Positions 1 through 64,000 of a DNA stretch of 64,000 nt are shown in pieces. The position numbers and the translations under genes are program-made. Position 1 is the first letter of the stretch, and every line of letters begins with the position of its first letter. The stretch comes from an uncultured Lachnospiraceae bacterium (GTDB lineage: Bacteria > Bacillota > Clostridia > Lachnospirales > Lachnospiraceae): assembly GCA_946549155.1 (NCBI GenBank), contig CAMNQN010000001.1, positions 531 to 64,530 of the forward strand, in the 5' to 3' direction. The notes under the pieces were generated by a model. The model searched no databases. It saw only the letters and a program-made list of their open reading frames with translations, and had not been told where the DNA came from.

Positions 1-881
1 TCGCTGTTTTCGGGGAACTGGGCGCTTATGAGGAGGCGCAGAAAGAGAAGGCGGACTGCGAGAAGCGAAAAGCAGACTGCGGGAGGCGGCGCAAAACAAG
101 GCAGCTGATCATTATCGCAGTGCTTTTACTCTGCTTGGCATTGGTTGGGGCGGGGTACTCTATCGGATTTTTCCGTTATGCCATGGGTGTCTGCTATGCC
201 GGTATGGAATATTATGAGAAGGCGGAGAAGATCTTTGAAGACCTGGACGGGCTGCTGGACAGTCAGGAACGGGCGCTGGACTGCGCAAAACAAGCGCTGC
301 TCCTGAAGGAAGAGGAGGAGACGCAGGCGCTGAGAAAGGCCAAGGCCGGAAACAGTGTGGTTTTTGGCAGCGATAAGTGGAAGGTACTGGAACGACAGGG
401 GGATCAGCTCCTGTTGATTTTGGAGCAGGTGGATACGGACGGGCATTTTTATCAGGTTTCTTATCAGGAAGCGCCCCAGGCGGTGAACTGGGCGGAGAGC
501 TCTCTGCGGGCATGGTTAAACGGAGAGCTTCTGGAAACGATTTTTGATGAGGAGGACCGGGGAGCCCTGCTGCCGGTAAATGGGGGAGAGACAAAAACAG
601 AGGGACAGGCTGCCGGCAATGTGGATGAGACTGGCGGTGACTGCGTTTCCATACTCACGGTAAAGCAGGCGGGAGAATATCAAAAAATTCTGCACTCTTT
701 GACCGGAAGAGATTACTGGCTCCAGGATCAGGGGCAGGAGGAGACTGCGGCTGCATTTGTGTCAGCGTCCGGTGATGTGATGATGGAGGGCTACTCTGCA
801 CAGGCTCAGCTTTCGGTGCGTCCTGTTATTCTGGTGGACTGTACGAAGCTGGAGGCGGAAAATAAGGAGGAAGAGGAATGA
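1..881 (+). CDS. Membrane-anchored protein with DUF6273-like extracytoplasmic domain; 5' end lies outside the window
   Basis: Frame 3 is open from nt 3 (AVFGELGAYEEAQKEK...), so the 120..881 track ORF is only the in-window part. One hydrophobic helix (LLLCLALVGAGYSIGFF), then blocks KWKVLERQGDQLLLI, SLRAWLNGELL, YWLQDQG, SVRPVILVD that I associate with DUF6273-type proteins. Stop overlaps the next start (ATGA at 878-881). Confidence 0.6.
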   Translation, partial: AVFGELGAYEEAQKEKADCEKRKADCGRRRKTRQLIIIAVLLLCLALVGAGYSIGFFRYAMGVCYAGMEYYEKAEKIFEDLDGLLDSQERALDCAKQALLLKEEEETQALRKAKAGNSVVFGSDKWKVLERQGDQLLLILEQVDTDGHFYQVSYQEAPQAVNWAESSLRAWLNGELLETIFDEEDRGALLPVNGGETKTEGQAAGNVDETGGDCVSILTVKQAGEYQKILHSLTGRDYWLQDQGQEETAAAFVSASGDVMMEGYSAQAQLSVRPVILVDCTKLEAENKEEEE

Positions 882-1666
882 GCACCTTTCGGTATCGGGT
901 GAATACCTTTATTCAATACAAGGATCTGATCAAGGAGCTGGTCAGCCGGGACCTTAAGCTGAAATACCGCAGAAGCTTTCTGGGCTATGTCTGGAGCGTT
1001 CTGAATCCGCTGCTGATCATGATCGTAATGACCGTGGTATTTTCTGCCATGTTCAAGAGAAACATCGAAAACTATCCGGTGTATCTGCTTTGCGGCCGGA
1101 TGCTGTTTGAATTTATGACCAACAGTACCAACGGGGCGATGCGTTCCGTGACCGGAAACGCGTCACTGCTGAAGAAAACCTATATTCCAAAGTACATTTT
1201 TACGCTGGCCAAGGTAACAAGCTGCCTGCTTGATTTTATTTTCTCACTGGGAGCCCTGCTGATCGTTATGGTGGCCACCGGGGCGACGTTTCACTGGCAG
1301 ATATTGCTGACACCGCTGGTCATCGTCCAGCTTTATATTTTCTGCTGCGGCGTGGGATTTCTCCTGGCGCAGCTCCACGTATTTTTCCGAGATATCCAGT
1401 ACATCTACAAAGCGGTTACCACCGCCTGGATGTATCTGACGCCGATTTTTTATCCGCTGGAGCAGCTTCCGGATATTGTCCAGCTTTTGATTAAGGCAGG
1501 GAACCCCATGTATTATTATGTGGCCCAGTTCCGGGATATGGTTCTGTATGGGCGTTTGCCGGGCCCCCGCATTTTCTGGGGCGGCTGGGTATTTGCGTTT
1601 GTGATGCTGTTTATCGGAGTATGGTCCTTTAAGAAAAATAAAGACAAGTTTATCCTGTATATTTAA
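878..1666 (+). CDS. ABC-2 type glycopolymer export permease (TagG/Wzm-like)
   Basis: 262 aa with multiple hydrophobic helices. N-terminal block RDLKLKYRRSFLGYVWSVLNPLL is typical of ABC-2 polysaccharide/teichoic-acid exporters. ATGA overlap with the upstream gene; the cognate ATPase gene follows. Confidence 0.85.
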   Translation: MSTFRYRVNTFIQYKDLIKELVSRDLKLKYRRSFLGYVWSVLNPLLIMIVMTVVFSAMFKRNIENYPVYLLCGRMLFEFMTNSTNGAMRSVTGNASLLKKTYIPKYIFTLAKVTSCLLDFIFSLGALLIVMVATGATFHWQILLTPLVIVQLYIFCCGVGFLLAQLHVFFRDIQYIYKAVTTAWMYLTPIFYPLEQLPDIVQLLIKAGNPMYYYVAQFRDMVLYGRLPGPRIFWGGWVFAFVMLFIGVWSFKKNKDKFILYI

Positions 1667-1701
1667 TGAGTCAGAAAACTATAACGGAATTTTAGGAGAA
1701 A

Positions 1702-3642
1702 ATGATGGGAAAAAATATCATAGATGTGGATCACGTATCCATCCGGTTTAATCTGGCCAGCCAGAAGGTAAATAACCTGAAGGAGTACGCCATAAAGCTG
1801 GCGAAGCATGAGCTGATGTTTCAGGAATTTCTGGCGCTGAAGGATGTGAACCTGCATGTGAAGCCGGGGGAGGCCTGGGGATTGATCGGAACCAACGGCT
1901 CCGGAAAATCCACTCTTTTAAAGACAATCACCGGTATTCTCAAACCCTACCAGGGAACCGTGAAGGTGAGAGGACAGATCGCGCCCATGATTGAGTTGGG
2001 GGCTGGTTTTGATATGGATCTGACTGCCCGGGAAAATATTTTCCTGAACGGCGCTGTGCTGGGTCATTCCAATGAATTCATGGAGGAGCATTTTGAGGAT
2101 ATCGTAGAATTTGCCGGATTGGGGAAATTCCTGGATTCTCCTATTAAGAACTTTTCTTCCGGTATGAAAGCGCGATTGGGATTTGCTGTGGCTACTATGG
2201 TGGATCCGGAGATTCTGATCTGTGATGAGGTACTCTCCGTAGGAGATTATCAGTTTAAAAAGAAATGCAACGAGCGCATGGAGGAGATGCTGTCAGGTGG
2301 AACCACGCTGCTGTATGTGTCTCACAATATCGACTCTGTAAAAAAACTTTGTACTCATGCGCTGTGGCTGGATCACGGCGAGGTGATTATGTCAGGAGAA
2401 GCGAAAGAGGTTTGCGATGCTTACAGCACCAGGCAGGAGCAGATATTCCGCATTGAACGGAAGGAAAAGGAAGTTAAAAAGGCGCAGAAGCCAGGAAATA
2501 AGTACGATTATCTGGTGGTGGGAGCCGGGCTTTACGGGGCGGTGTTTGCCCATGAAGCCTATAAAGCGGGAAAGCGCTGCCTGGTGATCGATAAGAGGAA
2601 TCATATCGGAGGAAATATCTATACAGAGAATATAAGTAAGATCAATGTGCACAAATATGGCGCGCATATTTTTCACACCAGTAAGAAACCAATCTGGAAC
2701 TACGTAAATGAATTTGCGGGGTTCAACAATTATATCAATGCACCGGTGGCGGTCTACAAGGACGAGCTGTATAATCTTCCCTTTAATATGAATACCTTCA
2801 GCAAGCTCTGGGGTGTGCGGACTCCGGAGGAGGTTAAGAAAAAAATCGCGGAGCAGATTGCAGAACTGAACATTACGGAGCCGAAAAATCTGGAGGAGCA
2901 GGCGCTTTCCCTGGTGGGCAGAGACGTTTACGAGAAGCTGGTGAAGGGCTATACGGAAAAACAGTGGGGAAGAGACTGCAGGGAGCTGCCGGCCTTTATC
3001 ATCAAGCGGCTGCCGCTGCGGTTCACCTATGACAATAACTATTTTAATGACCGTTATCAGGGTATTCCGGAGGGCGGATACACAAAGATTATCAAACAGC
3101 TTCTGGAAGGCATCGATGTGAAGCTGGAAACTGATTATGAAACCTATGTAAAAGAACATCCGGATTCCTTTGAAAAGGTACTATATACCGGACCCATCGA
3201 TGAGTATTTTAAGTATTCCCTGGGCCATCTGGAGTATCGTACGGTTCGCTTCGAGACGGAAGAACTGGAGATGGAGAACTATCAGGGCAATGCGGTGGTG
3301 AATTATACGGACCGGGAGGTGCCCTACACCCGCATTATCGAGCATAAGCATTTCGAGTTTGGAAAGCAGCCCACCACCATTATTTCCAGAGAGTATTCGG
3401 AGGAGTGGAAGCCGGGGATGGAACCCTATTATCCGGTGAATGACGAGAAGAATAATGAACTGTTCGGGAAATACAGAGAACTGGCTGAAAAAGAAGATAA
3501 AGTGATTTTTGGCGGTCGCCTGGGGAATTATAAGTATTATAATATGGATCAGGTGATTGAGGAGGCTCTGCTGATGGCGGAGCGGGAGCTGAAGAGGAAA
3601 ATTTTGGAGAATTACGCGGGAAGTAAGCCGTTGGAGGAATAA
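1702..3642 (+). CDS. Fusion protein: glycopolymer-export ABC ATPase (TagH/Wzt-like) + UDP-galactopyranose mutase (Glf)
   Basis: First ~250 aa carry Walker A GTNGSGKST, signature SSGMKARL and Walker B ILICDE. A Lys/Glu-rich linker (RIERKEKEVKKAQKPGNK) follows. Then come the FAD fold GAGLYG and Glf-type blocks (NVHKYGAHIFHT, YYPVND, GRLGNYKYYNMD). One uninterrupted 646-codon frame; AGGAG lies just upstream of tandem ATG ATG. Confidence 0.85.
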   Translation: MMGKNIIDVDHVSIRFNLASQKVNNLKEYAIKLAKHELMFQEFLALKDVNLHVKPGEAWGLIGTNGSGKSTLLKTITGILKPYQGTVKVRGQIAPMIELGAGFDMDLTARENIFLNGAVLGHSNEFMEEHFEDIVEFAGLGKFLDSPIKNFSSGMKARLGFAVATMVDPEILICDEVLSVGDYQFKKKCNERMEEMLSGGTTLLYVSHNIDSVKKLCTHALWLDHGEVIMSGEAKEVCDAYSTRQEQIFRIERKEKEVKKAQKPGNKYDYLVVGAGLYGAVFAHEAYKAGKRCLVIDKRNHIGGNIYTENISKINVHKYGAHIFHTSKKPIWNYVNEFAGFNNYINAPVAVYKDELYNLPFNMNTFSKLWGVRTPEEVKKKIAEQIAELNITEPKNLEEQALSLVGRDVYEKLVKGYTEKQWGRDCRELPAFIIKRLPLRFTYDNNYFNDRYQGIPEGGYTKIIKQLLEGIDVKLETDYETYVKEHPDSFEKVLYTGPIDEYFKYSLGHLEYRTVRFETEELEMENYQGNAVVNYTDREVPYTRIIEHKHFEFGKQPTTIISREYSEEWKPGMEPYYPVNDEKNNELFGKYRELAEKEDKVIFGGRLGNYKYYNMDQVIEEALLMAERELKRKILENYAGSKPLEE

Positions 3643-4743
3643 ATGCGGCTGCAGCGGTTAGATTCAGATATGGAGAAAATGGAAATGAGAAAACAGGTGA
3701 AAGTATCTGTTATAATTCCCATCTATAATGTGGAGGATTATCTGCGGGAATGTATAGAATCCGTAGTGCATCAGACATTGCGTGAAATAGAGATTATCTG
3801 CGTGAACGACGGCACCAGGGATAATTCCATGGATATTGTAAGGGAATATGCATCCGGTGACAGCAGAATCATTATAGTAAATAAGGCAAATGGAGGTTTG
3901 TCATCAGCCAGAAATTATGGTATGGATATTGCGTCGGGAGAGTACCTTTATTTTCTGGACAGTGATGATTATCTGAAACCGCAGGCTTTGGAAAAACTGT
4001 ATGACTTATCCAAAGAGAATGATCTGGATAATATTTTTTTCAGCGCTGAGACTTTCTTTGAAAGTGAAGAAGTAAAAGAGAAAAACCGCAATTATATTAC
4101 GTATTACAATCGGTCCAGAGAATATCCGAAGGTATATACCGGCCAGGAACTATTTACGCTGATGGAGGAAAAGGGTGATTTCAGGCCCTCCGCCTGTCTT
4201 CAGATGCCGAAAAAAAGACTGCTGGATCAATATGGAATCCGGTTTTATGAAGGGATATTGCATGAGGATAATCTGTTTTCTCTGCAGAATATGACGGTGT
4301 CCCAGCGTGTTATGTGCATTTCTGATAAACTGTATATGCGCCGCATGAGGGAGGAATCCATCATGACCAGTGCAAAGGAGCTGAAGAAGTCTGTTGGATA
4401 TTTTATCACGATCAAGGAGTATTTTTCTTTTATAAAAGATATGGAGCTTCCCGAAGATTTTTCCGAAGCATTGATAAAACGCATGCGAAAGCTTTACGGT
4501 CATGTCATCCAGATGGGGCAGAACGCTACGGAAGAAGCGGTGTTTCGGGCATTTCGTAATGGAAGCATACAGGATGCTATGCAGTACCTGGTATATGCCA
4601 AGACCGCTTCTGAATTAAAGAAGAAGGAAGCCAAACGGGCAAAGCAGAACAGGGAAATAAAAAATTCCTATTCTTACAAAATCGGGCGTGTGTTGGTATA
4701 TATCCCTGGCAAATTAAAAAAAGTGCTTAAGAAACTGATATAG
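3643..4743 (+). CDS. GT2-family glycosyltransferase with basic amphipathic C-terminal tail
   Basis: VSVIIPIYNVEDYL, NDGTRDNS and the DxD motif FLDSDD. C-terminal tail is NSYSYKIGRVLVYIPGKLKKVLKKLI. GGAGGA RBS 6 nt before ATG 3643. Confidence 0.85.
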   Translation: MRLQRLDSDMEKMEMRKQVKVSVIIPIYNVEDYLRECIESVVHQTLREIEIICVNDGTRDNSMDIVREYASGDSRIIIVNKANGGLSSARNYGMDIASGEYLYFLDSDDYLKPQALEKLYDLSKENDLDNIFFSAETFFESEEVKEKNRNYITYYNRSREYPKVYTGQELFTLMEEKGDFRPSACLQMPKKRLLDQYGIRFYEGILHEDNLFSLQNMTVSQRVMCISDKLYMRRMREESIMTSAKELKKSVGYFITIKEYFSFIKDMELPEDFSEALIKRMRKLYGHVIQMGQNATEEAVFRAFRNGSIQDAMQYLVYAKTASELKKKEAKRAKQNREIKNSYSYKIGRVLVYIPGKLKKVLKKLI

Positions 4744-4777
4744 AACGTACAAGGAACTTTTGAAAGGATATAGAAAG

Positions 4778-7114
4778 ATGGCTTGTATACCAAAGGTATC
4801 GGTGATTGTGCCGGTATATAATGTGGAAAAATATCTAAGGGAATGTCTGGACAGCCTGCGGGATCAGACGCTGACGGATATAGAGATTATTTGCGTGGAT
4901 GATGGTTCTACGGATCGTTCTTTCGAAATCCTGGAGGAATATCGGGCGGCCGATTCGCGTTTTCAGATTCTCCGGCAAAAAAATCTCTTTGCGGGAGCTG
5001 CGAGAAATAATGGAATGAAATTTGCAAAGGGAGAGTACCTGATTTTTCTGGATTCGGATGATTTTTTCAGTGCAACGCTTCTGGAGAAGGTATATCGTGC
5101 CGGAAAAGAGAAAGATGCGGACGTGGTGCTTTTTGGGGGCATGAGGTACGACGATTCCACAGGGGAGTACCTGGATGCGCCATGGTATTTTCGCAAAGGA
5201 ATGCTCCCGGCTAAAAATCCTTTTTCCAGAAAGGATATGGCTGAGAGATTATTGGAAATTACTTCACCGGCACCATGGACAAAGGCTTTTAAAAGAAGCT
5301 ATGTGGAGTCATTGGAATTGGAATTTCAGGTGCAGCAGAATGCCAATGATGCATATTTTGTGCTCACAGCGATTGCTTTAGCGAATCGCATTACTTATGT
5401 GCCGGAAAATCTGGTATTCTATCGTATCGGGATGAAAAGTAATCTTCAAAGTAAGAAAGTAAAATATCCCTGCTGCTTTTTGGATGCCTATGAGGCCGTT
5501 TTTAATAAAATGAAAGTAGCGGAGATATACCCGGAAATTGAGAAAGGCTTTGTAAATACAGTCATTTCCGGCTGTGTGTTTAATCTTAGGACGATGGAAG
5601 ATCCGGAAGTAAGATGGACCATTTGCGAGCGGATGCAGAAATGGTCTTTCCGGCAGATGCATTTGCTGGATTATGATGATTCCTATTATGCGAATTTGAA
5701 GAACAAACAGTTTCTTCAGAAAATGCAGGAGGCATATGAAGAAAGCCTGGAGAGAGGGGACCGGAAAATTTTGTTCCAGGAGGAAGCAGACAGCGGTAAA
5801 GAAACAAGGCTGATTTCTCAGACGGAACGTGCAGCAGAGTCTGCGGAGGAACAAAAACATCTGGTACAGGTGGAAAAAGAGAACCGTTCCGGTTCCGGAA
5901 CAGGGATAAAGAAACTATTACGGCGCTTTGTTCCTGCAAGCCGTACTTATCTGGATAAGAAGATGAAGGATGTTCAGACGGATATGCTTAAGCAGATGCG
6001 GCAGCAGCAGGAAGAGATTTTGAAGGCGCAGAAGCGTTTGTTTGCGGATCAAAAAAGAATGCTGCAGTTTTTGCAGAAAAAAAATGAGGAACAGATGAAG
6101 GCCATTCAAGGAGTGAAGGTATATGTGGATCAGGAACTGCGAAGAAGAGATGCCTGGGAAGTGTGTGCGGAAGAGACAAGACGGCTGGCAAAGGGCCGGC
6201 CGGTGTGGGTGATCAAGTGCCCTGCTCCAGAGGATGAGTCGAAAGTCAAATGGGGGGATTATCCCTTTGCGTTGGCATTAAAGCGGTGCCTGGAGCAGCT
6301 AAACTGCTATGTGCTTCTGGATGCCAGAGAAGACTGGGGCTGTGAAGAAGGGGCTGATGTGGTGGTGGCGTTAAGGGGACATTATTTTTATCGCCCGGAT
6401 CGAAGAAATAAGAAAGGCCTTTATATCATGTGGAATATCAGCCATCCTGATCTGGTGACGAAAGAGGAGTATGAACTTTTTGATGTGGTTTGTGTGGGCT
6501 CAAGACATTACGCCGAACAATTAGCCGAAAAACTGTCCGTTCCCGTATTTCCGCTGCTGCAGTGTACGGATACATCTGTATTTTATCCGCCCAGGGAGAA
6601 AAGGAGCGCATATCGCTGGGATTACATTTTTATCGGAAATTCCAGGGGAGTGGCCAGAAGCTGTGTGATGTGGGCCGTGGAGGAAAAACTGCCGATCCGC
6701 ATGTGGGGCAGCGGCTGGGATAAAATTTTGCCGGACCACATGAATCTATTTGAGGCTCCGTTCATAGAAAATGGAGAAATACCGGATTTGTATCGCTCCG
6801 CAAAGGTTACTCTTAACGACCATTGGGGAGATATGCTGGAAAAACAGTTTGTGAATAATCGTATTTTCGATGCGCTGGCCTGCGGCCTGCCGGTGATTTC
6901 CGATACCAGCCAGGAGCTGCGGGATATTTTCCCGGAGGCTGTCCTGCATTATAGCAATAAAGAAGAATTCCGGGAATGCGTTCGTCAGATTGAAGAAAAT
7001 TATGACGAAGTGAAGCAGCGGGTGCTGGAGCAGTGGGATCTGATCAAAGAACAATATTCTTTTGAAGCCAGAGCCAGAGAGCTGGTTGAAATTGCGGAGA
7101 AATATAAGCCGTAA
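4778..7114 (+). CDS. Bifunctional glycosyltransferase: GT2 domain - coiled coil - CgeB/YkvP-like GT1-type domain
   Basis: N-terminal GT2 (VSVIVPVYNVEKYL, DDGSTD, FLDSDD). Central Glu/Lys/Gln-rich segment (KQMRQQQEEILKAQKRLFADQKRMLQFLQKKNEEQMKAIQ). C-terminal ~320 aa with IFIGNSRG, NDHWGDM, NNRIFDALACGLPVISD. ATG 4778 preferred over TTG 4760 of the track. Confidence 0.8.
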   Translation: MACIPKVSVIVPVYNVEKYLRECLDSLRDQTLTDIEIICVDDGSTDRSFEILEEYRAADSRFQILRQKNLFAGAARNNGMKFAKGEYLIFLDSDDFFSATLLEKVYRAGKEKDADVVLFGGMRYDDSTGEYLDAPWYFRKGMLPAKNPFSRKDMAERLLEITSPAPWTKAFKRSYVESLELEFQVQQNANDAYFVLTAIALANRITYVPENLVFYRIGMKSNLQSKKVKYPCCFLDAYEAVFNKMKVAEIYPEIEKGFVNTVISGCVFNLRTMEDPEVRWTICERMQKWSFRQMHLLDYDDSYYANLKNKQFLQKMQEAYEESLERGDRKILFQEEADSGKETRLISQTERAAESAEEQKHLVQVEKENRSGSGTGIKKLLRRFVPASRTYLDKKMKDVQTDMLKQMRQQQEEILKAQKRLFADQKRMLQFLQKKNEEQMKAIQGVKVYVDQELRRRDAWEVCAEETRRLAKGRPVWVIKCPAPEDESKVKWGDYPFALALKRCLEQLNCYVLLDAREDWGCEEGADVVVALRGHYFYRPDRRNKKGLYIMWNISHPDLVTKEEYELFDVVCVGSRHYAEQLAEKLSVPVFPLLQCTDTSVFYPPREKRSAYRWDYIFIGNSRGVARSCVMWAVEEKLPIRMWGSGWDKILPDHMNLFEAPFIENGEIPDLYRSAKVTLNDHWGDMLEKQFVNNRIFDALACGLPVISDTSQELRDIFPEAVLHYSNKEEFRECVRQIEENYDEVKQRVLEQWDLIKEQYSFEARARELVEIAEKYKP

Positions 7115-7142
7115 GGAGGACATTTTGAAGCTGTCAGACGGA

Positions 7143-9026
7143 ATGAGAAAATATAAGAGAATAGTTGCGGCAGTTATTATCATTCTTCTGGTGGTTTTTG
7201 TGGAAGTTGGTTTTAATTATCCTGCCCTTGTGGAAGGATATGAAGAACTGGACTTAAGTCCGTATATTAAGGCAGAGGGTGAAAAAGGGAACCAAAGCTA
7301 TGTGGTGGAGTATCAGGTTCCGCAAGGATTATATGTGAAGCAGCTGGAGATACGGGGAAGGTTTTCAGGGGCGAATTGTATCGTAGAGTGCAGAATACTG
7401 AATGATTTTGGCAAAGAAGAGGAATATACGGTGACAGATTCCGTACATTCATGGTTCACCAGCTTTTATACGAATCTGAATAAGCGGATAACCTCCATAA
7501 AGATTACTCTCCCGAAATACAGTGGTACAGAGCTGTGGTCAGTGTCGCTCTCCAACCGGGCAGAAATAAATAAATACCGGTTATTGTTTGTGGCATTATC
7601 CTTGATGGTATTGTACTGTGTTTTCTTTGAACACATTTTCAGAAAAAGACCGGAATATTTTTTCCTTTTGTTTTCCGCGGCTTATGGTGTGCTCCTGCTA
7701 TTAAGCGGACAGCCTCAGTGCAATGCCTGGGATGAGCAGGCCCATTTTCAAAATGCATACCGTCTTGCCAGCGGCAGAGTTGTGGAATGGAACGAAGCGG
7801 CAGAATTGATGGGAACGGGTAAGACTGTAAAATGCAACACAAAGGCAGAATACGCCCAACTGAGAGAATTTATGGATGAGAAGGGGAAAAATGGTACCGC
7901 AGCGGAGGAACAAGGCAGATGGGGGCTGGGCTATAATTCCTTTGGATATCTTCCCAGTGCTGTATTTTTGAGAATTGGCATGTGGCTGGGGTTGTCCTTT
8001 TCTAATCTGATATTGTTAGGAAGAATGGGAAATCTGTTGGCATATATTTTGGCTATGTTTTGGGCCATTCGTCTTGCGAAGCAAAAGAAATTGTTTTTGC
8101 TGCTTGTTTCTCTGATGCCCACCTCTCTTTTTCTGGCCTGTTCTTATACGTATGATGGGACAATATTTTCCCTTGTAACATTGGGAATTGTATTGTGGGC
8201 CAATGAAATGACTGCTCAGAAAGAGGAGTACCGGATATGGCCTCTTGTGTTGTCTGTTTTCCTGATCGTAATTGGCGGCATGGCAAAAATTATTTATGTG
8301 CCTCTGGCGTTGATTTGGATTTTAGCACCCCAGATAAAGCGGATCAGCAAAAAGAAAAAAGCGCTTCTGCTGTCCGGTGTTGTAGTGTTCTGTGCGGTAT
8401 TGGGAATCTTTGTCGTGGTTCGCTGGCTTATACCTGTGCTGAAGGGCCAGATTCTGTTTGCGGATTTTCGGGGCGGAGAAACCAGTCTGGCTGCCCAGTT
8501 AACATCGATGCTTCGCCATCCCTGGGCAAGTATTAAAATGTTCGTAAGAGATATTCTGAGCCTGGATAATTTCCGGAATTCCGGAATCGCGGAATATAAT
8601 GACTTTTTTGTGGGAAATTTGATGTTTCTGAATTATTATCTTATGGGAGTTATGTCGGATAAATGGTGCATTCTGCTGCTTCCGGTTATGGTGATATTGC
8701 TGCTGTATCCTGGGGAGGAGATTGGTGAACAAAGAGTGCTGCGCAGGGGGCAGCAGTGTTTTATATTGCTCATTGTGACGGGTGTTATTGGGTTGATCTG
8801 GGCATCCATGTATCTGGCATTTACCCCGGTGGGGGATTCCAGAATTGCAGGAGTGCAGGCAAGGTATTACCTTCCGCTGGTTTATCTGGCAGCTCTTGCT
8901 ATACAGGGCAAAACGATAGTTATACAAGCCGGATATAAGGGAATGGTGAAAATGACGATGGTTACCGCACTGGTGCTGGAAACAGTTTCTATGTATGACT
9001 TTATCTTGAGTTCCCGGCTTTTCTAG
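7143..9026 (+). CDS. Polytopic membrane protein, DUF2142-like (putative glycopolymer-modifying/polymerising membrane enzyme)
   Basis: Many hydrophobic segments; a ~140-aa soluble insert follows the first TM. The AWDEQAHFQNAY block resembles the DE..H signature I associate with DUF2142. The track ORF starts at 7062 inside the upstream gene. ATG 7143 (or TTG 7125 just after AGGAGGA) is more plausible. Confidence 0.7.
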   Translation: MRKYKRIVAAVIIILLVVFVEVGFNYPALVEGYEELDLSPYIKAEGEKGNQSYVVEYQVPQGLYVKQLEIRGRFSGANCIVECRILNDFGKEEEYTVTDSVHSWFTSFYTNLNKRITSIKITLPKYSGTELWSVSLSNRAEINKYRLLFVALSLMVLYCVFFEHIFRKRPEYFFLLFSAAYGVLLLLSGQPQCNAWDEQAHFQNAYRLASGRVVEWNEAAELMGTGKTVKCNTKAEYAQLREFMDEKGKNGTAAEEQGRWGLGYNSFGYLPSAVFLRIGMWLGLSFSNLILLGRMGNLLAYILAMFWAIRLAKQKKLFLLLVSLMPTSLFLACSYTYDGTIFSLVTLGIVLWANEMTAQKEEYRIWPLVLSVFLIVIGGMAKIIYVPLALIWILAPQIKRISKKKKALLLSGVVVFCAVLGIFVVVRWLIPVLKGQILFADFRGGETSLAAQLTSMLRHPWASIKMFVRDILSLDNFRNSGIAEYNDFFVGNLMFLNYYLMGVMSDKWCILLLPVMVILLLYPGEEIGEQRVLRRGQQCFILLIVTGVIGLIWASMYLAFTPVGDSRIAGVQARYYLPLVYLAALAIQGKTIVIQAGYKGMVKMTMVTALVLETVSMYDFILSSRLF

Positions 9027-9067
9027 GGCAGGCAGATTGTTTGAATTCAATGAGGAGGAGGTATTTC

Positions 9068-9659
9068 ATGGGCAGATTTGTAAATCCTGGAAACAGTGCG
9101 TTTCAGGTTGCTTTGAATTCGGAAATATATGTTGATAAAACGGGCCTTCTCGCATATACAAACAGGGTTATAGATACGAATCAGACCTTGATTTGCAACA
9201 GCCGTCCGCGCCGCTTTGGTAAGTCGGTTACCGCTGATATGCTTGCAGCTTATTACAGCAGGGGCTGTGATTCAGAACGGATGTTTTCCGGATTGGCGAT
9301 TGGAAAAACGGAGACATTTAAAAGATATTTGAATAAGTATGATGCGGGGTGAATTCCAAAGCTATTGGACACAGACCGGGACTTATGAATCTATTGTACC
9401 ATTGATTAACATGAACTTTGACGGACTGAAAACAGCTATTATTACAATGCTGTCAGGGCAGGAAGTAAAGGTCCGAACAAAATCCTACCAGAATGATATG
9501 GTTACCTTTAAGGGGAAGGACGATGTATTGACATCTCTGATTCACCTTGGCTATCTTGCCTTTGATCCCCAAAAACAGACGGCATTTATTCCTAATGAGG
9601 AAGTTCGCAGCGAGTTTTTAGACGCGGTTCAGGGAAATAATTGGAATGATTTTCATTGA
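9068..9659 (+). pseudogene. Decayed AAA-ATPase_like / PD-(D/E)xK (PDDEXK_9-type) gene: frameshift plus internal deletion
   Basis: Two adjacent frames (9041..9352 and 9339..9659). The first is the N-terminus of AAA-ATPase_like proteins (GRFVNPGNSAFQVALNSEIYVDKTGLL, RPRRFGKS). The second is the C-terminal nuclease-like part (FQSYWTQTG, LIHLGYLAFD). Intact family members are, to my knowledge, >500 aa. Confidence 0.65.
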
Positions 9660-9686
9660 GAAACTAAAAAATAAGAGGAGAATGTC

Positions 9687-10385
9687 TTGAAATTACTAAT
9701 ACTTATTCCGGCTTATAATGAGGCGGAGAATATTGAACGGGTAGTGAACAATTTAATAGAAAATTATCCTCAGTATGACTATGTAATCATAAACGACGGC
9801 TCCACAGATGCCACCAGAAAGGTGTGTGCCAGAAATAAGTACAATCTGTTGGATCTTCCGGTGAACGTGGGGCTGTCGGGGGCCATTAAAAGCGGTATGA
9901 GGTATGCCAACTATTATGGCTATGATTATGTGCTGCAGCTGGATGGGGATGGGCAGCATGATCCGAAATATATCCAGAGTATGATTGATAAAATGATGGA
10001 GACCGACTGCGACATTGTCATTGGCTCCCGGTTTAAGACAGAAAGAAAGCCGGTGACCTCCCGCATGATCGGCAGCCAGATTTTGACCATGGCCATCTGG
10101 ATGACCACAAAAGGGAAGTATATCGGGGACGTGACCTCAGGGATGCGTCTTTTCAATAAAAAGATGATCAAACGCTTTGGATACGATATGCATTACAGTC
10201 CGGAGCCGGATACGCTGGCTTATCTGCTGAACTGCGGTGTGAAGATTGAGGAGGTGCAGGTGACGATGTATGAGCGGGTGGCGGGGGTAAGTTATTTGAA
10301 TTTTAAGAACTCCGCCTGGTATATGCTGAAGATGCTGTTTTCTATATTGATTTTCCAGTGGTTCAGACAACGAATTAAGGAGTGA
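9687..10385 (+). CDS. Short GT2-family glycosyltransferase (polyprenyl-phosphate sugar synthase-like)
   Basis: TTG start 7 nt after GAGGAG. LILIPAYNEAENI, INDGSTD, DGDGQHD. Followed by a DUF2304-type gene, a pairing I recognise from other wall-polysaccharide loci. Confidence 0.8.
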   Translation: MKLLILIPAYNEAENIERVVNNLIENYPQYDYVIINDGSTDATRKVCARNKYNLLDLPVNVGLSGAIKSGMRYANYYGYDYVLQLDGDGQHDPKYIQSMIDKMMETDCDIVIGSRFKTERKPVTSRMIGSQILTMAIWMTTKGKYIGDVTSGMRLFNKKMIKRFGYDMHYSPEPDTLAYLLNCGVKIEEVQVTMYERVAGVSYLNFKNSAWYMLKMLFSILIFQWFRQRIKE

Positions 10386-10391
10386 GTTTGT

Positions 10392-10823
10392 ATGTCGATT
10401 ACCTTGAGAGTATTATTATTGGCAGCGGCGCTTGTGACAGCGGCGTGGATTTTAAGAAAAATAAGCAAGCTGAAGGTGAAAATGGAGGACGCCATTTTTT
10501 GGATTGTTTTCGCGGGGATATTGTGTATCCTGGCGATTTTTCCGGAAATATGCTATTGGATGACCAGTGTGTTGGGTGTGATGTCGCCGGCTAATCTGAT
10601 TTTTCTGGTGATTATTTTTTTGCTGGTGGAAAAGGTGTTTACTCTTTCCATTATCGTTTCGCAGTTGGAAGACAAACTTCAGGTATTATCGGCGGAACTT
10701 GCTTTGCGGAACCATTCGGCGGAGAAACGGCTGAAGGAGACAGAGGAGACGCAGAGGAAAGAAGCGCCCGGAGAAAATGAGGACGTGTCGAAAAGAGAAG
10801 AAAACGAGGCAGCGAAAGGATGA
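10392..10823 (+). CDS. DUF2304-like small membrane protein
   Basis: 143 aa with 3-4 hydrophobic helices, then a charged helical tail (LEDKLQVLSAELALRN...). AAGGAG RBS. ATGA overlap with the next gene. Confidence 0.6.
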   Translation: MSITLRVLLLAAALVTAAWILRKISKLKVKMEDAIFWIVFAGILCILAIFPEICYWMTSVLGVMSPANLIFLVIIFLLVEKVFTLSIIVSQLEDKLQVLSAELALRNHSAEKRLKETEETQRKEAPGENEDVSKREENEAAKG

Positions 10824-11620
10824 AACATTATTGTGAGAAGGATCATACATTCGTGGTCTGCGCTTATCAGGAAAGCCCTTATTTGAAGGAATGTATCTGT
10901 TCTGTTTTAAAACAGAACAGGAAAAGCCGGGTGTGTATTGTCACATCGACTCCTAACGAGCAAATAATCGGCATGGCCAGGAAGTACAAGCTTCCATTTT
11001 ATGTCAATACAGGGGAAAAGGGCATTGCGGCGGATTGGAATTTTGCGGTGGACTGTGCGGATACGCCGTTGGTGACGATTGCACATCAGGACGATATTTA
11101 TTGCCGGGATTATGCGGAGAATATTCTGGCAGCGTTAAATAAATGTACACATCCGCTGATTGCGTTTACGGACTATTGTGAGCTACGGAATGGGCAGACG
11201 GTAAAAAGAAATAAGCTTCTGGCGGTGAAGAGAATGCTGCTGTGTCCGCTGCGGATAAAGGTATTCTGGAAAAGCAGATGGATACGCCGCCGGATCTTGT
11301 CGCTGGGTTCTGCGATTTGCTGCCCTTCCGTGACTTTGGTGAAGGAACATTTGAATTTACCTGTATTTAAGAATAATATGAAAAGTAATGTGGACTGGCA
11401 GGCCTGGGAGGAGCTTTCCCGACAGGCGGGAGAATTTGCTTACGTTGCGAAACCATCCATGAAACACCGTATCCATCAGGATTCCACCACGTCTTCCCTG
11501 CTGGAGAATCAGGCACGCAGGGAGGAGGATCTGATGATGTATCGGAAGTTCTGGCCCGGATGGATGGCTGATTTTATAGAACGGTTTTATCAGAGGGCGG
11601 AGAAATCGAATAAATTGTAG
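10820..11620 (+). CDS. GT-A fold glycosyltransferase (GT2-like)
   Basis: FVVCAYQESPYLKECICSVLKQ N-terminus and the acidic motif HQDDIY. Translationally coupled to the upstream gene. Confidence 0.7.
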   Translation: MKHYCEKDHTFVVCAYQESPYLKECICSVLKQNRKSRVCIVTSTPNEQIIGMARKYKLPFYVNTGEKGIAADWNFAVDCADTPLVTIAHQDDIYCRDYAENILAALNKCTHPLIAFTDYCELRNGQTVKRNKLLAVKRMLLCPLRIKVFWKSRWIRRRILSLGSAICCPSVTLVKEHLNLPVFKNNMKSNVDWQAWEELSRQAGEFAYVAKPSMKHRIHQDSTTSSLLENQARREEDLMMYRKFWPGWMADFIERFYQRAEKSNKL

Positions 11621-11752
11621 ATACAAGGTGAATAAAAGAAGAAACGAAAAAGTAATAATTGCGGGGGAAAAGTAACAATGCTGTAATTAGAGACATGAAA
11701 GGAACCAAGAGGTTGGTAGAATGTATTAGTCGCAAAGGATCGAAATGCAAAT

Positions 11753-12742
11753 ATGAAAAAGGTATCCATTATTATCCCGGTTTATAACAGTGAAAAATAT
11801 GTGGAAGCATGCCTGCGCTCTATAATGAAACAAACTTTTTCGAATCTGGAGATTATCGTAATAGATGACGGTAGCCAGGACGGTAGCCGGGATATTCTGG
11901 ATGGGCTGGCGGCGGAGGATCAAAGAATCCGTTTGATTCATCAGCCAAATGGCGGGGTGGCGGCTGCCAGAAACCGTGGGTTGGATATGGCCTGCGGAGA
12001 ATATCTGACATTCATAGACGGGGATGATTATGTAAGCGAAGATTACATCGAGCGCTTGTACAACTGTGCAGAAAGTGAAGCAGCGGATATGGTTATCTGC
12101 GGTTTAAAGTATGTTACAGAGGATGGGAAAATTTTACGGGAACTGATTCCGGATGAATATCAGAGAATAGAACGGGAAGAGTGGACGTTTCGAATCTCTG
12201 CGGTATGTTCCCATTTTTACAGAAGGGAGATTTGGGAGAACTATTCGATTCGTTTCCAGCCTGGAGAAAGAGGAGAAGATATGCCAATCTCCTTGTTTTT
12301 TAGCGCAGTTTGCGATAGAATAAGTATATTGCCTGAGTCCGGCTATTATTATGTCCAACATCAGGCATCGGCCACCCACAATTTCAGAGGGCTTCGGAAC
12401 TATCAGCTTCCTTACCAGGCATTAGAGAATATATTAAAGAAAATTCAGACAATAGGAATAACAAACAGTCCGGAATTTTATGAATTGTTTGTGCTGCGGA
12501 TTTTGGCTACCTGTTACTTTGATCTGGCCAGGGGCGCCACGAGAGAGGATATGACGAAGCTGTGCGGCTATATCGTGCGTATCATGGAAACTTATTTCCC
12601 GGGGTATTACCGCAATAAAAAAGCAAAGCTTTTTTCACCGGTCAGGGTTCCTTTTGTGCAGAAGGCAGCGGTTTGGATTTTGAGCATATTGGTAAGGACG
12701 CGGCTGCTTTATCCCGCCGCCTGCGTCATACGCCGCTTATAA
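11753..12742 (+). CDS. GT2-family glycosyltransferase
   Basis: VSIIIPVYNSEKYV, IDDGSQDGS, FIDGDD. Confidence 0.85.
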   Translation: MKKVSIIIPVYNSEKYVEACLRSIMKQTFSNLEIIVIDDGSQDGSRDILDGLAAEDQRIRLIHQPNGGVAAARNRGLDMACGEYLTFIDGDDYVSEDYIERLYNCAESEAADMVICGLKYVTEDGKILRELIPDEYQRIEREEWTFRISAVCSHFYRREIWENYSIRFQPGERGEDMPISLFFSAVCDRISILPESGYYYVQHQASATHNFRGLRNYQLPYQALENILKKIQTIGITNSPEFYELFVLRILATCYFDLARGATREDMTKLCGYIVRIMETYFPGYYRNKKAKLFSPVRVPFVQKAAVWILSILVRTRLLYPAACVIRRL

Positions 12743-12751
12743 GGAGAATAA

Positions 12752-13624
12752 ATGGACATTGTAAGTTTTGTGATCCTGCATTATAAAGATTTGGCGGCAA
12801 CGGACCGGTGCGTTCAGTCGATTTTGCGCATGGAGCAGCAGGAAAGGATTCGCATTGTCATTGTGGATAATGATATTTGTGAAAGCGAGGAAAAACGCGA
12901 AGTTCTGCATCGGAAGTATGCGAGGGAAAAAAGAATCGATGTGCTGAAGATAAAAGAAAATGGGGGATTTTCCTATGCCAATAACCGGGGATACCGGTAC
13001 GCCAGAGAAAAACAGCGGGCTTCTTTTATTCTGGTATTGAATAATGATATCGAGTTTGTGCAGGACGATTTTATCAGTCGGCTGGATGATAGCTATAAGG
13101 AGTATTCCTGCCATGTACTGGGACCGGATGTGATGCGAAGGAGTACGGGTGAGCATCAAAATCCCATGGATCAGCGCATTCGTACAAGAGAAGAGGCGGA
13201 ATATACGATCCGAATGAACCACAGAGCTTTAAAGTATTATGCTGTATTGTACCCGCTTCTGTATTGGAAGAATAAGAGGAACAAAAGAAAACAGACAAAA
13301 ATCAAAAGAAAGAATCAGGGATATTATCAGTCTGTGCAGAAAAATATTGTTCCCTTTGGAGCCTGTCTTATCTTTACACCGAAGTTTGTGACGGAAGAAA
13401 CCATTGCCTTTTATCCGGAAACGCGATTTTATTATGAAGAGTATCTATTGACGTACCGCTGCCAGAAGAGGGGATATGAAATAATATATGATCCGGCTCT
13501 GAAGGCTGTGCACGAAAGCGGAACTGCCACAAGAAAAAGCCTAGGCAGTGAGAAAAGACGGCTGCGGTTTATGATGGAGCGGGTTGCGGAGGCCTGTGAG
13601 GTATACAGAGAAACAATAAAATAA
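12752..13624 (+). CDS. GT2-family glycosyltransferase (rhamnosyltransferase-like subgroup)
   Basis: SFVILHYKD, VIVDNDI, ENGGFSYANNRGY, VLNNDIEF. AAGGAG RBS. Confidence 0.8.
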   Translation: MDIVSFVILHYKDLAATDRCVQSILRMEQQERIRIVIVDNDICESEEKREVLHRKYAREKRIDVLKIKENGGFSYANNRGYRYAREKQRASFILVLNNDIEFVQDDFISRLDDSYKEYSCHVLGPDVMRRSTGEHQNPMDQRIRTREEAEYTIRMNHRALKYYAVLYPLLYWKNKRNKRKQTKIKRKNQGYYQSVQKNIVPFGACLIFTPKFVTEETIAFYPETRFYYEEYLLTYRCQKRGYEIIYDPALKAVHESGTATRKSLGSEKRRLRFMMERVAEACEVYRETIK

Positions 13625-13642
13625 CAAGGACTGCCGAGACAG

Positions 13643-14701
13643 ATGAAGAAAAAAATATTGTATTTAATGGGAATTGACTGGTACTGGATAAAACAGCGTC
13701 CGCAAATGATAGCGATAGAATTGGATAAAGAATATTCTGTGACGGTAGTATATCTATCGGAGATTTTCAATAAGGCCAGTTTAAGACAGGAAAGGGATGA
13801 GCTGAAACGATGCAAAAGTGTACCGGCGCTTCCATACCGTGATAAAAACAGAGTGGTATCTTATGTGGAAAAACTTCTGATGCGGTGGGCCATAGGGGAT
13901 ATACGCCAATATGACATTATCTGGGTGGGACATCCTAATTTATATAAATATATTTCTCCGAAATATGGCGGAAAAATCGTGTATGACTGCATGGATGATC
14001 ATGCGGCTCTCTGCGGGGATTATAAAATACGGAGTGAAATAGAAAAGAATGAAAAAAAACTGGTGAGAGGTTCCGACATTGTTTTTGCTACCAGTCAGGT
14101 TCTAAAAAGAAAAATGGAAGCTGCCGGGGGGCAGGGGAAAACCTTTTTAAACAGGAACGGATTTCAGTGTGACCATATTTATCCGCCGCAAACAGCGAAA
14201 AAAAAAGACAGATATAAAATCGGATATATTGGTACGATTGCGGAGTGGATGGACTTTGATTTGATTCAGGCCAGCTTAAAGGCTAATTCTCAGATAGAGT
14301 ATCGTTTTGTGGGTCCTGTTAGTGGTTTTGATATTCCGGAACATCCCAGGATTTTTTATGAAGGTATTGTGGAGCATAGTCAGCTATATGAAAAAACGAA
14401 GGATTATGATTGCCTGATTATGCCGTTTATTGTGAATGATATCGTGTTAGCCGTGGATCCGGTTAAGCTTTACGAATATATCAGCATGGGTAAATGTGTG
14501 ATATCTGTATGGTATGAAGAGGTTGACCGGTTTGAACCGTTTGTCTATTTTTATCGAAATCAGAAGGAATTTGTGGAACTATTATTAAAGTTATGCGATA
14601 ATGGATTTCGACCTAAGTACAATGCGGAACAGCAGAAAGAGTTTTTAGAAGTTAATTCATGGGAAATGCGATATAGAGAAATAAGGAAGAGGGTGGAATA
14701 G
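13643..14701 (+). CDS. GT-B fold glycosyltransferase, TuaH-like
   Basis: IDWYWIKQRPQ N-terminal block, IGYIGTIAEWMDFDL, VDPVKLYEY. Paralogous to 16017..17300 and to the middle domain of 19460..23098. Contains an A9 run at 14198-14206. Confidence 0.75.
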   Translation: MKKKILYLMGIDWYWIKQRPQMIAIELDKEYSVTVVYLSEIFNKASLRQERDELKRCKSVPALPYRDKNRVVSYVEKLLMRWAIGDIRQYDIIWVGHPNLYKYISPKYGGKIVYDCMDDHAALCGDYKIRSEIEKNEKKLVRGSDIVFATSQVLKRKMEAAGGQGKTFLNRNGFQCDHIYPPQTAKKKDRYKIGYIGTIAEWMDFDLIQASLKANSQIEYRFVGPVSGFDIPEHPRIFYEGIVEHSQLYEKTKDYDCLIMPFIVNDIVLAVDPVKLYEYISMGKCVISVWYEEVDRFEPFVYFYRNQKEFVELLLKLCDNGFRPKYNAEQQKEFLEVNSWEMRYREIRKRVE

Positions 14702-14874
14702 GAGCTAAAGAGTTTTTATTGCGAAGGTTTTGGTATAGTTTTGATGATATATTCAGAAGGTGTTGTTATTCGCTTATAGATCCATTAGATTGGATATTGG
14801 CGGATATAATTACATTATAGAAATTTTTGACATTACAAGGAAGGAGTGGCCAAGAAACTTGGCGAATGAGTTTT

Positions 14875-15987
14875 ATGAAAGTTATGAGTATATTTGGGAC
14901 GCGTCCCGAAGCGATTAAGATGTGTCCGTTAGTAAAGGAGCTGGAAAAAACAGAAGGAATTGAGAGCGTTGTGTGTTTGACTGGTCAGCATAGAGAAATG
15001 TTGCAGCAGGTTATAGATATTTTTGGTACGAAAGTAAAATATAATCTTGATATTATGAAGCCTCGTCAGACATTGACAACAATTACCAGCAGTATTTTGG
15101 AAAAGATTGAGCCTGTGCTCATAAAGGAGAAACCGGATATAGTTTTGGTTCATGGTGATACCACTACTTCTTTTGTAGTAGCATTGGCAGCATTTTACCA
15201 GCAAATACCGGTTGGACACGTGGAAGCAGGCCTGAGAACCTTCGATAAATATTCTCCTTTTCCAGAGGAAATGAACCGTAACTTAACGGGGAAAATTGCG
15301 GAGTTGCATTTTGCTCCGACGGAAAATAATAGGAAAAACCTGGAGAGAGAAGGCGTCACTAGGAATGTATTTGTAACAGGTAATACTGTAATTGATGCAT
15401 TCCAGACGACGGTTAAAACGAATTATGTATTTAAAGATGAGACACTTAGAAACTTGGATTTAAAAAACAAAAAATGTGTTCTAATGACAGCACATAGGAG
15501 AGAAAATCTGGGACAGCCTTTGGAAAATATTTGTAATGCTGTTAAACGGTTGGCAGAAAAGTATGAAGATATGATTTTTGTTTATCCGGTGCATTTAAAT
15601 CCAGCGGTGCGAGATACGGCAAATGAAATTCTTGGTGATACAGAGAATGTTTATCTTATTCCGCCTGTGGACGTGGAGGATATGCATAACATCATGGATC
15701 GTAGTTTTTTGGTAATGACGGATTCTGGCGGCTTACAGGAGGAGGCTCCTGCGTGCGGTGTACCGGTGCTTGTTTTGCGCACGGAAACGGAAAGGCCGGA
15801 GGCTGTGAGAGCGGGCACCGTAAAGGTAGTGGGAGTAGATGAGCAGGTTATTTTTGACGAGGCAGTCAATTTAATTGAAAACAGAGCAGAATATGAGAAA
15901 ATGGCTAAAGCCGTAAATCCATATGGAGATGGGCATGCTAGTGAGAGAATTGTAGATCATATTCTTTGTTGGAACAAAAATATTTAG
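14875..15987 (+). CDS. mnaA: UDP-N-acetylglucosamine 2-epimerase (non-hydrolysing)
   Basis: MKVMSIFGTRPEAIKM, VHGDTTT, GHVEAGLRT, PEEMNR, DSGGLQEEAP. ATG 14875 preferred over the longer 14827 track start. Confidence 0.9.
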   Translation: MKVMSIFGTRPEAIKMCPLVKELEKTEGIESVVCLTGQHREMLQQVIDIFGTKVKYNLDIMKPRQTLTTITSSILEKIEPVLIKEKPDIVLVHGDTTTSFVVALAAFYQQIPVGHVEAGLRTFDKYSPFPEEMNRNLTGKIAELHFAPTENNRKNLEREGVTRNVFVTGNTVIDAFQTTVKTNYVFKDETLRNLDLKNKKCVLMTAHRRENLGQPLENICNAVKRLAEKYEDMIFVYPVHLNPAVRDTANEILGDTENVYLIPPVDVEDMHNIMDRSFLVMTDSGGLQEEAPACGVPVLVLRTETERPEAVRAGTVKVVGVDEQVIFDEAVNLIENRAEYEKMAKAVNPYGDGHASERIVDHILCWNKNI

Positions 15988-16016
15988 GCATTATTTTGAC
16001 GGAGAGCGCAATTGGA

Positions 16017-17300
16017 ATGAAAAAGATAATCGGTATTTGCAAAAAGATATATCTGGGGCAGGGAATAAGGGGATTATTTACAATTTTTCTTAGAGCATTC
16101 CAAATTAGGCTGTTTAATTTGAGTATATATCCTTTATGTAAGTCTTTTTATAGAAGAAAACTTAAGGATGTAATTAGTACAAAATATGATAGGGTTGTAA
16201 TATGGAATAATGGCTTTGGGTGGAATGTTACTTTATTTCAAAGGCCGCAGCATATTGCCAAGGCATTATCGAAACAGGGTTCATTAGTTTTTTATGAGGT
16301 GACGCGTAGGACAGATAAGGAAGTGCATTCATTTAAAAAAATTAGTGAAAATCTTTTTCTAATTAATCGCGAAAATAGGAGCTTTCGTCATATTTTGTTT
16401 GATGAGTTGTCACAAATAGAAATACCGAAATATATGCAAATATATTCAACAGAGTTAGAATTGTCGGCGCATGAATTGGGAGAATTTATGGATGCTGGTT
16501 TTAATATACTTTATGAATATATTGATGACATTCATCCGGATATCTCAGGGACTAAAACAGTTCCTGAGAATATCCTTTCTAAGTATAATTTTGTGATGAG
16601 CCATTCTGAAATTCCAGTTGTTGTTACTGCTGATCGATTAAAAGAAGATGTTGAAAAACACCGAGGAAACAGGAATCTTGCGTATTCGACAAATGGGGTG
16701 GATTATGAGCATTTTTCAGAAGTTCCTAAAGTTGACAAAAAGGATTTAACTCCACAATTTGAAAAGGTTATAGATTCAGGAAAAGTGATTATTGGATATT
16801 ATGGAGCGTTGGCGTCTTGGTTTGATTATCAACTAGTAAAAGAGGTGGCGAAAAAGAGAAAAGATGTTGTGTTTGTTTTAATAGGTAAAATTTATGATGA
16901 ACAATATTCTAAGATGGGGTTAGAAGATTACGATAATATTGTCTATTGCGGAGAAGTTCCCTATGATAAATTGCCCTTATTTGCGTGTTATTTTGATATT
17001 TGTACGATACCATTTATAGTTAATGAGCTGACGAATGCAACTTCTCCACTAAAACTATTTGAATACATGGCATTAAAGAAGCCGATTATTACAACTGGAA
17101 TGTATGAATGCAGAAAATATAGATCTGTTATGATAGCAAATGACAGTGATGATTTTTGCAGACAAATCGATAATGCTGTAAAATATATTAATATGGGGGA
17201 TAAGGAGTATTATGCTCTTTTAGAGAAAGAAGCTTTGGAAAATACGTGGGATTCGAAGGCCAAAAGTATTGTGGATATGTTAAGAAAATTTGAAGGATGA
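16017..17300 (+). CDS. GT-B fold glycosyltransferase, TuaH-like
   Basis: WNVTLFQRPQHIAKALSKQG, IGYYGALASWFDYQL, TSPLKLFEYMA. ATG 16017 chosen because the track start 15966 overlaps the mnaA stop region. Confidence 0.75.
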   Translation: MKKIIGICKKIYLGQGIRGLFTIFLRAFQIRLFNLSIYPLCKSFYRRKLKDVISTKYDRVVIWNNGFGWNVTLFQRPQHIAKALSKQGSLVFYEVTRRTDKEVHSFKKISENLFLINRENRSFRHILFDELSQIEIPKYMQIYSTELELSAHELGEFMDAGFNILYEYIDDIHPDISGTKTVPENILSKYNFVMSHSEIPVVVTADRLKEDVEKHRGNRNLAYSTNGVDYEHFSEVPKVDKKDLTPQFEKVIDSGKVIIGYYGALASWFDYQLVKEVAKKRKDVVFVLIGKIYDEQYSKMGLEDYDNIVYCGEVPYDKLPLFACYFDICTIPFIVNELTNATSPLKLFEYMALKKPIITTGMYECRKYRSVMIANDSDDFCRQIDNAVKYINMGDKEYYALLEKEALENTWDSKAKSIVDMLRKFEG

Positions 17301-17310
17301 TGAATTTATT

Positions 17311-18120
17311 ATGAAGACTATTGCGTATGGAGCAGAACTTATTAGAGGTATCGCGAGAAACAGGGGGCTATTATTAGAGTTTGCGGGCAAAGATTTTCAA
17401 CGTAGATTTGCAGGGTCGTATTTTGGGGTAATATGGGGAGTTTTGCAGCCGTTATTAACGGTTTTTGTCTATTGGAGTGTATTTCAATTTGCATTTAAAA
17501 GTGGACCAGTAAATGGAGTACCATTTGTGTTATGGTTTATGTGTGGCATTGTTCCTTGGCTTTTTTTTGCAGAAGCATTTCCGATGGCTAGTAATTGTTA
17601 TTTGGAATATAGTTATTTAGTAAAAAAGGTAGTATTTAATTTAGATATTTTGCCCCTAGTTAAAATTTTTTCATGTATGGTTGTACATTTGCTGTTTTCG
17701 TTATTGATACTGGTTTTTTGTATTGTGTTTGGATATTTCCCTGGAATTTATTTGGTGCAGTTATTATATTATTGGGTGGCATTGGTTGCGTTAATATATG
17801 CTATTTCAATAATTACCTCTTCTATTATTGTGTTTTTTAGAGACTTAAATCAGCTGATTAGTATTATTTTGTTGGTAGGAATGTGGGCGACTCCCATTGC
17901 GTGGAATTTGTCTGTATTGCCAGAAAAGTATCAATCGATACTTAAATGGAACCCCATATATTATATTGTAGAAGGATATAGGGATACCTTTGTAAATAAT
18001 GTATGGTTTTGGGAAAAAATAGATTTAACGATACGTTATTGGGTAATATTAGTTGTTTTGTATTTTATTGGACTTTCTTTATATAGAAGATTAAAACCGC
18101 GTTTTGCAGACGTATTATGA
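17311..18120 (+). CDS. ABC-2 type glycopolymer export permease (Wzm/TagG-like), second system
   Basis: KDFQRRFAGSYFGVIWGVLQPLL signature and six hydrophobic segments. Alternative TTG start at 17290. Confidence 0.85.
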   Translation: MKTIAYGAELIRGIARNRGLLLEFAGKDFQRRFAGSYFGVIWGVLQPLLTVFVYWSVFQFAFKSGPVNGVPFVLWFMCGIVPWLFFAEAFPMASNCYLEYSYLVKKVVFNLDILPLVKIFSCMVVHLLFSLLILVFCIVFGYFPGIYLVQLLYYWVALVALIYAISIITSSIIVFFRDLNQLISIILLVGMWATPIAWNLSVLPEKYQSILKWNPIYYIVEGYRDTFVNNVWFWEKIDLTIRYWVILVVLYFIGLSLYRRLKPRFADVL

Positions 18121-18140
18121 TTAAGAAGTAAGGAAATGAT

Positions 18141-19463
18141 ATGGAAAAAAAGATAAGTTTACGGAGCATTAGTAAAATATATAAAATGTATAATTCATCA
18201 ACGGATCAGCTTAAAGAAGCGTTAAGCTTAACCGGAAAAAGTTATCATACAGATTTTTGCGCTTTAAAAGATATTTCTTTTGATTTGTCTCAGGGAACTA
18301 TTTTGGGGATAATGGGAAGAAATGGGGCCGGTAAATCTACATTATTGAAAATAATCACAGGTGTACTAAAACCAAGCTCTGGAAGTTTAGAAGTCAAGGG
18401 GAAAATATCTTCATTACTCGAATTAGGCGCTGGCTTTAATATGGAATATAATGGTCTAGATAATATTTATTTTTATGGTATGCTTATGAAACTGACACAC
18501 AAGCAGGTAGAGGAGCGAGTAAAAGACATCATTGAATTTGCAGAGATAGGAGATTATATATATCAGCCAGTAAAAACATATTCGAGCGGAATGTTTGCCA
18601 GATTAGCTTTTTCCTGTGCTATTAATGTAGATCCGGATATATTGATTGTGGATGAAATATTGAGTGTTGGAGATATTCGTTTTCAAGCTAAGTGCTTTAA
18701 TAAATTCAAAGAATTTAAAGAGAAGGGTGTCACAATAATATATGTAGGACATGATGTTGGATTAATGAAAAGTTTCTGTGATGATGCAATCTGGCTTCAT
18801 AATGGTCAAATTGTGGATCGTGGCAATCCAGCAGAAGTTGCTGCAAAATATGTGGAGTTTATGTACTTAGATGAAGGAACAGAATTTACAACTTACAATA
18901 GGAACTCTATGGACAATTCGAAAAAATCGGAGAAACAAATTGTTGGGAATGCTGAGGGAGAAAATAAAGAGCAAAAAAAGGAGGTAAGCAATAGTTTATA
19001 TAAAAAAGCAATTACACACTGGGGAATAGCGCCTGGAATAATAAAAAAGGTGTGCTTACGAAACAGTAAAAAAGAAGAAATAGATTATTTTGATCCGTCA
19101 GAAACCGTTGAAATCCAGTTTGATTTAGAGTTTAGTGAGTTAGTTGATTTTGATAATTTATCTATTGCTTTTTCTATAAAAAATAAAGAAGGAACAGATA
19201 TTATTGTAAAGACAACTTATGATGAGGGTATTTCTTTGGTGAACAATCAAAGTAAAAAGTATCAAATTATATTTAAATTAAAAACTTTATTAGCAGTAGG
19301 GGAATATTATTTAGTTGCTGCAGTTGAAAACAGATCAGAAGTCAATCCCATTTATTATGAGTATATTGAGGGAGTTAAATATTTTAAGGTATTTACAAAT
19401 AAAAAAATTTTTGGAAAAGTTGATTTGCCGACTCAAATTACGATTAATGAGGTAGAAAAATGA
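18141..19463 (+). CDS. ABC exporter ATPase with C-terminal Wzt_C-like beta-sandwich domain (Wzt-like)
   Basis: GRNGAGKST, SSGMFARL, ILIVDE in the first ~250 aa. A Lys-rich linker follows. Then a ~150-aa beta-rich domain (VCLRNSKKEEIDYFDPSETVEIQFDLEF...GEYYLVAAVEN) of the type that binds chain-end caps in O-antigen Wzt proteins. Confidence 0.8.
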   Translation: MEKKISLRSISKIYKMYNSSTDQLKEALSLTGKSYHTDFCALKDISFDLSQGTILGIMGRNGAGKSTLLKIITGVLKPSSGSLEVKGKISSLLELGAGFNMEYNGLDNIYFYGMLMKLTHKQVEERVKDIIEFAEIGDYIYQPVKTYSSGMFARLAFSCAINVDPDILIVDEILSVGDIRFQAKCFNKFKEFKEKGVTIIYVGHDVGLMKSFCDDAIWLHNGQIVDRGNPAEVAAKYVEFMYLDEGTEFTTYNRNSMDNSKKSEKQIVGNAEGENKEQKKEVSNSLYKKAITHWGIAPGIIKKVCLRNSKKEEIDYFDPSETVEIQFDLEFSELVDFDNLSIAFSIKNKEGTDIIVKTTYDEGISLVNNQSKKYQIIFKLKTLLAVGEYYLVAAVENRSEVNPIYYEYIEGVKYFKVFTNKKIFGKVDLPTQITINEVEK

Positions 19464-22400
19464 ACAGAGTGAATTCAAAAGAATATTGGGAAAAAAGATT
19501 TACGGAACAGGATTGGGAAAAAAATAGAGGAGGCGAACAGACAAAATATTTTTATGAATTATTGGTGAAAATGCTTCCGCAATGGATTGTTACAGAAATA
19601 CGAAAAGAGAAGTATACCGTAATTGACTTTGGATGCGCAGAGGGGCAGGGAGTTCCTATTTTACAAGAAAAATTAGGAACAAAGATAATAGGGATGGATT
19701 TTGCGGAGGGGGCAATTCAACAGGCCAGACTTAAATTCCCGCAGCATACGTTCGAGGTAGGCGATATAACAAACTATGGTGGGAGAGTAGATGTTGCTAT
19801 TATGTCAAATATATTGGAACATTTTACGACTCCGTATAATATTTTGGAGCATATTTCAAAATGTACAAATAAGTATATGGTGGTAATGGTTCCTTTTGAA
19901 GAAGAAAATTTAATGACGGAGCATTGCTATACGTTTAGGTTTAATAATATTCCTATTGCGGTAAACGGATTTCAATTAGTGCAGCTAGAAGAATATGATT
20001 GTTTGAAAGATGCTAACAATTTGTTTTTAGGAAAACAAGTCTTATTAATATATTCGCAAAAACAGGATATTAATGAGACTATATCATATGAACAAATGAA
20101 TCGGGTAATTCCGGCTTTGAGGCAACAAATAAGGGATGTTCAAGATAAATTTCAGCAAAAATTTGAGAAAAGTCAATTTGAAGTTGAAAAAAATCACATG
20201 ATAGCAGAAAAAAAGCAATTAGAGTTAGAATTGGCTAACAAGGAGAGAGCTGAACTGGAAGCACTAAATGAGCAAAAAAATGCGCAGTTAGTGAATGAAA
20301 GAAGTGCTTACTGTGAATTAAATGGAAGATATGTAGAGCTTAGTGAGAGATTTAATTCATTAAATGATACGTATGGCTATACAAAAGAAAAGTATCGTGA
20401 AATTCTGGATTCTTATACATGGAAGATAGGAAGCGCACAACTTAATGCGCTAAAAAAAGTGAAACTTTTGGCGCCTGTAAAGAAATATATGGATGCTAGG
20501 TTACAGAAGAATAATATAGAAGAGAATTTGGCAACTGAATTAGATAGTAATTTAGAGCAGATTTTAGCAAAACAAGAAGTGTCAGATGACATTACAAATT
20601 ATATAAAGATACAGGGAAAATTATTCCGAGAGAGCATTGATAGTCCATTAGGTGAAATTTCTCTGAAATTACAAGAAATTATTAAAACAAGACGTTATAA
20701 AGGAATTGTTGTTTATCCTCATGCGGTGAAGTGGGAACCGATTCAAAGGCCACAACATTTTTTGCGGGAACTTTCTAAGAAGGGTTTTCTCTGCTTTTTC
20801 TGCGAAAATGAAGAATGCTCTGAAGACGTAGCAGAACCTTATGAAAATGTATTTATTGTTAAAAATGGAGAATTAAATTTATTGCCCGTTTTGCAGGATA
20901 AGGCGGTAATTGTTTTGATTACTTTTTATCTGCAAACTTTATTTTCAAAGTTTCTGCCTCAAAAAGTAATATGGTTTGACATATTAGACCGGTTGGATTT
21001 TTTTGATGGGAACGGAGATATAAGTAAAGATATTTATCGTGAATTAATTAGTAAAGCGAATATTGTGAGTTATTCAGCGAATAATTTAAAAGAGTATGTT
21101 TCTGAAAGAAAGGACGCAATAAAGCTTCCGAATGCAGTAAATCTTGATGATTTCAAGAAAAGAGATGAGGAGATTCCAAAAGAAATTCTAACTTTAAAAG
21201 AAAAAGGGAAAAAAATTATTGGTTATTATGGAGCAATCGAAGAATGGTTTGACTGGAGTGCGGTCAAATATTTGGCGGATCAAACAGATTATGAAATTGT
21301 GTTGATTGGAGCTGCAAATGAAAAAATAAAAGACAAGTTGCAGCATAATCAGGTTCATTTTCTTGGCAGAAAACCGTATCAGTCTCTTTATAAGTATGCA
21401 AATTGTTTTGATGTAGCGTTGCTTCCCTTTGTCGTAAACGATTTAACAAATAGTGTTTCGCCTGTTAAATTTTTTGAATATGCTGCTATGGGGCTTCCGG
21501 TGGTATCTTCAAATATTCACGAAATGAAACAATATGCTGTTGAAAATGTGAAATTGTATTCAACAAAAGAAGAGTTTGTCGATTTAGTGAAGTCTTTAGC
21601 AATCAGATATTCTGGGAAAAAAGTAAGCTTCAATGATTTTATCAAGCAAAATACATGGGAACAGAGGATTGATGTATTTCTGGAAAGTATGAAATCGCAA
21701 ATTGGAAATCTAAAAGTATTGGCAAATACAGATTCGAGTGGTTCAGTGGCGGTAAATACAGTAACCTTTTTTAAATACGATGGGACAACATATTATTCAG
21801 GTGGTGCTGAGCGATATCTTTTGGACTTAGATGAAATTTGTGAAGAATTGAATATCAGATTCCGTGTTTATCAATATGGAGAGTATGATTGGGTACGCTT
21901 TTACAATAATGTTGAAGTTATCGGTTTGGGAGCGAAGCAGAATGATGTGAATGTATACAGTGTCTTATTGAAACAAGAGATGGAGGAAGCTTTTAAAAGA
22001 AATACTCAAAATAAGTCACTAGTGGATATTTATTCAGCGTTTAACTTATTGCAACGAAAAGATTCAGTGACGTCTATCGGAATAAGTCATGGGATATTTT
22101 GGGATAATGAGGCAAATTGTTTCACGAATGGAACAGATTTTTGGCGTAATGACGAAGAAATAATTCGGGCTGCAAAATATTGTGATTATATGGTTTCGGT
22201 GGATACGAATACATGCAATTGGTTTCAGACAATTGATTATCAGCTTAGCAAAAAAATGAAATATATACCGAATTATGTGGATAATCAGGAATTCGCTCCG
22301 GGTGAAAGGAACGACAAAGAAAAGATTATTATAACATATCCGAGACGTTTATATGGCGCGAGAGGATTATATATTGTTTTGGATGTGATTGACGATGTTT

Positions 22401-23098
22401 TGAATGCATTTGAAAACGTCGAGTTTCATTTTGTGGGCAAGGGGTTTGAACAAGATACAAAATATGTGGAACAAAAGATATGTAAATGGGGGGACAGAGT
22501 AAAATGGTATTCACAATCTCCCGATAAAATGCATGAAGTATATAAATATACGGATATTTCTTTGGTTCCGACTATGTATAGTGAGGGCACAAGCCTGTCT
22601 TGCCTGGAGGCACTTTCCAGTGGTAATGTTGTTGTGTGTACACGAGTAGGTGGTTTGACAGATTTAATTCTTAATGATTATAACGGAATTTTAATTGAAC
22701 CAGATAAAGAATCTTTAAAGGAAGCGTTGTTTGAATTATTGAATTCTCCGGAAAAAATGAAAACATTGAAAAAGAATGCAGTATTGACGGCACAAGCTTT
22801 TTCCAAAAGTAAATGGAAAGAGCGTTGGAAGAAAATTTTGAAAAGGGCCATTGGAGAGCAGAATACAGCCCCGTATGAATATCATAAGCGCTGCATGATT
22901 AAACTGACTAAACTGTCGGTTCAGGATGATAAAGTGATAAATTGTATTTGCAAATATTTGGATGACGGATATTATGTATATGTTGCCAGTCCAGAAAAAA
23001 CTAACAAATTTCACAGTTTCCAAAGATTGCAGTTTATATTGCTTGACGAGGATTTATATTTTGAGCCGGATGTCATTTTGACGGAGACAGAAATTTAA
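19460..23098 (+). CDS. Multidomain protein: class I SAM methyltransferase - coiled coil - TuaH-like GT - GT4-type GT
   Basis: aa 1-200: VIDFGCAEGQG, GMDF, SNILEHF. aa ~205-345: heptad-like Gln/Glu/Lys-rich stretch. Next, WEPIQRPQHFLRELSKKG, IGYYGAIEEWFDW, VSPVKFFEY. C-terminal part has EGTSLSCLEALSSGNVVVCTRVGGLTDLI (GT4 E-x7-E region). ATGA overlap with the Wzt-like gene. Confidence 0.8.
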   Translation: MNRVNSKEYWEKRFTEQDWEKNRGGEQTKYFYELLVKMLPQWIVTEIRKEKYTVIDFGCAEGQGVPILQEKLGTKIIGMDFAEGAIQQARLKFPQHTFEVGDITNYGGRVDVAIMSNILEHFTTPYNILEHISKCTNKYMVVMVPFEEENLMTEHCYTFRFNNIPIAVNGFQLVQLEEYDCLKDANNLFLGKQVLLIYSQKQDINETISYEQMNRVIPALRQQIRDVQDKFQQKFEKSQFEVEKNHMIAEKKQLELELANKERAELEALNEQKNAQLVNERSAYCELNGRYVELSERFNSLNDTYGYTKEKYREILDSYTWKIGSAQLNALKKVKLLAPVKKYMDARLQKNNIEENLATELDSNLEQILAKQEVSDDITNYIKIQGKLFRESIDSPLGEISLKLQEIIKTRRYKGIVVYPHAVKWEPIQRPQHFLRELSKKGFLCFFCENEECSEDVAEPYENVFIVKNGELNLLPVLQDKAVIVLITFYLQTLFSKFLPQKVIWFDILDRLDFFDGNGDISKDIYRELISKANIVSYSANNLKEYVSERKDAIKLPNAVNLDDFKKRDEEIPKEILTLKEKGKKIIGYYGAIEEWFDWSAVKYLADQTDYEIVLIGAANEKIKDKLQHNQVHFLGRKPYQSLYKYANCFDVALLPFVVNDLTNSVSPVKFFEYAAMGLPVVSSNIHEMKQYAVENVKLYSTKEEFVDLVKSLAIRYSGKKVSFNDFIKQNTWEQRIDVFLESMKSQIGNLKVLANTDSSGSVAVNTVTFFKYDGTTYYSGGAERYLLDLDEICEELNIRFRVYQYGEYDWVRFYNNVEVIGLGAKQNDVNVYSVLLKQEMEEAFKRNTQNKSLVDIYSAFNLLQRKDSVTSIGISHGIFWDNEANCFTNGTDFWRNDEEIIRAAKYCDYMVSVDTNTCNWFQTIDYQLSKKMKYIPNYVDNQEFAPGERNDKEKIIITYPRRLYGARGLYIVLDVIDDVLNAFENVEFHFVGKGFEQDTKYVEQKICKWGDRVKWYSQSPDKMHEVYKYTDISLVPTMYSEGTSLSCLEALSSGNVVVCTRVGGLTDLILNDYNGILIEPDKESLKEALFELLNSPEKMKTLKKNAVLTAQAFSKSKWKERWKKILKRAIGEQNTAPYEYHKRCMIKLTKLSVQDDKVINCICKYLDDGYYVYVASPEKTNKFHSFQRLQFILLDEDLYFEPDVILTETEI

Positions 23099-23297
23099 AC
23101 GATAAAATATTTTTGGAAAAGTGGCAAATAAATAATATTAATAGGATTTTTGTGTAAATCTTATAATATTTGTCACTTTTCTTATTTTTATGGCATCTTG
23201 AATCAAGAATAGGGTGCAGACAAGTTTTCTTATATTATATTCGAGAAAATATTTGTTTGGGAAAATTTGATGGTGTGTTCTATAGAAAGGAATTGAA

Positions 23298-25742
23298 ATG
23301 TCAGGCAGGAAGAAACAGATAAGAAAAAGTAGTAAAGTTTTATTTAATTGTATAATTATTAGTTTATTGTTATTGATTAATATAGGAACTTTAAAATGGC
23401 AATTAGGATACAATTATTATAGGGAATCCGGAAGTTTATATTCTCCGCGGCAGGGGTGGACGTATACAGATATATTCTCGGGAGACAGTGATGTAGTAAC
23501 ACAATATTTTCGACCCCCAAAAAGCTATTTGGAATGTATTATGTTCAGATTGGAATTTTCATTAAATGAGCAGGTGTCCCCAGAGAATATTTTTTTAATA
23601 AGTATGTATGATGAAAAAGAGCAATTAGTTTGTGAGGAAGAGCTTTATGTACATGAGTATTCTAATTGGAATGCATACACATTTAATATAGAAAAGGAAG
23701 TAAATAAAAATAAGCTTTATAAATTAGTTTTTAAAGAAAGGAAAGAAAATGAAAAACCGTCTCTGTTTTTTAGATTTCTTTTATCAGAGGAAGGCATAGA
23801 AGAAGAAGAGGGATATGAAGTAAATGGAGAAAAAAGTGCCGGAAATATTGAATTAGCATATAGATATTCATATAAAGATTGGAAGCCTTTGTTATGGATA
23901 ATAATAGGAGATTTGGTGGTTTGTATTGGTTTGTTAAGTTGTAATGTATATGCGAAAAATGGAAAGCGCAACAAAATATTAGAGGGAGCATTATGGGCGT
24001 TAACACCTATTATTATGTTTGGGCTAATGCAGGAAATTATTGGAGGAATTAGTAATATTCAGATAAAATATATTCCATTTAATTTATTCATTTTGTATGG
24101 CATATTGATTATCTTTACTCTGTTTTTTAAGAAAACAAAAATTGCCCTAATGTTATTTAGCTGCATAATTTTAATATTTGCCCTGATTGAATATTTTGTT
24201 ATGGAATTTCGGGGTAGTCCATTTATGTTAATGGATGTATTAAGTGTGAAGACTGCTATGAATGTGTCACAAGCATATTCTTTTGATTTAAGTATAAGGC
24301 TAGGAATTGAACTACAGTTCTTTTTGATGTTATTTTATGCACAATTTTTTGGAATTAAGCAGTCTAATACAAAGAAGATAGTTAAAAATAGAATTTTGAG
24401 TATGGGACTTTTAGTTCTGGCAATATTGTTGATATATAATAATCCTTTTGGTATTTTTGAGAATAAAATATCATTTTATGCTGTTGATCAGGAGTATCTT
24501 CATAAAGGATATTTTTATATATTGTTCTCAGAAGTACAATCTATGCTTCAAGATAAGCCAGAGAATTATTCCGTTGAAAGTATTAGAGACATTGTTAATA
24601 ATGTTGAAAATGGTATTAGCGTAGAATCGACGGATGATAGTCCGATGAATATTATCGTTATTATGAATGAGAGTTTTGCTGACTTTGATGTTCTTGGGGC
24701 AGTAAAAACAAAAGAAAAAATTGCGCCATATATAAAAGGAATGGACAAAAATGTTATAAAAGGATATTTGCAGGTCCCGGTTTTTGGAGGGAGCACAGCT
24801 AATACGGAATATGAAACTCTGACGGGAAATTCAACAGAATTTTTACCGGTGTCAAGTATACCATATATATTGTATACCAAAAGTCCGGAATATGGTTTGA
24901 CATTGACTTTAAAGCATCAGGGGTATAGAACTATCGCGATGCATCCTTTTGACGCATCAGGGTATAACAGGGAAAAGGCTTATGAAAATATGGGTTTTGA
25001 AGAATTTTACAGTATAGAAAATTGGGAGAGTGATTATAAAACTATTCGGAGTTGGATGAGTGATCAGTCTGTATATGAAAAAATTTTTCAAATTTATCAA
25101 GAAAAGAATCAAAATGAAAAACTCTTTGTGTTCTGTGTTACAATACAAAATCATGGCGGGTATTCCGAAGAATGTGCTAACGGATATGAAGACAAAGTGT
25201 CCTTGGACTATGAACAAAATTTTCCAGAAGCAGAACAGTATTTGGCATTAATTAATGAATCAGATAAAGCGTTTAAAAGTTTGATCAATTATTTTGAAAA
25301 TATAGAGGAAAAAACAATGATCGTTTTTTTTGGTGATCATATGCCAATGGTCGAGTCAGAATTTTATGAAACCATTCTGGGAAAACAAACGGAAGAATTG
25401 AGTTGGGAAGAGCAGCAGCTAAAATATCAAATACCATATATTATATGGACAAACTATCCCCAGGAAACTTTTCAAGAAAATATAAGTTCGAACTATTTGG
25501 GAAGTATTATCTTGCAAAGGGCGGGATTAAAGCTAACAACTTATAATAAATTTTTGCTAAAGTTAAAACAAAAACTGCCTATTATTGGAAAGGAGGCTGT
25601 AATGGATGCGACAGGAGCGTGGTATGAATGGAATGAATTGCCGGAACAATATGAGAATATGATAAATGATTACAGAATTTTACAATACAATAATATGTTT
25701 GATCAAAAAAAATTGATCAAGAATATTTTTAGTTTACAATAA
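23298..25742 (+). CDS. LTA-synthase-family (sulfatase-fold) polytopic membrane phosphotransferase with extra N-terminal domain
   Basis: IIVIMNESFADF, GGSTANTEYETLTG and FFGDHMP are typical of LtaS/alkaline-phosphatase-superfamily enzymes. Hydrophobic core spans about aa 195-385. An unusual ~170-aa soluble segment follows the first TM. Confidence 0.8.
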   Translation: MSGRKKQIRKSSKVLFNCIIISLLLLINIGTLKWQLGYNYYRESGSLYSPRQGWTYTDIFSGDSDVVTQYFRPPKSYLECIMFRLEFSLNEQVSPENIFLISMYDEKEQLVCEEELYVHEYSNWNAYTFNIEKEVNKNKLYKLVFKERKENEKPSLFFRFLLSEEGIEEEEGYEVNGEKSAGNIELAYRYSYKDWKPLLWIIIGDLVVCIGLLSCNVYAKNGKRNKILEGALWALTPIIMFGLMQEIIGGISNIQIKYIPFNLFILYGILIIFTLFFKKTKIALMLFSCIILIFALIEYFVMEFRGSPFMLMDVLSVKTAMNVSQAYSFDLSIRLGIELQFFLMLFYAQFFGIKQSNTKKIVKNRILSMGLLVLAILLIYNNPFGIFENKISFYAVDQEYLHKGYFYILFSEVQSMLQDKPENYSVESIRDIVNNVENGISVESTDDSPMNIIVIMNESFADFDVLGAVKTKEKIAPYIKGMDKNVIKGYLQVPVFGGSTANTEYETLTGNSTEFLPVSSIPYILYTKSPEYGLTLTLKHQGYRTIAMHPFDASGYNREKAYENMGFEEFYSIENWESDYKTIRSWMSDQSVYEKIFQIYQEKNQNEKLFVFCVTIQNHGGYSEECANGYEDKVSLDYEQNFPEAEQYLALINESDKAFKSLINYFENIEEKTMIVFFGDHMPMVESEFYETILGKQTEELSWEEQQLKYQIPYIIWTNYPQETFQENISSNYLGSIILQRAGLKLTTYNKFLLKLKQKLPIIGKEAVMDATGAWYEWNELPEQYENMINDYRILQYNNMFDQKKLIKNIFSLQ

Positions 25743-25826
25743 AATTGTAGATGATCTAAAATAATTTGCTGCTATGAAAATGATAAAATTATTCCAGATA
25801 TCGAAAGGTTGGAGAACGTATAAATT

Positions 25827-27260
25827 ATGGGACGAAACATGGGCAGTTTTGTAATAAAAAAATTGCAGTTAAAAAAACTATGGATTATATTTTTTCTAAT
25901 TATTTTTTTCGTAGTACCTTTAAGCTTTTTAGACAGCATTTTTAAATGGCCGCTGTTGATTTTCCTCTTTTTTACTGTGATTTGTTATGTGTCTAATATT
26001 AGAAACTTTTCCTTTTTTCTATTTAGTGTAGCATTTTGCATCAGATTAATAATAGTTTTGACAATTAATACACCTCCTATAAGTGATTTTGAATGTTTAT
26101 TGTCAGCCTCACAAAGGCTATTGGAAGGTGATACAAGTTTTGTGAGCGAAGGCTTTTGGGGGGGGGTTAAATATTTTCAAATTTGGGCGTATCAATTAGG
26201 ATATGTTGTATTTCAAAGCGGACTTTTATTGGTTTGGAATAATATTTTGATGTTGCAACTTTTCAACTGCTTAATGGGCGCGGGGACAACTGTATTGGTG
26301 TACTTAATTGCTAAAGAGATATCCGGAGAAAAAGCTTCTGAAGTGGTAGCCTTAGCATATTGCTTTCATTTATTTCCCTTAACTTATGTTACAGTATTGT
26401 CCAATCAGTTTGTGGCGACTTTTTTGGTTTTTTTAGGTATATATTTGCTTATTTCCGATAAAATAATATGGTCGTCTTATGTAAAATATGGGGTTTGTGC
26501 AAGTTTATTAGCTCTGGCGAATGCACTTCGACCGGAAAGTATAATTCCGTTGGTTGCAATATGGATAAGTTTGTTGCTGACTATTAGTAGAACGAATATT
26601 AAGGAAAAAGTATTGTTGATGATGATTTTAATTGGAGTTTATTTTGGTTTAAAATCTATCATTTCTGCTTTATTTATTTTAACTGGGTTATCTTCTGTTG
26701 GTCTTGCGAACATGAATCCCTATTACAAATTTATGGTAGGACTTAATTATGAAACCAATGGGGGTTGGAATGAATCAGATTATATGTGTTGTGAGAATGT
26801 ACAGATGTGCATGGAAATTATGAAGCAGAGAATCCTACAGCCATTACCTCAGTTAGTACAATTATTTTTCAATAAAATTAAGGTATTTTGGGAAGGAGGG
26901 GCGCTATCGTGGAGTTTTACAGATTCTTTACGGAATGGTATGATGTTAATGGGCAGAAGAATTGATGTGTCCTTGATTTATGTGATATGTGAGCATATTA
27001 ATAAATGTATAACGGCAATTACATATGGTTTGTTAATGATAGGAGAAATCGGAACATTACAAAAAAATGGTAATTCAAAGATTGTATTGTTGACGAATTA
27101 TATTTTTGTTACATTTGGAGTATACTTATTGATCGAAGTTCAGTCAAGATATGTATATTCCGTGCAAGTTGCAGTTTTTATTTTGGCTTCATTGGGTATG
27201 GAAGAATTAGTCAAAATTAGAAAAATAATAAGACAGAAAATAGCATCGTTGTTATGTTAG
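25827..27260 (+). CDS. Polytopic GT-C-type (ArnT/PMT-like) glycosyltransferase candidate
   Basis: 477 aa with more than 10 hydrophobic segments. Acidic first-loop motif (PPISDFE). Located directly upstream of a GtrB-like gene. The family call is tentative. Confidence 0.55.
   Translation: MGRNMGSFVIKKLQLKKLWIIFFLIIFFVVPLSFLDSIFKWPLLIFLFFTVICYVSNIRNFSFFLFSVAFCIRLIIVLTINTPPISDFECLLSASQRLLEGDTSFVSEGFWGGVKYFQIWAYQLGYVVFQSGLLLVWNNILMLQLFNCLMGAGTTVLVYLIAKEISGEKASEVVALAYCFHLFPLTYVTVLSNQFVATFLVFLGIYLLISDKIIWSSYVKYGVCASLLALANALRPESIIPLVAIWISLLLTISRTNIKEKVLLMMILIGVYFGLKSIISALFILTGLSSVGLANMNPYYKFMVGLNYETNGGWNESDYMCCENVQMCMEIMKQRILQPLPQLVQLFFNKIKVFWEGGALSWSFTDSLRNGMMLMGRRIDVSLIYVICEHINKCITAITYGLLMIGEIGTLQKNGNSKIVLLTNYIFVTFGVYLLIEVQSRYVYSVQVAVFILASLGMEELVKIRKIIRQKIASLLC
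26158..26166 (+). repeat. G9 homopolymer inside the GT-C candidate gene
   Basis: ggcttttGGGGGGGGGttaaa, read as TGG GGG GGG GTT (W-G-G-V) at codons ~111-114. Counted directly from lines 26101 and 26161. The surrounding gene is about 30% GC. Confidence 0.9.
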
Positions 27261-27281
27261 AATAATAGGGAGGAATGGATC

Positions 27282-28256
27282 GTGAAGCCTATTTTATATA
27301 TTCTTATTCCTTGTTACAACGAAGAAAAGGTTCTTCCCATAACCTGCAATATGTTTTTAGGGAAGCTCTATTCGCTGATTAATGCCGAAAAAATTGGAGA
27401 CAAAAGTCGTATTTTATTTATAAATGACGGTTCTAAAGATGGTACCTGGGAGATTATTTGCGATCTGGCAAGGGGGGATGCACATTACATAGGCATTAGT
27501 CAGAGCAGGAATAGAGGGCATCAGAATGCTGTGCTTGCTGGATTAATGGAAGCTAAGGACAGGTGTGATATTACGATTTCTATTGATTGTGATGGGCAGG
27601 ATGATATTAATGCCATGGATACTATGCTCGAAGAATACCAGGGTGGGTGTGAGATTGTATATGGAGTACGTAGCAGACGTGATACAGATACTTTTTTTAA
27701 ACGGACCACTGCGGAGGGATTTTATAAGTTCCTGAATTGGATGGGAGCAGAAGTGGTTTTTAATCATGCGGATTATCGTCTTGTGTCAAATCGGGTGTTG
27801 CGGGAATTTGTTAATTTTGAAGAGGTAAATATTTTTCTGAGAGGAATGTTTCCGTTAGTGGGATTTAAAAGTACAAGTGTCTACTATGAGAGAACGGAGC
27901 GGATTGCAGGGGAGAGTCACTATACGCTAAAGAGGATGTTGGGGTTGGCGTTTGACGGGATAACAAGTCTGTCGGTGAAACCAATTCGTATGATAGCGTC
28001 TTTGGGGTGTATTGTGGCATTACTGAGTTTTATAGGGATTATTTGGGCTATAGTGGGCAATTTTACCGGTCATACCATATCGGGATGGGCCAGCACGATT
28101 TGCATCATTTGTTTTATGGGAGGCATTCAGTTGTTGTGTCTTGGCGTGATAGGGGAATATATTGGGAAGATTTATATGGAGACGAAACGCAGGCCCCGGT
28201 ACATTATCAGTGAGAGAACGGATGGGATGACGGGTGAAGGCTCAGGCAATCCCTGA
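27282..28256 (+). CDS. GtrB-like polyprenyl-phosphate glycosyltransferase (GT2 with two C-terminal TM helices), copy 1
   Basis: GTG start 9 nt after AGGGAGGA. LIPCYNEEKVLP, NDGSKDGT, SQSRNRGHQNA, DCDGQDD. C-terminal helices and RPRYIISE. Confidence 0.85.
   Translation: MKPILYILIPCYNEEKVLPITCNMFLGKLYSLINAEKIGDKSRILFINDGSKDGTWEIICDLARGDAHYIGISQSRNRGHQNAVLAGLMEAKDRCDITISIDCDGQDDINAMDTMLEEYQGGCEIVYGVRSRRDTDTFFKRTTAEGFYKFLNWMGAEVVFNHADYRLVSNRVLREFVNFEEVNIFLRGMFPLVGFKSTSVYYERTERIAGESHYTLKRMLGLAFDGITSLSVKPIRMIASLGCIVALLSFIGIIWAIVGNFTGHTISGWASTICIICFMGGIQLLCLGVIGEYIGKIYMETKRRPRYIISERTDGMTGEGSGNP
27288..28222 (+). repeat. 935-bp direct repeat, copy 1 (gtrB paralog body)
   Basis: Collinear with 37569..38503. 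The offset of 10,281 bp is identical at the start, the middle and the end, so I detected no net indel. Contains an exact 50-nt match (27747-27796 = 38028-38077). Confidence 0.85.
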
Positions 28257-28467
28257 TTCAGAAAAAATGATAAAGATATTTTCACGTTTGCATAAGCGTA
28301 GGTGTTAAAAGTAAGCATGCCACGTATCATAAGCATGTTTCATAATCAATGTGTTAAAACACCGTGTGGTTTGTTTTTAGAGTAGGACCTACAATTATTA
28401 CGAGAACTTAGGTTATGTAGGAAATAGGTAATAGATGTTTTAAAATGCGTATTATTCAGGAGAACTT

Positions 28468-30066
28468 ATGAAGAGAATAATTATTCGGAGCTTAAGCTTT
28501 AGTATAATTTTATTGGTTTTATTTAATATAGTTTCAGAAATATTAAAAAAACCTAAGAATTCACAGTGGGATACGAGCGGTCTCGAATATACAAACAAAT
28601 ATCCGGGGCTTTTTGATGTTGTTTTTTCTGGAACAAGTATAACGATCATGAATGTAAGTAGTGAAGAATTATATACAGAATATGGTATTGCAGCAGTTAC
28701 GCTCGGAGAACCAGAACAGCCTATGTTTTTAACATATTATACGTTGTTAGAAGCACTGAATTATCAATCACCTAAAGTTGTATTTTTAGATATTAATTCT
28801 TTATTTTATTCGGAAAGTATGCTTCGAAATAAAATCAACGATTATGAACATTATTATTTACATTTTTCGTTGGATAGCATTAGAAACCCCATAATTAAAT
28901 ATGAAGCTTTTCAGGCTGCTAAAGAGTTGAAACCAGATTTAGACATATTTAATTACTTCTCTTCAATATATTATAACCATTCCAATTGGGAAGAACTGGG
29001 CAAAACTAATTTTATTCGTAAGAGCGGAAAACAAGTGATGAATGGATATTTTATGAGTTTTACAATTGCAGAAGGCTTAGCTAAGTTACGTGACAGTATT
29101 GATATTGATTATGCTGAGAATGTAAATGAAGAGGAATTATTGGATTTCAATAAAACTTACCTCATGAAGATAGTGGAATTGTGTAAAGAAAAGAATGTAC
29201 AATTAGTTTTTTTAAGGGGAGGAGGAATTGATACAGCCTTAACCAGTGAAAAATATAATACCATAAATAAAATTGCAATAGACAACGATATTCCATTTAT
29301 TGATATGCTGCAGCATGACAAAGAAATGGGATTTGACTGGCGGTTTGATGCATCAGATGGAAATCATTTTAATATAATGGGAGCAAAAAAGTGGACAGAT
29401 TATTTGGGAGATTATTTAATAAATAATTATCGATTTGAGGATAGACGTGATGATTCGAGATATAAATTTTTAGAAGAAGAGGTGGATCGCTATCAAAATG
29501 CATTAGCGGTAATGCAAACAAAAATTGATTTACTTTCTGCTATTAACTTTGAACAGTATCTGAATGCGCTTAAAGCGGTTGATACAAGTAAAAATACTAT
29601 TTTCATTTCAGTAAGTGATGATGCTTCAAAAAATCTTTCAAAGAAAGACTGTGACAAGTTATCGGAGCTAGGACTCACATATAATTTGATGGATAAATTT
29701 AGATACAGTTATTTAGCTGTGTTGGATAACCATACATCAAGAGATCTACTGGAAGACTGTGGAGTAACCCTGGATGGTGAATTGGATAATGGAAGTAGGT
29801 ATCAACTATCAAGCGGAGGGTATTCTTCAGGAGTGCTGGCTAGCATTCGAGTTGATGGTTTGGAGTTGATACAGGGAGGGCGTGGAATTAATATTGTGGT
29901 ATACAATAAAGAATATGGAGAAGTTTTAAGCAGTGTTTATTTTGACACTTTTTTATATGAGAATCCGCCAACTATGAGAAGAATCAATGTGGACATAGTT
30001 CAGGAGCAATACGAGACAAGCGCTAATGTTTGGTCATCAGTGGACGATGTATTGGTTCAGGATTAA
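28468..30066 (+). CDS. Membrane-anchored DltD/SGNH-like acyltransferase/esterase with C-terminal ILEI/PANDER-like domain
   Basis: N-terminal TM. FSGTSITIMN (Ser block) and DASDGNHFN (D..H block). C-terminal FISVSDDASKNLSKKDCDKLSELGL and GGRGINIVVYNKEYGEVLSSVYFDT resemble FAM3/ILEI blocks. Sits 25 nt upstream of an MBOAT gene. Confidence 0.65.
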   Translation: MKRIIIRSLSFSIILLVLFNIVSEILKKPKNSQWDTSGLEYTNKYPGLFDVVFSGTSITIMNVSSEELYTEYGIAAVTLGEPEQPMFLTYYTLLEALNYQSPKVVFLDINSLFYSESMLRNKINDYEHYYLHFSLDSIRNPIIKYEAFQAAKELKPDLDIFNYFSSIYYNHSNWEELGKTNFIRKSGKQVMNGYFMSFTIAEGLAKLRDSIDIDYAENVNEEELLDFNKTYLMKIVELCKEKNVQLVFLRGGGIDTALTSEKYNTINKIAIDNDIPFIDMLQHDKEMGFDWRFDASDGNHFNIMGAKKWTDYLGDYLINNYRFEDRRDDSRYKFLEEEVDRYQNALAVMQTKIDLLSAINFEQYLNALKAVDTSKNTIFISVSDDASKNLSKKDCDKLSELGLTYNLMDKFRYSYLAVLDNHTSRDLLEDCGVTLDGELDNGSRYQLSSGGYSSGVLASIRVDGLELIQGGRGINIVVYNKEYGEVLSSVYFDTFLYENPPTMRRINVDIVQEQYETSANVWSSVDDVLVQD

Positions 30067-30091
30067 AGCTTATTGAATTTGGAGAACCCCA

Positions 30092-31669
30092 ATGACTTTT
30101 TTATCAGGAATATTTTTTGCCTTTTTATTGATTACATTTATAATATACTTTATAGTGCCTCTCAGGCTTCGCTGGATCGTACTTCTGGCGGCCAGTGTGG
30201 TTTTCTATTTGTCCTCCGGCGTACCGCAGATTTTATTTATTCTTCTGTCGTCTCTGCTGGTATACGGTGCGGCCAGATGGATAGATGTTTTATATACCAG
30301 GCAGGACCGCGAATTAAAAGAGGGGGAATTTAGCCGGGAAGAGAAAAAGGCGCGAAAGCTTTCTGACCGGAAAAAATGCAGACGTATCCTGAATGCGGCT
30401 GTACTCCTCTTGTTGCTGGTGCTTACATACTGCAAGATTGGCGGCTGGGTAATCGGAAGCCTGCGGGATGCCCTGGGCGAGGGCACGGTGGACTGGATGC
30501 AGGTGATTGTTCCGCTGGGCGTTTCATATTATACGTTTTCACTGATCTCCTACCTGGCGGATGTATATTGGAGGAAAGAGAAGGCGGAGAAGAATTATTT
30601 TAAGTTTACGCTGTTTGTAATCTATTTCCCGAAAATCTTGCAGGGACCGATTTCCAGACATAAGAATCTGGCGGCGCAGCTGACGGAGGGACATGCTTTC
30701 GAGTATAAGCGGGTCTGTTACGGACTGCAGCTTGCTCTGTGGGGATATTTTAAGAAGCTGGTGATTGCGGATCGGCTGGCTGTTTTTGTTAATCGGGTGT
30801 TTGGCAATTATATGGCATACAGCGGACTGATTTTTGTGGTTGCTACGCTGCTGGCCAGTGTACAGCTTTATGCGGATTTCTCCGGATGTATGGATATCGC
30901 CTCCGGCGTTTCCCAGATTTTCGGAATTGAGCTGGAGAAAAACTTTGACCATCCTTTCTTTGCGCGAAGTGCTGCGGAATTTTGGCGCAGATGGCATATT
31001 ACGCTGGGGACTTGGTTTAAGGACTATGTGTATATGCCGCTGGTGGTTTCCCCCAGAGTGAGCAGGATTGCCCAGAGGGTGAAAAAGATGTTTGGAGCCC
31101 GGACCGGAAAAGCGATGATGACCATCATTCCCACAGGTATTGTCTGGGTACTCACTGGTTTGTGGCATGGTACGGGATATAATTATATTGCCTGGGGACT
31201 GTACTGGGGCGGTATCATTATTTTTTCTACAGTGTTTGCTCCGGAGATTCGAAAACTGACTGCCTTTCTGCGGATTAATACAGAGACCAGCGGATGGAAG
31301 GTGTTTCAGATGGTACGCACTTTTTTGCTTTTCTCCGTTGGGCGGTTGATTACGATCCCAGGGCATTTGAGGACGACGCTGGATGTCCTGGAAAAGATCG
31401 GGGAGCAGTTTGACATCTGGATTCTCTTTGACGGATCTTTGTATAATTATGGACTGAATCAGAAAAACTTTATACTGGTGATGATTACGCTCTTTATTCT
31501 GTGGGCGGTGAGTATGCTGCAGGAGCGGGGCTGTCTGCGGGACAAAATTGCGGGACAGAATATTGTGTTCCGCTGGGCGATTTATTATATTGCTTTTTTC
31601 TCCGTGCTGATTTTTGGAATGTATGGAGCTGGATTCAATAATGCAGTGTTTGCGTATATGCAATATTAG
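30092..31669 (+). CDS. MBOAT-family membrane O-acyltransferase (DltB/AlgI/PatA-like)
   Basis: FWRRWHITLGTWFKDYVYMPL and GLWHG histidine blocks; polytopic. Confidence 0.9.
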   Translation: MTFLSGIFFAFLLITFIIYFIVPLRLRWIVLLAASVVFYLSSGVPQILFILLSSLLVYGAARWIDVLYTRQDRELKEGEFSREEKKARKLSDRKKCRRILNAAVLLLLLVLTYCKIGGWVIGSLRDALGEGTVDWMQVIVPLGVSYYTFSLISYLADVYWRKEKAEKNYFKFTLFVIYFPKILQGPISRHKNLAAQLTEGHAFEYKRVCYGLQLALWGYFKKLVIADRLAVFVNRVFGNYMAYSGLIFVVATLLASVQLYADFSGCMDIASGVSQIFGIELEKNFDHPFFARSAAEFWRRWHITLGTWFKDYVYMPLVVSPRVSRIAQRVKKMFGARTGKAMMTIIPTGIVWVLTGLWHGTGYNYIAWGLYWGGIIIFSTVFAPEIRKLTAFLRINTETSGWKVFQMVRTFLLFSVGRLITIPGHLRTTLDVLEKIGEQFDIWILFDGSLYNYGLNQKNFILVMITLFILWAVSMLQERGCLRDKIAGQNIVFRWAIYYIAFFSVLIFGMYGAGFNNAVFAYMQY

Positions 31670-31677
31670 GATACTAT

Positions 31678-31705
31678 TTCCTAAAAAAGCATTATGTGTT
31701 ATGAT
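31678..31705 (+). promoter_or_regulatory. Candidate sigma-70-type promoter for the three-gene cassette
   Basis: TTCCTA, 16-nt spacer, TGtTATGAT (extended -10), about 30 nt upstream of ATG 31735. Confidence 0.35.
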
Positions 31706-31734
31706 AATAAAATACAAAGGGTGAATATTGGTAT

Positions 31735-32184
31735 ATGCGATTAAATGAAGAATTATGTATGAAGTTCCCGGCAGTTTTGCGAGAAAAATTATTAAAAGGT
31801 GAAATTGAACTTCCGGATACTACAGAATTTGATTATAAGAAGCTGCTGACATACAGGGCCGTAGCGCGAAAAGCGGATGATAATCGAGAAGTTACCTTGG
31901 AAGATTTTAAATCTTATTTTGAGCTGAAAAAAACGCCTAAGAGTCCCAGAGGAATGCTTAAAGTCGATCTCTCGAAGGATCCTCATTATTATGGAGTATC
32001 AAGTTTTTTGAAAAAGGAAATAGTAGAACAGAAGATGAAATTTCCGAATCCCAATAAAAAAATGGCGGTAGGGTACGTATATAAAGAAGGAGGTCCTCAG
32101 GAGACAAAGACAAAAGATCAGCATGTGTGCTGGTGGCTTTATAGTAACGCAGATGTTAGCGGATTTAAGCTATGGGAGGGTTAA
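31735..32184 (+). CDS. Hypothetical protein (149 aa), first gene of low-GC cassette
   Basis: RBS AAGGGTGAATAT. No family recognised. Lys-rich and soluble. Confidence 0.6.
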   Translation: MRLNEELCMKFPAVLREKLLKGEIELPDTTEFDYKKLLTYRAVARKADDNREVTLEDFKSYFELKKTPKSPRGMLKVDLSKDPHYYGVSSFLKKEIVEQKMKFPNPNKKMAVGYVYKEGGPQETKTKDQHVCWWLYSNADVSGFKLWEG

Positions 32185-32187
32185 TGG

Positions 32188-32853
32188 ATGGAAAAAGAAC
32201 AGTGCTTTTGTATTGAAAATAATATTCTTTATTTAGAGCAGGTGTTGGTTGACTATATGGATATTCCAATATTCTTTCTGTGCAAAGATCAAAGCCAATA
32301 TTATGTTGTATTATGTACAGATATTGATGCGCTTAATTATATTATTGTGAAGGTGGCTTTGGGAGAGGTATATGGCTTACTGCATGGAAAAATTCCAATG
32401 AGGAACGTTATTTTGGAACAAAAGGAATATTGGGAAGTTATTTCCGGAGAGGAGATTTCTCTGGATACAGTAATAAGGCACGGGATAGCGTCTCTTGATA
32501 CAGCGGTTTTACCAGAGAAAGAAGCTTGTTTTAAGATATTGACGGATGAAATGAGAATATTTGTTCAGAAATTTGATAATGATTTTTTGGCTTCCGAAAA
32601 TTTTTCCAAAACTCAAAAGATAATACAAGAGGATGACAGGTGGATGATAGATGAAACAATGGAGGAGTTCAGAATTGAGCGATTTATTGTTATGGAAGAT
32701 TATACTTTTAAAATAAAATTGCAGCATGGGCGTGCCTCTACTGTGAACTATGAGGAAAAGTATGGAACGGATAGGAAGAAAGCCACAGTACTGTGTAAAT
32801 TGCAGGCATTAGAAGAATGGGAGAATGAAGATACAAATAATGCTGCTGCATAG
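32188..32853 (+). CDS. Hypothetical protein (221 aa), second gene of low-GC cassette
   Basis: Starts 3 nt after the upstream stop. RBS GAGGGTTAAT. Acidic C-terminal part. No family recognised with confidence. Confidence 0.6.
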   Translation: MEKEQCFCIENNILYLEQVLVDYMDIPIFFLCKDQSQYYVVLCTDIDALNYIIVKVALGEVYGLLHGKIPMRNVILEQKEYWEVISGEEISLDTVIRHGIASLDTAVLPEKEACFKILTDEMRIFVQKFDNDFLASENFSKTQKIIQEDDRWMIDETMEEFRIERFIVMEDYTFKIKLQHGRASTVNYEEKYGTDRKKATVLCKLQALEEWENEDTNNAAA

Positions 32854-32864
32854 AGGGTGAATAT

Positions 32865-33269
32865 ATGGAAAAAGAACAAAACGCACAGAGCGTATTACAT
32901 TTGGATAAAATCGTTTTTGATAAAATTGAGTTTAAAAGACTGGGCATCGCGTCAGATAATGAACTGGAGTTGGAAATAAAATCTAATATTGCGCAAAGAC
33001 AGGATGCGGAAGTGTACAGGGTTACGCTGATATTAATCGGAAATAAGCCAGGGGAATATGTTTTTTAAATTAGTCTTACCGGATTTTTTTCGTTTCAGCA
33101 AAATGCAGAAATTACAGAAGAGCTAAGGCATGCATTGATTACAAAAAATGCGGTTGCTATTTTAATGCCATATTTGAGGAGTGAGGTTTCTCTTTTGACG
33201 GCCCAACCGGGTATGGAATGTGTAGTTTTGCCTGCATTTAATATTAACAGAATACTGGAGAATAATTAG
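32865..33269 (+). pseudogene. SecB-like chaperone gene interrupted by an in-frame TAA (33066-33068)
   Basis: The 67-aa track ORF (LHLDKIVFDKIEFK, EVYRVTLILIG, GEYVF) continues in the SAME frame after the TAA. The continuation reads ISLTGFFSFQQNAEITEELRHALITKNAVAILMPYLRSEVSLLTAQPGMECVVLPAFNINRILENN. This aligns to E. coli SecB blocks (FQIQRIYTKDISFE, DVYEVVLRV, CEVQQAGIFSI, NILFPYARECITSMVSRG..LNLAPVNF). Confidence 0.7.
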
Positions 33270-33325
33270 TTCCTATTCGTTAATAGATAATATTTGGAAT
33301 GATTATTGTAGAGGAGAATAATATA

Positions 33326-33553
33326 ATGGAAGAAAAGGTATTAGCATTATTACAGGGAGAATTTCCTGAAGTGGATTTTTTAGCATCAGAGGAGCTGGTA
33401 GATGACGGGATTTTGGATTCCCTGACGCTGACGGGTATCATCGCGGCGCTGACGATGGAGTTTGATATCACGATTCCCTATGAGGAGATTGTGGAGGAGA
33501 ATTTTAATTCCATCGCGGGAATGGCCGCTATGGTGGAACGGCTGATGGAATAG
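33326..33553 (+). CDS. Acyl/aminoacyl carrier protein (DltC/ACP-like)
   Basis: 75 aa, acidic. ILDSLTLTGIIAAL contains the DSL phosphopantetheine-Ser motif. GAGGAG RBS before ATG 33326 (the track start 33299 is probably too long). Confidence 0.8.
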   Translation: MEEKVLALLQGEFPEVDFLASEELVDDGILDSLTLTGIIAALTMEFDITIPYEEIVEENFNSIAGMAAMVERLME

Positions 33554-33558
33554 CGAAG

Positions 33559-33586
33559 AGCTTGCGCGAAGAGCGCAGGCTTTTTG
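33559..33586 (+). terminator. Intrinsic-terminator-like hairpin between the carrier-protein and ligase genes
   Basis: AGCTTGCGC-gaaga-GCGCAGGCT: 9-bp stem with one G-U pair, followed by TTTTTG. Confidence 0.5.
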
Positions 33587-33642
33587 CAATTCTGGTGGGA
33601 TGTGCCTGACAAGGAAAAAAGCGGAAGAAGGGAAACGCAGAA

Positions 33643-35685
33643 ATGTATAGAACGATAGTGGAAGCGATATTGGAACATGGAAAAAACAGACCGGACAAGC
33701 TGGCAGTGGGCTTTAAAAAGGTCCGGATTACTTATGGGGAACTGGCAAGACAGATACAGATAATGGCTGGGCAGCTGCGGAGGGAATACGGTATTCAGAA
33801 GGGTGATTTTGTGATGATTACCGGAGTGTCAAAGCCGGAATATGTATCTGCTTATCTGGCGATTCAGTATCTGGGCGCCGTTTCGATTCCCATGGATAAG
33901 ACGGCCCGTGAGGAGACGGTACTGGATGTGTACCGCTATGTGCAGCCCAGGCTGATGCTGACGGACAGCAAAATCCAGGCGGAGGATGTCCGGCTCGTAT
34001 CTTTGAAGAGCCTGTATGGGTCGACGGCGGAGAGCGCTGTGCATGAGTCGGAGGGGCCATTGGCTTACCAGCCTCCGGAAAATGACGTGGTGGCGGAGAT
34101 TTTGTTCACAACGGGAACCACAGGAAAACCGAAGGGAACCATGCTGAGCATCGGGAATATCTATGCCAGTATGCACAATACCTGGCATGGAGTGGGCATG
34201 GAGCCGGAGGATACGGTTCTGATTCCTGTGCCGCTCTGTCATTCCCTGGGGATGCGTGTGATGCGAACCGCGTTGTATATTGGAGCCACGGTGGTGATTC
34301 AAAACGGGTTTGCCTTTGCAAAGGAACTGGAAAATAACATAGAGGCTTTTCATTGTACGGGACTGGTGAGCGTGCCTGCCTCTATGGAGGTGATTTATCG
34401 CCAGATGGGCGACCGTTTTCCGGAAATCATGGGAAAACTGCGGTATATGGAAGTGGGAGCCGGTTCCCTTGGGTTTGACATGAAAAAGAAGCTTTGCAGG
34501 GTTCTGCCGGATACCAGAATCGTGAATACCTGGGGCTCTACGGAGACCGGAGGGGCTATTTTCCTGAAGGTGTCGGAGCATCCGGAGAAGTTTGCGTCCA
34601 TTGGGAAACCCATCGACACGGTGGAACTGAAAGTGGTGGACAGCCAGGGAAGGACCGTGGCGGCCCGGGACATGGAGTCTGCCGGACGGATGGTTCTTCG
34701 CGGGGCTATGCAGATGCAGGGATATTATCATATGCCGGAGGCTACAAAAAGTACGTTGGTGGATGGCTGGCTTTATACGAATGATATGGTTTATACGGAT
34801 GAAGACGGTTATGTGTATATGCTGGGACGGGCGGATGACATCATTAATGTGGGAGGCGAAAAGGTGTCGCCCATTGAGGTGGAAAATATTGCCCAGGAAT
34901 TCGAGGGGATTCGGGAATGCGCCTGCGTCGGCGTGGCGGATCCGGAGGGTATTTTGGGACAGATTCCGGTGCTTTATGTGGTGCCGGAGGATGGTCGGTT
35001 TGAGCAGGACGAGCTGGTCCGGTATCTGGCAAGCAGGCTGGAGAAATATAAGCTGCCGCAGAGGTATGTGGTGATCGGGGAGCTCCCCAGAAATCGTATG
35101 AAAAAGCTGGATCGGAAGGCGCTTTTGCGGATGTGGCAGGAGACGGGAGATAGTCCATTGATGAATGAGGTGGTTCGTAATATTTTAAGCCGGAGAAGTG
35201 TCAGGGACTTTACGGAAAAGGAGATTCCCAGGGCAAATCTGGAAATGATTCTGCAGTGCGGGCTTTATGCCCCCAGCGGACATAATATGCAGACCTGGAA
35301 ATTTACGGTGATACAGGATGCGTCAAAGATTGAGAAATTCAAGGAAATCGTAGGGAAGGCAGCGAAGGAGAACAAGGTGTATTTTTACGGATTGAATAAT
35401 CCCAATGCGCTGATCCTGATTTCCAATGATAGAAGAAATGCAAATAGTATACAGGACAGCGCCTGCGCGGCGGAGAATGTGATGCTGGCGGCGAATTCCT
35501 ACGGGATAGGTTCTGTGTGGATTAACGCGCTTCACACGATCTGCGATGTGCCCGAGATCCGGGCGCTGCTTCAGGCCTATGGAATACCGGATACGCATAT
35601 TGTGTGGGCAACGATTGCCATGGGATATCCGGAAAAACCGGGTAAGCTGCTGGCAAAGAAGCAGACAGTGATCCATTGGGTTTAA
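33643..35685 (+). CDS. ANL-superfamily adenylating enzyme (AMP-dependent ligase) fused to a C-terminal nitroreductase-fold domain
   Basis: FTTGTTGKPKGTML, NTWGSTETGG, YTNDMVYTDEDGYVYMLGRADDIINVGGEKVSPIEVE, KKLDRK. From about aa 500: ILSRRSVRDFTEKEIP and APSGHNMQTWKFTVIQD (nitroreductase family). Single 680-codon frame. Confidence 0.85.
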   Translation: MYRTIVEAILEHGKNRPDKLAVGFKKVRITYGELARQIQIMAGQLRREYGIQKGDFVMITGVSKPEYVSAYLAIQYLGAVSIPMDKTAREETVLDVYRYVQPRLMLTDSKIQAEDVRLVSLKSLYGSTAESAVHESEGPLAYQPPENDVVAEILFTTGTTGKPKGTMLSIGNIYASMHNTWHGVGMEPEDTVLIPVPLCHSLGMRVMRTALYIGATVVIQNGFAFAKELENNIEAFHCTGLVSVPASMEVIYRQMGDRFPEIMGKLRYMEVGAGSLGFDMKKKLCRVLPDTRIVNTWGSTETGGAIFLKVSEHPEKFASIGKPIDTVELKVVDSQGRTVAARDMESAGRMVLRGAMQMQGYYHMPEATKSTLVDGWLYTNDMVYTDEDGYVYMLGRADDIINVGGEKVSPIEVENIAQEFEGIRECACVGVADPEGILGQIPVLYVVPEDGRFEQDELVRYLASRLEKYKLPQRYVVIGELPRNRMKKLDRKALLRMWQETGDSPLMNEVVRNILSRRSVRDFTEKEIPRANLEMILQCGLYAPSGHNMQTWKFTVIQDASKIEKFKEIVGKAAKENKVYFYGLNNPNALILISNDRRNANSIQDSACAAENVMLAANSYGIGSVWINALHTICDVPEIRALLQAYGIPDTHIVWATIAMGYPEKPGKLLAKKQTVIHWV

Positions 35686-35703
35686 TTACTGAAAGGACGG
35701 ATA

Positions 35704-37521
35704 ATGGGAGGGTATCATATGTTGAGCACTGCGCAGTTTGGCTGGAATGAGTCTGATACAGAGGGCGACAGGAAGAAAATAAGAAAGAAATGGTCAGTGG
35801 TATGGGTGCTGCTGCTATTCGCATCGTTTCTTTTGGCAATGCCGGTCTATGCTTATAATTTTTTTACGGACTATCCGTTTTACCAGGCCAGGCCGGACAC
35901 GGAAGATCCACGTATTTTGATGGTGGGAAACAGTCTCACTTATACGAATGATATTCCTGCGCTGTTAAGATACATGTGCAGGGACACGGGCATCAATGCT
36001 GCGGTGGACAGCGTTACACAGGGAGGGCATTCCCTCACTCAGTACGCTTATCCGACGACGGCATGGGAAGAGCAGCTGCATGAGAAGATAATGACAAAGC
36101 TGACCACGCAGAAATGGGATTACGTGATTCTCCAGGGGAGAAGCGATGAGACAATCGTGAATGAGGAGAGTATGCGCAGAGCAGTGGCGTATTTTTATCC
36201 GTATATAAAAAATGCAGGCGCTCAGATGGTGCTTTATCTGACCTGGGCGCCGGATTATGGAACGGGCGGATACGACATAGATGCCAGACAGGGGGAGATT
36301 GCCAAGGTATATTACAGTATCGCAAGGCAATATAACTGCGCTTTGGCGCCTTCCGGGATCGCGTTTGCCAGGGAGCGCAGGCTTTATCCGGATTATGATC
36401 TGTATTACAGCAGCAGCGACCGGCTCCATCCTAATCTGTCCGGCAGCTATTTATCCGCGTGCTGCATTTATGCTACCCTGTTTGGAAAAAGTCCGGATCA
36501 TATTTCTTATACGGCGGGACTTGCCTCGGAAAAGGCGGGGGCTTTGCGGGGGATTGCCTCAGATGTCACGTTACGACGCAGCAGAGAGGAAGTCCAGGTG
36601 ACGACGGCAAAAGCTGTCACCGGGGGCTATCAGCTGAAACCCGGCGGGAAAGTAAAGCTGGGGATTTCCGCATCCGCGGGGGTGCGTATGATCCGGACAT
36701 CCAGCAGCGATGAAGGCGTGGCTACGGTAAGCAGTACGGGAGTTGTCACAGCCAGGGCAGCCGGTACGGCCAGTATCACGGCGTTGATGAGCAATAATAA
36801 GAGTTTGACCTGGAAAATCGTGGTGACAGGTAACAGCAAGGTGACGCTGGGAGCGGGGGATACTGAAAAAATCGATTTTTCATCCAATGGCTTCCGGTGG
36901 ACCACTTCCAATAAAAAGATCGCCGTGATAAAGAATGGGACAATTACGGCGAAGGCGAAGGGAACAGCCACACTGACCGGAAAGCACAGCAGTGGTTTCC
37001 AGGTGAAGCTGAAGGTTACGGTAAAGGCGGCGCCAGAAAAGATTACGGTGAAAAATGCGCCCAAAACTCTTGCGGCCGGGAGGACTTTCCAGCTAAAGCT
37101 GAATGTTTCCAAGGTGCGGGTGACATACAAATCCTCTGCTCCGGGCGTTGTTTCTGTGTCAAAGCAAGGCGTGCTGACGGCGAAAGGTCCGGGCACAGCG
37201 AAAATTACGGTAAAAAGCTATAATGGAAAGAAAACCTCCTTCCGGGTGACGGTGACGGTGCTGGCAAAGAAGCTTACGGTTACCAATGTCAAGAGCGGTA
37301 CGACTATGAGAGTAGGACAGACCCGGAAATTGAAGGTGAGCTTCAGCCCGCAAAATGTATCCAGCCGGGCGGTCACCTATAAATCCAGCAATACAAGGGT
37401 ATTGAAGGTAAGTAAAAAGGGAACGATTACGGCGCTGCATTCAGGGAGGGCTAAGATTACGGTGACGGCGGCGGATGGGTCGAAGAAGAAGGCTGCGGTT
37501 GAAATTAGGGTGAGGAAGTAG
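35704..37521 (+). CDS. Surface SGNH-fold (DUF4886-like) esterase/acyltransferase with four Big_2-type Ig repeats
   Basis: TM/signal anchor. ILMVGNSLTY, QGGHSL, SSDRLHPNLSGSYL. C-terminal repeats of the type VATVSSTGVVTARAAGTASITA, GTITAKAKGTATLTG, GVLTAKGPGTAKITV, GTITALHSGRAKITV. Confidence 0.8.
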   Translation: MGGYHMLSTAQFGWNESDTEGDRKKIRKKWSVVWVLLLFASFLLAMPVYAYNFFTDYPFYQARPDTEDPRILMVGNSLTYTNDIPALLRYMCRDTGINAAVDSVTQGGHSLTQYAYPTTAWEEQLHEKIMTKLTTQKWDYVILQGRSDETIVNEESMRRAVAYFYPYIKNAGAQMVLYLTWAPDYGTGGYDIDARQGEIAKVYYSIARQYNCALAPSGIAFARERRLYPDYDLYYSSSDRLHPNLSGSYLSACCIYATLFGKSPDHISYTAGLASEKAGALRGIASDVTLRRSREEVQVTTAKAVTGGYQLKPGGKVKLGISASAGVRMIRTSSSDEGVATVSSTGVVTARAAGTASITALMSNNKSLTWKIVVTGNSKVTLGAGDTEKIDFSSNGFRWTTSNKKIAVIKNGTITAKAKGTATLTGKHSSGFQVKLKVTVKAAPEKITVKNAPKTLAAGRTFQLKLNVSKVRVTYKSSAPGVVSVSKQGVLTAKGPGTAKITVKSYNGKKTSFRVTVTVLAKKLTVTNVKSGTTMRVGQTRKLKVSFSPQNVSSRAVTYKSSNTRVLKVSKKGTITALHSGRAKITVTAADGSKKKAAVEIRVRK

Positions 37522-37562
37522 AAGCCCCGGGAATGCCAAGGAATAGGAGGGAGGTATTGGGC

Positions 37563-38528
37563 TTGAATCCTATTTTATATATTATTATACCATGCTATAA
37601 TGAAGAGAAAGTTCTTCCCATAACCTGTAAGATGTTCCTAAAAAAGCTGTATGCATTGATTGATACTGGAAAAATCAGTGATAAGAGCCGTATTCTGTTT
37701 GTAAACGACGGCTCAAAGGACAGTACCTGGAAAATTATCTGTGGATTGGCGCGGGAGGATGTGCATTACATAGGCATCAGTCAGAGCAGGAATAGAGGGC
37801 ATCAGAATGCTGTGCTTGCCGGGCTGATGGAAGCCAGGGACAGGTGCGATATTACGATCTCCATTGACTGTGATGGGCAGGATGATATTAATGCCATGGA
37901 TGCTATGATTGAAGAATATCTGGGTGGATGTGAGATTGTATATGGGGTTCGCAGCAGACGCGACACAGATACTTTTTTTAAACGGACCACTGCGGAGGGA
38001 TTTTATAAGATCCTGAATTGGATGGGGGCAGAAGTGGTTTTTAATCATGCGGATTATCGTCTTGTGTCAAATCGGGTACTGCGGGAATTTGCTAATTTCG
38101 AAGAGGTAAATATTTTTCTGAGAGGAATGTTTCCATTAGTTGGATTTAAGAGTACAAGCGTCTACTATGAAAGGACAGAGCGGATTGCGGGGGAAAGTCA
38201 TTATCCGCTGAAAAAAATGTTGACATTGGCATTTGACGGTATCACAAGTTTGTCGGTGAAACCGATTCGTATGATAGCGTCTTTAGGGTGTATTGTGGCA
38301 TTGCTGAGCTTTATAGGGATTATTTGGGCTGTAGTGGGTAATTTTACCGGTCATACTATATCGGGATGGGCCAGTACGGTTTGTATCATCTGCTTTATGG
38401 GAGGCATTCAGATGCTGTGTCTTGGCGTAATAGGGGAATATATTGGGAAGATCTACATGGAAACGAAACACAGGCCCAGGTATATTATCAGTGAGAGAAC
38501 GGAGGAGAGGGAATGCCTCAATCAATGA
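37563..38528 (+). CDS. GtrB-like polyprenyl-phosphate glycosyltransferase, copy 2
   Basis: By alignment to copy 1, the start is TTG 37563, 8 nt after AGGAGGGAGG; the track ORF begins at 37533. Same motifs as copy 1. Confidence 0.85.
   Translation: MNPILYIIIPCYNEEKVLPITCKMFLKKLYALIDTGKISDKSRILFVNDGSKDSTWKIICGLAREDVHYIGISQSRNRGHQNAVLAGLMEARDRCDITISIDCDGQDDINAMDAMIEEYLGGCEIVYGVRSRRDTDTFFKRTTAEGFYKILNWMGAEVVFNHADYRLVSNRVLREFANFEEVNIFLRGMFPLVGFKSTSVYYERTERIAGESHYPLKKMLTLAFDGITSLSVKPIRMIASLGCIVALLSFIGIIWAVVGNFTGHTISGWASTVCIICFMGGIQMLCLGVIGEYIGKIYMETKHRPRYIISERTEERECLNQ
37569..38503 (+). repeat. 935-bp direct repeat, copy 2 (gtrB paralog body)
   Basis: See 27288..28222. By-eye identity is roughly 85-90%, with exact runs up to 50 nt. 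Confidence 0.85.
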
Positions 38529-40069
38529 AGGAATATTATAATAAACATAAGGTGATGTTGTTTGTGACAATTATGTTAACCATGATATGTTACGGGCATC
38601 ATGCAATCTCAGCCAATATCGGAATTGATACAGAACAGTATATTATTGGATTATATGGAAAAGATTGGGTGGTTCAAAGTCTGGGGAGATTCGGATATTA
38701 TTATTCAATTATGGTGTTGAATGGAGGCCATTACAATCCGTATATGAATGGGCTGATGTTTTTGATTATCTTTTGCGGCGCGGCGCTTCTCTGGCCGTAT
38801 GTTTTTTATAAAATTAGCGGAAAAGAGGAAAGATACAGCTATTTTTTATTCCCGGTTATATTTTTGACCAATCCCATTTGGGCTGCGCAGTTTTATTTTA
38901 CTTTGCAGCAGGGGGCGGTTGCGCTTGGTGTGCTTTTGCAGGTCGTTTCATTTTTGCTTTTGTTTGATGTATTGTTGAATAAAAAGCCAGAAAGAAAATT
39001 CAGAAATTGGATTCAAATGGTGATTTCCGTACTCCTAGCCTTTTATGCAATAGGAACGTATCAGGCCTTTCCGGGACTTCATCTGGTGGAGGCGGCCGGA
39101 TGTCTGTTAGTTCTGTTTGATCGAATGCTGGATGAGAATCCTTCTTTGGAGATGCATAAGCTATTCTGGAAGAGGACGATAGCGGTTGTTCTGCACTTTT
39201 TTGTCAGTTATTTCCTGTATATGCTGGTTTGTAAAGTAATGAAGTGGGGGACTTCGAACTATCTGCAGATACAATGGGGGCGAAAGCCGACTGGGGCAAT
39301 CTTAAAGGGATTATGGAACGATTTAAAAAACATTCTTCTTGGAAGAGATGTATATGCGGGATGGATATTGCTGATATGTGTATTTCTTCTGGCGTTACTG
39401 GTGCTGCAGATGCTTCGAAGGCCAGTGAATGTCTGGCTGAAAGCAGATTATATTCTTCTTGCGGTGGGAAACATAATTGCTGTTATTGCGCTGAATATTG
39501 CTATAGGCGGTGTGCCAGCAGACCGGGCAAGACTTCCGGTTATTTTTTCCGCAGCTTTTTTGGGGATGTATACCTTTAGCCGATGTGGAGTTCTGATAAA
39601 GGGGTATTTTCGCTCCTTGGTGCGTGTGACGGCGGAAATTGCGATTGTACTGTCGCTCTTTTGCCAGTCACATAAACTGCAGACGCTGTTTTATACTGAC
39701 GATATCTGTAATATGCAGGAATATCAGGTGGGCGCTGATATTGTAAGAAATATTGAGATTGCTGGTGGAGACGATTGCGCTACTGTAGTGGTTGTGGGAA
39801 AATGGGATGCACCGTTGAATTACTCCTGTTTGAAACAGGCTCCTATCGGTGCTTCAAGCTTTAATTGGGATTATGTAGAAGATCAGCCTACAAGTGGAAC
39901 GCGCAGGACGGTTTTATATTTGTGTGCAGCTTTTGGAAAAAGCTATAATGGGGATCCTGATGACAACCAGAGAAATATGGCGGCTAGTATGGCGGAAGAG
40001 ATTCCTTGTTATCCACAGGATGGGTATGTTGTAAATAAAGACGGATTAATTATTGTAAGACTTTCATAG
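38525..40069 (+). CDS. Polytopic GtrC/GtrII-like glycosyltransferase candidate
   Basis: ATGA overlap with the gtrB copy 2 stop. First-loop block ANIGIDTEQYI...GRFGYYYS resembles the DD..GR motif of the next gene. More than 10 hydrophobic segments. Confidence 0.65.
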   Translation: MKEYYNKHKVMLFVTIMLTMICYGHHAISANIGIDTEQYIIGLYGKDWVVQSLGRFGYYYSIMVLNGGHYNPYMNGLMFLIIFCGAALLWPYVFYKISGKEERYSYFLFPVIFLTNPIWAAQFYFTLQQGAVALGVLLQVVSFLLLFDVLLNKKPERKFRNWIQMVISVLLAFYAIGTYQAFPGLHLVEAAGCLLVLFDRMLDENPSLEMHKLFWKRTIAVVLHFFVSYFLYMLVCKVMKWGTSNYLQIQWGRKPTGAILKGLWNDLKNILLGRDVYAGWILLICVFLLALLVLQMLRRPVNVWLKADYILLAVGNIIAVIALNIAIGGVPADRARLPVIFSAAFLGMYTFSRCGVLIKGYFRSLVRVTAEIAIVLSLFCQSHKLQTLFYTDDICNMQEYQVGADIVRNIEIAGGDDCATVVVVGKWDAPLNYSCLKQAPIGASSFNWDYVEDQPTSGTRRTVLYLCAAFGKSYNGDPDDNQRNMAASMAEEIPCYPQDGYVVNKDGLIIVRLS

Positions 40070-40150
40070 AGGAATACAGGTTAGAGATTAAAAGAGTATG
40101 GGCTAAGTGTAAAAGATTTCAATTTCATAGATGAGAATAGCTGGCAAAGG

Positions 40151-40179
40151 TTGCAAATTTCTTTTTCCTGCGATATTGT
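40151..40179 (+). promoter_or_regulatory. Candidate promoter
   Basis: TTGCAA, 17-nt spacer, TATTGT, upstream of the second GtrC-like gene. Confidence 0.3.
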
Positions 40180-40263
40180 TGATTGATAGCAATTCAGCAG
40201 GTGAAAAGTCTAATATATGAATCGGTTGAGAAACTGGGCGAAGCGTTAAGAAGGGGCATTTTG

Positions 40264-41721
40264 ATGAAAGAAAAAATTAGAAGTGAAGTAAGAAGAATGA
40301 CATTTATGAAAAAGACAATCTTGATTTTAACAGGTATTTATGTATTGGGCATAAGTTCCATTTTACGAGCAAATTTTTACTATATTGATGATATCGGGAG
40401 AGCGACTCGGGGATATAAGCAGTGGGATCATTTCGGCAGATACCTATCTTATTATTTATCCAGTTTTATCCATGGAGATAGTTACCTGACAGATGTTTCG
40501 CCGTTACCTCAACTTATTGCGGCGGTACTTATGGCAATAGCTGGAACCATTACACTTTATGTCATTTCCGGAAAAAAGAGATATACTTTTTTGGAATATG
40601 TAGCTGTTATCTCCATGGGACTGTCACCTTATTTTTTAGAATGTTTTTCTTATAAATATGATTCAACTTATATGGCATTGTCTGTTTTGGCCGGTGTTTT
40701 TCCGTTATTATTTTGTAATGCAGGATACATTGCTTATTCAATCATATCGGTATTGAGTATTTTGGCGGTATGTATGACTTATCAGGCTTCTTCTGGTATT
40801 TTTCCAATGTTGGTGCTTTTGCTTAGCTTTAAACGTTGGAATAAAAGAGAGGATAAAAAAGAGATTTTTAAATTTATTGTAATCTCAGCGGTAACATATA
40901 TTATAGGGCTAATTGTTTTTCTATTAATATTTGTGCAGCCGGGAGATACCTATGTCTCCACTTCTCTTTCTCCATTAAATCAAATTTTTTTATTAACAGT
41001 GAAACATTTAAAAGAATATATTTCTTTGATAATTAGTGATTTTAAAATGGAGTGGTTAATTTTATATTTGCTCATGTGCATAGTTTTTGTCGGTGTTGCA
41101 GTGAAGACTTCCAGTCAAAAAAAGTACTTTGCTTGTCTGGTTGCTCCCTTATTGCTGATCCTGATGACGCTGGTATCTTTTGGGGTTTATCCAGTTCTTT
41201 CAAAACCTTTATTTGCACCCCGGGCGATGTATGGTTTTGGAATTTTGATTGCATTTATCGGAGTTTTTATCGCGTCAACGGAAACGATGCGGTCTTGCAA
41301 GCTGGTAGGTTTCCTATTAAATTGGGCGTTTTTTGTGTTTGCATTTACTTATGGAAATGCGCTTGATGCGCAGAGTGCATATACGGATTTAAGAATATCT
41401 GCGGTAATAGAAGATTTGAATGATTTAGAGAGTTTCTCTACAGATGAGAAAATAACAGTTCAGATTTCGGGATCCATTGGATTGGCACCCATATTGAAAA
41501 ATATGCCACAGGATTATCAGATGTTGAAACGTTTGGTTCCGGTAATGTTTCAAGAAAAGTGGTACTGGGGATTATACGGATTTTATAATTGTTATGGGTT
41601 AAAAAATGTTAAAAAAGATACTTCTATTGATTTAGTTGAACAAGAATTGCCAATATTAAAGGATACCATGTACCATAGAATCAGAGGGAGGGGAAATTAT
41701 ATTCTGGTTGAGCTAAAATAG
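40264..41721 (+). CDS. Glucosyltransferase GtrII-family (GtrC-like) polytopic membrane protein
   Basis: ANFYYIDDIGRATRGYKQWDHFGRYLS block typical of the Glucos_trans_II family. Many TM segments. Start uncertain (TTG 40183, ATG 40264, 40297 or 40306). Confidence 0.7.
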   Translation: MKEKIRSEVRRMTFMKKTILILTGIYVLGISSILRANFYYIDDIGRATRGYKQWDHFGRYLSYYLSSFIHGDSYLTDVSPLPQLIAAVLMAIAGTITLYVISGKKRYTFLEYVAVISMGLSPYFLECFSYKYDSTYMALSVLAGVFPLLFCNAGYIAYSIISVLSILAVCMTYQASSGIFPMLVLLLSFKRWNKREDKKEIFKFIVISAVTYIIGLIVFLLIFVQPGDTYVSTSLSPLNQIFLLTVKHLKEYISLIISDFKMEWLILYLLMCIVFVGVAVKTSSQKKYFACLVAPLLLILMTLVSFGVYPVLSKPLFAPRAMYGFGILIAFIGVFIASTETMRSCKLVGFLLNWAFFVFAFTYGNALDAQSAYTDLRISAVIEDLNDLESFSTDEKITVQISGSIGLAPILKNMPQDYQMLKRLVPVMFQEKWYWGLYGFYNCYGLKNVKKDTSIDLVEQELPILKDTMYHRIRGRGNYILVELK

Positions 41722-41736
41722 TTCTTCCTGCCTACA

Positions 41737-41919
41737 ATGTCCAGAAAACATTTTAAGCGGAATTTGCTTGGATATGTGTATACTACTGTCGGTAAGGAAG
41801 AAATGGAGGTGCTGTGCAGTACCCCGGAAGTGTTAGAGATGTCCTGTTATCCGGATGAGAATTCAATAAAAGGGATTGATGGTAAAGTGGTAGTAAGGTT
41901 AAATGATGGGCTTGAATGA
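41737..41919 (+). pseudogene. Possible remnant of the 3' end of a third GtrC-like gene
   Basis: The 60-aa ORF ends ...EMSCYPDENSIKGIDGKVVVRLNDGLE. Compare the C-terminus of 38525..40069: ...EEIPCYPQDGYVVNKDGLIIVRLS. Confidence 0.35.
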
Positions 41920-42166
41920 TATATTCAGGTATAGAATGCTTGAGGAATACAGTGAATCTTTTGGCTTGTAACAAGGAGGATAGCAATATGAAGCTGGAAG
42001 AAACGGAAAGGGATACAGTACTAGATTTTTTGAGAATTATTGCGCAATTAATTACTGGAGTTCCTTGTATAATTCAAAGCGCAGAGGAGTTCGATGAATA
42101 AAACGTTATTTGAAGCGGTAGGTTCTGCGAAATATGATAGAATTTGTTCGGGGAAGGGGAGAAAGT

Positions 42167-43627
42167 ATGGATTCAAAAGCTATCAAAACAATATTGGATA
42201 TAGGGGAAACTATTGCGGTAGAATTTAAACGTTGTGGAAATGGTATTGATAGTGACGTTTACGAAACGGTATGTTCCTTTTTAAACCGTTTTGGCGGAGA
42301 CATATTTTTAGGCGTACTGGATGATGGAACAGTTTCTGGTGTGCCTGAAAATGCTGCATCTGATATGGTAAAAAATTTCATAAGCTGTGTCAGTAATCCG
42401 TTATTGTTTACGCCGACAGTCTATTTATCGCCTCAAGTTATACAGTATGAAGGGAAAACGGTTATTCATATACATGTTTTACCAAGCGCGGAGGTGCACA
42501 GTTATAAAAAGACGGTTTATGATCGGGTAGATGATGCAGATGTAAAGGTAACAGCAACTTCTCAAATTGCGCAAATGTATATTCGTAAACAGGAAATTTT
42601 TACGGAGCGAAAAGTTTATCCTTATGTAAAGAAAGAAGATCTCCGGCTCGACTTATTTCCTAAACTTCGTGTTATGGCAGAAAATCAGAGTAGGGGGCGG
42701 GGGCATTTATGGAACAGTATGACAGATGATGAATTAATGAAAAGTACAAGGCTATTTACAATGGATCGCGTGACGGGTGAGCAGGGTTTTAATTTGGCGG
42801 CAGTTATGCTTTTGGGAAGAGATGATGTGATTTTGGATATTGTTCCGGCCTATGTGACAGATGCGTTGCTTCGCCGTGTTAATATAGACCGTTATGATGA
42901 TAGAGAAATGGTGCAGACAAATTTGATAGAAAGCTATGAGATTTTAATGGAATTTGGACGTAAGCATTTGCCGGATAAATTTTTCCTGGAAGGTGATCAG
43001 AGGAAGAGCCTGAGGGATATCATTACTCGGGAAATGATCGCAAATACATTAATTCATCGTGAATATACAAGCTCTTATCATGCAAAATTCGTGATCGGGG
43101 AAGAACGAATGTATGTGGAGAACGCAAATCGAGCTTCTCAGAATGCAGTTATTACGCCAAATAACGTGGAGCCATCACCGAAAAATCCAATTATTGCAGC
43201 TTTTTTTAGAAACATTGGATACGCAGATCAACTAGGTTCAGGTGTACGAAATTTATTTAAATATAGTAAATTTTATTCAGGCGGAGGCCCTGAGTTTATT
43301 GAAGGGGACATATTCAGAATTATTGTACCGCTGAAGGAAGAAAATAGGGAGGAAATAACCACCCAAACGTCCACCCAGTCCACCCAAACGTCCACCCAGT
43401 CCACCCAATCAAGCGGGATGGACTTGGAACAGGCAATTATTATGCTTATAGAGCGGGAGCCATTTCTTTCTCAAAAACAAATGGCTGAAAAATTGTGTTT
43501 AAATGTAAATACACTGAAGTATTATATGAAGAAAATGCGGGAAAAAGGGATGATTGAGAGAGTTGGTACCAGCCGAAAAGGAAAATGGATGGTGTCTGAA
43601 CATGGCAGTTCCTGCGGCAAATTTTAG
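42167..43627 (+). CDS. AlbA_2 (Schlafen-like) + HATPase_c_4-like + C-terminal wHTH protein
   Basis: GETIAVEFKRCG....FLNRFGGDIFLGVLDDGTVSGV (AlbA_2 pattern). ANTLIHREYTS. Thr/Gln/Ser repeat linker. C-terminal LSQKQMAEKLCLNVNTLKYYMKKMREKGMIERVG (wHTH). ATG 42167 follows GGGGAGAAAG. Confidence 0.7.
   Translation: MDSKAIKTILDIGETIAVEFKRCGNGIDSDVYETVCSFLNRFGGDIFLGVLDDGTVSGVPENAASDMVKNFISCVSNPLLFTPTVYLSPQVIQYEGKTVIHIHVLPSAEVHSYKKTVYDRVDDADVKVTATSQIAQMYIRKQEIFTERKVYPYVKKEDLRLDLFPKLRVMAENQSRGRGHLWNSMTDDELMKSTRLFTMDRVTGEQGFNLAAVMLLGRDDVILDIVPAYVTDALLRRVNIDRYDDREMVQTNLIESYEILMEFGRKHLPDKFFLEGDQRKSLRDIITREMIANTLIHREYTSSYHAKFVIGEERMYVENANRASQNAVITPNNVEPSPKNPIIAAFFRNIGYADQLGSGVRNLFKYSKFYSGGGPEFIEGDIFRIIVPLKEENREEITTQTSTQSTQTSTQSTQSSGMDLEQAIIMLIEREPFLSQKQMAEKLCLNVNTLKYYMKKMREKGMIERVGTSRKGKWMVSEHGSSCGKF
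43358..43410 (+). repeat. In-frame 21-nt tandem repeat (2.5 units) encoding (TQTSTQS)n
   Basis: ccacccaaacgtccacccagt occurs twice, then ccacccaatca, inside the AlbA_2 gene linker. Confidence 0.9.
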
Positions 43628-43712
43628 AATGCAGGTGATTGCAATTAATGAAGGTTTGAAGAAGATAGAGAGGAAGGATACGATTTTGCTGCAGGATAAT
43701 AGGAATAAAATA

Positions 43713-44618
43713 ATGTCGGTGGTTCTTCCCGCCTACAATGAGGAGGCCATGCTGCTAAAAACAGCGGAGACATTAAAAAAAATATTACAAAAGGAAAAGA
43801 TAGAGTATGAACTGGTCTTTGTGGACGATGGTTCCAAAGACAGTACCTGGAAACGCATCGAGGAGGCGGCCGGAGCGGATTGCCAGGTGCGCGGCGTACA
43901 TTTTTCCAGAAATTTCGGAAAGGAGGCGGCCATCTTTGCGGGGCTGGCATCCGCTTCCGGGGATTGTGTGGCGGTGATGGACTGTGACCTGCAGCATCCC
44001 CCGGCGGCATTGGTGGAAATGTACCGGCTCTGGGAAGAAGGGTACGAGGTGGTGGAAGGCGTGAAGAAAAGCCGCGGGAAGGAAAGTGCGCTGCACCGGG
44101 CCAGTGCGGGGATGTTTTATAAGCTGATGTCGAAGGCCACCAGCATTGATATGTCCCGGGCTTCGGACTTTAAGCTGTTGGACCGCAGGGCGGTGGAGGT
44201 TCTGCTGGAGATGCCGGAACGGAACGCGTTTTTCAGGGCCATGTCCTCCTGGATTGGTTTTCAATCCACCACGGTGGAGTTTGATGTGCAGGAGCGGGAG
44301 GCAGGCGAGTCGAAATGGTCTACGAAATCTTTGATTCAGTACGCGATTACGAATATTGTGGGGTACTCTGCCGCACCGATGCAGGTTGTGACGGGAGCGG
44401 GGGTGGTGGTCTTTTTGCTGGGAATTGTTTTGGGTATCCAGACGTTGATACGGTATTTCAGCGGACATGCTGTGGAAGGGTTTACCACGGTTATTTTGCT
44501 GCTGTTGCTGTTGGGGAGCATTATTATGATCAGCCTGGGGATTATTGGATATTATATTTCCCGGATTTATGAGGAAGTGAAGGGACGGCCCAGGTATATT
44601 ATTTCAAAAAGGATTTAG
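43713..44618 (+). CDS. GtrB-like polyprenyl-phosphate glycosyltransferase, copy 3 (divergent)
   Basis: MSVVLPAYNEE, VDDGSKDST, FSRNFGKEAA, DCDLQHPP, two C-terminal TM helices, RPRYIISK. ATG 43713 chosen because the track start 43554 overlaps the upstream gene. Confidence 0.85.
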   Translation: MSVVLPAYNEEAMLLKTAETLKKILQKEKIEYELVFVDDGSKDSTWKRIEEAAGADCQVRGVHFSRNFGKEAAIFAGLASASGDCVAVMDCDLQHPPAALVEMYRLWEEGYEVVEGVKKSRGKESALHRASAGMFYKLMSKATSIDMSRASDFKLLDRRAVEVLLEMPERNAFFRAMSSWIGFQSTTVEFDVQEREAGESKWSTKSLIQYAITNIVGYSAAPMQVVTGAGVVVFLLGIVLGIQTLIRYFSGHAVEGFTTVILLLLLLGSIIMISLGIIGYYISRIYEEVKGRPRYIISKRI

Positions 44619-44668
44619 TTCGATTAATATAATTAGCAATAAGTTGCAGATAATAACAAAAAGAAATC

Positions 44669-44697
44669 TTGCAACATCCCGGCGATTGTTGTAAAAT
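44669..44697 (+). promoter_or_regulatory. Candidate sigma-70-type promoter of the methyltransferase/nuclease cassette
   Basis: TTGCAA (44669-44674), 17-nt spacer, TAAAAT (44692-44697). GGAGG RBS lies before ATG 44770. Confidence 0.5.
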
Positions 44698-44769
44698 AGT
44701 AAGTGTATAGGCGTAAATGAAGGGGTCTTTGGTTTGGATAGCTAAGCAGAGAAAAATGGAGGTAGATGG

Positions 44770-47658
44770 ATGGACAGCATACGGACAATTATACAGCGGC
44801 TGGGATATGAGAAGTCAGATGGATTGTTTTACGCATCGGAATTGTCCAGATGCAGTTTGCTATCCTGGCATGACAAGAGGGTATTGAAGGAGCTATTGCC
44901 GTATGCGGTATATATTGCGGATGGTAAGATTTTTGTTGCCTTTTTTAATGACTTGCATCTGCGGGAGAATAGTGAAATTCAATGTAAGATTTGGAATGCT
45001 CAGATACCGGTTATTATTTCTGATGAGGGCGAGCTGGTTAAGATTTATAATGGGCGAAGTATGCAGCTTGGGGATGCCCGGAAAGTGCTGCTCTCGCATA
45101 TTGGGGACTATGAGATAGAGCAATTTGATGAAACGTGTTCGTTTTCTTACTGGAATGTCACAAACGCTGATTTGACCGGTGAAAAAAGAGAAAATTCAGA
45201 CAGGACATATTTCAATGATTATTTGGTGGATAATCTCAAATTTCTCACGCAGCAGCTGAAGGAAAGGTATCATATAACCTTTGCCAATAAATTTGTTTTA
45301 CGGATTATATTTATTCGATACTTGATTGATCGAGGCATAGATATTGGATATGGTGGATTGAATGGTGACAGAGAAAAATCCCGGCATATTTTTTTGGAGA
45401 TTGTCCGGAATAAGAGTGAACTTTTTGCTTTGTTTGCTTATTTAAAAAATCGATTTAATGGGAATCTTTTTGAAATGGAGGAGGCGAAAGAGCGGGAAGA
45501 AATGAAAGAAGCGGCACTGTTTTTGGTGCATGTTTTCTTGACCGGGCAGATGGAGGCCAGGACGGGACAGTTATGGCTGTTTCCTTTTTATGACTTTAAT
45601 ATTATACCGATTGAATTGATCAGCAATATATACGAGATTTTGCTTGGACGTGAAAAGCAGAATAAAGATAAGGCTTTTTATACACCGGAATATCTTGCAG
45701 ATTTTATGGTTGAGCAGACGGTTGGAGCTTATTTAATTAAGGAACGGGAATGCACGGTGCTGGATCCGGCTTGCGGATCAGGGATCTTTCTGGTAAAGGC
45801 GCTTAGAAAGATTTTGGAGAAAAATGCGTCCGAAAATGGCTTTTTGGACAGAGACGAAATTAATCGGTTGGTTGAAGCCAATATATACGGTGTAGATTAT
45901 AACGAAGAGGCAATAGATGTTACGATTTTTTCTCTGTATATTACGCTATTTGATTATCAGGATCCTAAGAGCCTGAAGGATTTTAAGCTTCCTTTGCTTA
46001 AAGGGAAAAATATTCTTTATGGTGATTTTTTTGATGAGGATACATTGGAGCCTATGAATGGTATCAAGTTTAAATTTGTTATCGGAAATCCACCATGGGG
46101 CAGTGTGCAGCAGAATTTATATAAGGAATATTGCAAAAAAAGAGGGGTTAAACTTCAAAATGGAGAGATCAGTGTTGCATTTTTATTGAAAACATGGGAA
46201 ATGGGGGGTGCGGATACGGAATGCAGTCTCATTATTCCGTCTAAGATTTTATATAAGGGCAAGGCACCTTCCTGTGATTTTCGGAAAAAAATGCTGACAG
46301 AAGTAGAGATGCGCCAGGTATTGGAGCTTTCTGCTGTAAGAAAACAAATATTTAAGGGGGCGGTAGCACCGGCAGCGGTGTTGTCTTTCGTATGCAAAAA
46401 AGCACTTTATGAACATAAGGTGGAGTATATTAGTTTAAAGCCCAATGAATATTTAAGACGTTTCGGCATTATAATGGTTGAACCAGATGATATTAAATAT
46501 GTAGAGCAGAGCTCTCTCTTACAATATGATGAATTGTGGAAAATATTGGTGTATGGAGGATATTGGGATTTTGAGCTGCTTCATTCGATGAAAAGAAAGC
46601 TGCAAACGATTAGGGATATTGAAAAGAAGTATGGGCTTATGCCAGGCGAAGGCATTCAGGATCATTATGGAGATGGCCAGGATGCGTCGCATTTGACAGG
46701 ACGTATATTGTTGGATTCTGATGGATGTATTGAACATTTTAAGTTAAATACAGAGCATCTGGAGGTGTTTCAAAAAGAACGGATTCATCGTCCGCGAAAA
46801 AAGGAATTGTTTGAACCGCCGTATGTTTTTTTCAAGAAAGGATTGGATTGCAGCAATTATTCTATCAAGGCTGTTTATTCGGAAAAGCGGCTGGTTTATA
46901 AAGAGACGGTTAATTGCATTAAAGGAACCTTTGCGGATAAAGGGGTGCTTTTAAATCTTGCAGGACTTTTTAATTCTTCTTTATTTTCCTATTTTAATCT
47001 CATGCTGGGTTCTTCGGTAGGCATTGAACGGGAGCAGATGTTTTCTACGGAGTTGGAAAATTTCCCGTATGTTTATAGTGAAGAGCTGGTTATGCTTGTT
47101 CAAAAGATTCAGGAAGCTGCGGAAGCGGGAAATGATATAACGGATTGGAAGGAAAAGCTGGATCAGTGTGTCCTTGAAATGTACGGCGTACAGGACAATT
47201 ATTTTGTGGATTATGCTTTGAAAATTCAGATTCCAATCTTGTGCGGAAAATACAGAAAGACAAAATGCAGGGAAGAGATTTTGAAAAAATACGCACAGGT
47301 TTTTATGGAATTATGGCAGGCGCGGTTAGAAAGAACAGGTTTGTATTATTCTATTTACTTATACCCGGATATAAAAGGAAAATTTACGGCGTTTCAGATG
47401 AAACTTTCTTTTGAAAAGCTGGATAAAGAGATACATGTTGTGGAAACCATCGATGATGATGTGGAGTTGCTCACCAAATTTATGATTTATAAGTGGAACG
47501 ATTGCTTTTTTCAGACAAAGAATGTGGTGGAGTTTGATGAAGATTCTTTTGTAATTGTGAAAACTGCAGATTCGAAAAACTGGCACCCTGCTATGGCGAT
47601 AAAGGATAGTTATAAGGCTTTAAATACAGTACTTCTGGGAGAGGAGGACTGGAAATGA
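44770..47658 (+). CDS. Large gamma-class N6-adenine DNA methyltransferase, MmeI/PglX-like architecture
   Basis: Motif I VLDPACGSGIFLV (V330). Motif IV VIGNPPWG (N440). Upstream FNGNLF and IPIELISNIYEILL blocks. About 500 aa C-terminal to the catalytic core, presumably the specificity region. Confidence 0.8.
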   Translation: MDSIRTIIQRLGYEKSDGLFYASELSRCSLLSWHDKRVLKELLPYAVYIADGKIFVAFFNDLHLRENSEIQCKIWNAQIPVIISDEGELVKIYNGRSMQLGDARKVLLSHIGDYEIEQFDETCSFSYWNVTNADLTGEKRENSDRTYFNDYLVDNLKFLTQQLKERYHITFANKFVLRIIFIRYLIDRGIDIGYGGLNGDREKSRHIFLEIVRNKSELFALFAYLKNRFNGNLFEMEEAKEREEMKEAALFLVHVFLTGQMEARTGQLWLFPFYDFNIIPIELISNIYEILLGREKQNKDKAFYTPEYLADFMVEQTVGAYLIKERECTVLDPACGSGIFLVKALRKILEKNASENGFLDRDEINRLVEANIYGVDYNEEAIDVTIFSLYITLFDYQDPKSLKDFKLPLLKGKNILYGDFFDEDTLEPMNGIKFKFVIGNPPWGSVQQNLYKEYCKKRGVKLQNGEISVAFLLKTWEMGGADTECSLIIPSKILYKGKAPSCDFRKKMLTEVEMRQVLELSAVRKQIFKGAVAPAAVLSFVCKKALYEHKVEYISLKPNEYLRRFGIIMVEPDDIKYVEQSSLLQYDELWKILVYGGYWDFELLHSMKRKLQTIRDIEKKYGLMPGEGIQDHYGDGQDASHLTGRILLDSDGCIEHFKLNTEHLEVFQKERIHRPRKKELFEPPYVFFKKGLDCSNYSIKAVYSEKRLVYKETVNCIKGTFADKGVLLNLAGLFNSSLFSYFNLMLGSSVGIEREQMFSTELENFPYVYSEELVMLVQKIQEAAEAGNDITDWKEKLDQCVLEMYGVQDNYFVDYALKIQIPILCGKYRKTKCREEILKKYAQVFMELWQARLERTGLYYSIYLYPDIKGKFTAFQMKLSFEKLDKEIHVVETIDDDVELLTKFMIYKWNDCFFQTKNVVEFDEDSFVIVKTADSKNWHPAMAIKDSYKALNTVLLGEEDWK

Positions 47659-48314
47659 ACGGGCAGATAAACAGTAGTATCCGTCAGGCGCTGCGGCAGG
47701 ATGAATTTGAGCAGATTGTGGGGTATATTCTGAGCGTTTGTTGCCTTGTTCTGGATGATTTTCAGCGAAGAAAACGCACGCTGCCGAATGATGAAAACCG
47801 TATTAGAAGTATTATTTTGAACGAATATCTGGACGATGATGAGGTCAGAAAAAATTATGGGATGTCGGACTGTGAGTTTATTCCTGAAGTGCCGGAAAAT
47901 TATGATGGAGCCGGGCATTATAAAGGCAGGACAGATATCCGAATCAAAGTGAAATCAGATTTTGACAGGCGGGCTGCTTATTACATAGCAGAATGCAAAA
48001 GAATTGACGGAAGTCCTGACTTGAACAAAGCTTACGTTCACGAAGGAATTGCCAGGTATAGCAACAGAAAGTATTCTGCATATTTTGGGAAAAATATCAT
48101 GCTGGGTTTCGTTGTAAAGCCCTTGAATATAGCGGAGAATACAAAGCGAATTGAACAAATCCAAAATGAATTGGAGGATACCTGTATGCATGGAAAGTTT
48201 CGGCTGCTAGATACGCAGGCTTGCGGAGAAGTTTATAATTGTATTTATCAGATGGAAAAAGAGAAATTGGAACTTCGACATATTTTTTCGGATTTTTCCG
48301 ATATTATGGAATGA
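47655..48314 (+). CDS. Small PD-(D/E)xK nuclease-fold protein
   Basis: ATGA overlap with the methyltransferase gene. GRTDIRIKV (D94), then about 19 residues later YIAECKRIDG (E-x-K). Confidence 0.65.
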   Translation: MNGQINSSIRQALRQDEFEQIVGYILSVCCLVLDDFQRRKRTLPNDENRIRSIILNEYLDDDEVRKNYGMSDCEFIPEVPENYDGAGHYKGRTDIRIKVKSDFDRRAAYYIAECKRIDGSPDLNKAYVHEGIARYSNRKYSAYFGKNIMLGFVVKPLNIAENTKRIEQIQNELEDTCMHGKFRLLDTQACGEVYNCIYQMEKEKLELRHIFSDFSDIME

Positions 48315-48356
48315 GGAAAAAGGAGAATATCTGAACCTTCAGGAGGAAATTGAGCA

Positions 48357-48773
48357 ATGAAACAACTGCTACAGCTTTACAAAAAATACAAAGAAATCAT
48401 CAATTACCTGATCGTAGGCGGCCTGACCACGGTGGTGAGCCTGGCGGTTTATTATGGCTGTGTGCTTACGTTCCTGAACCCACAGGATGGGGTTCAGCTG
48501 CAGGCGGCCAATATTATTTCCTGGATCGCGGCGGTGACCTTCGCCTACTTTACGAACCGGAAATTTGTGTTTGAGAGCAAAAATACGGATAAACTGCGGG
48601 AGGCGGCGGCTTTTTATGGCTCCCGGGTGCTGACGCTGCTGATGGACATGGCCTGTATGTTTCTGATGGTGACCCTGTGCGGTGTCAATGATAAGATCGC
48701 GAAGCTGGTGGTACAGGTGATTGTGACGGTGGGAAATTATGTGCTCAGCAAGTTTCTTGTGTTTCGGAAGTAA
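48357..48773 (+). CDS. GtrA-family small membrane protein (polyprenyl-phosphate-sugar flippase candidate)
   Basis: 138 aa, 4 TM. YLIVGGLTTVVSLAVYY, FTNRKFVF, NYVLSKFLVF. AGGAGG RBS. Confidence 0.8.
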   Translation: MKQLLQLYKKYKEIINYLIVGGLTTVVSLAVYYGCVLTFLNPQDGVQLQAANIISWIAAVTFAYFTNRKFVFESKNTDKLREAAAFYGSRVLTLLMDMACMFLMVTLCGVNDKIAKLVVQVIVTVGNYVLSKFLVFRK

Positions 48774-48813
48774 GTACAAGCGTATTTGTGAGAGGAAAAG
48801 GGAGAACAGAAAG

Positions 48814-48972
48814 ATGAAAAAGATGGAAAAATGGATAGCCAGAATGGATTCTTTTATGAAGGAAATGGGAGAGGAGTACAATAAGCTTGTGGAAACTTTT
48901 TCTTCCCAGTATATGATTTCAGGCGCCTGTATACAAAACAAGATATGTATTCTTAGAAAGAAAATCCTATGA
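48814..48972 (+). CDS. Small hypothetical protein (52 aa)
   Basis: AAGGGAG RBS 9 nt upstream. Its stop overlaps the start of the next gene (ATGA at 48969-48972), which suggests translational coupling. No family recognised. Confidence 0.35.
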   Translation: MKKMEKWIARMDSFMKEMGEEYNKLVETFSSQYMISGACIQNKICILRKKIL

Positions 48973-50141
48973 ATTTAAAATTATGTCTAAAACAATATGT
49001 CAAGATGTTCGCGCAGAACTGCCTCCTGCCCCTCTGGTACACGGTCTGCTGCCGCAGGCCGGTGATCCCGGGGCTGATTGTGTTTGCGGATGCGCACCAT
49101 GACAGCCGGCCGGGAAATATGGAACTGCTGTACCGGAGGCTGGAGGGGACTTCCCTCACTCTCCGGGAGCTTTATCTGGACTATCAGAAGCACTCCCCGG
49201 CGGCGGTGCTGCGTCATATGTTTGCTTTTATGAAGCTGTATGCCCAGGCGGACTGTGTGGTGATCTGCGACAATTTTCTTCCGGCTGCCTCCTGCCGGAA
49301 AAGGAAGGGGACCAGGGTGATACAGCTATGGCACGCCTGCGGCGCCCTGAAGAAGTTCGGGTACGATACGGAGGACGATATTCCGGCTAACTACCGGGGG
49401 AATGTATTTAAGAATACGGATCTGGTGACGGTGAGCTCTGGGCGGTGTGTGGAACCCTTCGCTTCCGCTATGCGGCTGCCGGAGCGGTGCGTAAGGCCGC
49501 TGGGCGTGAGCCGCACCGATGTGTATTTCAGAAAGGAGTGGCAGGAGGACTGCCGCAGAGCATTTTATGAGAGATATCCGGAGGCGGTGGGGAAAAAGAT
49601 AGCGCTGTGGGCTCCCACCTTCCGGGGAAATCCCGGGGCTCCCAAATCTCCGGAACTGGATCTGAAGCGGCTTTCTGCGCAGCTGGGGGAAGAATGGCTG
49701 GTGCTCTCACGGGTGCATCCCCATATGCGGGAGCGGTACGGGGAGACGGACTGCCCCATTGAGACAGAGCGGCTGTTTCCGGTGGTGGATGTGCTGATCG
49801 CGGACTATTCTTCTCTGATTTTTGAGTATTTGCTGTTTGACAAGCCGTTGGTGCTGTATGTGCCGGATTTGGCGGACTATCAGGAGAAGCGGGGCTTTTA
49901 TCTGGAATTTTCGGAGATTCCGGGATATCAGGTGAAACAGGAGAAAGCCCTTGCCATGGCGGTTCAGCAGGAGTACCTTGCATATCAGCAGGGAAAAAAT
50001 TATAATAGAGTACAGTTGGAGGAAAAACGGGCTTTGTTGGAGCGTCGGGAGCGGTTTTTGGAAGGCTACATGAGCGGCTGCGATGGACGGGCTACGGAAC
50101 GAATTGCGGAGTATATTTGCGATGGACAGACTGGGAGATAA
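48969..50141 (+). CDS. CDP-alditol:poly(alditol phosphate) phosphotransferase, TagB/TagF family
   Basis: IQLWHACGALKKFGYD, LWAPTFRG, ADYSSLIFEYLLFDKPLVLYVPDLADYQEKRGFY, MSGCDGRATERI. Confidence 0.85.
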   Translation: MNLKLCLKQYVKMFAQNCLLPLWYTVCCRRPVIPGLIVFADAHHDSRPGNMELLYRRLEGTSLTLRELYLDYQKHSPAAVLRHMFAFMKLYAQADCVVICDNFLPAASCRKRKGTRVIQLWHACGALKKFGYDTEDDIPANYRGNVFKNTDLVTVSSGRCVEPFASAMRLPERCVRPLGVSRTDVYFRKEWQEDCRRAFYERYPEAVGKKIALWAPTFRGNPGAPKSPELDLKRLSAQLGEEWLVLSRVHPHMRERYGETDCPIETERLFPVVDVLIADYSSLIFEYLLFDKPLVLYVPDLADYQEKRGFYLEFSEIPGYQVKQEKALAMAVQQEYLAYQQGKNYNRVQLEEKRALLERRERFLEGYMSGCDGRATERIAEYICDGQTGR

Positions 50142-50261
50142 TGACAGGCATCCGGGAAGCTCTTAAGTGTGGGACGGCGGGCTGTGGAGAGTATTCGCAG
50201 GATGTGCGGTCGGGAAAACAACGTACCTGACAAAGGGTGGCAATAGGGAGGAGAGGAACCT

Positions 50262-51485
50262 ATGGAGGAGCGGATAAAAGTATCGGTGGTGATTCCGGTA
50301 TATAATGCGGCCGATTACTTAGAGCAGTGCCTGGACAGCGTGGTGGGACAGACGCTGCGGGAGATCGAAATTCTGTGTGTGGATGATGGCTCTACAGATG
50401 CTTCCGGAAGTATTCTGGAAGCGTATCGGGAACGGGATGGGAGACTTCAGATTTTTCATCAGGAGAACCGGTATGCGGGCTGCGCCAGAAATCTGGGGCT
50501 GGCTCATGCGGTGGGGAAGTATGTTGTTTTTTGGGATGCGGACGATTTTTTTGAGCTGGACGCGCTGGAAAAGCTTTATAAAAAATGTGAGGAGGATCAG
50601 GCGGAGCTTTGTGTTTGTAGTGCAAAGCGGATGGATAATGAGACAGGTTTGACTTACAAATCCGGTGTTTATCTGGTGAAAAATATGCTGCCTCAGGAGC
50701 GGCCCTTCAGTAAAAAAGAGATTCCTCAGTATATTTTTAATTTTACAACAAATGCGCCCTGGAATAAAATGTATCGGCGAGAGTTTGTGCAAAGGCATGG
50801 CCTGGAGTTTCAGGCACTGCGGCAAGCGAATGATGTGTATTTTTCCATGGTTTCTCTGTTTCTGGCAGAGAGGATTACCGTCATATCGGAGCCGTTGATG
50901 ACATATCGGATGAATAATGTGACCAGCCTGACAGGGAAGGCATCGGATAGTCGTTTTTGCACCATGGAAGCCTGTCGGGCGGTATGGCAGAAACTGACTC
51001 AATATCCGGAATTTGATGAAACGGTGCGTCAGAGCTTCGCGAATCGGGTGTGGGATGCGTTGCGGTATTCTTTGCGGACGCAGTGGAATGTTCAGGCGTA
51101 TAAGGAGTTGTTTGAAGTTTATAAGGGGGAGCTTTTGGAGGAATTTGGGATAGCCGGAAAGGATGCTGGATATTTTTATAGCGGGCAGAGATATCAGGAT
51201 CTTTGTCAGATGATGGATGCGGATGCGGAGACTTTTTTGTTGTACGATTTCAGAATCCATGAGCGACGGTCTGAGATAACCAATGGAATTCTGCAAAATA
51301 CGAGGGTGGAGCTTGGAAAAATAAAAAAAGAAAATAAGCAGTTAAAAAAGGAAAATAAACGGTTGAAGGAAATAGAGGCTTCTAAAAGCTATAAGGTAGG
51401 ACGTATTTTGATGTATCTTCCGAGGAAGGTTTGGCGTGTGTTTAAAAGAATTGGAGAGTGGGGGAAGGCGCAGACGGAACGGTAA
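50262..51485 (+). CDS. GT2-family glycosyltransferase with coiled-coil and basic amphipathic C-terminal tail
   Basis: VSVVIPVYNAADYL, VDDGSTD, FWDADD. C-terminus is KKENKQLKKENKRLKEIEASKSYKVGRILMYLPRKVWRVFKRI. Confidence 0.85.
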   Translation: MEERIKVSVVIPVYNAADYLEQCLDSVVGQTLREIEILCVDDGSTDASGSILEAYRERDGRLQIFHQENRYAGCARNLGLAHAVGKYVVFWDADDFFELDALEKLYKKCEEDQAELCVCSAKRMDNETGLTYKSGVYLVKNMLPQERPFSKKEIPQYIFNFTTNAPWNKMYRREFVQRHGLEFQALRQANDVYFSMVSLFLAERITVISEPLMTYRMNNVTSLTGKASDSRFCTMEACRAVWQKLTQYPEFDETVRQSFANRVWDALRYSLRTQWNVQAYKELFEVYKGELLEEFGIAGKDAGYFYSGQRYQDLCQMMDADAETFLLYDFRIHERRSEITNGILQNTRVELGKIKKENKQLKKENKRLKEIEASKSYKVGRILMYLPRKVWRVFKRIGEWGKAQTER

Positions 51486-51600
51486 GAAATTCGCAAAATG
51501 GCCTTGCGCTGGGTACGAAAAGAAATTATACTGGGAACCAAGCGGTATGGTCTTAGAAGAGTACTGCGATGGGGCAGACGGATAGAATGGAGGAAAAAAG

Positions 51601-52323
51601 ATGAGTAATGTATATGGCGTGGTTCTGGCTGGAGGAATTGGATCCAGAATGGGTAACGTGGAAAAGCCGAAACAGTTTTTGGAATTGGGCGGGAAACCAA
51701 TTATCATTCATACGATAGAGAAATTCGTGATTCATCCGGGGGTGGATGAGGTGTTGGTACTGTCGCCGAAAGCCTGGGTATCCTATACGCAGGACATTAT
51801 CCGTAAATTTATTCCGGATACAAAAAGGATTCAGGTGCTGGCAGGAGGCGCCACCAGGAATGAAACGATTATGAATGCGGTGCGTTATATTGAGGAGAAG
51901 GGCGCGCTGGATGACGAGACCATTATTGTTACCCATGACTCTGTCAGACCTTTCCTGACCCATCGGATTTTGGAGGAGAATATTCAGGCCGCCAGGAGGT
52001 ATGGCGCCTGTGACACGGTGATTCCGGCCACGGATACCATTGTGGAAAGCCGGGATAGTGCGCAGATTACGAACATTCCCAATCGGAAATTTATGTATCA
52101 GGGTCAGACGCCTCAGTCGTTCCGGGCAAAACAGTTAAAGCTGCTGTATGAGGAGCTTGATGGTGAGGAGAAGGAGATTTTGACGGATGCCTGCAAGATT
52201 ATGGTGCTGAAGGGCGTTCATGTGCATCTGGTGCGGGGTGAGGTGTCCAATATTAAAATTACGTATCCCTACGATATTACCGTGGCGAAGGCGCTGCTGG
52301 GAATGGATTTGGAGGAAAAATAA
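51601..52323 (+). CDS. tarI: Ribitol-5-phosphate cytidylyltransferase
   Basis: Close block-by-block match to my recollection of S. aureus TarI: VLAGGIGSRMGN..KPKQFL, VTHDSVRPFLTHRI, MYQGQTPQSF, NIKITYPYD. Confidence 0.85.
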   Translation: MSNVYGVVLAGGIGSRMGNVEKPKQFLELGGKPIIIHTIEKFVIHPGVDEVLVLSPKAWVSYTQDIIRKFIPDTKRIQVLAGGATRNETIMNAVRYIEEKGALDDETIIVTHDSVRPFLTHRILEENIQAARRYGACDTVIPATDTIVESRDSAQITNIPNRKFMYQGQTPQSFRAKQLKLLYEELDGEEKEILTDACKIMVLKGVHVHLVRGEVSNIKITYPYDITVAKALLGMDLEEK

Positions 52324-53345
52324 TGCTGAATACGATTTACCAACTGGTGCGTCCGCGCCAGTTTGAGGTGGCTTTTGAGGATATTGCGCTGGATAAGGAG
52401 CATATCCTGGTGCGCCCTACCCATTTGTCTATCTGCAATGCGGATCAGAGATATTACCAGGGAAAGCGGTCTGAGGATATTCTGCGGCAAAAGCTTCCCA
52501 TGGCGCTGATTCATGAGGGCATTGGGAAGGTGGTGTACGATCCCACCGGAGAGTTTCAGGTGGGAGAGCGGGTGGTCCTGATTCCCAATACCCCCTGCGG
52601 GGAGGATTCGGTGATTGGAGAGAATTACCTTCGGTCCAGTAAGTTCCGGGGCAGCAGTATGAATGGCCTGATGCAGGAGTATGTGCAGACCGTAGGGGAC
52701 CGCATGGTGCGGGTCCCGGAGGGGCTGAATGATCTGGTGGCTGCGTTTACGGAGATGGTGACGGTTTGCTACGGCGCGGTTTCCAGGTTTGGGCGCACGG
52801 CCCATGCCAGGAGAGAGGCGATTGGTGTCTGGGGCGACGGAAATATGGGATATATCACGGCGCTGCTGCTGAAATACAGGTTTCCGGAGAGCAAGGTGTA
52901 CGTTTTTGGTGTGACGGAGAGCAAGCTCAGTGATTTTAGCTTTGCGGACGGAACCTACCTGGTGTCCGCGATTCCAAAGGAACTGAAAATCGATCACGCC
53001 TTTGAGTGCGTGGGGGGAAACGCGGCAGGACAGGTGATCAATCAGATCATCGATTTGATCCAGCCGGAGGGAACCATTGGCATTTTAGGGGTATCGGAGG
53101 ATCCGGTGCCGATAAATACCCGGATGATTCTGGAGAAGGGACTCCGCGTGATTGGAACCAGCCGCAGCGGAAGAGAGGAGTTTCTGGGTGTGCTTCAGCT
53201 GTACACACAGCAGCCCCGGGTGCCGGAATATCTGGAAAAACTAATCGGAGGTGCCATCCGTATTAATGAGATTAAGGATATGGAGGCTGCTTTTGAGATG
53301 GATATACACAAGATTATGGGGAAGACAATACTGATTTGGGATTAG
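52323..53345 (+). CDS. tarJ: Ribulose-5-phosphate reductase (MDR-type)
   Basis: YQLVRPRQFEV, LSICNADQRYYQGKR, QKLPMALIHEGIG and LIPNTP match TarJ. Start overlaps the tarI stop by 1 nt. Confidence 0.85.
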   Translation: MLNTIYQLVRPRQFEVAFEDIALDKEHILVRPTHLSICNADQRYYQGKRSEDILRQKLPMALIHEGIGKVVYDPTGEFQVGERVVLIPNTPCGEDSVIGENYLRSSKFRGSSMNGLMQEYVQTVGDRMVRVPEGLNDLVAAFTEMVTVCYGAVSRFGRTAHARREAIGVWGDGNMGYITALLLKYRFPESKVYVFGVTESKLSDFSFADGTYLVSAIPKELKIDHAFECVGGNAAGQVINQIIDLIQPEGTIGILGVSEDPVPINTRMILEKGLRVIGTSRSGREEFLGVLQLYTQQPRVPEYLEKLIGGAIRINEIKDMEAAFEMDIHKIMGKTILIWD

Positions 53346-53362
53346 CAGGAGCGGAAGAAAAG

Positions 53363-53398
53363 GGAGCCACGCATATTTTGCGGTGGCTCCTGCTTTTC
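53363..53398. terminator. Bidirectional intrinsic terminator between convergent genes
   Basis: GGAGCCACGCA-tatt-TGCgGTGGCTCC stem. Flanked by A-rich sequence (gaagaaaag) on the left and tgcttttc on the right. Lies between the tarJ stop (53345) and the stop of the minus-strand gene (53408). Confidence 0.55.
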
Positions 53399-53407
53399 GT
53401 CAAAGCG

Positions 53408-56400
53408 TTATTTGGGGGTTGCTTTTCGTTGCTTTTCAGCCAGATCATAGAAACGTTTTGCCATTTTTGGTTGCGAACGAGCGGCGGATATAGGGATGGA
53501 ACTGGTAAGGGTGTTTGCATTTTCTTTTTTTTCTAGGCGGTCAATCATCTGCGGGGTGATGGGAGGCGCAAATTCCCTTTGTTCTCCATAGCTCATAACG
53601 GCATCGTTCAAGGGACCTAAGCAGTTGACAAATATTTTGTCAGTTTGATGCTCTTCGTAATATCGAAGGCTGAAATTATACAGATCCTGATTTGTTCTTG
53701 CCCGGTCTATCAGTGGTATTTGAGTATAGCGTTCGGCAAACAGTGGCAGACATTTTTCCAGTGCTTCATGCAGCTCCATATCACATTCTGCGGGAAGGAT
53801 AAGGGGAGCTACATGGTCTCCTTCCAGTTGATATTCCTGAATACTGCGATAGGGAATATTGGCAAAAATAGCTTCCGCAAAAAGCAGGCTGGTGGTATTA
53901 GGGCTAAAATTATACCGCACAGAGTGTCCCTGGGTAGGGTATACAGAGCGGGCATAGTAGAACGGAACATCAAATTCTTCCCTGCAAAGATGGTGAAGCA
54001 GGCGAACAAAGCAATCCTGGGTATATCCGCGCCCCCAATATTCAATAAATGCGTAGGGTTCGGAAAAATCAATTTCTTGAAGGAAGTATTTTTCTACCAG
54101 TTTTCGTTTTTTAGCTCCGTAGTCTAATAGGTATTCCCGATAAGATGAGGAAGCCTTGACGGTGGAGAGGATAGTTTTCCGAAGCGCTGGGGTGATATAC
54201 TTTGTGGTTTTAACTTTGCCAAGCTCCGGAAAAAGGGTATCAAATTGTTGGTCGGTTATAAAAAGGGCTTTTAGCAAATTTTCATAGGAACTTACCTGTG
54301 CTAGATTGCCAAAACTATAGAAAAATTCTTCGTCCATTGCTTCAACAAAGGATGGAATCCTCCAGGCAGCCCGAGAGCCATAAATATATTTAGTTTTCAG
54401 GTTCAGATGCTCCTCCTCAATGATTCTGTCAGCGATCCTTTTCAAGTGGTGACCATCCCGGGAAATAAAATAAACGCATTTTGTCCCCTGCTCTATAGCA
54501 TGGTGAATGGCCCAATGTATATAGGGAACAAAATACAGGGACACATAGGCGTAAGCGTAATATTCCTTTTCGGAAGGGTTGGTGCAACGAAAATGGGCCA
54601 TCTGTGCGGCAAGGAGGAACCCATCGTAAGTGCCGATGGTTTTGACCAAGAAGGTCTCATATTCATTAAAGTCAGGGGTAGTCACAGGTACAGGGCAAAT
54701 TCCCAGCTTTTGAGGACTGATGCTGTCAGCTAATGGGTTGTCGCCGTGATGGAACCAGATCTTATATCGATAATCATCTAGTTGATTAAAAGCTTCCAAA
54801 AACAACTTGCGGGTAGTTTTCTGTACACCTAGATCGCTGGACAGGAAAAGCGGCAATTCTGCCAACAGAGGGCAGGCTTTTTTAAGCAGTTTCTGGATGA
54901 AGCTCTTGGGAAGATACATATCGCTGATTAACAGTACCGTTTCACCCTTTTCCGTCAGTTCTCTTACTTGGCGTATTTGTTCTTCAATGGGAATGCAGTT
55001 TTCGTATTCTGCCTCCAGTTCCCAGTCCATAAGTGTTTTTATTTGTTGTTCGGACAGATGGTAAAGCTCTGCCATCCGGTCGAAAATTTCGGAAAAAGAG
55101 ATTTCACGCCAGGTGCTTTTGCGCACAAGTAAGGTTTTTCGATAATATTCTCGCACATTTTCTTCGCAGTACTGGCGAATGGCCGGGTAATCGGTGGTGA
55201 GTTGATCCGGAAAATTTATTTCCGAATGTTCCATCTTATATTTCACATAGAAAAAAATACCCTCCGGTTTTAGAACCTTTCGCGCAATCAGTGTGTCAAA
55301 TAAGTCGAAGGAGTGGAGGACAGGCAGCTTCAAATCAGCTCTCGGCTGGAATTGCAAAGTTTTGTTGACAATGGTTTCCATGGTTGCTTCCCCGGAATAC
55401 TGCCAGAATAGCTGATAGATTCGTTCGTAATCGTTTATATCGTCTTTTTCGTAAAATGTCAATGCGGATAAAAGCTGATCGAAGCTGTCGCATAAGGTTC
55501 CACAGGTCATTTCTTTTAGATCAAATACCATATCTCTTAAGGTATCTTTTTCTCCATAATCGAAGAAATAGCGGATAAAATGAGGAACGCCACCTGCCAT
55601 CATATCGTAAAAAATGGAAGAATAATCGATGATTCCTAGATCAATCTGATTGAATATTTCATAAAAATCCAGTCGGTTGTCCCAGAAAAGAATCCGAGGG
55701 CAGTCTTTGTATTTCTGATACAGTCTTTGGTAGTGTGCATCTTTTTCCATTTGGGGGTGAATTTTGATAATTAAAAGCAGATTTTGCTGACAGAGCGTTG
55801 CTGTGAGCCGTTCAAAATCAGGTATTGCGTTGGTCCAGAAATCATAGTCCGGATTGTCACGGTAGGTGGGAACATAGGCGGCGATTTTGGTGTTGGAGGG
55901 CAGATGTTTCCAGGCCAGAATATTGTGATCAAAGGTGGATACCTTTTCGTAATAATTCTGATAGACGCAGCGGGGATATCCGGCACGAATCAGGTGGGAC
56001 TCTGATAAACAGCACTGTTTCATGAAATGTTCTTCCATCAGAGGAGAGGATACAAGAAACAGCATGTTTTTCTGATAATATTCACTGTTTTTAATAAATT
56101 TTTTTGCAATACGTTCCGCCAGAAATCCGTAAGACACTTTTTTTTCTACCGTTTTGCAGCCTACGCCATGATAGAGATTAAGCATAATTGTGTTTTGCAT
56201 ATGTGTTGGAATTATTTCTTTTAGCTGTTCTACAACAAATACACCGGTTTTTTGCTGGAGAAGATGAGAACCTCTTTCATTGAAGGTGTAGGCCCGGTAG
56301 CCTAATGCGCGGATTGTATTTACTGTGTCCTGTTCGTTGCAGATCCAATAGGCATAGATGTCGGGACGGTATTTTGTGATATAGAGAAATAACCATTTGG

Positions 56401-56617
56401 GATTTCCGGTAAAGGTTTCGCCGGCGTTAAAAGCCCAGATGTGTTTTCTATCGATATTGGATGGAAGCTTGAACTTCCACTTTACGGTGCTGCGGTAAAT
56501 GGAGTATAAAGGAGTTTTTCTAATACTTTTTTTTAATGAATCCCGCATAATTCTGGTGCTACAATAAACGGCGTATAAAGGAGTTTTTTTAATAATTTTT
56601 TTTAATGAATTTAACAT
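53408..56617 (-). CDS. 1069-aa fusion: TagF-family phosphotransferase + HAD-superfamily-like domain + ~430-aa uncharacterised C-terminal domain
   Basis: N-terminal part: LNLYHGVGCK, YVPTYRDN, DYSSIFYDMM...FFDYGEK (TagF-type blocks). Middle: SFDLFDTLIARK, LISDMYLP, HHGDNPLADS (HAD-like). The remainder is not recognised. Confidence 0.8.
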   Translation of the reverse strand: MLNSLKKIIKKTPLYAVYCSTRIMRDSLKKSIRKTPLYSIYRSTVKWKFKLPSNIDRKHIWAFNAGETFTGNPKWLFLYITKYRPDIYAYWICNEQDTVNTIRALGYRAYTFNERGSHLLQQKTGVFVVEQLKEIIPTHMQNTIMLNLYHGVGCKTVEKKVSYGFLAERIAKKFIKNSEYYQKNMLFLVSSPLMEEHFMKQCCLSESHLIRAGYPRCVYQNYYEKVSTFDHNILAWKHLPSNTKIAAYVPTYRDNPDYDFWTNAIPDFERLTATLCQQNLLLIIKIHPQMEKDAHYQRLYQKYKDCPRILFWDNRLDFYEIFNQIDLGIIDYSSIFYDMMAGGVPHFIRYFFDYGEKDTLRDMVFDLKEMTCGTLCDSFDQLLSALTFYEKDDINDYERIYQLFWQYSGEATMETIVNKTLQFQPRADLKLPVLHSFDLFDTLIARKVLKPEGIFFYVKYKMEHSEINFPDQLTTDYPAIRQYCEENVREYYRKTLLVRKSTWREISFSEIFDRMAELYHLSEQQIKTLMDWELEAEYENCIPIEEQIRQVRELTEKGETVLLISDMYLPKSFIQKLLKKACPLLAELPLFLSSDLGVQKTTRKLFLEAFNQLDDYRYKIWFHHGDNPLADSISPQKLGICPVPVTTPDFNEYETFLVKTIGTYDGFLLAAQMAHFRCTNPSEKEYYAYAYVSLYFVPYIHWAIHHAIEQGTKCVYFISRDGHHLKRIADRIIEEEHLNLKTKYIYGSRAAWRIPSFVEAMDEEFFYSFGNLAQVSSYENLLKALFITDQQFDTLFPELGKVKTTKYITPALRKTILSTVKASSSYREYLLDYGAKKRKLVEKYFLQEIDFSEPYAFIEYWGRGYTQDCFVRLLHHLCREEFDVPFYYARSVYPTQGHSVRYNFSPNTTSLLFAEAIFANIPYRSIQEYQLEGDHVAPLILPAECDMELHEALEKCLPLFAERYTQIPLIDRARTNQDLYNFSLRYYEEHQTDKIFVNCLGPLNDAVMSYGEQREFAPPITPQMIDRLEKKENANTLTSSIPISAARSQPKMAKRFYDLAEKQRKATPK

Positions 56618-56697
56618 AAAATCCTCCCGGATGGATAAAATAAATGCATTGCGGCTCTGTAGAATATAACAGAATAAAAGAGAGCCGTTACGGGGAA

Positions 56698-56726
56698 ATT
56701 ATAAGGGAGATTTTAGAAAAAGTCAA
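56698..56726 (-). promoter_or_regulatory. Near-consensus promoter for the 1069-aa gene
   Basis: Minus strand reads TTGACT, 17-nt spacer, TATAAT (plus-strand agtcaa at 56721-56726 and attata at 56698-56703). Confidence 0.55.
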
Positions 56727-56748
56727 CTGTGCGGGAAGATTCAGGGGA

Positions 56749-56776
56749 TTGCAAAATCTGCCGGATTTGGTATGAT
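56749..56776 (+). promoter_or_regulatory. Divergent promoter for the tagB/tagF-like pair
   Basis: TTGCAA (56749-56754), 16-nt spacer ending TGg, TATGAT (56771-56776). Confidence 0.45.
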
Positions 56777-56878
56777 AGGAAGAGTATTTTATTTTGTGAA
56801 GAGAGGTCTGCGGTTTGCCGTATCCTTGCGGAAGCTGCCCTTGGGTGCAAAGCGCAGATATCGGGAGGGGCGGACGGA

Positions 56879-58117
56879 ATGAGGGGAAAGTGGAGACTGC
56901 GTCAAATGATTGGAGACCTGTACCGGATGGGAACGCTCCATATGCTTTATCCATTTCTGTACAGAATCTATGCGGGAAAACCGGTGGATGAGAACAAGGT
57001 GGTCTTTCTTGAGGTACGCCAGCCGGAGCTGTCGGACAATTTCCGCCTGCTTTTCCAGCGGCTTTCCCGGGAGCCCTATCACCTGCATATGAGCTATTTG
57101 GGTGAGGGGCGGGAGGGCTATGGCAGGACGGTCAAAAACTGCCTTGGCGCTTTGCGGGAGGTGGCTGACGCCAGATATGTGTTTGTGAATGAATCCTCCT
57201 ATTTTACCGGGTGTCTGCCGCTGCGAAAGGAGACGGAGCTGATTCAGACCTGGCATGCCTGCGGAGCCTTTAAGAGATTCGGCTACAGCACGGCGGAAAA
57301 GAAGTTTGGCTCAGGCAGGAAGCGTCTGGATCGGTTTCCGCTGCACAGAAATTATTCTTATGTGACGGTGAGCAGCCCGGAGGTGGTCTGGGCCTATGCG
57401 GAAGCCTTTCATATGGAGGGTCAGCAGGATCAGATTCTGCCGCTGGGAATCAGCCGGACAGACTGTTTTTTTCAGCCGGAGCAGTTGAACGCGGCCCAGG
57501 AAAAGCTGGAGCAGGTGCTGGGTGCGGCGGGCATGGATGGTGCACCGGGGGAATTAAGAGGTCATGGCAGGAAGAAAATTGTCCTGTACGCCCCCACCTT
57601 TCGGGGAAAGGTGGCCGATGCAAGGTCCCCGGAGGTGCTGGATTTTGAAAAACTGCACAGCGCGCTGGGGGAGGATTATATTTTTCTGTGCAAACACCAT
57701 CCCTTTGTAAAGAAGCGGCCGGCGATTCCGGAAACGTGCAGGGGATATGCGCTGGATGTGACGGAGCTGATGGAGATTGAAGAGCTTTTGATGGTCAGTG
57801 ATATTTGTATTTCGGATTATTCCTCCCTGGTATTTGAGTATTCGCTGTTTGAGCGGCCCATGATTTTTCTGGCTTACGATCTGGAGGAGTATTATGATTG
57901 GAGAGGTTTTTACTATCCCTATGAGGAGATGGCTCCGGGGCCGGTGGTGCGGACCACGGAAGAGGTGATCGAATGCCTGAAGGAGCCGGAACAATGGTTT
58001 GATCCCCAACGGGTGCGGGCGTTCCGGGAAAAATTTATGAGCGGCTGCGATGGACAGGCGACGGAGCGCTTGGTACAATTAATGAAAAACGCGGCGGTAA
58101 AAAAACATGGAGAATGA
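56879..58117 (+). CDS. TagB/TagF-family alditol-phosphate transferase
   Basis: IQTWHACGAFKRFGYS, LYAPTFRG, SDYSSLVFEYSLFERPMIFLAYDLEEYYDWRGFYY, MSGCDGQATERL. ATG 56879 follows GGGAGGGG; the track start 56729 is probably too long. Confidence 0.85.
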   Translation: MRGKWRLRQMIGDLYRMGTLHMLYPFLYRIYAGKPVDENKVVFLEVRQPELSDNFRLLFQRLSREPYHLHMSYLGEGREGYGRTVKNCLGALREVADARYVFVNESSYFTGCLPLRKETELIQTWHACGAFKRFGYSTAEKKFGSGRKRLDRFPLHRNYSYVTVSSPEVVWAYAEAFHMEGQQDQILPLGISRTDCFFQPEQLNAAQEKLEQVLGAAGMDGAPGELRGHGRKKIVLYAPTFRGKVADARSPEVLDFEKLHSALGEDYIFLCKHHPFVKKRPAIPETCRGYALDVTELMEIEELLMVSDICISDYSSLVFEYSLFERPMIFLAYDLEEYYDWRGFYYPYEEMAPGPVVRTTEEVIECLKEPEQWFDPQRVRAFREKFMSGCDGQATERLVQLMKNAAVKKHGE

Positions 58118-59397
58118 ATATGAGTAAAATAAAAGAAATGTTGAAGAAAACCCCGTTAAGGCAGCTTTGGTGGAAGCTCTGGAAGTTTCCGCCGTTGAAA
58201 GCGCTGCGAAAATACCGGGGAGAAAAAAAGAGAGATCAGCTTTTGTTTCATACGTTCCCGAAGGCGTATGATTCCCACAGGACGGAACCATTGGATGAAC
58301 GGAAGGTGATCTTTATTGAACTGAGCCTTCCGGCTCTCAGCAATAGTTTTCGTGTACTTTATGATGAGCTGGAGCAGAACTATGATTTTGATCTTCATGT
58401 CTATCTTCTGAGAAAGAATTTTGTCTCGGCGAGGGAATATATCCGTCGGTGTAAGGAGCTGCTGAAGGATGCAGCCACAGCGAAATATATTTTTGTGGCC
58501 GAAGCGTCGGAAGTTTTGAGCTGTCTGGATATGCGCCCGGAGACGGTGGTTACTCAGCTGTGGCATGCCTGCGGTGCTTTTAAAAAGTTTGGAGAGAGTA
58601 CGGCGAATCTGATTTTTGGCTATAACGCGGAGCAGTACGCAAGACATCCCATGTACCGGAATTATACTCATGTGACCGTGAGCAGTCCGGAGATTGTCTG
58701 GGCTTATGCGGAGGCCATGAACTTAAAGGGAAAAGAGGAGATCGTTAAGCCGGTGGGAGTCAGCAGGACGGATGTCTTTTTCCGGGAGCAGACGATTCAG
58801 GAGGCTTTTGGTCATTTATACGAAAAATTTCCGACGGCAAAGGGAAAGAAGATTATTCTGTTTGCCCCTACCTTCCGGGGAAGGGTAGCCAGGGCGGCTA
58901 CTCCGGACTGCTTTGACTTTGAAGCGTTTTACCGGGCCTTTGGAGAGGAGTATGTGGTGGTTACCAAGCATCATCCGCTGGTAAGGGAGCTGCCGCAGAT
59001 TCCGGAGGAGCTGGAGGGCTCTTTTGTGTATGATGCGACGAAAACCATGACCATTGAGGATTTGCTCTGTGTCAGCGATATCTGCATTTCCGATTATTCG
59101 TCCCTGATATTTGAGTATTCGCTGTTTGAGCGTCCGATGCTGTTTTTCGCCTACGATCTGGAGGAGTATTTTGACTGGCGGGGCTTTTATTATCCTTATG
59201 ACGAGCTGACCCCGGGGCCGGTGTGCAGGACCAATGAGGAGATGATTGATTATATCCGGCATTTGGATGAGCGCTTTGATAAACAGCGGGTGATCGATTT
59301 CAAAAACAAGTTTATGGGCGCCTGCGATGGACATGCCACCGAGAGAATCCTGGAGCTGGTTTTTGGAAAGGACGAACTGAAAAAATACAGAAAATAA
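58114..59397 (+). CDS. TagB/TagF-family alditol-phosphate transferase
   Basis: TQLWHACGAFKKFGES, LFAPTFRG, SDYSSLIFEYSLFERPMLFFAYDLEEYFDWRGFYY. ATGA overlap with the upstream paralog. Confidence 0.85.
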   Translation: MNMSKIKEMLKKTPLRQLWWKLWKFPPLKALRKYRGEKKRDQLLFHTFPKAYDSHRTEPLDERKVIFIELSLPALSNSFRVLYDELEQNYDFDLHVYLLRKNFVSAREYIRRCKELLKDAATAKYIFVAEASEVLSCLDMRPETVVTQLWHACGAFKKFGESTANLIFGYNAEQYARHPMYRNYTHVTVSSPEIVWAYAEAMNLKGKEEIVKPVGVSRTDVFFREQTIQEAFGHLYEKFPTAKGKKIILFAPTFRGRVARAATPDCFDFEAFYRAFGEEYVVVTKHHPLVRELPQIPEELEGSFVYDATKTMTIEDLLCVSDICISDYSSLIFEYSLFERPMLFFAYDLEEYFDWRGFYYPYDELTPGPVCRTNEEMIDYIRHLDERFDKQRVIDFKNKFMGACDGHATERILELVFGKDELKKYRK

Positions 59398-59516
59398 GGG
59401 CCGCGCCGGATAGCGGCGCAGGGGGCAGGAAGCGTGAAAGCTCCCTGGATTCAAGGTTCTAAGGATTTCCCTCTTTCACATAAACTGTAAAAAGGTTTGT
59501 GCGGAAGAGGGTTTTT

Positions 59517-59831
59517 ATGTCAGAAAACCGCGTACATAAAATAGTGAAAATTTTGATGGTGGCTGTGATTTTGCTGCTGGCCTATTTCCTGCCGGGAATC
59601 TGTGCCAGAAGGATGGGAGGGGAGGAGAGCGTCCGGGGAAATCGGGAGGAAATATTGGAAAAGGGTGAGCAGAAGGACACCGGGACTATCACAGAGGGTG
59701 AGACGGGGATACAGGGAACGGGTGACCAGGAAAATGATCCGCAAAGGAAGAATCCGGGCGGGGAAGGGAAGGGGCAGCAGCCCGGGGGCGGTGCGCTCAT
59801 TGTACTTGATCCGGGGCACGGCGGATTGTAG
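59517..59831 (+). pseudogene. Truncated N-acetylmuramoyl-L-alanine amidase (Amidase_3-type) fragment
   Basis: Signal anchor, Gly/Glu-rich linker, then ALIVLDPGHGG. This is the first block of Amidase_3 domains, and it is immediately followed by a stop. No continuation was found in any frame. Confidence 0.55.
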
Positions 59832-59938
59832 GAGCGCAGTTTTTTTGATCGTGAAAAGCTGCCGCGGAGCTGCGGCGAGATGGCAGGGGAGCGTTACGGA
59901 TATCCTGTCATTTTGCCACAGCTCCGGCGGCAGTTTAT

Positions 59939-61102
59939 TTATTTGTCTCTAAGCTTTCCGGCTGCAACGCAGATTATAATCGTGATAAGCATATCCGGCA
60001 AAGTATTGCCGACAACAATATCCACCCGCATCAATAACCGGTAAAGGCCAAAGCCGATGAGCCAGATGATCAGATTTTGGATATGGAACGGTTCGGCTTC
60101 CTTGTTTTGCTTCAGAATGAAAAAGTCCGCAATCTGTATGGCGATCATCGGTGCAAATACCGAACCGATAAAGTACAGAAAGTCGGTGATATCGGTGAGG
60201 GGCAGGGAAATTGCTCCTGCGGCGCCGATTACAGTTACAGCTACGGCAACCCATTTTCCGCGAAGCTTCGATGACAGGGATTCGCTGGAGACACCGGCGG
60301 AGTAGGCATCAAGGAAGGTGGTGGTAACAGTAGAAAATACGATAATCAGAAGCCCGGCGATACCAAGCCCCGCTTTTACCATAATCCGGGCAATGTCAGA
60401 TTCTCCGGTGAAGATAGCGGCCCCCATACCGATCACATACATCCAACAGCTGACGATTCCGTAGGTGACTGCGCTGACAGCGGTAGCCCTGACGGGTTTC
60501 GCGGCTTCTCTTGTGTAGTCGCTGATCAAAGGGAGCCAGGACAGCGGCATTGCAACGGACAGCTCCACAGCTGCGCCGAAGGTCATGCCTTCCCCGCCGA
60601 TATTCTGCACTGTCCCCTTCCCAAAGATCACAAAGCTGAGAAGAATCGTCAGAATAAACAGTGCCGTCATTGCAACCGTATTTATTTTGCCAAGGTTCTG
60701 GATGCCGATCATGATCCAGAGTATGATGAAAGCTCCGATTACGATACACCAAATCCAATTTTCGGTATCAAAGATCCCGTTTACCGCAAGGGCTCCGTCG
60801 TAGATCATAATAGCTGTCCAGCCAACAAGCTGAATGATATTCAGCACGGAGAAAAATAAAGCCCCTTTGCTGCCGAAGCTCATCTTGGCAGTCTCCATCG
60901 CACTTTTGCGCACCTTGCCGCCGATAAGCCCTGCCAGGAAAAGCATGGTGCATCCAATGATATGTCCCATTAGTATGGCCAGCAGACCTTTGGCGAAGCC
61001 GAGAGGCGCGAAATAGGTACCGGTCAGAATCTCCGCAATGGAAACTGCGGCGCCAAACCAGATGAGTCCGTTTTCAAATACAGAAGTGCGTTTTTCTTCC
61101 AT
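59939..61102 (-). CDS. cytX: Hydroxymethylpyrimidine permease CytX-like (NCS1 family)
   Basis: MEEKRTSVFENGLIWFGAAVSIAEILTGT. About 12 TM. ATG 61102 lies 1 nt after the thiD stop and 7 nt after AAGGAGG. thi operon context. Confidence 0.7.
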   Translation of the reverse strand: MEEKRTSVFENGLIWFGAAVSIAEILTGTYFAPLGFAKGLLAILMGHIIGCTMLFLAGLIGGKVRKSAMETAKMSFGSKGALFFSVLNIIQLVGWTAIMIYDGALAVNGIFDTENWIWCIVIGAFIILWIMIGIQNLGKINTVAMTALFILTILLSFVIFGKGTVQNIGGEGMTFGAAVELSVAMPLSWLPLISDYTREAAKPVRATAVSAVTYGIVSCWMYVIGMGAAIFTGESDIARIMVKAGLGIAGLLIIVFSTVTTTFLDAYSAGVSSESLSSKLRGKWVAVAVTVIGAAGAISLPLTDITDFLYFIGSVFAPMIAIQIADFFILKQNKEAEPFHIQNLIIWLIGFGLYRLLMRVDIVVGNTLPDMLITIIICVAAGKLRDK

Positions 61103-61103
61103 T

Positions 61104-61916
61104 TTACTTCGCCTCCTTTGCATAGTTACCCTGCAGGCCAAAATTGTGCATCATAGGACCGGAGCCCTGGCCTAAATCAAGCTGTGCGGCAAGCGCATCG
61201 GAGATATACTCCTTAGCCAGCCGGACAGACACAGCGAGCTCATAGCCCTTGGCAAAGTTGGAGGCAATGGCAGAGGAAAGCGTGCATCCGGTACCGTGGG
61301 TGTTGGGGTTCTGGATTCGTTTGCCTTCAAACCATAGGGATTCCCCGTTGTCATACAATAAGTCGTTGGCATCGTTTACACGGTGACCGCCTTTGAGAAG
61401 AACGGCACAGCCGTAGGTATCTCCGATGAATTTTGCTGCCAAAAGCATATCCTCTTTGCTTTCCACAGCCATTCCCGAAAGCACCTGTGCCTCAGGGATG
61501 TTCGGCGTAACCAGTGCTGCGATGGGCAAAAGCTCCCGGGTCAGGGTGTCTACCGCATCGGTTTTCATCAGGGAAGAACCGCTGGTTGCGACCATAACGG
61601 GATCTACCACCACATTTTCTGCCTTATAGTATCTGAGCCTATCTGAAATCACACAAATGAGTTCGGAGGAAGATACCATACCAATCTTGACTGCATCGGG
61701 GAAAATATCCTCAAATACCGCGTCAAGCTGCTGTTTTAAAAATTCAGGTGTGGCTTCCTGAATTGCTCTTACGCCGGTTGTGTTCTGTGCCGTCAGCGCT
61801 GTGATTGCACTCATAGCATAAACACCATTCATCGTCATTGTTTTTAAATCTGCCTGAATACCGGCGCCTCCACTGCAGTCGCTTCCTGCAATGGTCAATG
61901 CTGTTCTCATTTTCAT
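61104..61916 (-). CDS. thiD: Hydroxymethylpyrimidine/phosphomethylpyrimidine kinase
   Basis: ALTIAGSDCSGGAGIQADLKT, LLKGGH, HGTGCTLSSAIA. ATG 61916 follows AAAGGAG. Confidence 0.9.
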   Translation of the reverse strand: MKMRTALTIAGSDCSGGAGIQADLKTMTMNGVYAMSAITALTAQNTTGVRAIQEATPEFLKQQLDAVFEDIFPDAVKIGMVSSSELICVISDRLRYYKAENVVVDPVMVATSGSSLMKTDAVDTLTRELLPIAALVTPNIPEAQVLSGMAVESKEDMLLAAKFIGDTYGCAVLLKGGHRVNDANDLLYDNGESLWFEGKRIQNPNTHGTGCTLSSAIASNFAKGYELAVSVRLAKEYISDALAAQLDLGQGSGPMMHNFGLQGNYAKEAK

Positions 61917-62065
61917 AAAAATACTCCTTTCGTTTTTCAGCATCGTTTTCTATAGCGGCATAAGGTGGTGCCCCCAATATACCGCCTGAAGCCTGCGGCT
62001 TATATGCCGTAAGCAAGCTTCCGAAATAAATTTGCCTGTGCGAAGGCCTCAGCCAAGCGTAAAGC

Positions 62066-62701
62066 TCAGCATAGGCCAAGCTCCGCTGCTCTTGCTTTTA
62101 ACTCGGCGGCTGCCCGCTTCGGATCGTCCGCCTTCATAATGGCGGACACTACGCAGATACCGGCAATGGGGATTCCTGCAAGAACATCGATATTCCCCTT
62201 GTTCAGTCCGCCGATGGCATTTGCCGGAATCGGAACCGCATTACAAATATCCCGAAGGGTATCCGTAGAGGTAAGGACGGTTTTCACTTTGGTTGTGGTG
62301 GGATAGATTGCTCCTACGCCGAGATAGTCCGCGCCCTGCTCATAGGCTTCCCTCGCCCAGGGAACGGTTTTTGCTGTTGCGCCAACGATCCTGTCATCGC
62401 CCATCAGTTTTCTGGCGGCTGCAACGGGCATATCGCTGGCTCCTACGTGAACCCCCTCCGCATCAATGGCAAGAGCGACGTCTACCCGGTCGTCAATGAT
62501 AAGAGGAACATGGTAACGCTTTGCGATGGCGTGAACCTTTTGGGCAAGCTCGATATATTCTCTTGTGCTTTTTTCTTTTTCACGAAGCTGAAGAAGGGTT
62601 GCGCCGCCCTGCAGGGCCTGTTCCACACGGCGGAGAAATTCTTCCTCGCTGTAGTTCGTGCTGTCGGTTATAAAGTATAAACTCGGGTCAAACTTTTTCA
62701 T
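62066..62701 (-). CDS. thiE: Thiamine-phosphate synthase
   Basis: LYFITDS, LQLREK, VHVG, GVGAIYPTTTK, IGGL. Confidence 0.9.
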   Translation of the reverse strand: MKKFDPSLYFITDSTNYSEEEFLRRVEQALQGGATLLQLREKEKSTREYIELAQKVHAIAKRYHVPLIIDDRVDVALAIDAEGVHVGASDMPVAAARKLMGDDRIVGATAKTVPWAREAYEQGADYLGVGAIYPTTTKVKTVLTSTDTLRDICNAVPIPANAIGGLNKGNIDVLAGIPIAGICVVSAIMKADDPKRAAAELKARAAELGLC

Positions 62702-62710
62702 TTTTTCTCC

Positions 62711-63964
62711 TCACACATACAGATAATCATTTAAGACGGGCTGCAGGCCTTCCTCTGTAATCTCCCGGTACATCCGGTCAAGACTGCGGTTATCGTTGAT
62801 TTCAAACTGCTCGTCGCCTTCGGCATCGGCGGATTCTTTGCCAGTGTATTTGCTTTCGTGATCTCCGATACCGGTAGACACCCCTGCGGAAACCTTCGTT
62901 GCGGCAATCTTTACAATACCGTTGCGGAACTTAGCGCTTTCCCGGGAGGATACCGTAATTCCCACATAAGGCAGGAAAATGCGGTAGGCGCAAAGTACCT
63001 GACAAAGCTGTTTTTCCTGAACATCCAGGGGATTGATTTTATCATTGTTGATAATCGGCCGGAGCCTTGGACAGGACAGGGACATTTCAGCGTAAGGATA
63101 TTTCCTCTGCAAATAATAGACATGCAGGGCACTTGCCAGGGCATCCTTGCGGAAGTCCGAAAGTCCCAGCAGCGCGGAAAACGCAACGCCTCTCATCCCG
63201 CCGCGAAGCGCCCGCTCCTGGGCATCAAAGCGGTAGGGCCACACACGCTTGTGCCCCAGCAGATGGAGCTGTTCGTACTTATCGGTGTCGTAGGTCTCCT
63301 GGAAGACGGTTACATAGTCCGCACCGCATTCGTGGAGATACTTATATTCGTCGGTATTGACCGGATAGATCTCGAGACCAACCATACGGAAATAGTTTCG
63401 TGCCAGTTTACAGGCTTCACCGATGTATTCCACATTGCTCTGGCCTCTGCTCTCGCCGGTAAGAATCAGGATTTCCTCCATACCGCTGTCGGCAATGACC
63501 TTCATCTCCTTTTCCATCTGCTCCTGTGACAGCCTCATGCGCTTAATATGGTTGTAGCAGTTAAAACCGCAGTATACACAGTAATTTTCGCAGTAATTTG
63601 CGATGTAAAGAGGCGTAAAAAGATAGACGGTATTGCCAAAATGTTTACTGGTTTCCAGTCTTGCTTTTTGTGCCATCTGCTCTAAAAACGGCTCTGCCGC
63701 AGGGGAAAGGAGGGCCTTGAAGTCCTCAACCGTGCAGGTGTCGTGCTCCAGAGCCGCCCTTACATCAGAGGCGGTGTATTTTGAATAGTCATAAGAGTTC
63801 CTCTGTGCCATTACGTTTGCACAGACGTCCGACTCAATGATTTCCATTCCCGGCAGATATTCCATATGGTTTTTGCGGCAGGACGGATCGGTTTCAAGAC
63901 GGTGCTTTTTTTCAAGTGCTTCCGGTGACAAATATTCTGAATCTACAAAAAATTGATTTTCCAT
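62711..63964 (-). CDS. thiH: 2-iminoacetate synthase (radical SAM tyrosine lyase)
   Basis: CENYCVYCGF radical-SAM cluster motif. Size and thi operon context fit. ATG 63964 lies 6 nt after AAGGTG. Confidence 0.75.
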   Translation of the reverse strand: MENQFFVDSEYLSPEALEKKHRLETDPSCRKNHMEYLPGMEIIESDVCANVMAQRNSYDYSKYTASDVRAALEHDTCTVEDFKALLSPAAEPFLEQMAQKARLETSKHFGNTVYLFTPLYIANYCENYCVYCGFNCYNHIKRMRLSQEQMEKEMKVIADSGMEEILILTGESRGQSNVEYIGEACKLARNYFRMVGLEIYPVNTDEYKYLHECGADYVTVFQETYDTDKYEQLHLLGHKRVWPYRFDAQERALRGGMRGVAFSALLGLSDFRKDALASALHVYYLQRKYPYAEMSLSCPRLRPIINNDKINPLDVQEKQLCQVLCAYRIFLPYVGITVSSRESAKFRNGIVKIAATKVSAGVSTGIGDHESKYTGKESADAEGDEQFEINDNRSLDRMYREITEEGLQPVLNDYLYV

Positions 63965-64000
63965 ACGCTTCACCTTAATTCCTGAGAAAGCCGGTCAGAG

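Follow-up and report, generated by a model that had tools for sequence, protein, structure and literature searches.

The stretch of DNA analysed here (the window; 64,000 nucleotides from an uncultured Lachnospiraceae bacterium) contains at 33643..35685 on the forward strand a single 680-codon open reading frame that is translated without a stop. In the 680-aa product three Pfam domains were detected above their cut-offs: AMP-binding at residues 12-362 (217.4 bits, cut-off 29.9), AMP-binding_C at residues 412-488 (55.2 bits, cut-off 24.5) and Nitroreductase (PF00881) at residues 514-662 (94.1 bits, cut-off 23.5), the last of which covers model positions 1-167 of 167. The gene thus encodes an acid-AMP ligase of the ANL type (residues 1-500; 33643..35142, +; motifs read in the sequence) followed by a predicted FMN domain of the nitroreductase (NTR) fold (residues 508-680; 35164..35682, +). 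The two are connected by residues 501-507 (TGDSPLM; 35143..35163, +), which form the least conserved stretch in the whole family. The junction (...RMWQETGDSPLMNEVVRNILSRRSV...) is free of homopolymers and of any frameshift scar, and the G+C content is continuous across it (0.53 to 0.51). The AF2 model of the fusion protein has a mean pLDDT of 89 and a pTM of 0.76. Two relatives (L108 and L139) have a charged linker that is about 25 residues longer and also stop-free; a short but variable linker fits loose tethering, not a composite active site.

The preliminary description of this DNA had read the frame as one continuous gene without a stop or scar at the junction, and the same frame was recovered, with neither stop nor frameshift, in independent assemblies. 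It is present in a protein of 680 aa from another sample (L142; 97% identity) and in one of 679 aa (76% identity) found on two contigs. When the same domain order and its genomic contexts were sought in databases, as that description had proposed, more than 120 protein clusters (90%-identity clusters) were obtained, showing 58-97% identity, 100% query coverage and all three domains, with carrier, MBOAT and SGNH genes as recurrent neighbours. The fusion architecture was observed in 74 of the 80 best species-level genome loci, mostly from Lachnospiraceae, and an in-frame stop codon in none of these 74. Both halves are under purifying selection, with dN/dS values of 0.09-0.13 in the NTR part and 0.12-0.17 in the ANL part. 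The source genome is a fragmented, MAG-like assembly of 318 contigs, which could favour the idea that a sequencing error had joined two neighbouring genes. However, the recurrence of the identical frame across many samples and species, the lack of stops and the even dN/dS on both sides of the junction make such an artefact scarcely conceivable. The fusion is neither rare nor unique and represents a conserved family present in at least 74 species-level genomes, whose cultured hosts include Lactonifactor longoviformis DSM 17459 and Lachnospiraceae bacterium 3-1. Here an ANL adenylating enzyme and an NTR-fold domain are truly joined in one covalent chain, within a Dlt-type gene context.

We also considered whether the fusion arose from a conserved gene pair. 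The closest stand-alone NTR homologues (45-49% identity) are not located beside ANL, carrier or MBOAT genes, and since their neighbours are unrelated, this origin of the fused NTR domain was rejected. A literature search for fusions of nitroreductase with AMP-binding or adenylation domains and for Dlt-like MBOAT systems did not find the architecture. A flavin domain of this kind was likewise found in no canonical Dlt system, in agreement with the earlier remark that adenylation and flavin-dependent redox chemistry are not normally joined in Dlt-type systems.

The gene upstream of the fusion (33326..33553, +) encodes a 75-aa carrier protein with a PP-binding domain (PF00550), which also matches DltC and other ACP models weakly. 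Its ATG start at 33326 is preceded by GAGGAG 10 nt upstream and corresponds to the Met at which the relatives start; the predicted phosphopantetheine serine is Ser32, within LDSLTL. The carrier gene was present in 46 of the 47 fused loci that had flanks of at least 2.5 kb, the exception being L078, where none was found within 6 kb. Further upstream lies the gene for a DltB-like MBOAT membrane acyltransferase of 525 aa (30092..31669, +; PF03062), whose match to the DltB model TIGR04091 (E 2.6e-40) is under the model cut-off; its homologues (42-52% identity) adjoin the fusion in relatives. The adjacent gene (28468..30066, +) encodes a 532-aa SGNH/DltD-like ectoprotein, assigned from its invariant residues and from AF2/Foldseek, with an N-terminal membrane helix and the catalytic-type motifs G55-x-S57 and D297-x-x-H300. 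Residues G55, S57, D294, D297 and H300 are invariant across 13 homologues, and the AF2 model (pLDDT 69) retrieved GDSL hydrolases, PatB and DltD in Foldseek. The C-terminal domain of this ectoprotein matches ILEI/FAM3 weakly and may bind glycan. Directly 3' of the fusion, a 605-aa surface protein is encoded (35704..37521, +) in which Pfam recognises DUF4886 (SGNH-like) and Big_2 Ig-like domains. The same gene follows the fusion in the 97%- and 76%-identical relatives and at some more distant loci, and a role of its product as an accessory esterase or transferase is possible.

Carrier, MBOAT and SGNH genes occur near the fusion in several gene orders and in many genera, and the fusion loci are wall-glycopolymer clusters throughout. 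The ANL ligase, small carrier, MBOAT and SGNH-type ectoprotein are co-located, and together they constitute a Dlt-like module. The loci of relatives also contain type II thioesterase genes and extra ANL/carrier pairs. In the window, two ORFs at 31735-32853 gave no match in Pfam, NCBIfam or PADLOC, the scan of 31600-35800 for promoters and terminators returned nothing convincing, and no conserved gene for the synthesis of a special acid was seen near the fusion.

The complete ANL motif set that had been ascribed to the first ~500 aa was located in full. In the N-domain the motifs are A3 TTGTTGKPKG (156-165), A4 PLCHSLG (197-203) and A5 NTWGSTETGG (295-304); in the C-subdomain they are the A7/A8 region, with A8 GRADDIINVGGEKVSPIEVE at 395-414, and the A10 lysine K488. 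Among 93 family members, TTGTTGKPKG, WGSTETGG, GRADDIINVGGEKVSPIEVE and K488 are invariant or nearly so. The AF2 model agrees with ANL structures over the two-domain fold (E ~1e-45, TMt 0.85-0.87), and the top Foldseek matches were oxalate-, malonate- and OSB-CoA ligases, without discrimination among them. The best solved relatives, FadD5, MenE, the LgrA A domain and feruloyl-/4-coumarate-CoA ligases, are roughly equidistant from the ANL half (E 1e-41 to 1e-54). DltA orthology was rejected, as the score against TIGR01734 was 134.5 bits compared with a cut-off of 559.85, and no locus of the whole genome reached that cut-off. In the alignment, His200 of PLCHSLG takes the position held by the Asp of the FDxS motif in the LgrA A domain, where MenE and FadD5 likewise have a His (PLFH). 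Judged from these alignments, the ANL half is predicted to be a ligase of the acyl/aryl-acid type that lacks the Asp binding the alpha-amino group, and not an orthologue of DltA; the acyl group handled here is probably not D-alanine. In the ANL half the fused clade has invariant residues of its own (R208, G274, W297, S299, G304, F307 and R349), several of them within or adjoining the A4/A5 core motifs, and they differ in NTR-less Dlt-like modules that retain the carrier. This signature suggests that a particular acid accompanies the NTR domain.

The C-terminal nitroreductase blocks that had been pointed out earlier lie at residues 517-523 (RRSVRDF) and 543-552 (APSGHNMQTW), and the domain matches the Bacteroides fragilis nitroreductase structure 3EK3 with E 8.6e-35. 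Between 132 and 134 of the 134 fused members retain R517, S519, R521, A543, P544, Q550, W552, D605, N612, W626 and G661, and all compared stand-alone relatives share them with the exception of Q550, W552 and N612 (6/7 each). Position 672 is K or R in every fused sequence and K673 is near-invariant. The FMN-binding residues R517, S519, R521, Q550 and G661 are retained in 133-134 of the 134 sequences; R517, S519, R521 and G661 align with 3EK3, in which Q550 is replaced by Glu. The preliminary description had named the loss of FMN residues in a proper alignment as grounds against its reading; these residues proved to be conserved relative to the 3EK3 structure family, and the NTR half is predicted to bind FMN. 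The closest solved relatives are small NAD(P)H oxidase/nitroreductases, and AlbA was reached at E 1.4e-5 only. When the NTR domain alone was searched against NCBIfam, only the NfsA, BluB, NfsB-like, FbiB-C and Acg types appeared, all below cut-off, and the SagB, McbC and Ox-type models gave no match.

Comparison with stand-alone small nitroreductases of anaerobes, represented by 3EK3, 5J6C, 3KWK and 3E10, indicated that the C-terminal 173 residues of the fusion reproduce this subfamily in full (45-49% identity to stand-alone Lachnospiraceae genes), sharing the FMN-binding and most active-site residues. In contrast to the fusion, these enzymes stand alone in unrelated and variable neighbourhoods, and N548, G583, D596, N599 and Q604 are invariant in the fused clade only. 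The Dlt pathway (DltA, DltC, DltB, DltX and DltD; D-alanylation of teichoic acids) resembles the module in that an ANL ligase loads a small carrier, the acyl group passes the membrane by way of an MBOAT and the transfer is finished by an SGNH-type ectoprotein, all within a wall-polymer cluster. However, the ligase here is not DltA and has the additional FMN domain, the MBOAT and the carrier fall short of the cut-offs for DltB and DltC, the SGNH protein resembles DltD only weakly in fold and not detectably in sequence, and no DltX was identified.

Activating domains joined to an NTR fold have precedents in NRPS A-Ox modules and in FbiB, a glutamyl ligase with an NTR-fold domain that acts in F420 synthesis. 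The NRPS modules with Ox domains (EpoB, BlmIII, MtaC/D) likewise place an adenylating and an FMN nitroreductase-superfamily domain on a single chain that works on a thioester tethered to a carrier. However, these Ox domains dehydrogenate azolines within multimodular synthetases that also contain Cy and PCP domains, whereas the fusion has no Cy/C domain, a separate carrier and an NTR domain of the small-reductase type, and its product would go to an MBOAT. The oxazolone synthetase OxzB, a ThiF-nitroreductase di-domain protein, is a further precedent (10.1101/2020.06.11.147165). OxzB and FbiB each link a domain that activates or ligates a carboxylate to an FMN domain of the NTR fold, which performs the redox step on the same small molecule, but the activating folds are ThiF and CofE-like rather than ANL, and both lack a carrier protein and an envelope context. 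Assignment to the OxzB-type synthetases was rejected because the adenylating part of the fusion is ANL by Pfam. In carboxylic acid reductases (A-T-R) and in PltF/PltL/PltE an ANL enzyme also loads a carrier whose tethered acyl group is modified by an oxidoreductase. The redox partner there is an SDR in the former and an FAD enzyme of the acyl-CoA-dehydrogenase type in the latter, neither of which has the nitroreductase fold, and these routes lead to aldehydes or to the pyrroles of secondary metabolites.

The explanation that we favour, with a probability of roughly 35%, is that the bifunctional enzyme opens, on the cytoplasmic side, a Dlt-like, carrier-dependent pathway for the O-acylation of a wall glycopolymer, and that its FMN domain reduces the acyl group. 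The ANL half would adenylate a carboxylic acid without an alpha-amino group and then thioesterify it onto the phosphopantetheine of the carrier. The tethered FMN domain, which putatively descends from a generalist NAD(P)H nitro/flavin reductase that stands alone in anaerobes, would spend NAD(P)H on reducing the activated acyl group, for example where the thioester renders an alpha,beta-unsaturation or another reducible function electrophilic. The tailored acyl group would then be moved across the membrane by the MBOAT and esterified to the wall polymer by the SGNH protein. In close NTR-less relatives with available flanks the carrier gene was likewise absent (4/4), a co-loss that reflects only one or two evolutionary events; because NTR domain and carrier were lost together, the flavin domain appears to be tied to carrier-bound chemistry. 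Some observations speak against reduction on the acyl group. The NTR active site is that of a generalist stand-alone family with unrelated gene neighbourhoods, and its chemistry may for this reason not be acyl-specific. In addition, the ANL clade operates without the NTR domain in several lineages, the domain having been lost at least once and probably several times with the ANL part kept intact, and the carrier is missing from the vicinity of the fusion in L078. The variable linker and the lack of a conserved acid-synthesis gene near the fusion count on the same side.

The same pathway could run with the opposite redox direction, the NTR domain serving as an FMN dehydrogenase or oxidase that desaturates (alpha,beta) or aromatises the carrier-bound acyl group. 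NRPS Ox domains, SagB/McbC, AlbA and OxzB provide models for such an oxidation, dehydrogenases of the NTR fold are well known to work on substrates held as thioesters or on a carrier (listed in 10.1101/2020.06.11.147165), and the co-loss with the carrier is compatible with any on-carrier chemistry. However, the domain is a minimal NTR of ~170 aa whose nearest structures are NAD(P)H oxidases/nitroreductases, and it left the SagB, Ox and McbC-type models unmatched. Moreover, an oxidase would have no obvious electron acceptor in these hosts, which are strict anaerobes, and the ANL half is without the Asp that amino-acid substrates such as Pro or Cys call for. We consider this direction improbable. 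A soluble acyl-CoA synthetase/reductase that serves central or xenobiotic metabolism and has envelope genes as incidental neighbours would agree with the source annotations of the protein ('long-chain acyl-CoA synthetase' or 'AMP-binding protein') and with fatty-acid and OSB CoA ligases being the best NCBIfam models for the fusion protein. Every one of these models nevertheless remained below cut-off, and the constant glycopolymer setting together with the carrier/MBOAT/SGNH synteny across genera and gene orders renders this assignment very unlikely.

Another alternative is that the NTR domain is chemically uncoupled from the acyl group and acts as an obligate-dimer scaffold, as a redox or oxygen sensor gating adenylation, or as a co-expressed NAD(P)H:FMN reductase. 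Because the NTR fold is an obligate homodimer, the ligase would be dimerised through the fusion, and the Prx-NTR fusion (4EO3) exemplifies an NTR domain used as an electron-donor module. The nearly unchanged active site relative to the generalist relatives, the variable linker length and the losses of the NTR domain from an intact ANL enzyme also fit this alternative. On the other hand, strong purifying selection extends beyond the interface residues to the FMN site and the pocket, both halves have residues that are invariant specifically in the fused clade, the domain disappeared together with the carrier gene, and ANL enzymes do not need electrons. An uncoupled NTR domain is rather unlikely in our opinion, and carrier-bound reduction remains the reading we prefer.

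Dlt-type esterification governs the surface charge of Gram-positive bacteria, their resistance to cationic peptides and their recognition by the immune system. To our knowledge, it is understood almost solely for D-alanine in Bacilli. We give somewhat less than an even chance to the broader proposal that Lachnospiraceae of the gut and rumen possess a hitherto undescribed branch of Dlt-type envelope acylation in which a ligase-fused flavin domain redox-tailors the carrier-bound acyl group, so that their wall glycopolymers bear an enzymatically reduced (or desaturated) acyl ester. If this is true, no flavin-dependent step of a Dlt-like pathway would have been described before, and ANL enzymes would gain a new catalytic partner. 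The pairing of ANL and nitroreductase is uncharacterised in enzymology, and source strains are in culture. The predicted use of the Dlt export logic with another acid and a flavin domain by these abundant commensals of the gut and rumen points to further decoration of wall polymers.

Translation of the fusion gene (33643..35685, + strand) gave 680 codons with no internal stop, in agreement with the single frame claimed in the preliminary description. Pfam placed AMP-binding at residues 12-362 (217 bits), AMP-binding_C at residues 412-488 (55 bits) and Nitroreductase (PF00881, full model length) at residues 514-662 (94 bits). The nitroreductase blocks named earlier, RRSVRDF and APSGHNMQTW, were located at residues 517-523 and 543-552. 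The junction had been described as scar-free, and indeed the DNA at 35090-35230 contained neither a homopolymer run nor any other scar, and the G+C content was continuous across it.

When the same domain order was sought among 5.8 billion protein clusters, we found over 120 clusters (672-722 aa) with all three domains, aligned along 100% of the query at 58-97% identity. A library of 50%-identity representatives added about 17 fusion clusters, with identities down to 39%. The frame was likewise continuous in a 97%-identical copy from another sample (locus L142) and in a 76%-identical copy from other samples (loci L143 and L144). These matching frames in independent assemblies exclude, for practical purposes, an assembly artefact as the source of the fusion. 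Among the best 80 loci on GTDB contigs (one genome per species), 74 were fused and stop-free; two of these 74 (L108 and L139) have a charged, low-complexity ligase-NTR linker about 25 residues longer, which argues for flexible tethering. Within the window's own family, Lachnospiraceae, sampled across 401 genera, the fusion was present in 10 genomes. Compared with five relatives, the NTR part had a dN/dS of 0.09-0.13 and the ANL part one of 0.12-0.17; thus, selection maintains both halves. The fusion was also carried by contigs of MAGs labelled Bacteroidota or Chloroflexi (L105, L106, L116, L118, L120, L130 and L103). All seven branch inside Lachnospiraceae or Oscillospiraceae clades, and the labels are probably binning errors, likelier than cross-phylum transfer.

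The adenylating half had been credited with a complete ANL motif set, and all core motifs were found, invariant or nearly so in the family: A3 TTGTTGKPKG, A5 NTWGSTETGG, A8 GRADDIINVGGEKVSPIEVE and the A10 lysine K488. The confident AF2 model of the fusion protein (pLDDT 89, pTM 0.76) matched ANL structures only, and the structure search with it returned no solved chain covering both the ANL and NTR parts. An identification of the ligase as DltA was rejected: TIGR01734 gave 134.5 bits, below its cut-off of 559.85, which no other locus in the genome reached, and DltA was absent among the 60 best solved relatives of the ANL half. FadD5, MenE, LgrA and the feruloyl- and coumarate-CoA ligases were about equidistant from this half (E 1e-41 to 1e-54), and the top Foldseek ranks, held by oxalate, malonate and OSB ligases, were no more discriminating. 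The A4 motif reads PLCHSLG, and in alignments its His200 falls on the PLFH His of MenE and FadD5 and on the FDxS Asp of the LgrA A domain. Since His200 stands at the position of this amino-binding Asp, the ANL half lacks the residue that binds an alpha-amino group, and it most likely acts on a carboxylic acid that has no alpha-amine. The invariant ANL residues specific to the fused clade include R208, G274, W297, S299, G304, F307 and R349, several of them within or adjoining the A4 and A5 motifs. Nested relatives without the NTR domain keep most of these residues, and distant NTR-less Dlt-like modules have replacements. Two 50%-identity representatives of the same ANL clade show other fusions: P0158 has an N-terminal PglD-like hexapeptide N-acyltransferase, and in P0139 an unknown 350-aa C-terminal domain replaces the nitroreductase domain. 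This indicates that the ligase has been wired to differing downstream partners.

Residues 508-680 matched the FMN-containing Bacteroides fragilis nitroreductase structure 3EK3 (E 8.6e-35), followed by small NAD(P)H oxidase/nitroreductases. In NCBIfam the domain matched only NfsA, BluB, NfsB-like and FbiB-C models, all below threshold, and no dehydrogenase-type model (SagB or Ox). Alignment revealed no loss of the FMN-binding residues: R517, S519 and R521 were present in 133-134 of the 134 fused sequences and in each of the seven stand-alone relatives in the comparison. A543, P544, Q550, W552, D605, N612, W626 and G661 were similarly kept (132-134/134 and 6-7/7). The basic pair 672-673 as well as C608, N628, D635, R640 and H652 were near-invariant in the fused sequences, and N548, G583, D596, N599 and Q604 were invariant in the fused clade only. 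Stand-alone NTR genes (about 175 aa; 45-49% identity with the fused domain) occurred in about 17 of 201 sampled genera; their neighbourhoods were variable and unrelated, and they never adjoined ANL, carrier or MBOAT genes. The retained FMN-site residues and these scattered homologues indicate that the fused NTR is a complete copy of a generalist stand-alone reductase of the 3EK3 type, captured by the ligase, and presumably it binds FMN. The fusion gene of one Lachnospiraceae MAG is directly followed by a separate nitroreductase gene (L098:8063-8632; 189 aa, 42% identical to the fused domain), which could encode a heterodimer partner.

The fusion gene sits within a long same-strand wall-glycopolymer cluster containing a Wzt ABC transporter, glycosyltransferases, an LtaS-like sulfatase-fold protein, GtrII proteins and a CDP-glycerol glycerophosphotransferase. 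Near it are genes for a 75-aa carrier protein with an LDSL serine, an MBOAT similar to DltB (E 2.6e-40, under the family cut-off) and a 532-aa SGNH-like ectoprotein that begins with a membrane helix at its N-terminus and keeps G55-x-S57 and D297-x-x-H300 invariant, and whose AF2 model (pLDDT 69) resembles GDSL hydrolases, PatB and DltD. A DUF4886 + Big_2 surface protein is encoded just downstream of the fusion. In relatives the SGNH, MBOAT and carrier genes accompany the fusion again, arranged in several orders; the carrier HMM detected a carrier gene in 46 of the 47 fused loci with at least 2.5 kb of flank (the sole exception was L078), and some loci additionally have another ANL/carrier pair together with a type II thioesterase. 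The gene set follows the logic of the Dlt pathway with non-orthologous or very distant parts.

The G+C content is mosaic in 28000-36000 (SGNH-like gene 30-33%, MBOAT 47-49%, carrier and fusion 51-54%), which suggests that the module was assembled via recombination between lineages. A low-GC (~35%) insertion of three genes separates the MBOAT and carrier genes (31735-33269). Two of its ORFs (149 and 221 aa) have no family match, and the third, SecB-like, is interrupted by a TAA in frame (33066-33068). The 97% relative L142 shares the insert with the third gene intact (134 aa), and the 76% relative L143 has no insert at this place; the inserted genes may form a defence cassette or one of the toxin-antitoxin-chaperone type. 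Two defence-type loci are embedded further along the glycopolymer cluster: a Schlafen/AlbA_2 + wHTH protein (42134-43627), and an Eco57I/MmeI-type restriction-modification methylase whose gene precedes an unknown 219-aa ORF (44770-48314). Both defence-type genes also come after the module in L142. The genome that the window comes from has three further MBOAT genes, and one of them, on its short contig C253 (L011, L026) beside a C-terminal fragment of another ANL ligase, may represent a second Dlt-like module.

NTR-less proteins interleave with fused ones on ANL trees, and in the window's own starred clade seven members lack the NTR domain, the two fused ones being those of the window and of a Marvinbryantia MAG. 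Four NTR-less loci had adequate flanks, and none of them carried the carrier gene: the MBOAT directly abuts the ligase in L111 and L123, and the ligase is an orphan in L109 and L115. The L109 ligase (also L054; cultured Bacterium 1XD42-54), 66% identical and without NTR, carrier, MBOAT and SGNH genes, stands alone between nrdD and pseudopilin genes and is either a leftover of the module or an enzyme put to a new use. In L055 and L061, which are more distant NTR-less modules, the carrier is retained; it is thus independent of the NTR domain. So far, NTR loss has occurred only together with carrier loss, and this co-loss, which reflects one or two events only, gives the best hint from comparison that a carrier-bound acyl group is what the flavin domain acts on.

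For this domain we consider reduction of the acyl group with NAD(P)H to be about twice as likely as its dehydrogenation, because NAD(P)H reductases are the closest relatives of the domain, its hosts live strictly anaerobically, and alpha,beta-unsaturated systems are activated toward hydride addition when bound as a thioester. A rival explanation is that the NTR domain is a scaffold or redox sensor with no chemistry on the acyl group. The fusion could also be a CoA ligase in an unrelated role, in line with its database names, which are only 'AMP-binding protein' or 'long-chain acyl-CoA synthetase'; such a role is poorly compatible with the synteny.

Activating domains joined to NTR-fold domains have precedents in the A-Ox modules of NRPSs and in FbiB. 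Another is the ThiF-NTR protein OxzB (10.1101/2020.06.11.147165). Our searches of the literature turned up no account of a protein joining ANL and nitroreductase parts, nor of any Dlt-like module that contains one. The module shares its logic with the Dlt pathway but differs from it in the ligase and in the flavin domain, which is absent there. The architecture, selection, cofactor-site conservation and synteny of the fusion are observed directly. In the pathway that we propose, centred on reduction, the ligase half would adenylate a non-amino carboxylic acid and load it onto the carrier, the tethered FMN domain would redox-tailor the activated acyl group, and the MBOAT and SGNH protein would transfer the tailored product onto the wall polymer.

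What the first reader, a model, noticed from the sequence alone, without database searches (positions are those of the whole stretch)
44669..48314. Promoter-equipped two-gene cassette: MmeI/PglX-like methyltransferase without an obvious nuclease motif, plus a stand-alone mini PD-(D/E)xK protein
The 962-aa protein has gamma-class N6-adenine MTase motifs (DPACGSG at aa 330-338, NPPW at 440-443). It also has the FNGNLF and IPIELISNIYEILL blocks I associate with Type IIG/IIL (MmeI-like) and BREX PglX enzymes, and a ~500-aa C-terminal region. In MmeI-like enzymes the nuclease is an N-terminal D...ExK domain. I could not find a convincing one in the first 150 aa here. The next gene overlaps by ATGA and encodes only 219 aa, with a textbook core (TDIRI ... 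AECK). This reads like a split or non-canonical restriction/defence system, not a standard Type II pair and not a full BREX locus. The cassette is lower in GC than its neighbours. It sits exactly between gtrB copy 3 and gtrA, which normally belong together.
Basis: partly seen in the sequence, partly recalled or inferred. Interest (0 to 1): 0.6.

Follow-up and report, generated by a model that had tools for sequence, protein, structure and literature searches.

The report
Two-piece restriction-modification cassette, separate nuclease
A large DNA methyltransferase that keeps only a dead remnant of a cutting domain is paired with a small intact nuclease gene; the pair is widespread in bacteria, unnamed, and probably a bacterial defence enzyme split into two proteins, which current annotation tools mistake for a one-protein enzyme.

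Summary
Two intact, translationally coupled genes (962 aa and 219 aa, ATGA overlap) form a 3.7-kb low-GC insert between gtrB and gtrA. A close relative has those two genes adjacent.

- **Large protein:** an active-looking gamma-class N6-adenine methyltransferase with a Type IIG/IIL layout. Its N-terminal domain has no PD-(D/E)xK catalytic triad in any of 61 relatives.
[quoted passage not shown] It is a PD-(D/E)xK nuclease.
- **Pairing:** 72 of 73 related loci with enough downstream DNA carry the same pair, down to 29% identity and across many phyla. In all 71 measurable pairs the stop and start codons lie within -20 to +3 bases. One sub-clade adds a controller-type HTH gene upstream.

The best reading is a restriction-modification system whose nuclease is a separate subunit. 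PADLOC's "Type IIG" model PDLC03603 matched only members of this family among 300 sampled genomes, and no library model matches the partner. An independent Type II endonuclease is not excluded. No physical complex, cleavage or methylation motif has been shown. The scan noted the same kind of cassette earlier on other genomes. I rate it a new variant of a known kind, of moderate interest.

The parts
44619..48356 (.). Inserted cassette (about 3.7 kb, GC 0.38-0.41) between gtrB and gtrA
   Evidence: Homology to same-genus genome G017 (gtrB-gtrA-tagF contiguous) ends at 44618 and resumes at 48384. GC profile. The small nuclease was found in 0 of 18 other genomes of the genus. No flanking repeats.
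44669..44697 (+). Promoter-like site TTGCAA-17 nt-TAAAAT
   Evidence: Found by the consensus scan, but the number of such sites in the region equals the shuffle expectation. Weak evidence only.
44758..44762 (+). GGAGG ribosome-binding site, 7 nt before the ATG of the methyltransferase
   Evidence: Read directly from the sequence.
44770..47658 (+). 962-aa N6-adenine DNA methyltransferase / specificity subunit (P0001)
   Evidence: Pfam N6_Mtase 1.1e-19, Eco57I 1e-18, MmeI_Mtase 3.2e-10. PADLOC REase_MTase_IIG PDLC03603 1.9e-105 over residues 1-788. Relatives at 29-99% identity.
44770..45174 (+). N-terminal alpha/beta domain (aa 1-135): probable degenerate nuclease-like domain
   Evidence: AlphaFold2 model with pLDDT 85.5 gives a helix/strand core: H33-42, E46-50, E53-60, H69-77, E81-85 and further strands. 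Only P44, F58 and W75 are invariant, and no sequence has the D/(D/E)/K triad. Foldseek is not significant, but its top hits are DrdV, Hjc, BpuSI and HsdR.
45211..45609 (+). Helical connector (aa 148-280) with invariant FNGNLF (aa 229-234, bases 45454-45471)
   Evidence: Helices 148-258 in the model. F229-F234 invariant in 61 sequences.
45610..46449 (+). Gamma-class methyltransferase core (aa 281-560). Motif I DPACGSG at 45763-45783, motif IV NPPW at 46087-46098
   Evidence: Pfam N6_Mtase 282-555. Both motifs invariant. PDB profile hits to BrxX, MmeI and Type I HsdM cover only this part.
46450..47655 (+). C-terminal 400 aa: presumed target-recognition region
   Evidence: Weak TaqI_C match at 655-766, below cut-off. 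Conserved along its length in relatives. The function is inferred from the Type IIG/IIL layout.
47641..47647 (+). GAGGAGG ribosome-binding site inside the end of the methyltransferase gene
   Evidence: Read directly from the sequence.
47655..48314 (+). 219-aa PD-(D/E)xK nuclease subunit (P0002). E78 at 47886-47888, D94 at 47934-47936, E113 at 47991-47993, K115 at 47997-47999
   Evidence: Invariant E47, D94, E113 and K115 in the wide alignment of 37 sequences, with E78 in at least 90%; E78 is invariant in the 40-sequence alignment. [quoted passage not shown] 18 of 40 members weakly match Pfam PDDEXK_9 over the D...ExK stretch. Lies directly downstream of the methyltransferase in 72 of 73 loci.

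Best explanation
The cassette is a two-subunit restriction-modification system.

**Large protein.** It reads a DNA sequence with its C-terminal region and methylates an adenine there to mark host DNA (gamma-class N6A methyltransferase, motifs I and IV intact). Its N-terminal domain is a decayed remnant of the nuclease domain that single-chain Type IIG/IIL enzymes (MmeI, BpuSI, DrdV) carry at that place. It has lost the catalytic residues and is kept as a scaffold.

**Small protein.** The 219-aa protein is translated by coupling from the same mRNA. It is the active PD-(D/E)xK nuclease. It most likely has no sequence specificity of its own. It would dock on the large subunit, possibly on the pseudo-nuclease or helical connector part, and cut unmethylated foreign DNA at or near sites the large subunit recognises.

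**What is shown:** gene integrity, motifs, absence of the triad in the N-terminal domain, strict co-conservation and coupling, controller-type HTH genes in a sub-clade, and the horizontal insertion.

**What is inferred:** the physical complex, the dependence of cleavage on the large subunit, the cleavage position, the nuclease ancestry of the N-terminal domain, and anti-phage or anti-plasmid function.
For: **Co-conservation**
- In 5 of 5 independent metagenomic contexts of small-protein homologues (35-52% identity), a 960-982-aa N6_Mtase/Eco57I/MmeI_Mtase protein lies directly upstream.
- In 80 genome loci found with the methyltransferase, 72 of the 73 with enough downstream DNA have the small gene next. 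This holds down to 29% methyltransferase identity and across Bacillota, Saccharibacteria, Bacteroidota, Aminicenantes, Pseudomonadota and others.
- A Ciceribacter plasmid carries the same pair.

**Coupling**
- The gap between stop and start is -1 in 36 pairs and -4 in 24. All 71 pairs lie within -20 to +3.
- In the window, an RBS sits inside the upstream gene.

**Nuclease**
- E47, D94, E113 and K115 are invariant in the widest alignment, and E78 is kept in at least 90%.
- The model is confident, with the canonical core topology.
- Weak PDDEXK_9 matches fall on the catalytic stretch.
- The family is large and stand-alone: 1659 representatives at E <= 0.001, and the top 150 are all 122-285 aa.

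**Dead N-terminal domain**
- No conserved acidic or basic catalytic set is present, and 0 of 61 sequences have the triad.
- The domain is nevertheless retained, with invariant hydrophobic and structural residues.
- This argues for a structural role.

**Restriction-modification logic**
- A C-protein-like HTH gene abuts the methyltransferase in at least 10 loci.
- A MerR regulator sits at that place on the Ciceribacter plasmid.
- Some loci lie next to serine recombinases and other R-M or defence genes.

**Precedent for the idea**
- Morgan et al. 2009 (PMC2731913) proposed that MmeI homologues without the PD-ExK motif use separately encoded nuclease partners.
Against: - No complex was predicted or shown. 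Only single-chain folding was available.
- Foldseek found no significant structural neighbour for either the small protein or the N-terminal domain (best E 0.32). The 'pseudo-nuclease' label therefore rests on position, topology and a suggestive but non-significant hit list.
- A 219-aa PD-(D/E)xK protein is large enough to be a self-sufficient Type IIP/IIS endonuclease.
- The nuclease co-varies with all parts of the methyltransferase about equally (Spearman 0.71-0.82). There is no special signal linking it to the N-terminal domain.
- In near-identical Saccharibacteria cassettes the nuclease varies at its N- and C-terminal parts while the methyltransferase is constant. That is not what a tight interface on those parts would predict.
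- The related DnmA-YeeB-YeeC cluster showed no restriction in B. subtilis (PMC9973331).
- No expression or methylome data are available.
Confidence: 0.55

Rival explanations
1. This is an ordinary Type II restriction-modification pair. The small protein is a self-sufficient, sequence-specific endonuclease recognising the same site as the methyltransferase. The two proteins act independently, and the large size and N-terminal domain of the methyltransferase are evolutionary baggage.
For: - The size (219 aa) and the catalytic motif fit many Type IIP enzymes.
- C-protein-controlled operons are typical of classical Type II systems.
- The nuclease has extra N-terminal helices and a C-terminal sheet that could bind DNA.
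- The identity co-variation test did not separate the models.
Against: - The catalytically empty N-terminal domain and helical connector are conserved across phyla, with invariant residues. Baggage would be expected to be lost.
- M-then-R order with a conserved 1- or 4-base overlap is the pattern of subunit-forming systems such as Type III mod-res and Type I hsdM-hsdS.
- Single methyltransferases of MmeI-like layout usually mark one strand of asymmetric sites. That suits a recognition-coupled nuclease better than a palindrome-cutting homodimer (established knowledge, PMC2731913).
Confidence: 0.25
2. Both proteins cut. The N-terminal domain of the methyltransferase is a non-canonical but active nuclease. 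It nicks one strand and the small protein cuts the other, as in heterodimeric Type IIS enzymes (BspD6I, BtsI, BsrDI).
For: - Position 51 is D/N/E in 95% of sequences.
- Position 60 is D/E in 84%.
- Position 73 is K in 59%. A divergent active site cannot be wholly excluded.
Against: - None of these positions is invariant.
- The window protein itself has N at position 60.
- 0 of 61 sequences carry the triad at the structurally expected positions.
- Only hydrophobic and structural residues are invariant.
Confidence: 0.08
3. The pair is not a working defence system in this genome. It is a relic or has another role, for example an epigenetic methyltransferase with an accessory or repair nuclease, as concluded for DnmA-YeeB-YeeC in Bacillus subtilis.
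For: - MmeI-like methyltransferases without a nuclease motif showed no restriction activity when tested (PMC2731913, PMC9973331).
- One orphan methyltransferase without a partner exists (L096).
- The window copy has no controller gene.
Against: - Both genes are intact, with every family-invariant residue kept.
- The pair is under purifying selection across phyla.
- It is a recent horizontal insert, not found in 18 other genomes of the genus. That pattern is typical of mobile defence genes.
Confidence: 0.1

Closest known systems
Single-chain Type IIG/IIL restriction-modification enzymes (MmeI, DrdV, BpuSI, Eco57I type)
   Same: The order of parts is the same: N-terminal alpha/beta domain, helical connector with FNGxLF, gamma-class N6A methyltransferase, C-terminal recognition region. 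The length is about 960 aa, and there is no second methyltransferase nearby. The PADLOC Type IIG model PDLC03603 matches at 1.9e-105. DrdV and BpuSI head the non-significant Foldseek list for the N-terminal part.
   Different: The N-terminal domain has no PD-ExK triad. Pfam MmeI_N, MmeI_hel, MmeI_TRD and MmeI_C do not match, and sequence similarity to MmeI is limited to the methyltransferase core. A separate nuclease gene is always attached.
YeeA/DnmA-YeeB-YeeC clusters (MmeI homologues without a nuclease motif; Morgan et al. 2009 PMC2731913; PMC9973331)
   Same: A methyltransferase of MmeI-like layout lacks the endonuclease motif and is invariably linked to separately encoded partner genes that are proposed to supply cleavage.
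   Different: There the partners are a helicase (YeeB) and a GIY-YIG/T5orf172-type protein (YeeC). Here a single small PD-(D/E)xK protein is the partner, there is no helicase or ATPase, and the genes overlap.
Heterodimeric or multi-subunit Type II enzymes (BspD6I, BtsI and BsrDI large plus small subunit; BcgI and BsaXI RM plus S)
   Same: Recognition and catalysis are divided between polypeptides. In the first group, a small subunit supplies a nuclease active site.
   Different: In those enzymes the large subunit is itself a nuclease (BspD6I, BtsI), or carries both R and M with a separate S (BcgI). None pairs a nuclease-dead M+S chain with a nuclease-only subunit. This comparison rests on my own knowledge and on PMC4081073 and PMC11997821.
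Type III restriction-modification (Mod-Res)
   Same: The order is M then R, with adjoining genes. The methyltransferase subunit carries the specificity, and the nuclease subunit depends on it.
   Different: Res is a large helicase-nuclease that needs ATP. Here the partner is 219 aa with no ATPase. Mod is beta-class, and this methyltransferase is gamma-class.
Proposed split Type IIG in Haloferax volcanii (HVO_A0006 plus HVO_A0237; PMC4389544)
   Same: The idea is the same: a nuclease-only fragment acting with a nuclease-less Type IIG-like methyltransferase.
   Different: That case is a transposon-broken gene at two distant loci, and the nuclease piece is homologous to Type IIG N-termini. Here the pair is a conserved operon, the methyltransferase keeps a (dead) N-terminal domain, and the nuclease shows no detectable homology to it (hhalign probability 0.13%).

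Membership tests
MmeI family / Type IIL | N-terminal PD-ExK catalytic residues (MmeI D70, E80, K82) | tested here: not met
   0 of 61 family members have D,(D/E),K at the corresponding positions. The window has Y45, N60, L62.
MmeI family / Type IIL | Gamma-class N6-adenine methyltransferase motifs and the FNGxLF connector motif | tested here: met
   DPACGSG, NPPW and FNGNLF are invariant. Pfam MmeI_Mtase 3.2e-10, above its cut-off.
MmeI family / Type IIL | Similarity to MmeI along the whole length, including the TRD | tested here: not met
   The profile search of the PDB matches MmeI (5hr4) only at residues 325-449. There are no Pfam MmeI_N, MmeI_hel, MmeI_TRD or MmeI_C hits.
MmeI family / Type IIL | Restriction and modification in one polypeptide, with no conserved partner gene | tested here: not met
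   The partner gene is present in 72 of 73 loci.
Type IIG (generic: nuclease and methyltransferase fused, SAM-dependent cleavage) | Endonuclease activity in the same chain as the methyltransferase | tested here: not met
   No catalytic motif is found in the chain. Activity itself cannot be tested here. The PADLOC model PDLC03603 nevertheless scores 352 bits.
BREX PglX | Score above the NCBIfam PglX cut-offs, and brxA/B/C/Z/L neighbours | tested here: not met
   Scores are 34-45 bits against cut-offs of 400-900. The neighbours are glycosyltransferases, GtrA, TagF-like and IspD-like genes.
PD-(D/E)xK nuclease superfamily (small protein) | Conserved D...(D/E)xK with an upstream acidic residue | tested here: met
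   E47, D94, E113 and K115 are invariant in 37 diverse sequences, down to 20% identity, and E78 is kept in at least 90%.
PD-(D/E)xK nuclease superfamily (small protein) | [quoted passage not shown] | tested here: inconclusive
   The predicted secondary structure has that order, with the motif residues on strands 2 and 3. Foldseek found no significant PDB or BFVD neighbour.
PD-(D/E)xK nuclease superfamily (small protein) | Significant match to a curated family model | tested here: not met
   No Pfam, NCBIfam, PADLOC or PHROG hit for the window protein. There are only sub-threshold PDDEXK_9 hits in 18 of 40 relatives (best E 0.0024; 15.5 bits against a cut-off of 25.5).
DnmA/YeeA-YeeB-YeeC cluster | Flanking SF2 helicase and T5orf172/GIY-YIG genes | tested here: not met
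   No such genes flank the pair in the window or in the fetched loci.
C-protein-controlled Type II R-M operon | Small HTH controller gene directly upstream | tested here: not met
   Absent in the window, where the 151-bp upstream spacer holds only a promoter-like site. Present in a sub-clade: L001, L009, L045, L049, L051, L057, L058, L078, L084, L101.

The most novel reading that the evidence does not exclude
This would be a widespread, unnamed class of split Type IIL-like restriction enzymes. It has at least 1,600 clusters at 50% identity for the nuclease alone and is found from Bacillota to CPR bacteria and Proteobacteria. A retained pseudo-nuclease domain on the methyltransferase/specificity chain would recruit a nuclease-only subunit. 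If so, current defence finders score the system as a complete single-chain Type IIG enzyme and miss the protein that actually cuts.
Probability: 0.5. Interest if true: 0.6.

Novelty: new variant of a known kind. Interest (0 to 1): 0.5.

Why it matters
- **Annotation.** The PADLOC model named 'Type IIG restriction enzyme-methyltransferase' (PDLC03603) matched only members of this family among 300 genomes of the class. The chain it matches has no nuclease motif, and its obligate partner is 'hypothetical' in every source seen. Defence censuses would then count a methyltransferase-only chain as a full restriction enzyme and overlook a large nuclease family.
- **Mechanism.** A nuclease-dead domain kept as a docking site would be an intermediate between single-chain Type IIG/IIL enzymes and multi-subunit Type I/III systems. 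It would show how such architectures interconvert.
- **Practical use.** MmeI-type recognition domains can be re-programmed. A system with a detachable cleavage module might make it possible to separate targeting from cutting.
- **This genome.** The cassette is a recent horizontal insert that splits a cell-wall glycosylation operon (gtrB | gtrA).

Tried and rejected
- **Library and PDB sequence searches with the small protein:** PDB with the single sequence and with the profile, Pfam, NCBIfam, PADLOC, PHROGs. Nothing above threshold.
- **Foldseek of the small-protein model** against PDB and BFVD. No match at E <= 0.001. The top hits (tyrosine phosphatases) have TM about 0.25 and are meaningless.
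- **Foldseek and PDB profile search with the N-terminal 285 aa.** Nothing significant.
- **Profile-profile comparison** of the methyltransferase N-terminal domain with the small nuclease, to test a duplication or split origin. No homology.
- **Region-by-region identity co-variation**, to ask whether the nuclease tracks the N-terminal domain or the recognition region. All regions co-vary alike, so the test is uninformative.
- **Search for flanking repeats or a mobile-element signature** around the insert, and for near-identical DNA on plasmids. None found. No phage homologue of the nuclease.
- **BREX, DISARM-like or MADS membership.** Rejected on scores and neighbours.
- **Homologues on Clostridium botulinum and C. 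sporogenes plasmids**. These were named only and not fetched.


Full report
**What is there.** The window holds two intact genes on the + strand: 44770..47658 (962 aa, P0001) and 47655..48314 (219 aa, P0002). The start of the second gene overlaps the stop of the first (ATGA). A GAGGAGG ribosome-binding site lies inside the end of the first gene. GGAGG lies 7 nt before the first ATG. GC is 0.38-0.41 across the pair, against about 0.50 just upstream and 0.51-0.57 downstream. The promoter-like TTGCAA-17-TAAAAT at 44669-44697 exists. However, promoter-like sites in the region are no more frequent than in shuffled sequence (12 against 11.3), so I treat it as a lead only.

**An insertion.** The neighbours are glycosyltransferase and teichoic-acid genes: GT2/gtrB-like at 43554-44618, GtrA at 48357-48773, then TagF-like, GT2, IspD-like and ADH-like genes. 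In the closest same-genus genome with this locus (G017), gtrB, gtrA and tagF are contiguous, with about 96 bp between gtrB and gtrA. Homology to the window stops at 44618 and resumes at 48384. Other relatives have gtrB followed directly by tagF. The small gene was not found in any of the 18 other genomes of the genus searched, which are 60-98% complete. There are no flanking repeats and no near-identical plasmid DNA. The cassette is therefore a horizontally acquired 3.7-kb insert, and its means of insertion is unknown.

**The large protein.**
- Family matches: Pfam gives N6_Mtase (282-555), Eco57I (371-520) and MmeI_Mtase (327-447). TaqI_C matches only below its cut-off.
- Motifs I (DPACGSG, 332-338) and IV (NPPW, 440-443) and the connector motif FNGNLF (229-234) are invariant in relatives. 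I therefore expect an active gamma-class N6-adenine methyltransferase.
- BREX PglX models score 34-45 bits against cut-offs of 400-900.
- Similarity to solved structures (BrxX, MmeI, Type I HsdM) is confined to the methyltransferase core.
- PADLOC's REase_MTase_IIG model PDLC03603 matches residues 1-788 at 1.9e-105.
- I searched that model in 300 genomes of the class. Apart from the window's own gene, it hit three places:
  - a methyltransferase plus small nuclease pair;
  - a more divergent pair, again with a D...ExK small gene;
  - a contig-truncated copy.
- Among the genomes sampled, this 'Type IIG' model therefore describes this very family.

**The N-terminal domain.**
- A model of residues 1-285, built from a 61-sequence alignment, has pLDDT 85.5. 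It shows an alpha/beta domain (to about residue 115) followed by a helical bundle (148-258).
- Across 61 sequences at 27-56% identity, the only invariant residues in the first 135 are P44, F58 and W75. A46, F59, N76 and P80 are nearly invariant.
- No acidic or basic residue is invariant.
- The strand pair 46-50 / 53-60 is where a PD...(D/E)xK would sit. Position 45 is Y in 41 sequences and D in 9. Position 60 is D or E in 51. Position 62 is never paired with both acidic residues. 0 of 61 sequences have D,(D/E),K, and the window has Y,N,L.
- The distant clade's 'QPDAFF...FFEN' looks like the remains of such a motif without the lysine.
- Foldseek gave nothing significant (best E 0.32). Its top hits were DrdV, archaeal Hjc resolvases, BpuSI, EcoR124I HsdR and YaeQ, all proteins of that fold.
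- My reading is that this is a degenerate nuclease-derived domain kept for a structural reason. That reading is an inference.

**The small protein.**
- It has no hit above threshold in Pfam, NCBIfam, PADLOC, PHROGs or PDB sequences.
- It has many relatives: 139 in the word-indexed search, and 1659 representatives at E <= 0.001 in the exhaustive search. The top 150 of those are all stand-alone proteins of 122-285 aa.
- In an alignment reaching 20% identity, E47, F75, D94, E113, K115, N124, G131, R134 and Y140 are invariant, and E78 is nearly so.
- The AlphaFold2 model (pLDDT 90.4) has helix 47-59, strands 73-80, 92-99 and 108-117, helix 121-136 and strand 146-153. D94 starts the second strand and E113-x-K115 lies on the third. 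That is the PD-(D/E)xK arrangement.
- Eighteen of 40 relatives give sub-threshold matches to Pfam PDDEXK_9 over that stretch.
- Foldseek found no significant neighbour in PDB or BFVD.
- I found no homology to the methyltransferase N-terminal domain.

**The pair is one unit.**
- Five independent metagenomic contexts of small-protein homologues all have the large methyltransferase directly upstream.
- Starting from the methyltransferase instead, I fetched 80 genome loci from many phyla. Seven end before the downstream gene. Of the other 73, 72 carry the small gene immediately after.
- The exception (L096) is an orphan copy in a genome that also has a complete pair.
- The gap between stop and start is -1 in 36 pairs, -4 in 24, and within -20 to +3 in all 71 measured.
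- A Ciceribacter conjugative plasmid has MerR, then 'N-6 DNA methylase' (1026 aa), then a 'hypothetical protein' (239 aa) with a 4-base overlap.
- A sub-clade has a 75-85-aa HTH_XRE gene abutting the methyltransferase. Its sequence is of the kind seen in restriction-modification controller (C) proteins (the C-protein resemblance is from my own knowledge).
- Several loci sit beside serine recombinases or other defence genes.

**Mechanism.** I commit to a two-subunit restriction-modification enzyme. The large chain recognises and methylates. The small chain is the nuclease and acts through the large chain. The retained but catalytically empty N-terminal domain, the Type III-like M-then-R coupling and the absence of any other partner support this. 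It is not proven. A self-sufficient Type II endonuclease of 219 aa is a live alternative, and my co-variation test could not separate the two models.

**Literature.**
- Morgan et al. 2009 (PMC2731913) described MmeI homologues that lack the PD-ExK motif (YeeA type). These are always flanked by a helicase and a GIY-YIG-like gene, and the authors speculated that the altered N-terminus binds separate cleavage subunits.
- That cluster showed no restriction in B. subtilis (PMC9973331).
- A split Type IIG was hypothesised for broken genes in Haloferax (PMC4389544).
- In three full-text searches I found no paper describing the present pairing with a single small PD-(D/E)xK protein.
- Earlier notes of this scan describe the same kind of cassette on other genomes (e1-2327429, e1-4879037, e1-4879038). 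They are not sequence look-alikes of this one at the index's sensitivity. I treat them as agreement, not as evidence.

**Verdict.** This is a new variant of a known kind (restriction-modification). It is widespread, unnamed, and apparently mis-scored as a single-chain Type IIG enzyme. Interest is moderate, 0.5.

Noticed in passing
L080:4997-5020, L081:4997-5020, L083:5000-5023, L086:2654-2677: In two diverged lineages of the same cassette (four loci), the methyltransferase reading frame is broken at the same spot. An extra C sits between the Ser and Gly codons of motif I (TCn-C-GGA ATA TT, where intact copies have TCn-GGn-ATn-TT). Both halves are otherwise well conserved, and the nuclease gene is intact. 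This is a candidate programmed +1 frameshift at a rare CGG codon, or a shared 'off' allele.
   Followed up: partly
L048, L052, L053, L087 (Saccharibacteria MAGs), nuclease genes: The methyltransferase genes are 99.3-99.8% identical at DNA level, but the nuclease genes are only 91-98% identical. The amino-acid differences shown for one pair (L048 vs L053) cluster at residues about 30-62 and 170-215, and the catalytic core (80-168) is invariant. Downstream DNA is unrelated. This suggests either recombination at the 3' edge of the cassette or diversifying selection on the nuclease surface.
   Followed up: partly
window 42134-43627 (+): A 497-aa protein with Schlafen AlbA_2, HATPase_c_4 and winged-HTH domains lies in the low-GC stretch between the GtrII genes and gtrB copy 3. 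It may be a second foreign insert in the glycosylation locus.
   Followed up: no
L042 (Clostridiaceae isolate) and L043 (Gastranaerophilales MAG); L049 (Clostridiales COT073) versus the Saccharibacteria loci: Identical or 97%-identical cassettes occur in genomes labelled as different phyla. This reflects either recent horizontal transfer or binning errors.
   Followed up: no
L006 and L007, 547-771 and 6671-6955: Here the cassette, together with serine recombinase genes, sits next to or inside fragments of a Mn-catalase (cotJC) gene. This suggests carriage on a recombinase-driven mobile element that interrupts a sporulation gene.
   Followed up: no
L096:3998-7063: This is the one orphan methyltransferase of the family, with no nuclease gene (a HemN-like radical SAM gene follows). 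It lies in an Aminicenantes MAG that also has a complete pair (L082).
   Followed up: partly
Plasmid hits H1-H5: Homologues of the small nuclease (36% identity, full length) lie on large Clostridium sporogenes and C. botulinum plasmids, annotated 'hypothetical protein'. They were not fetched.
   Followed up: no
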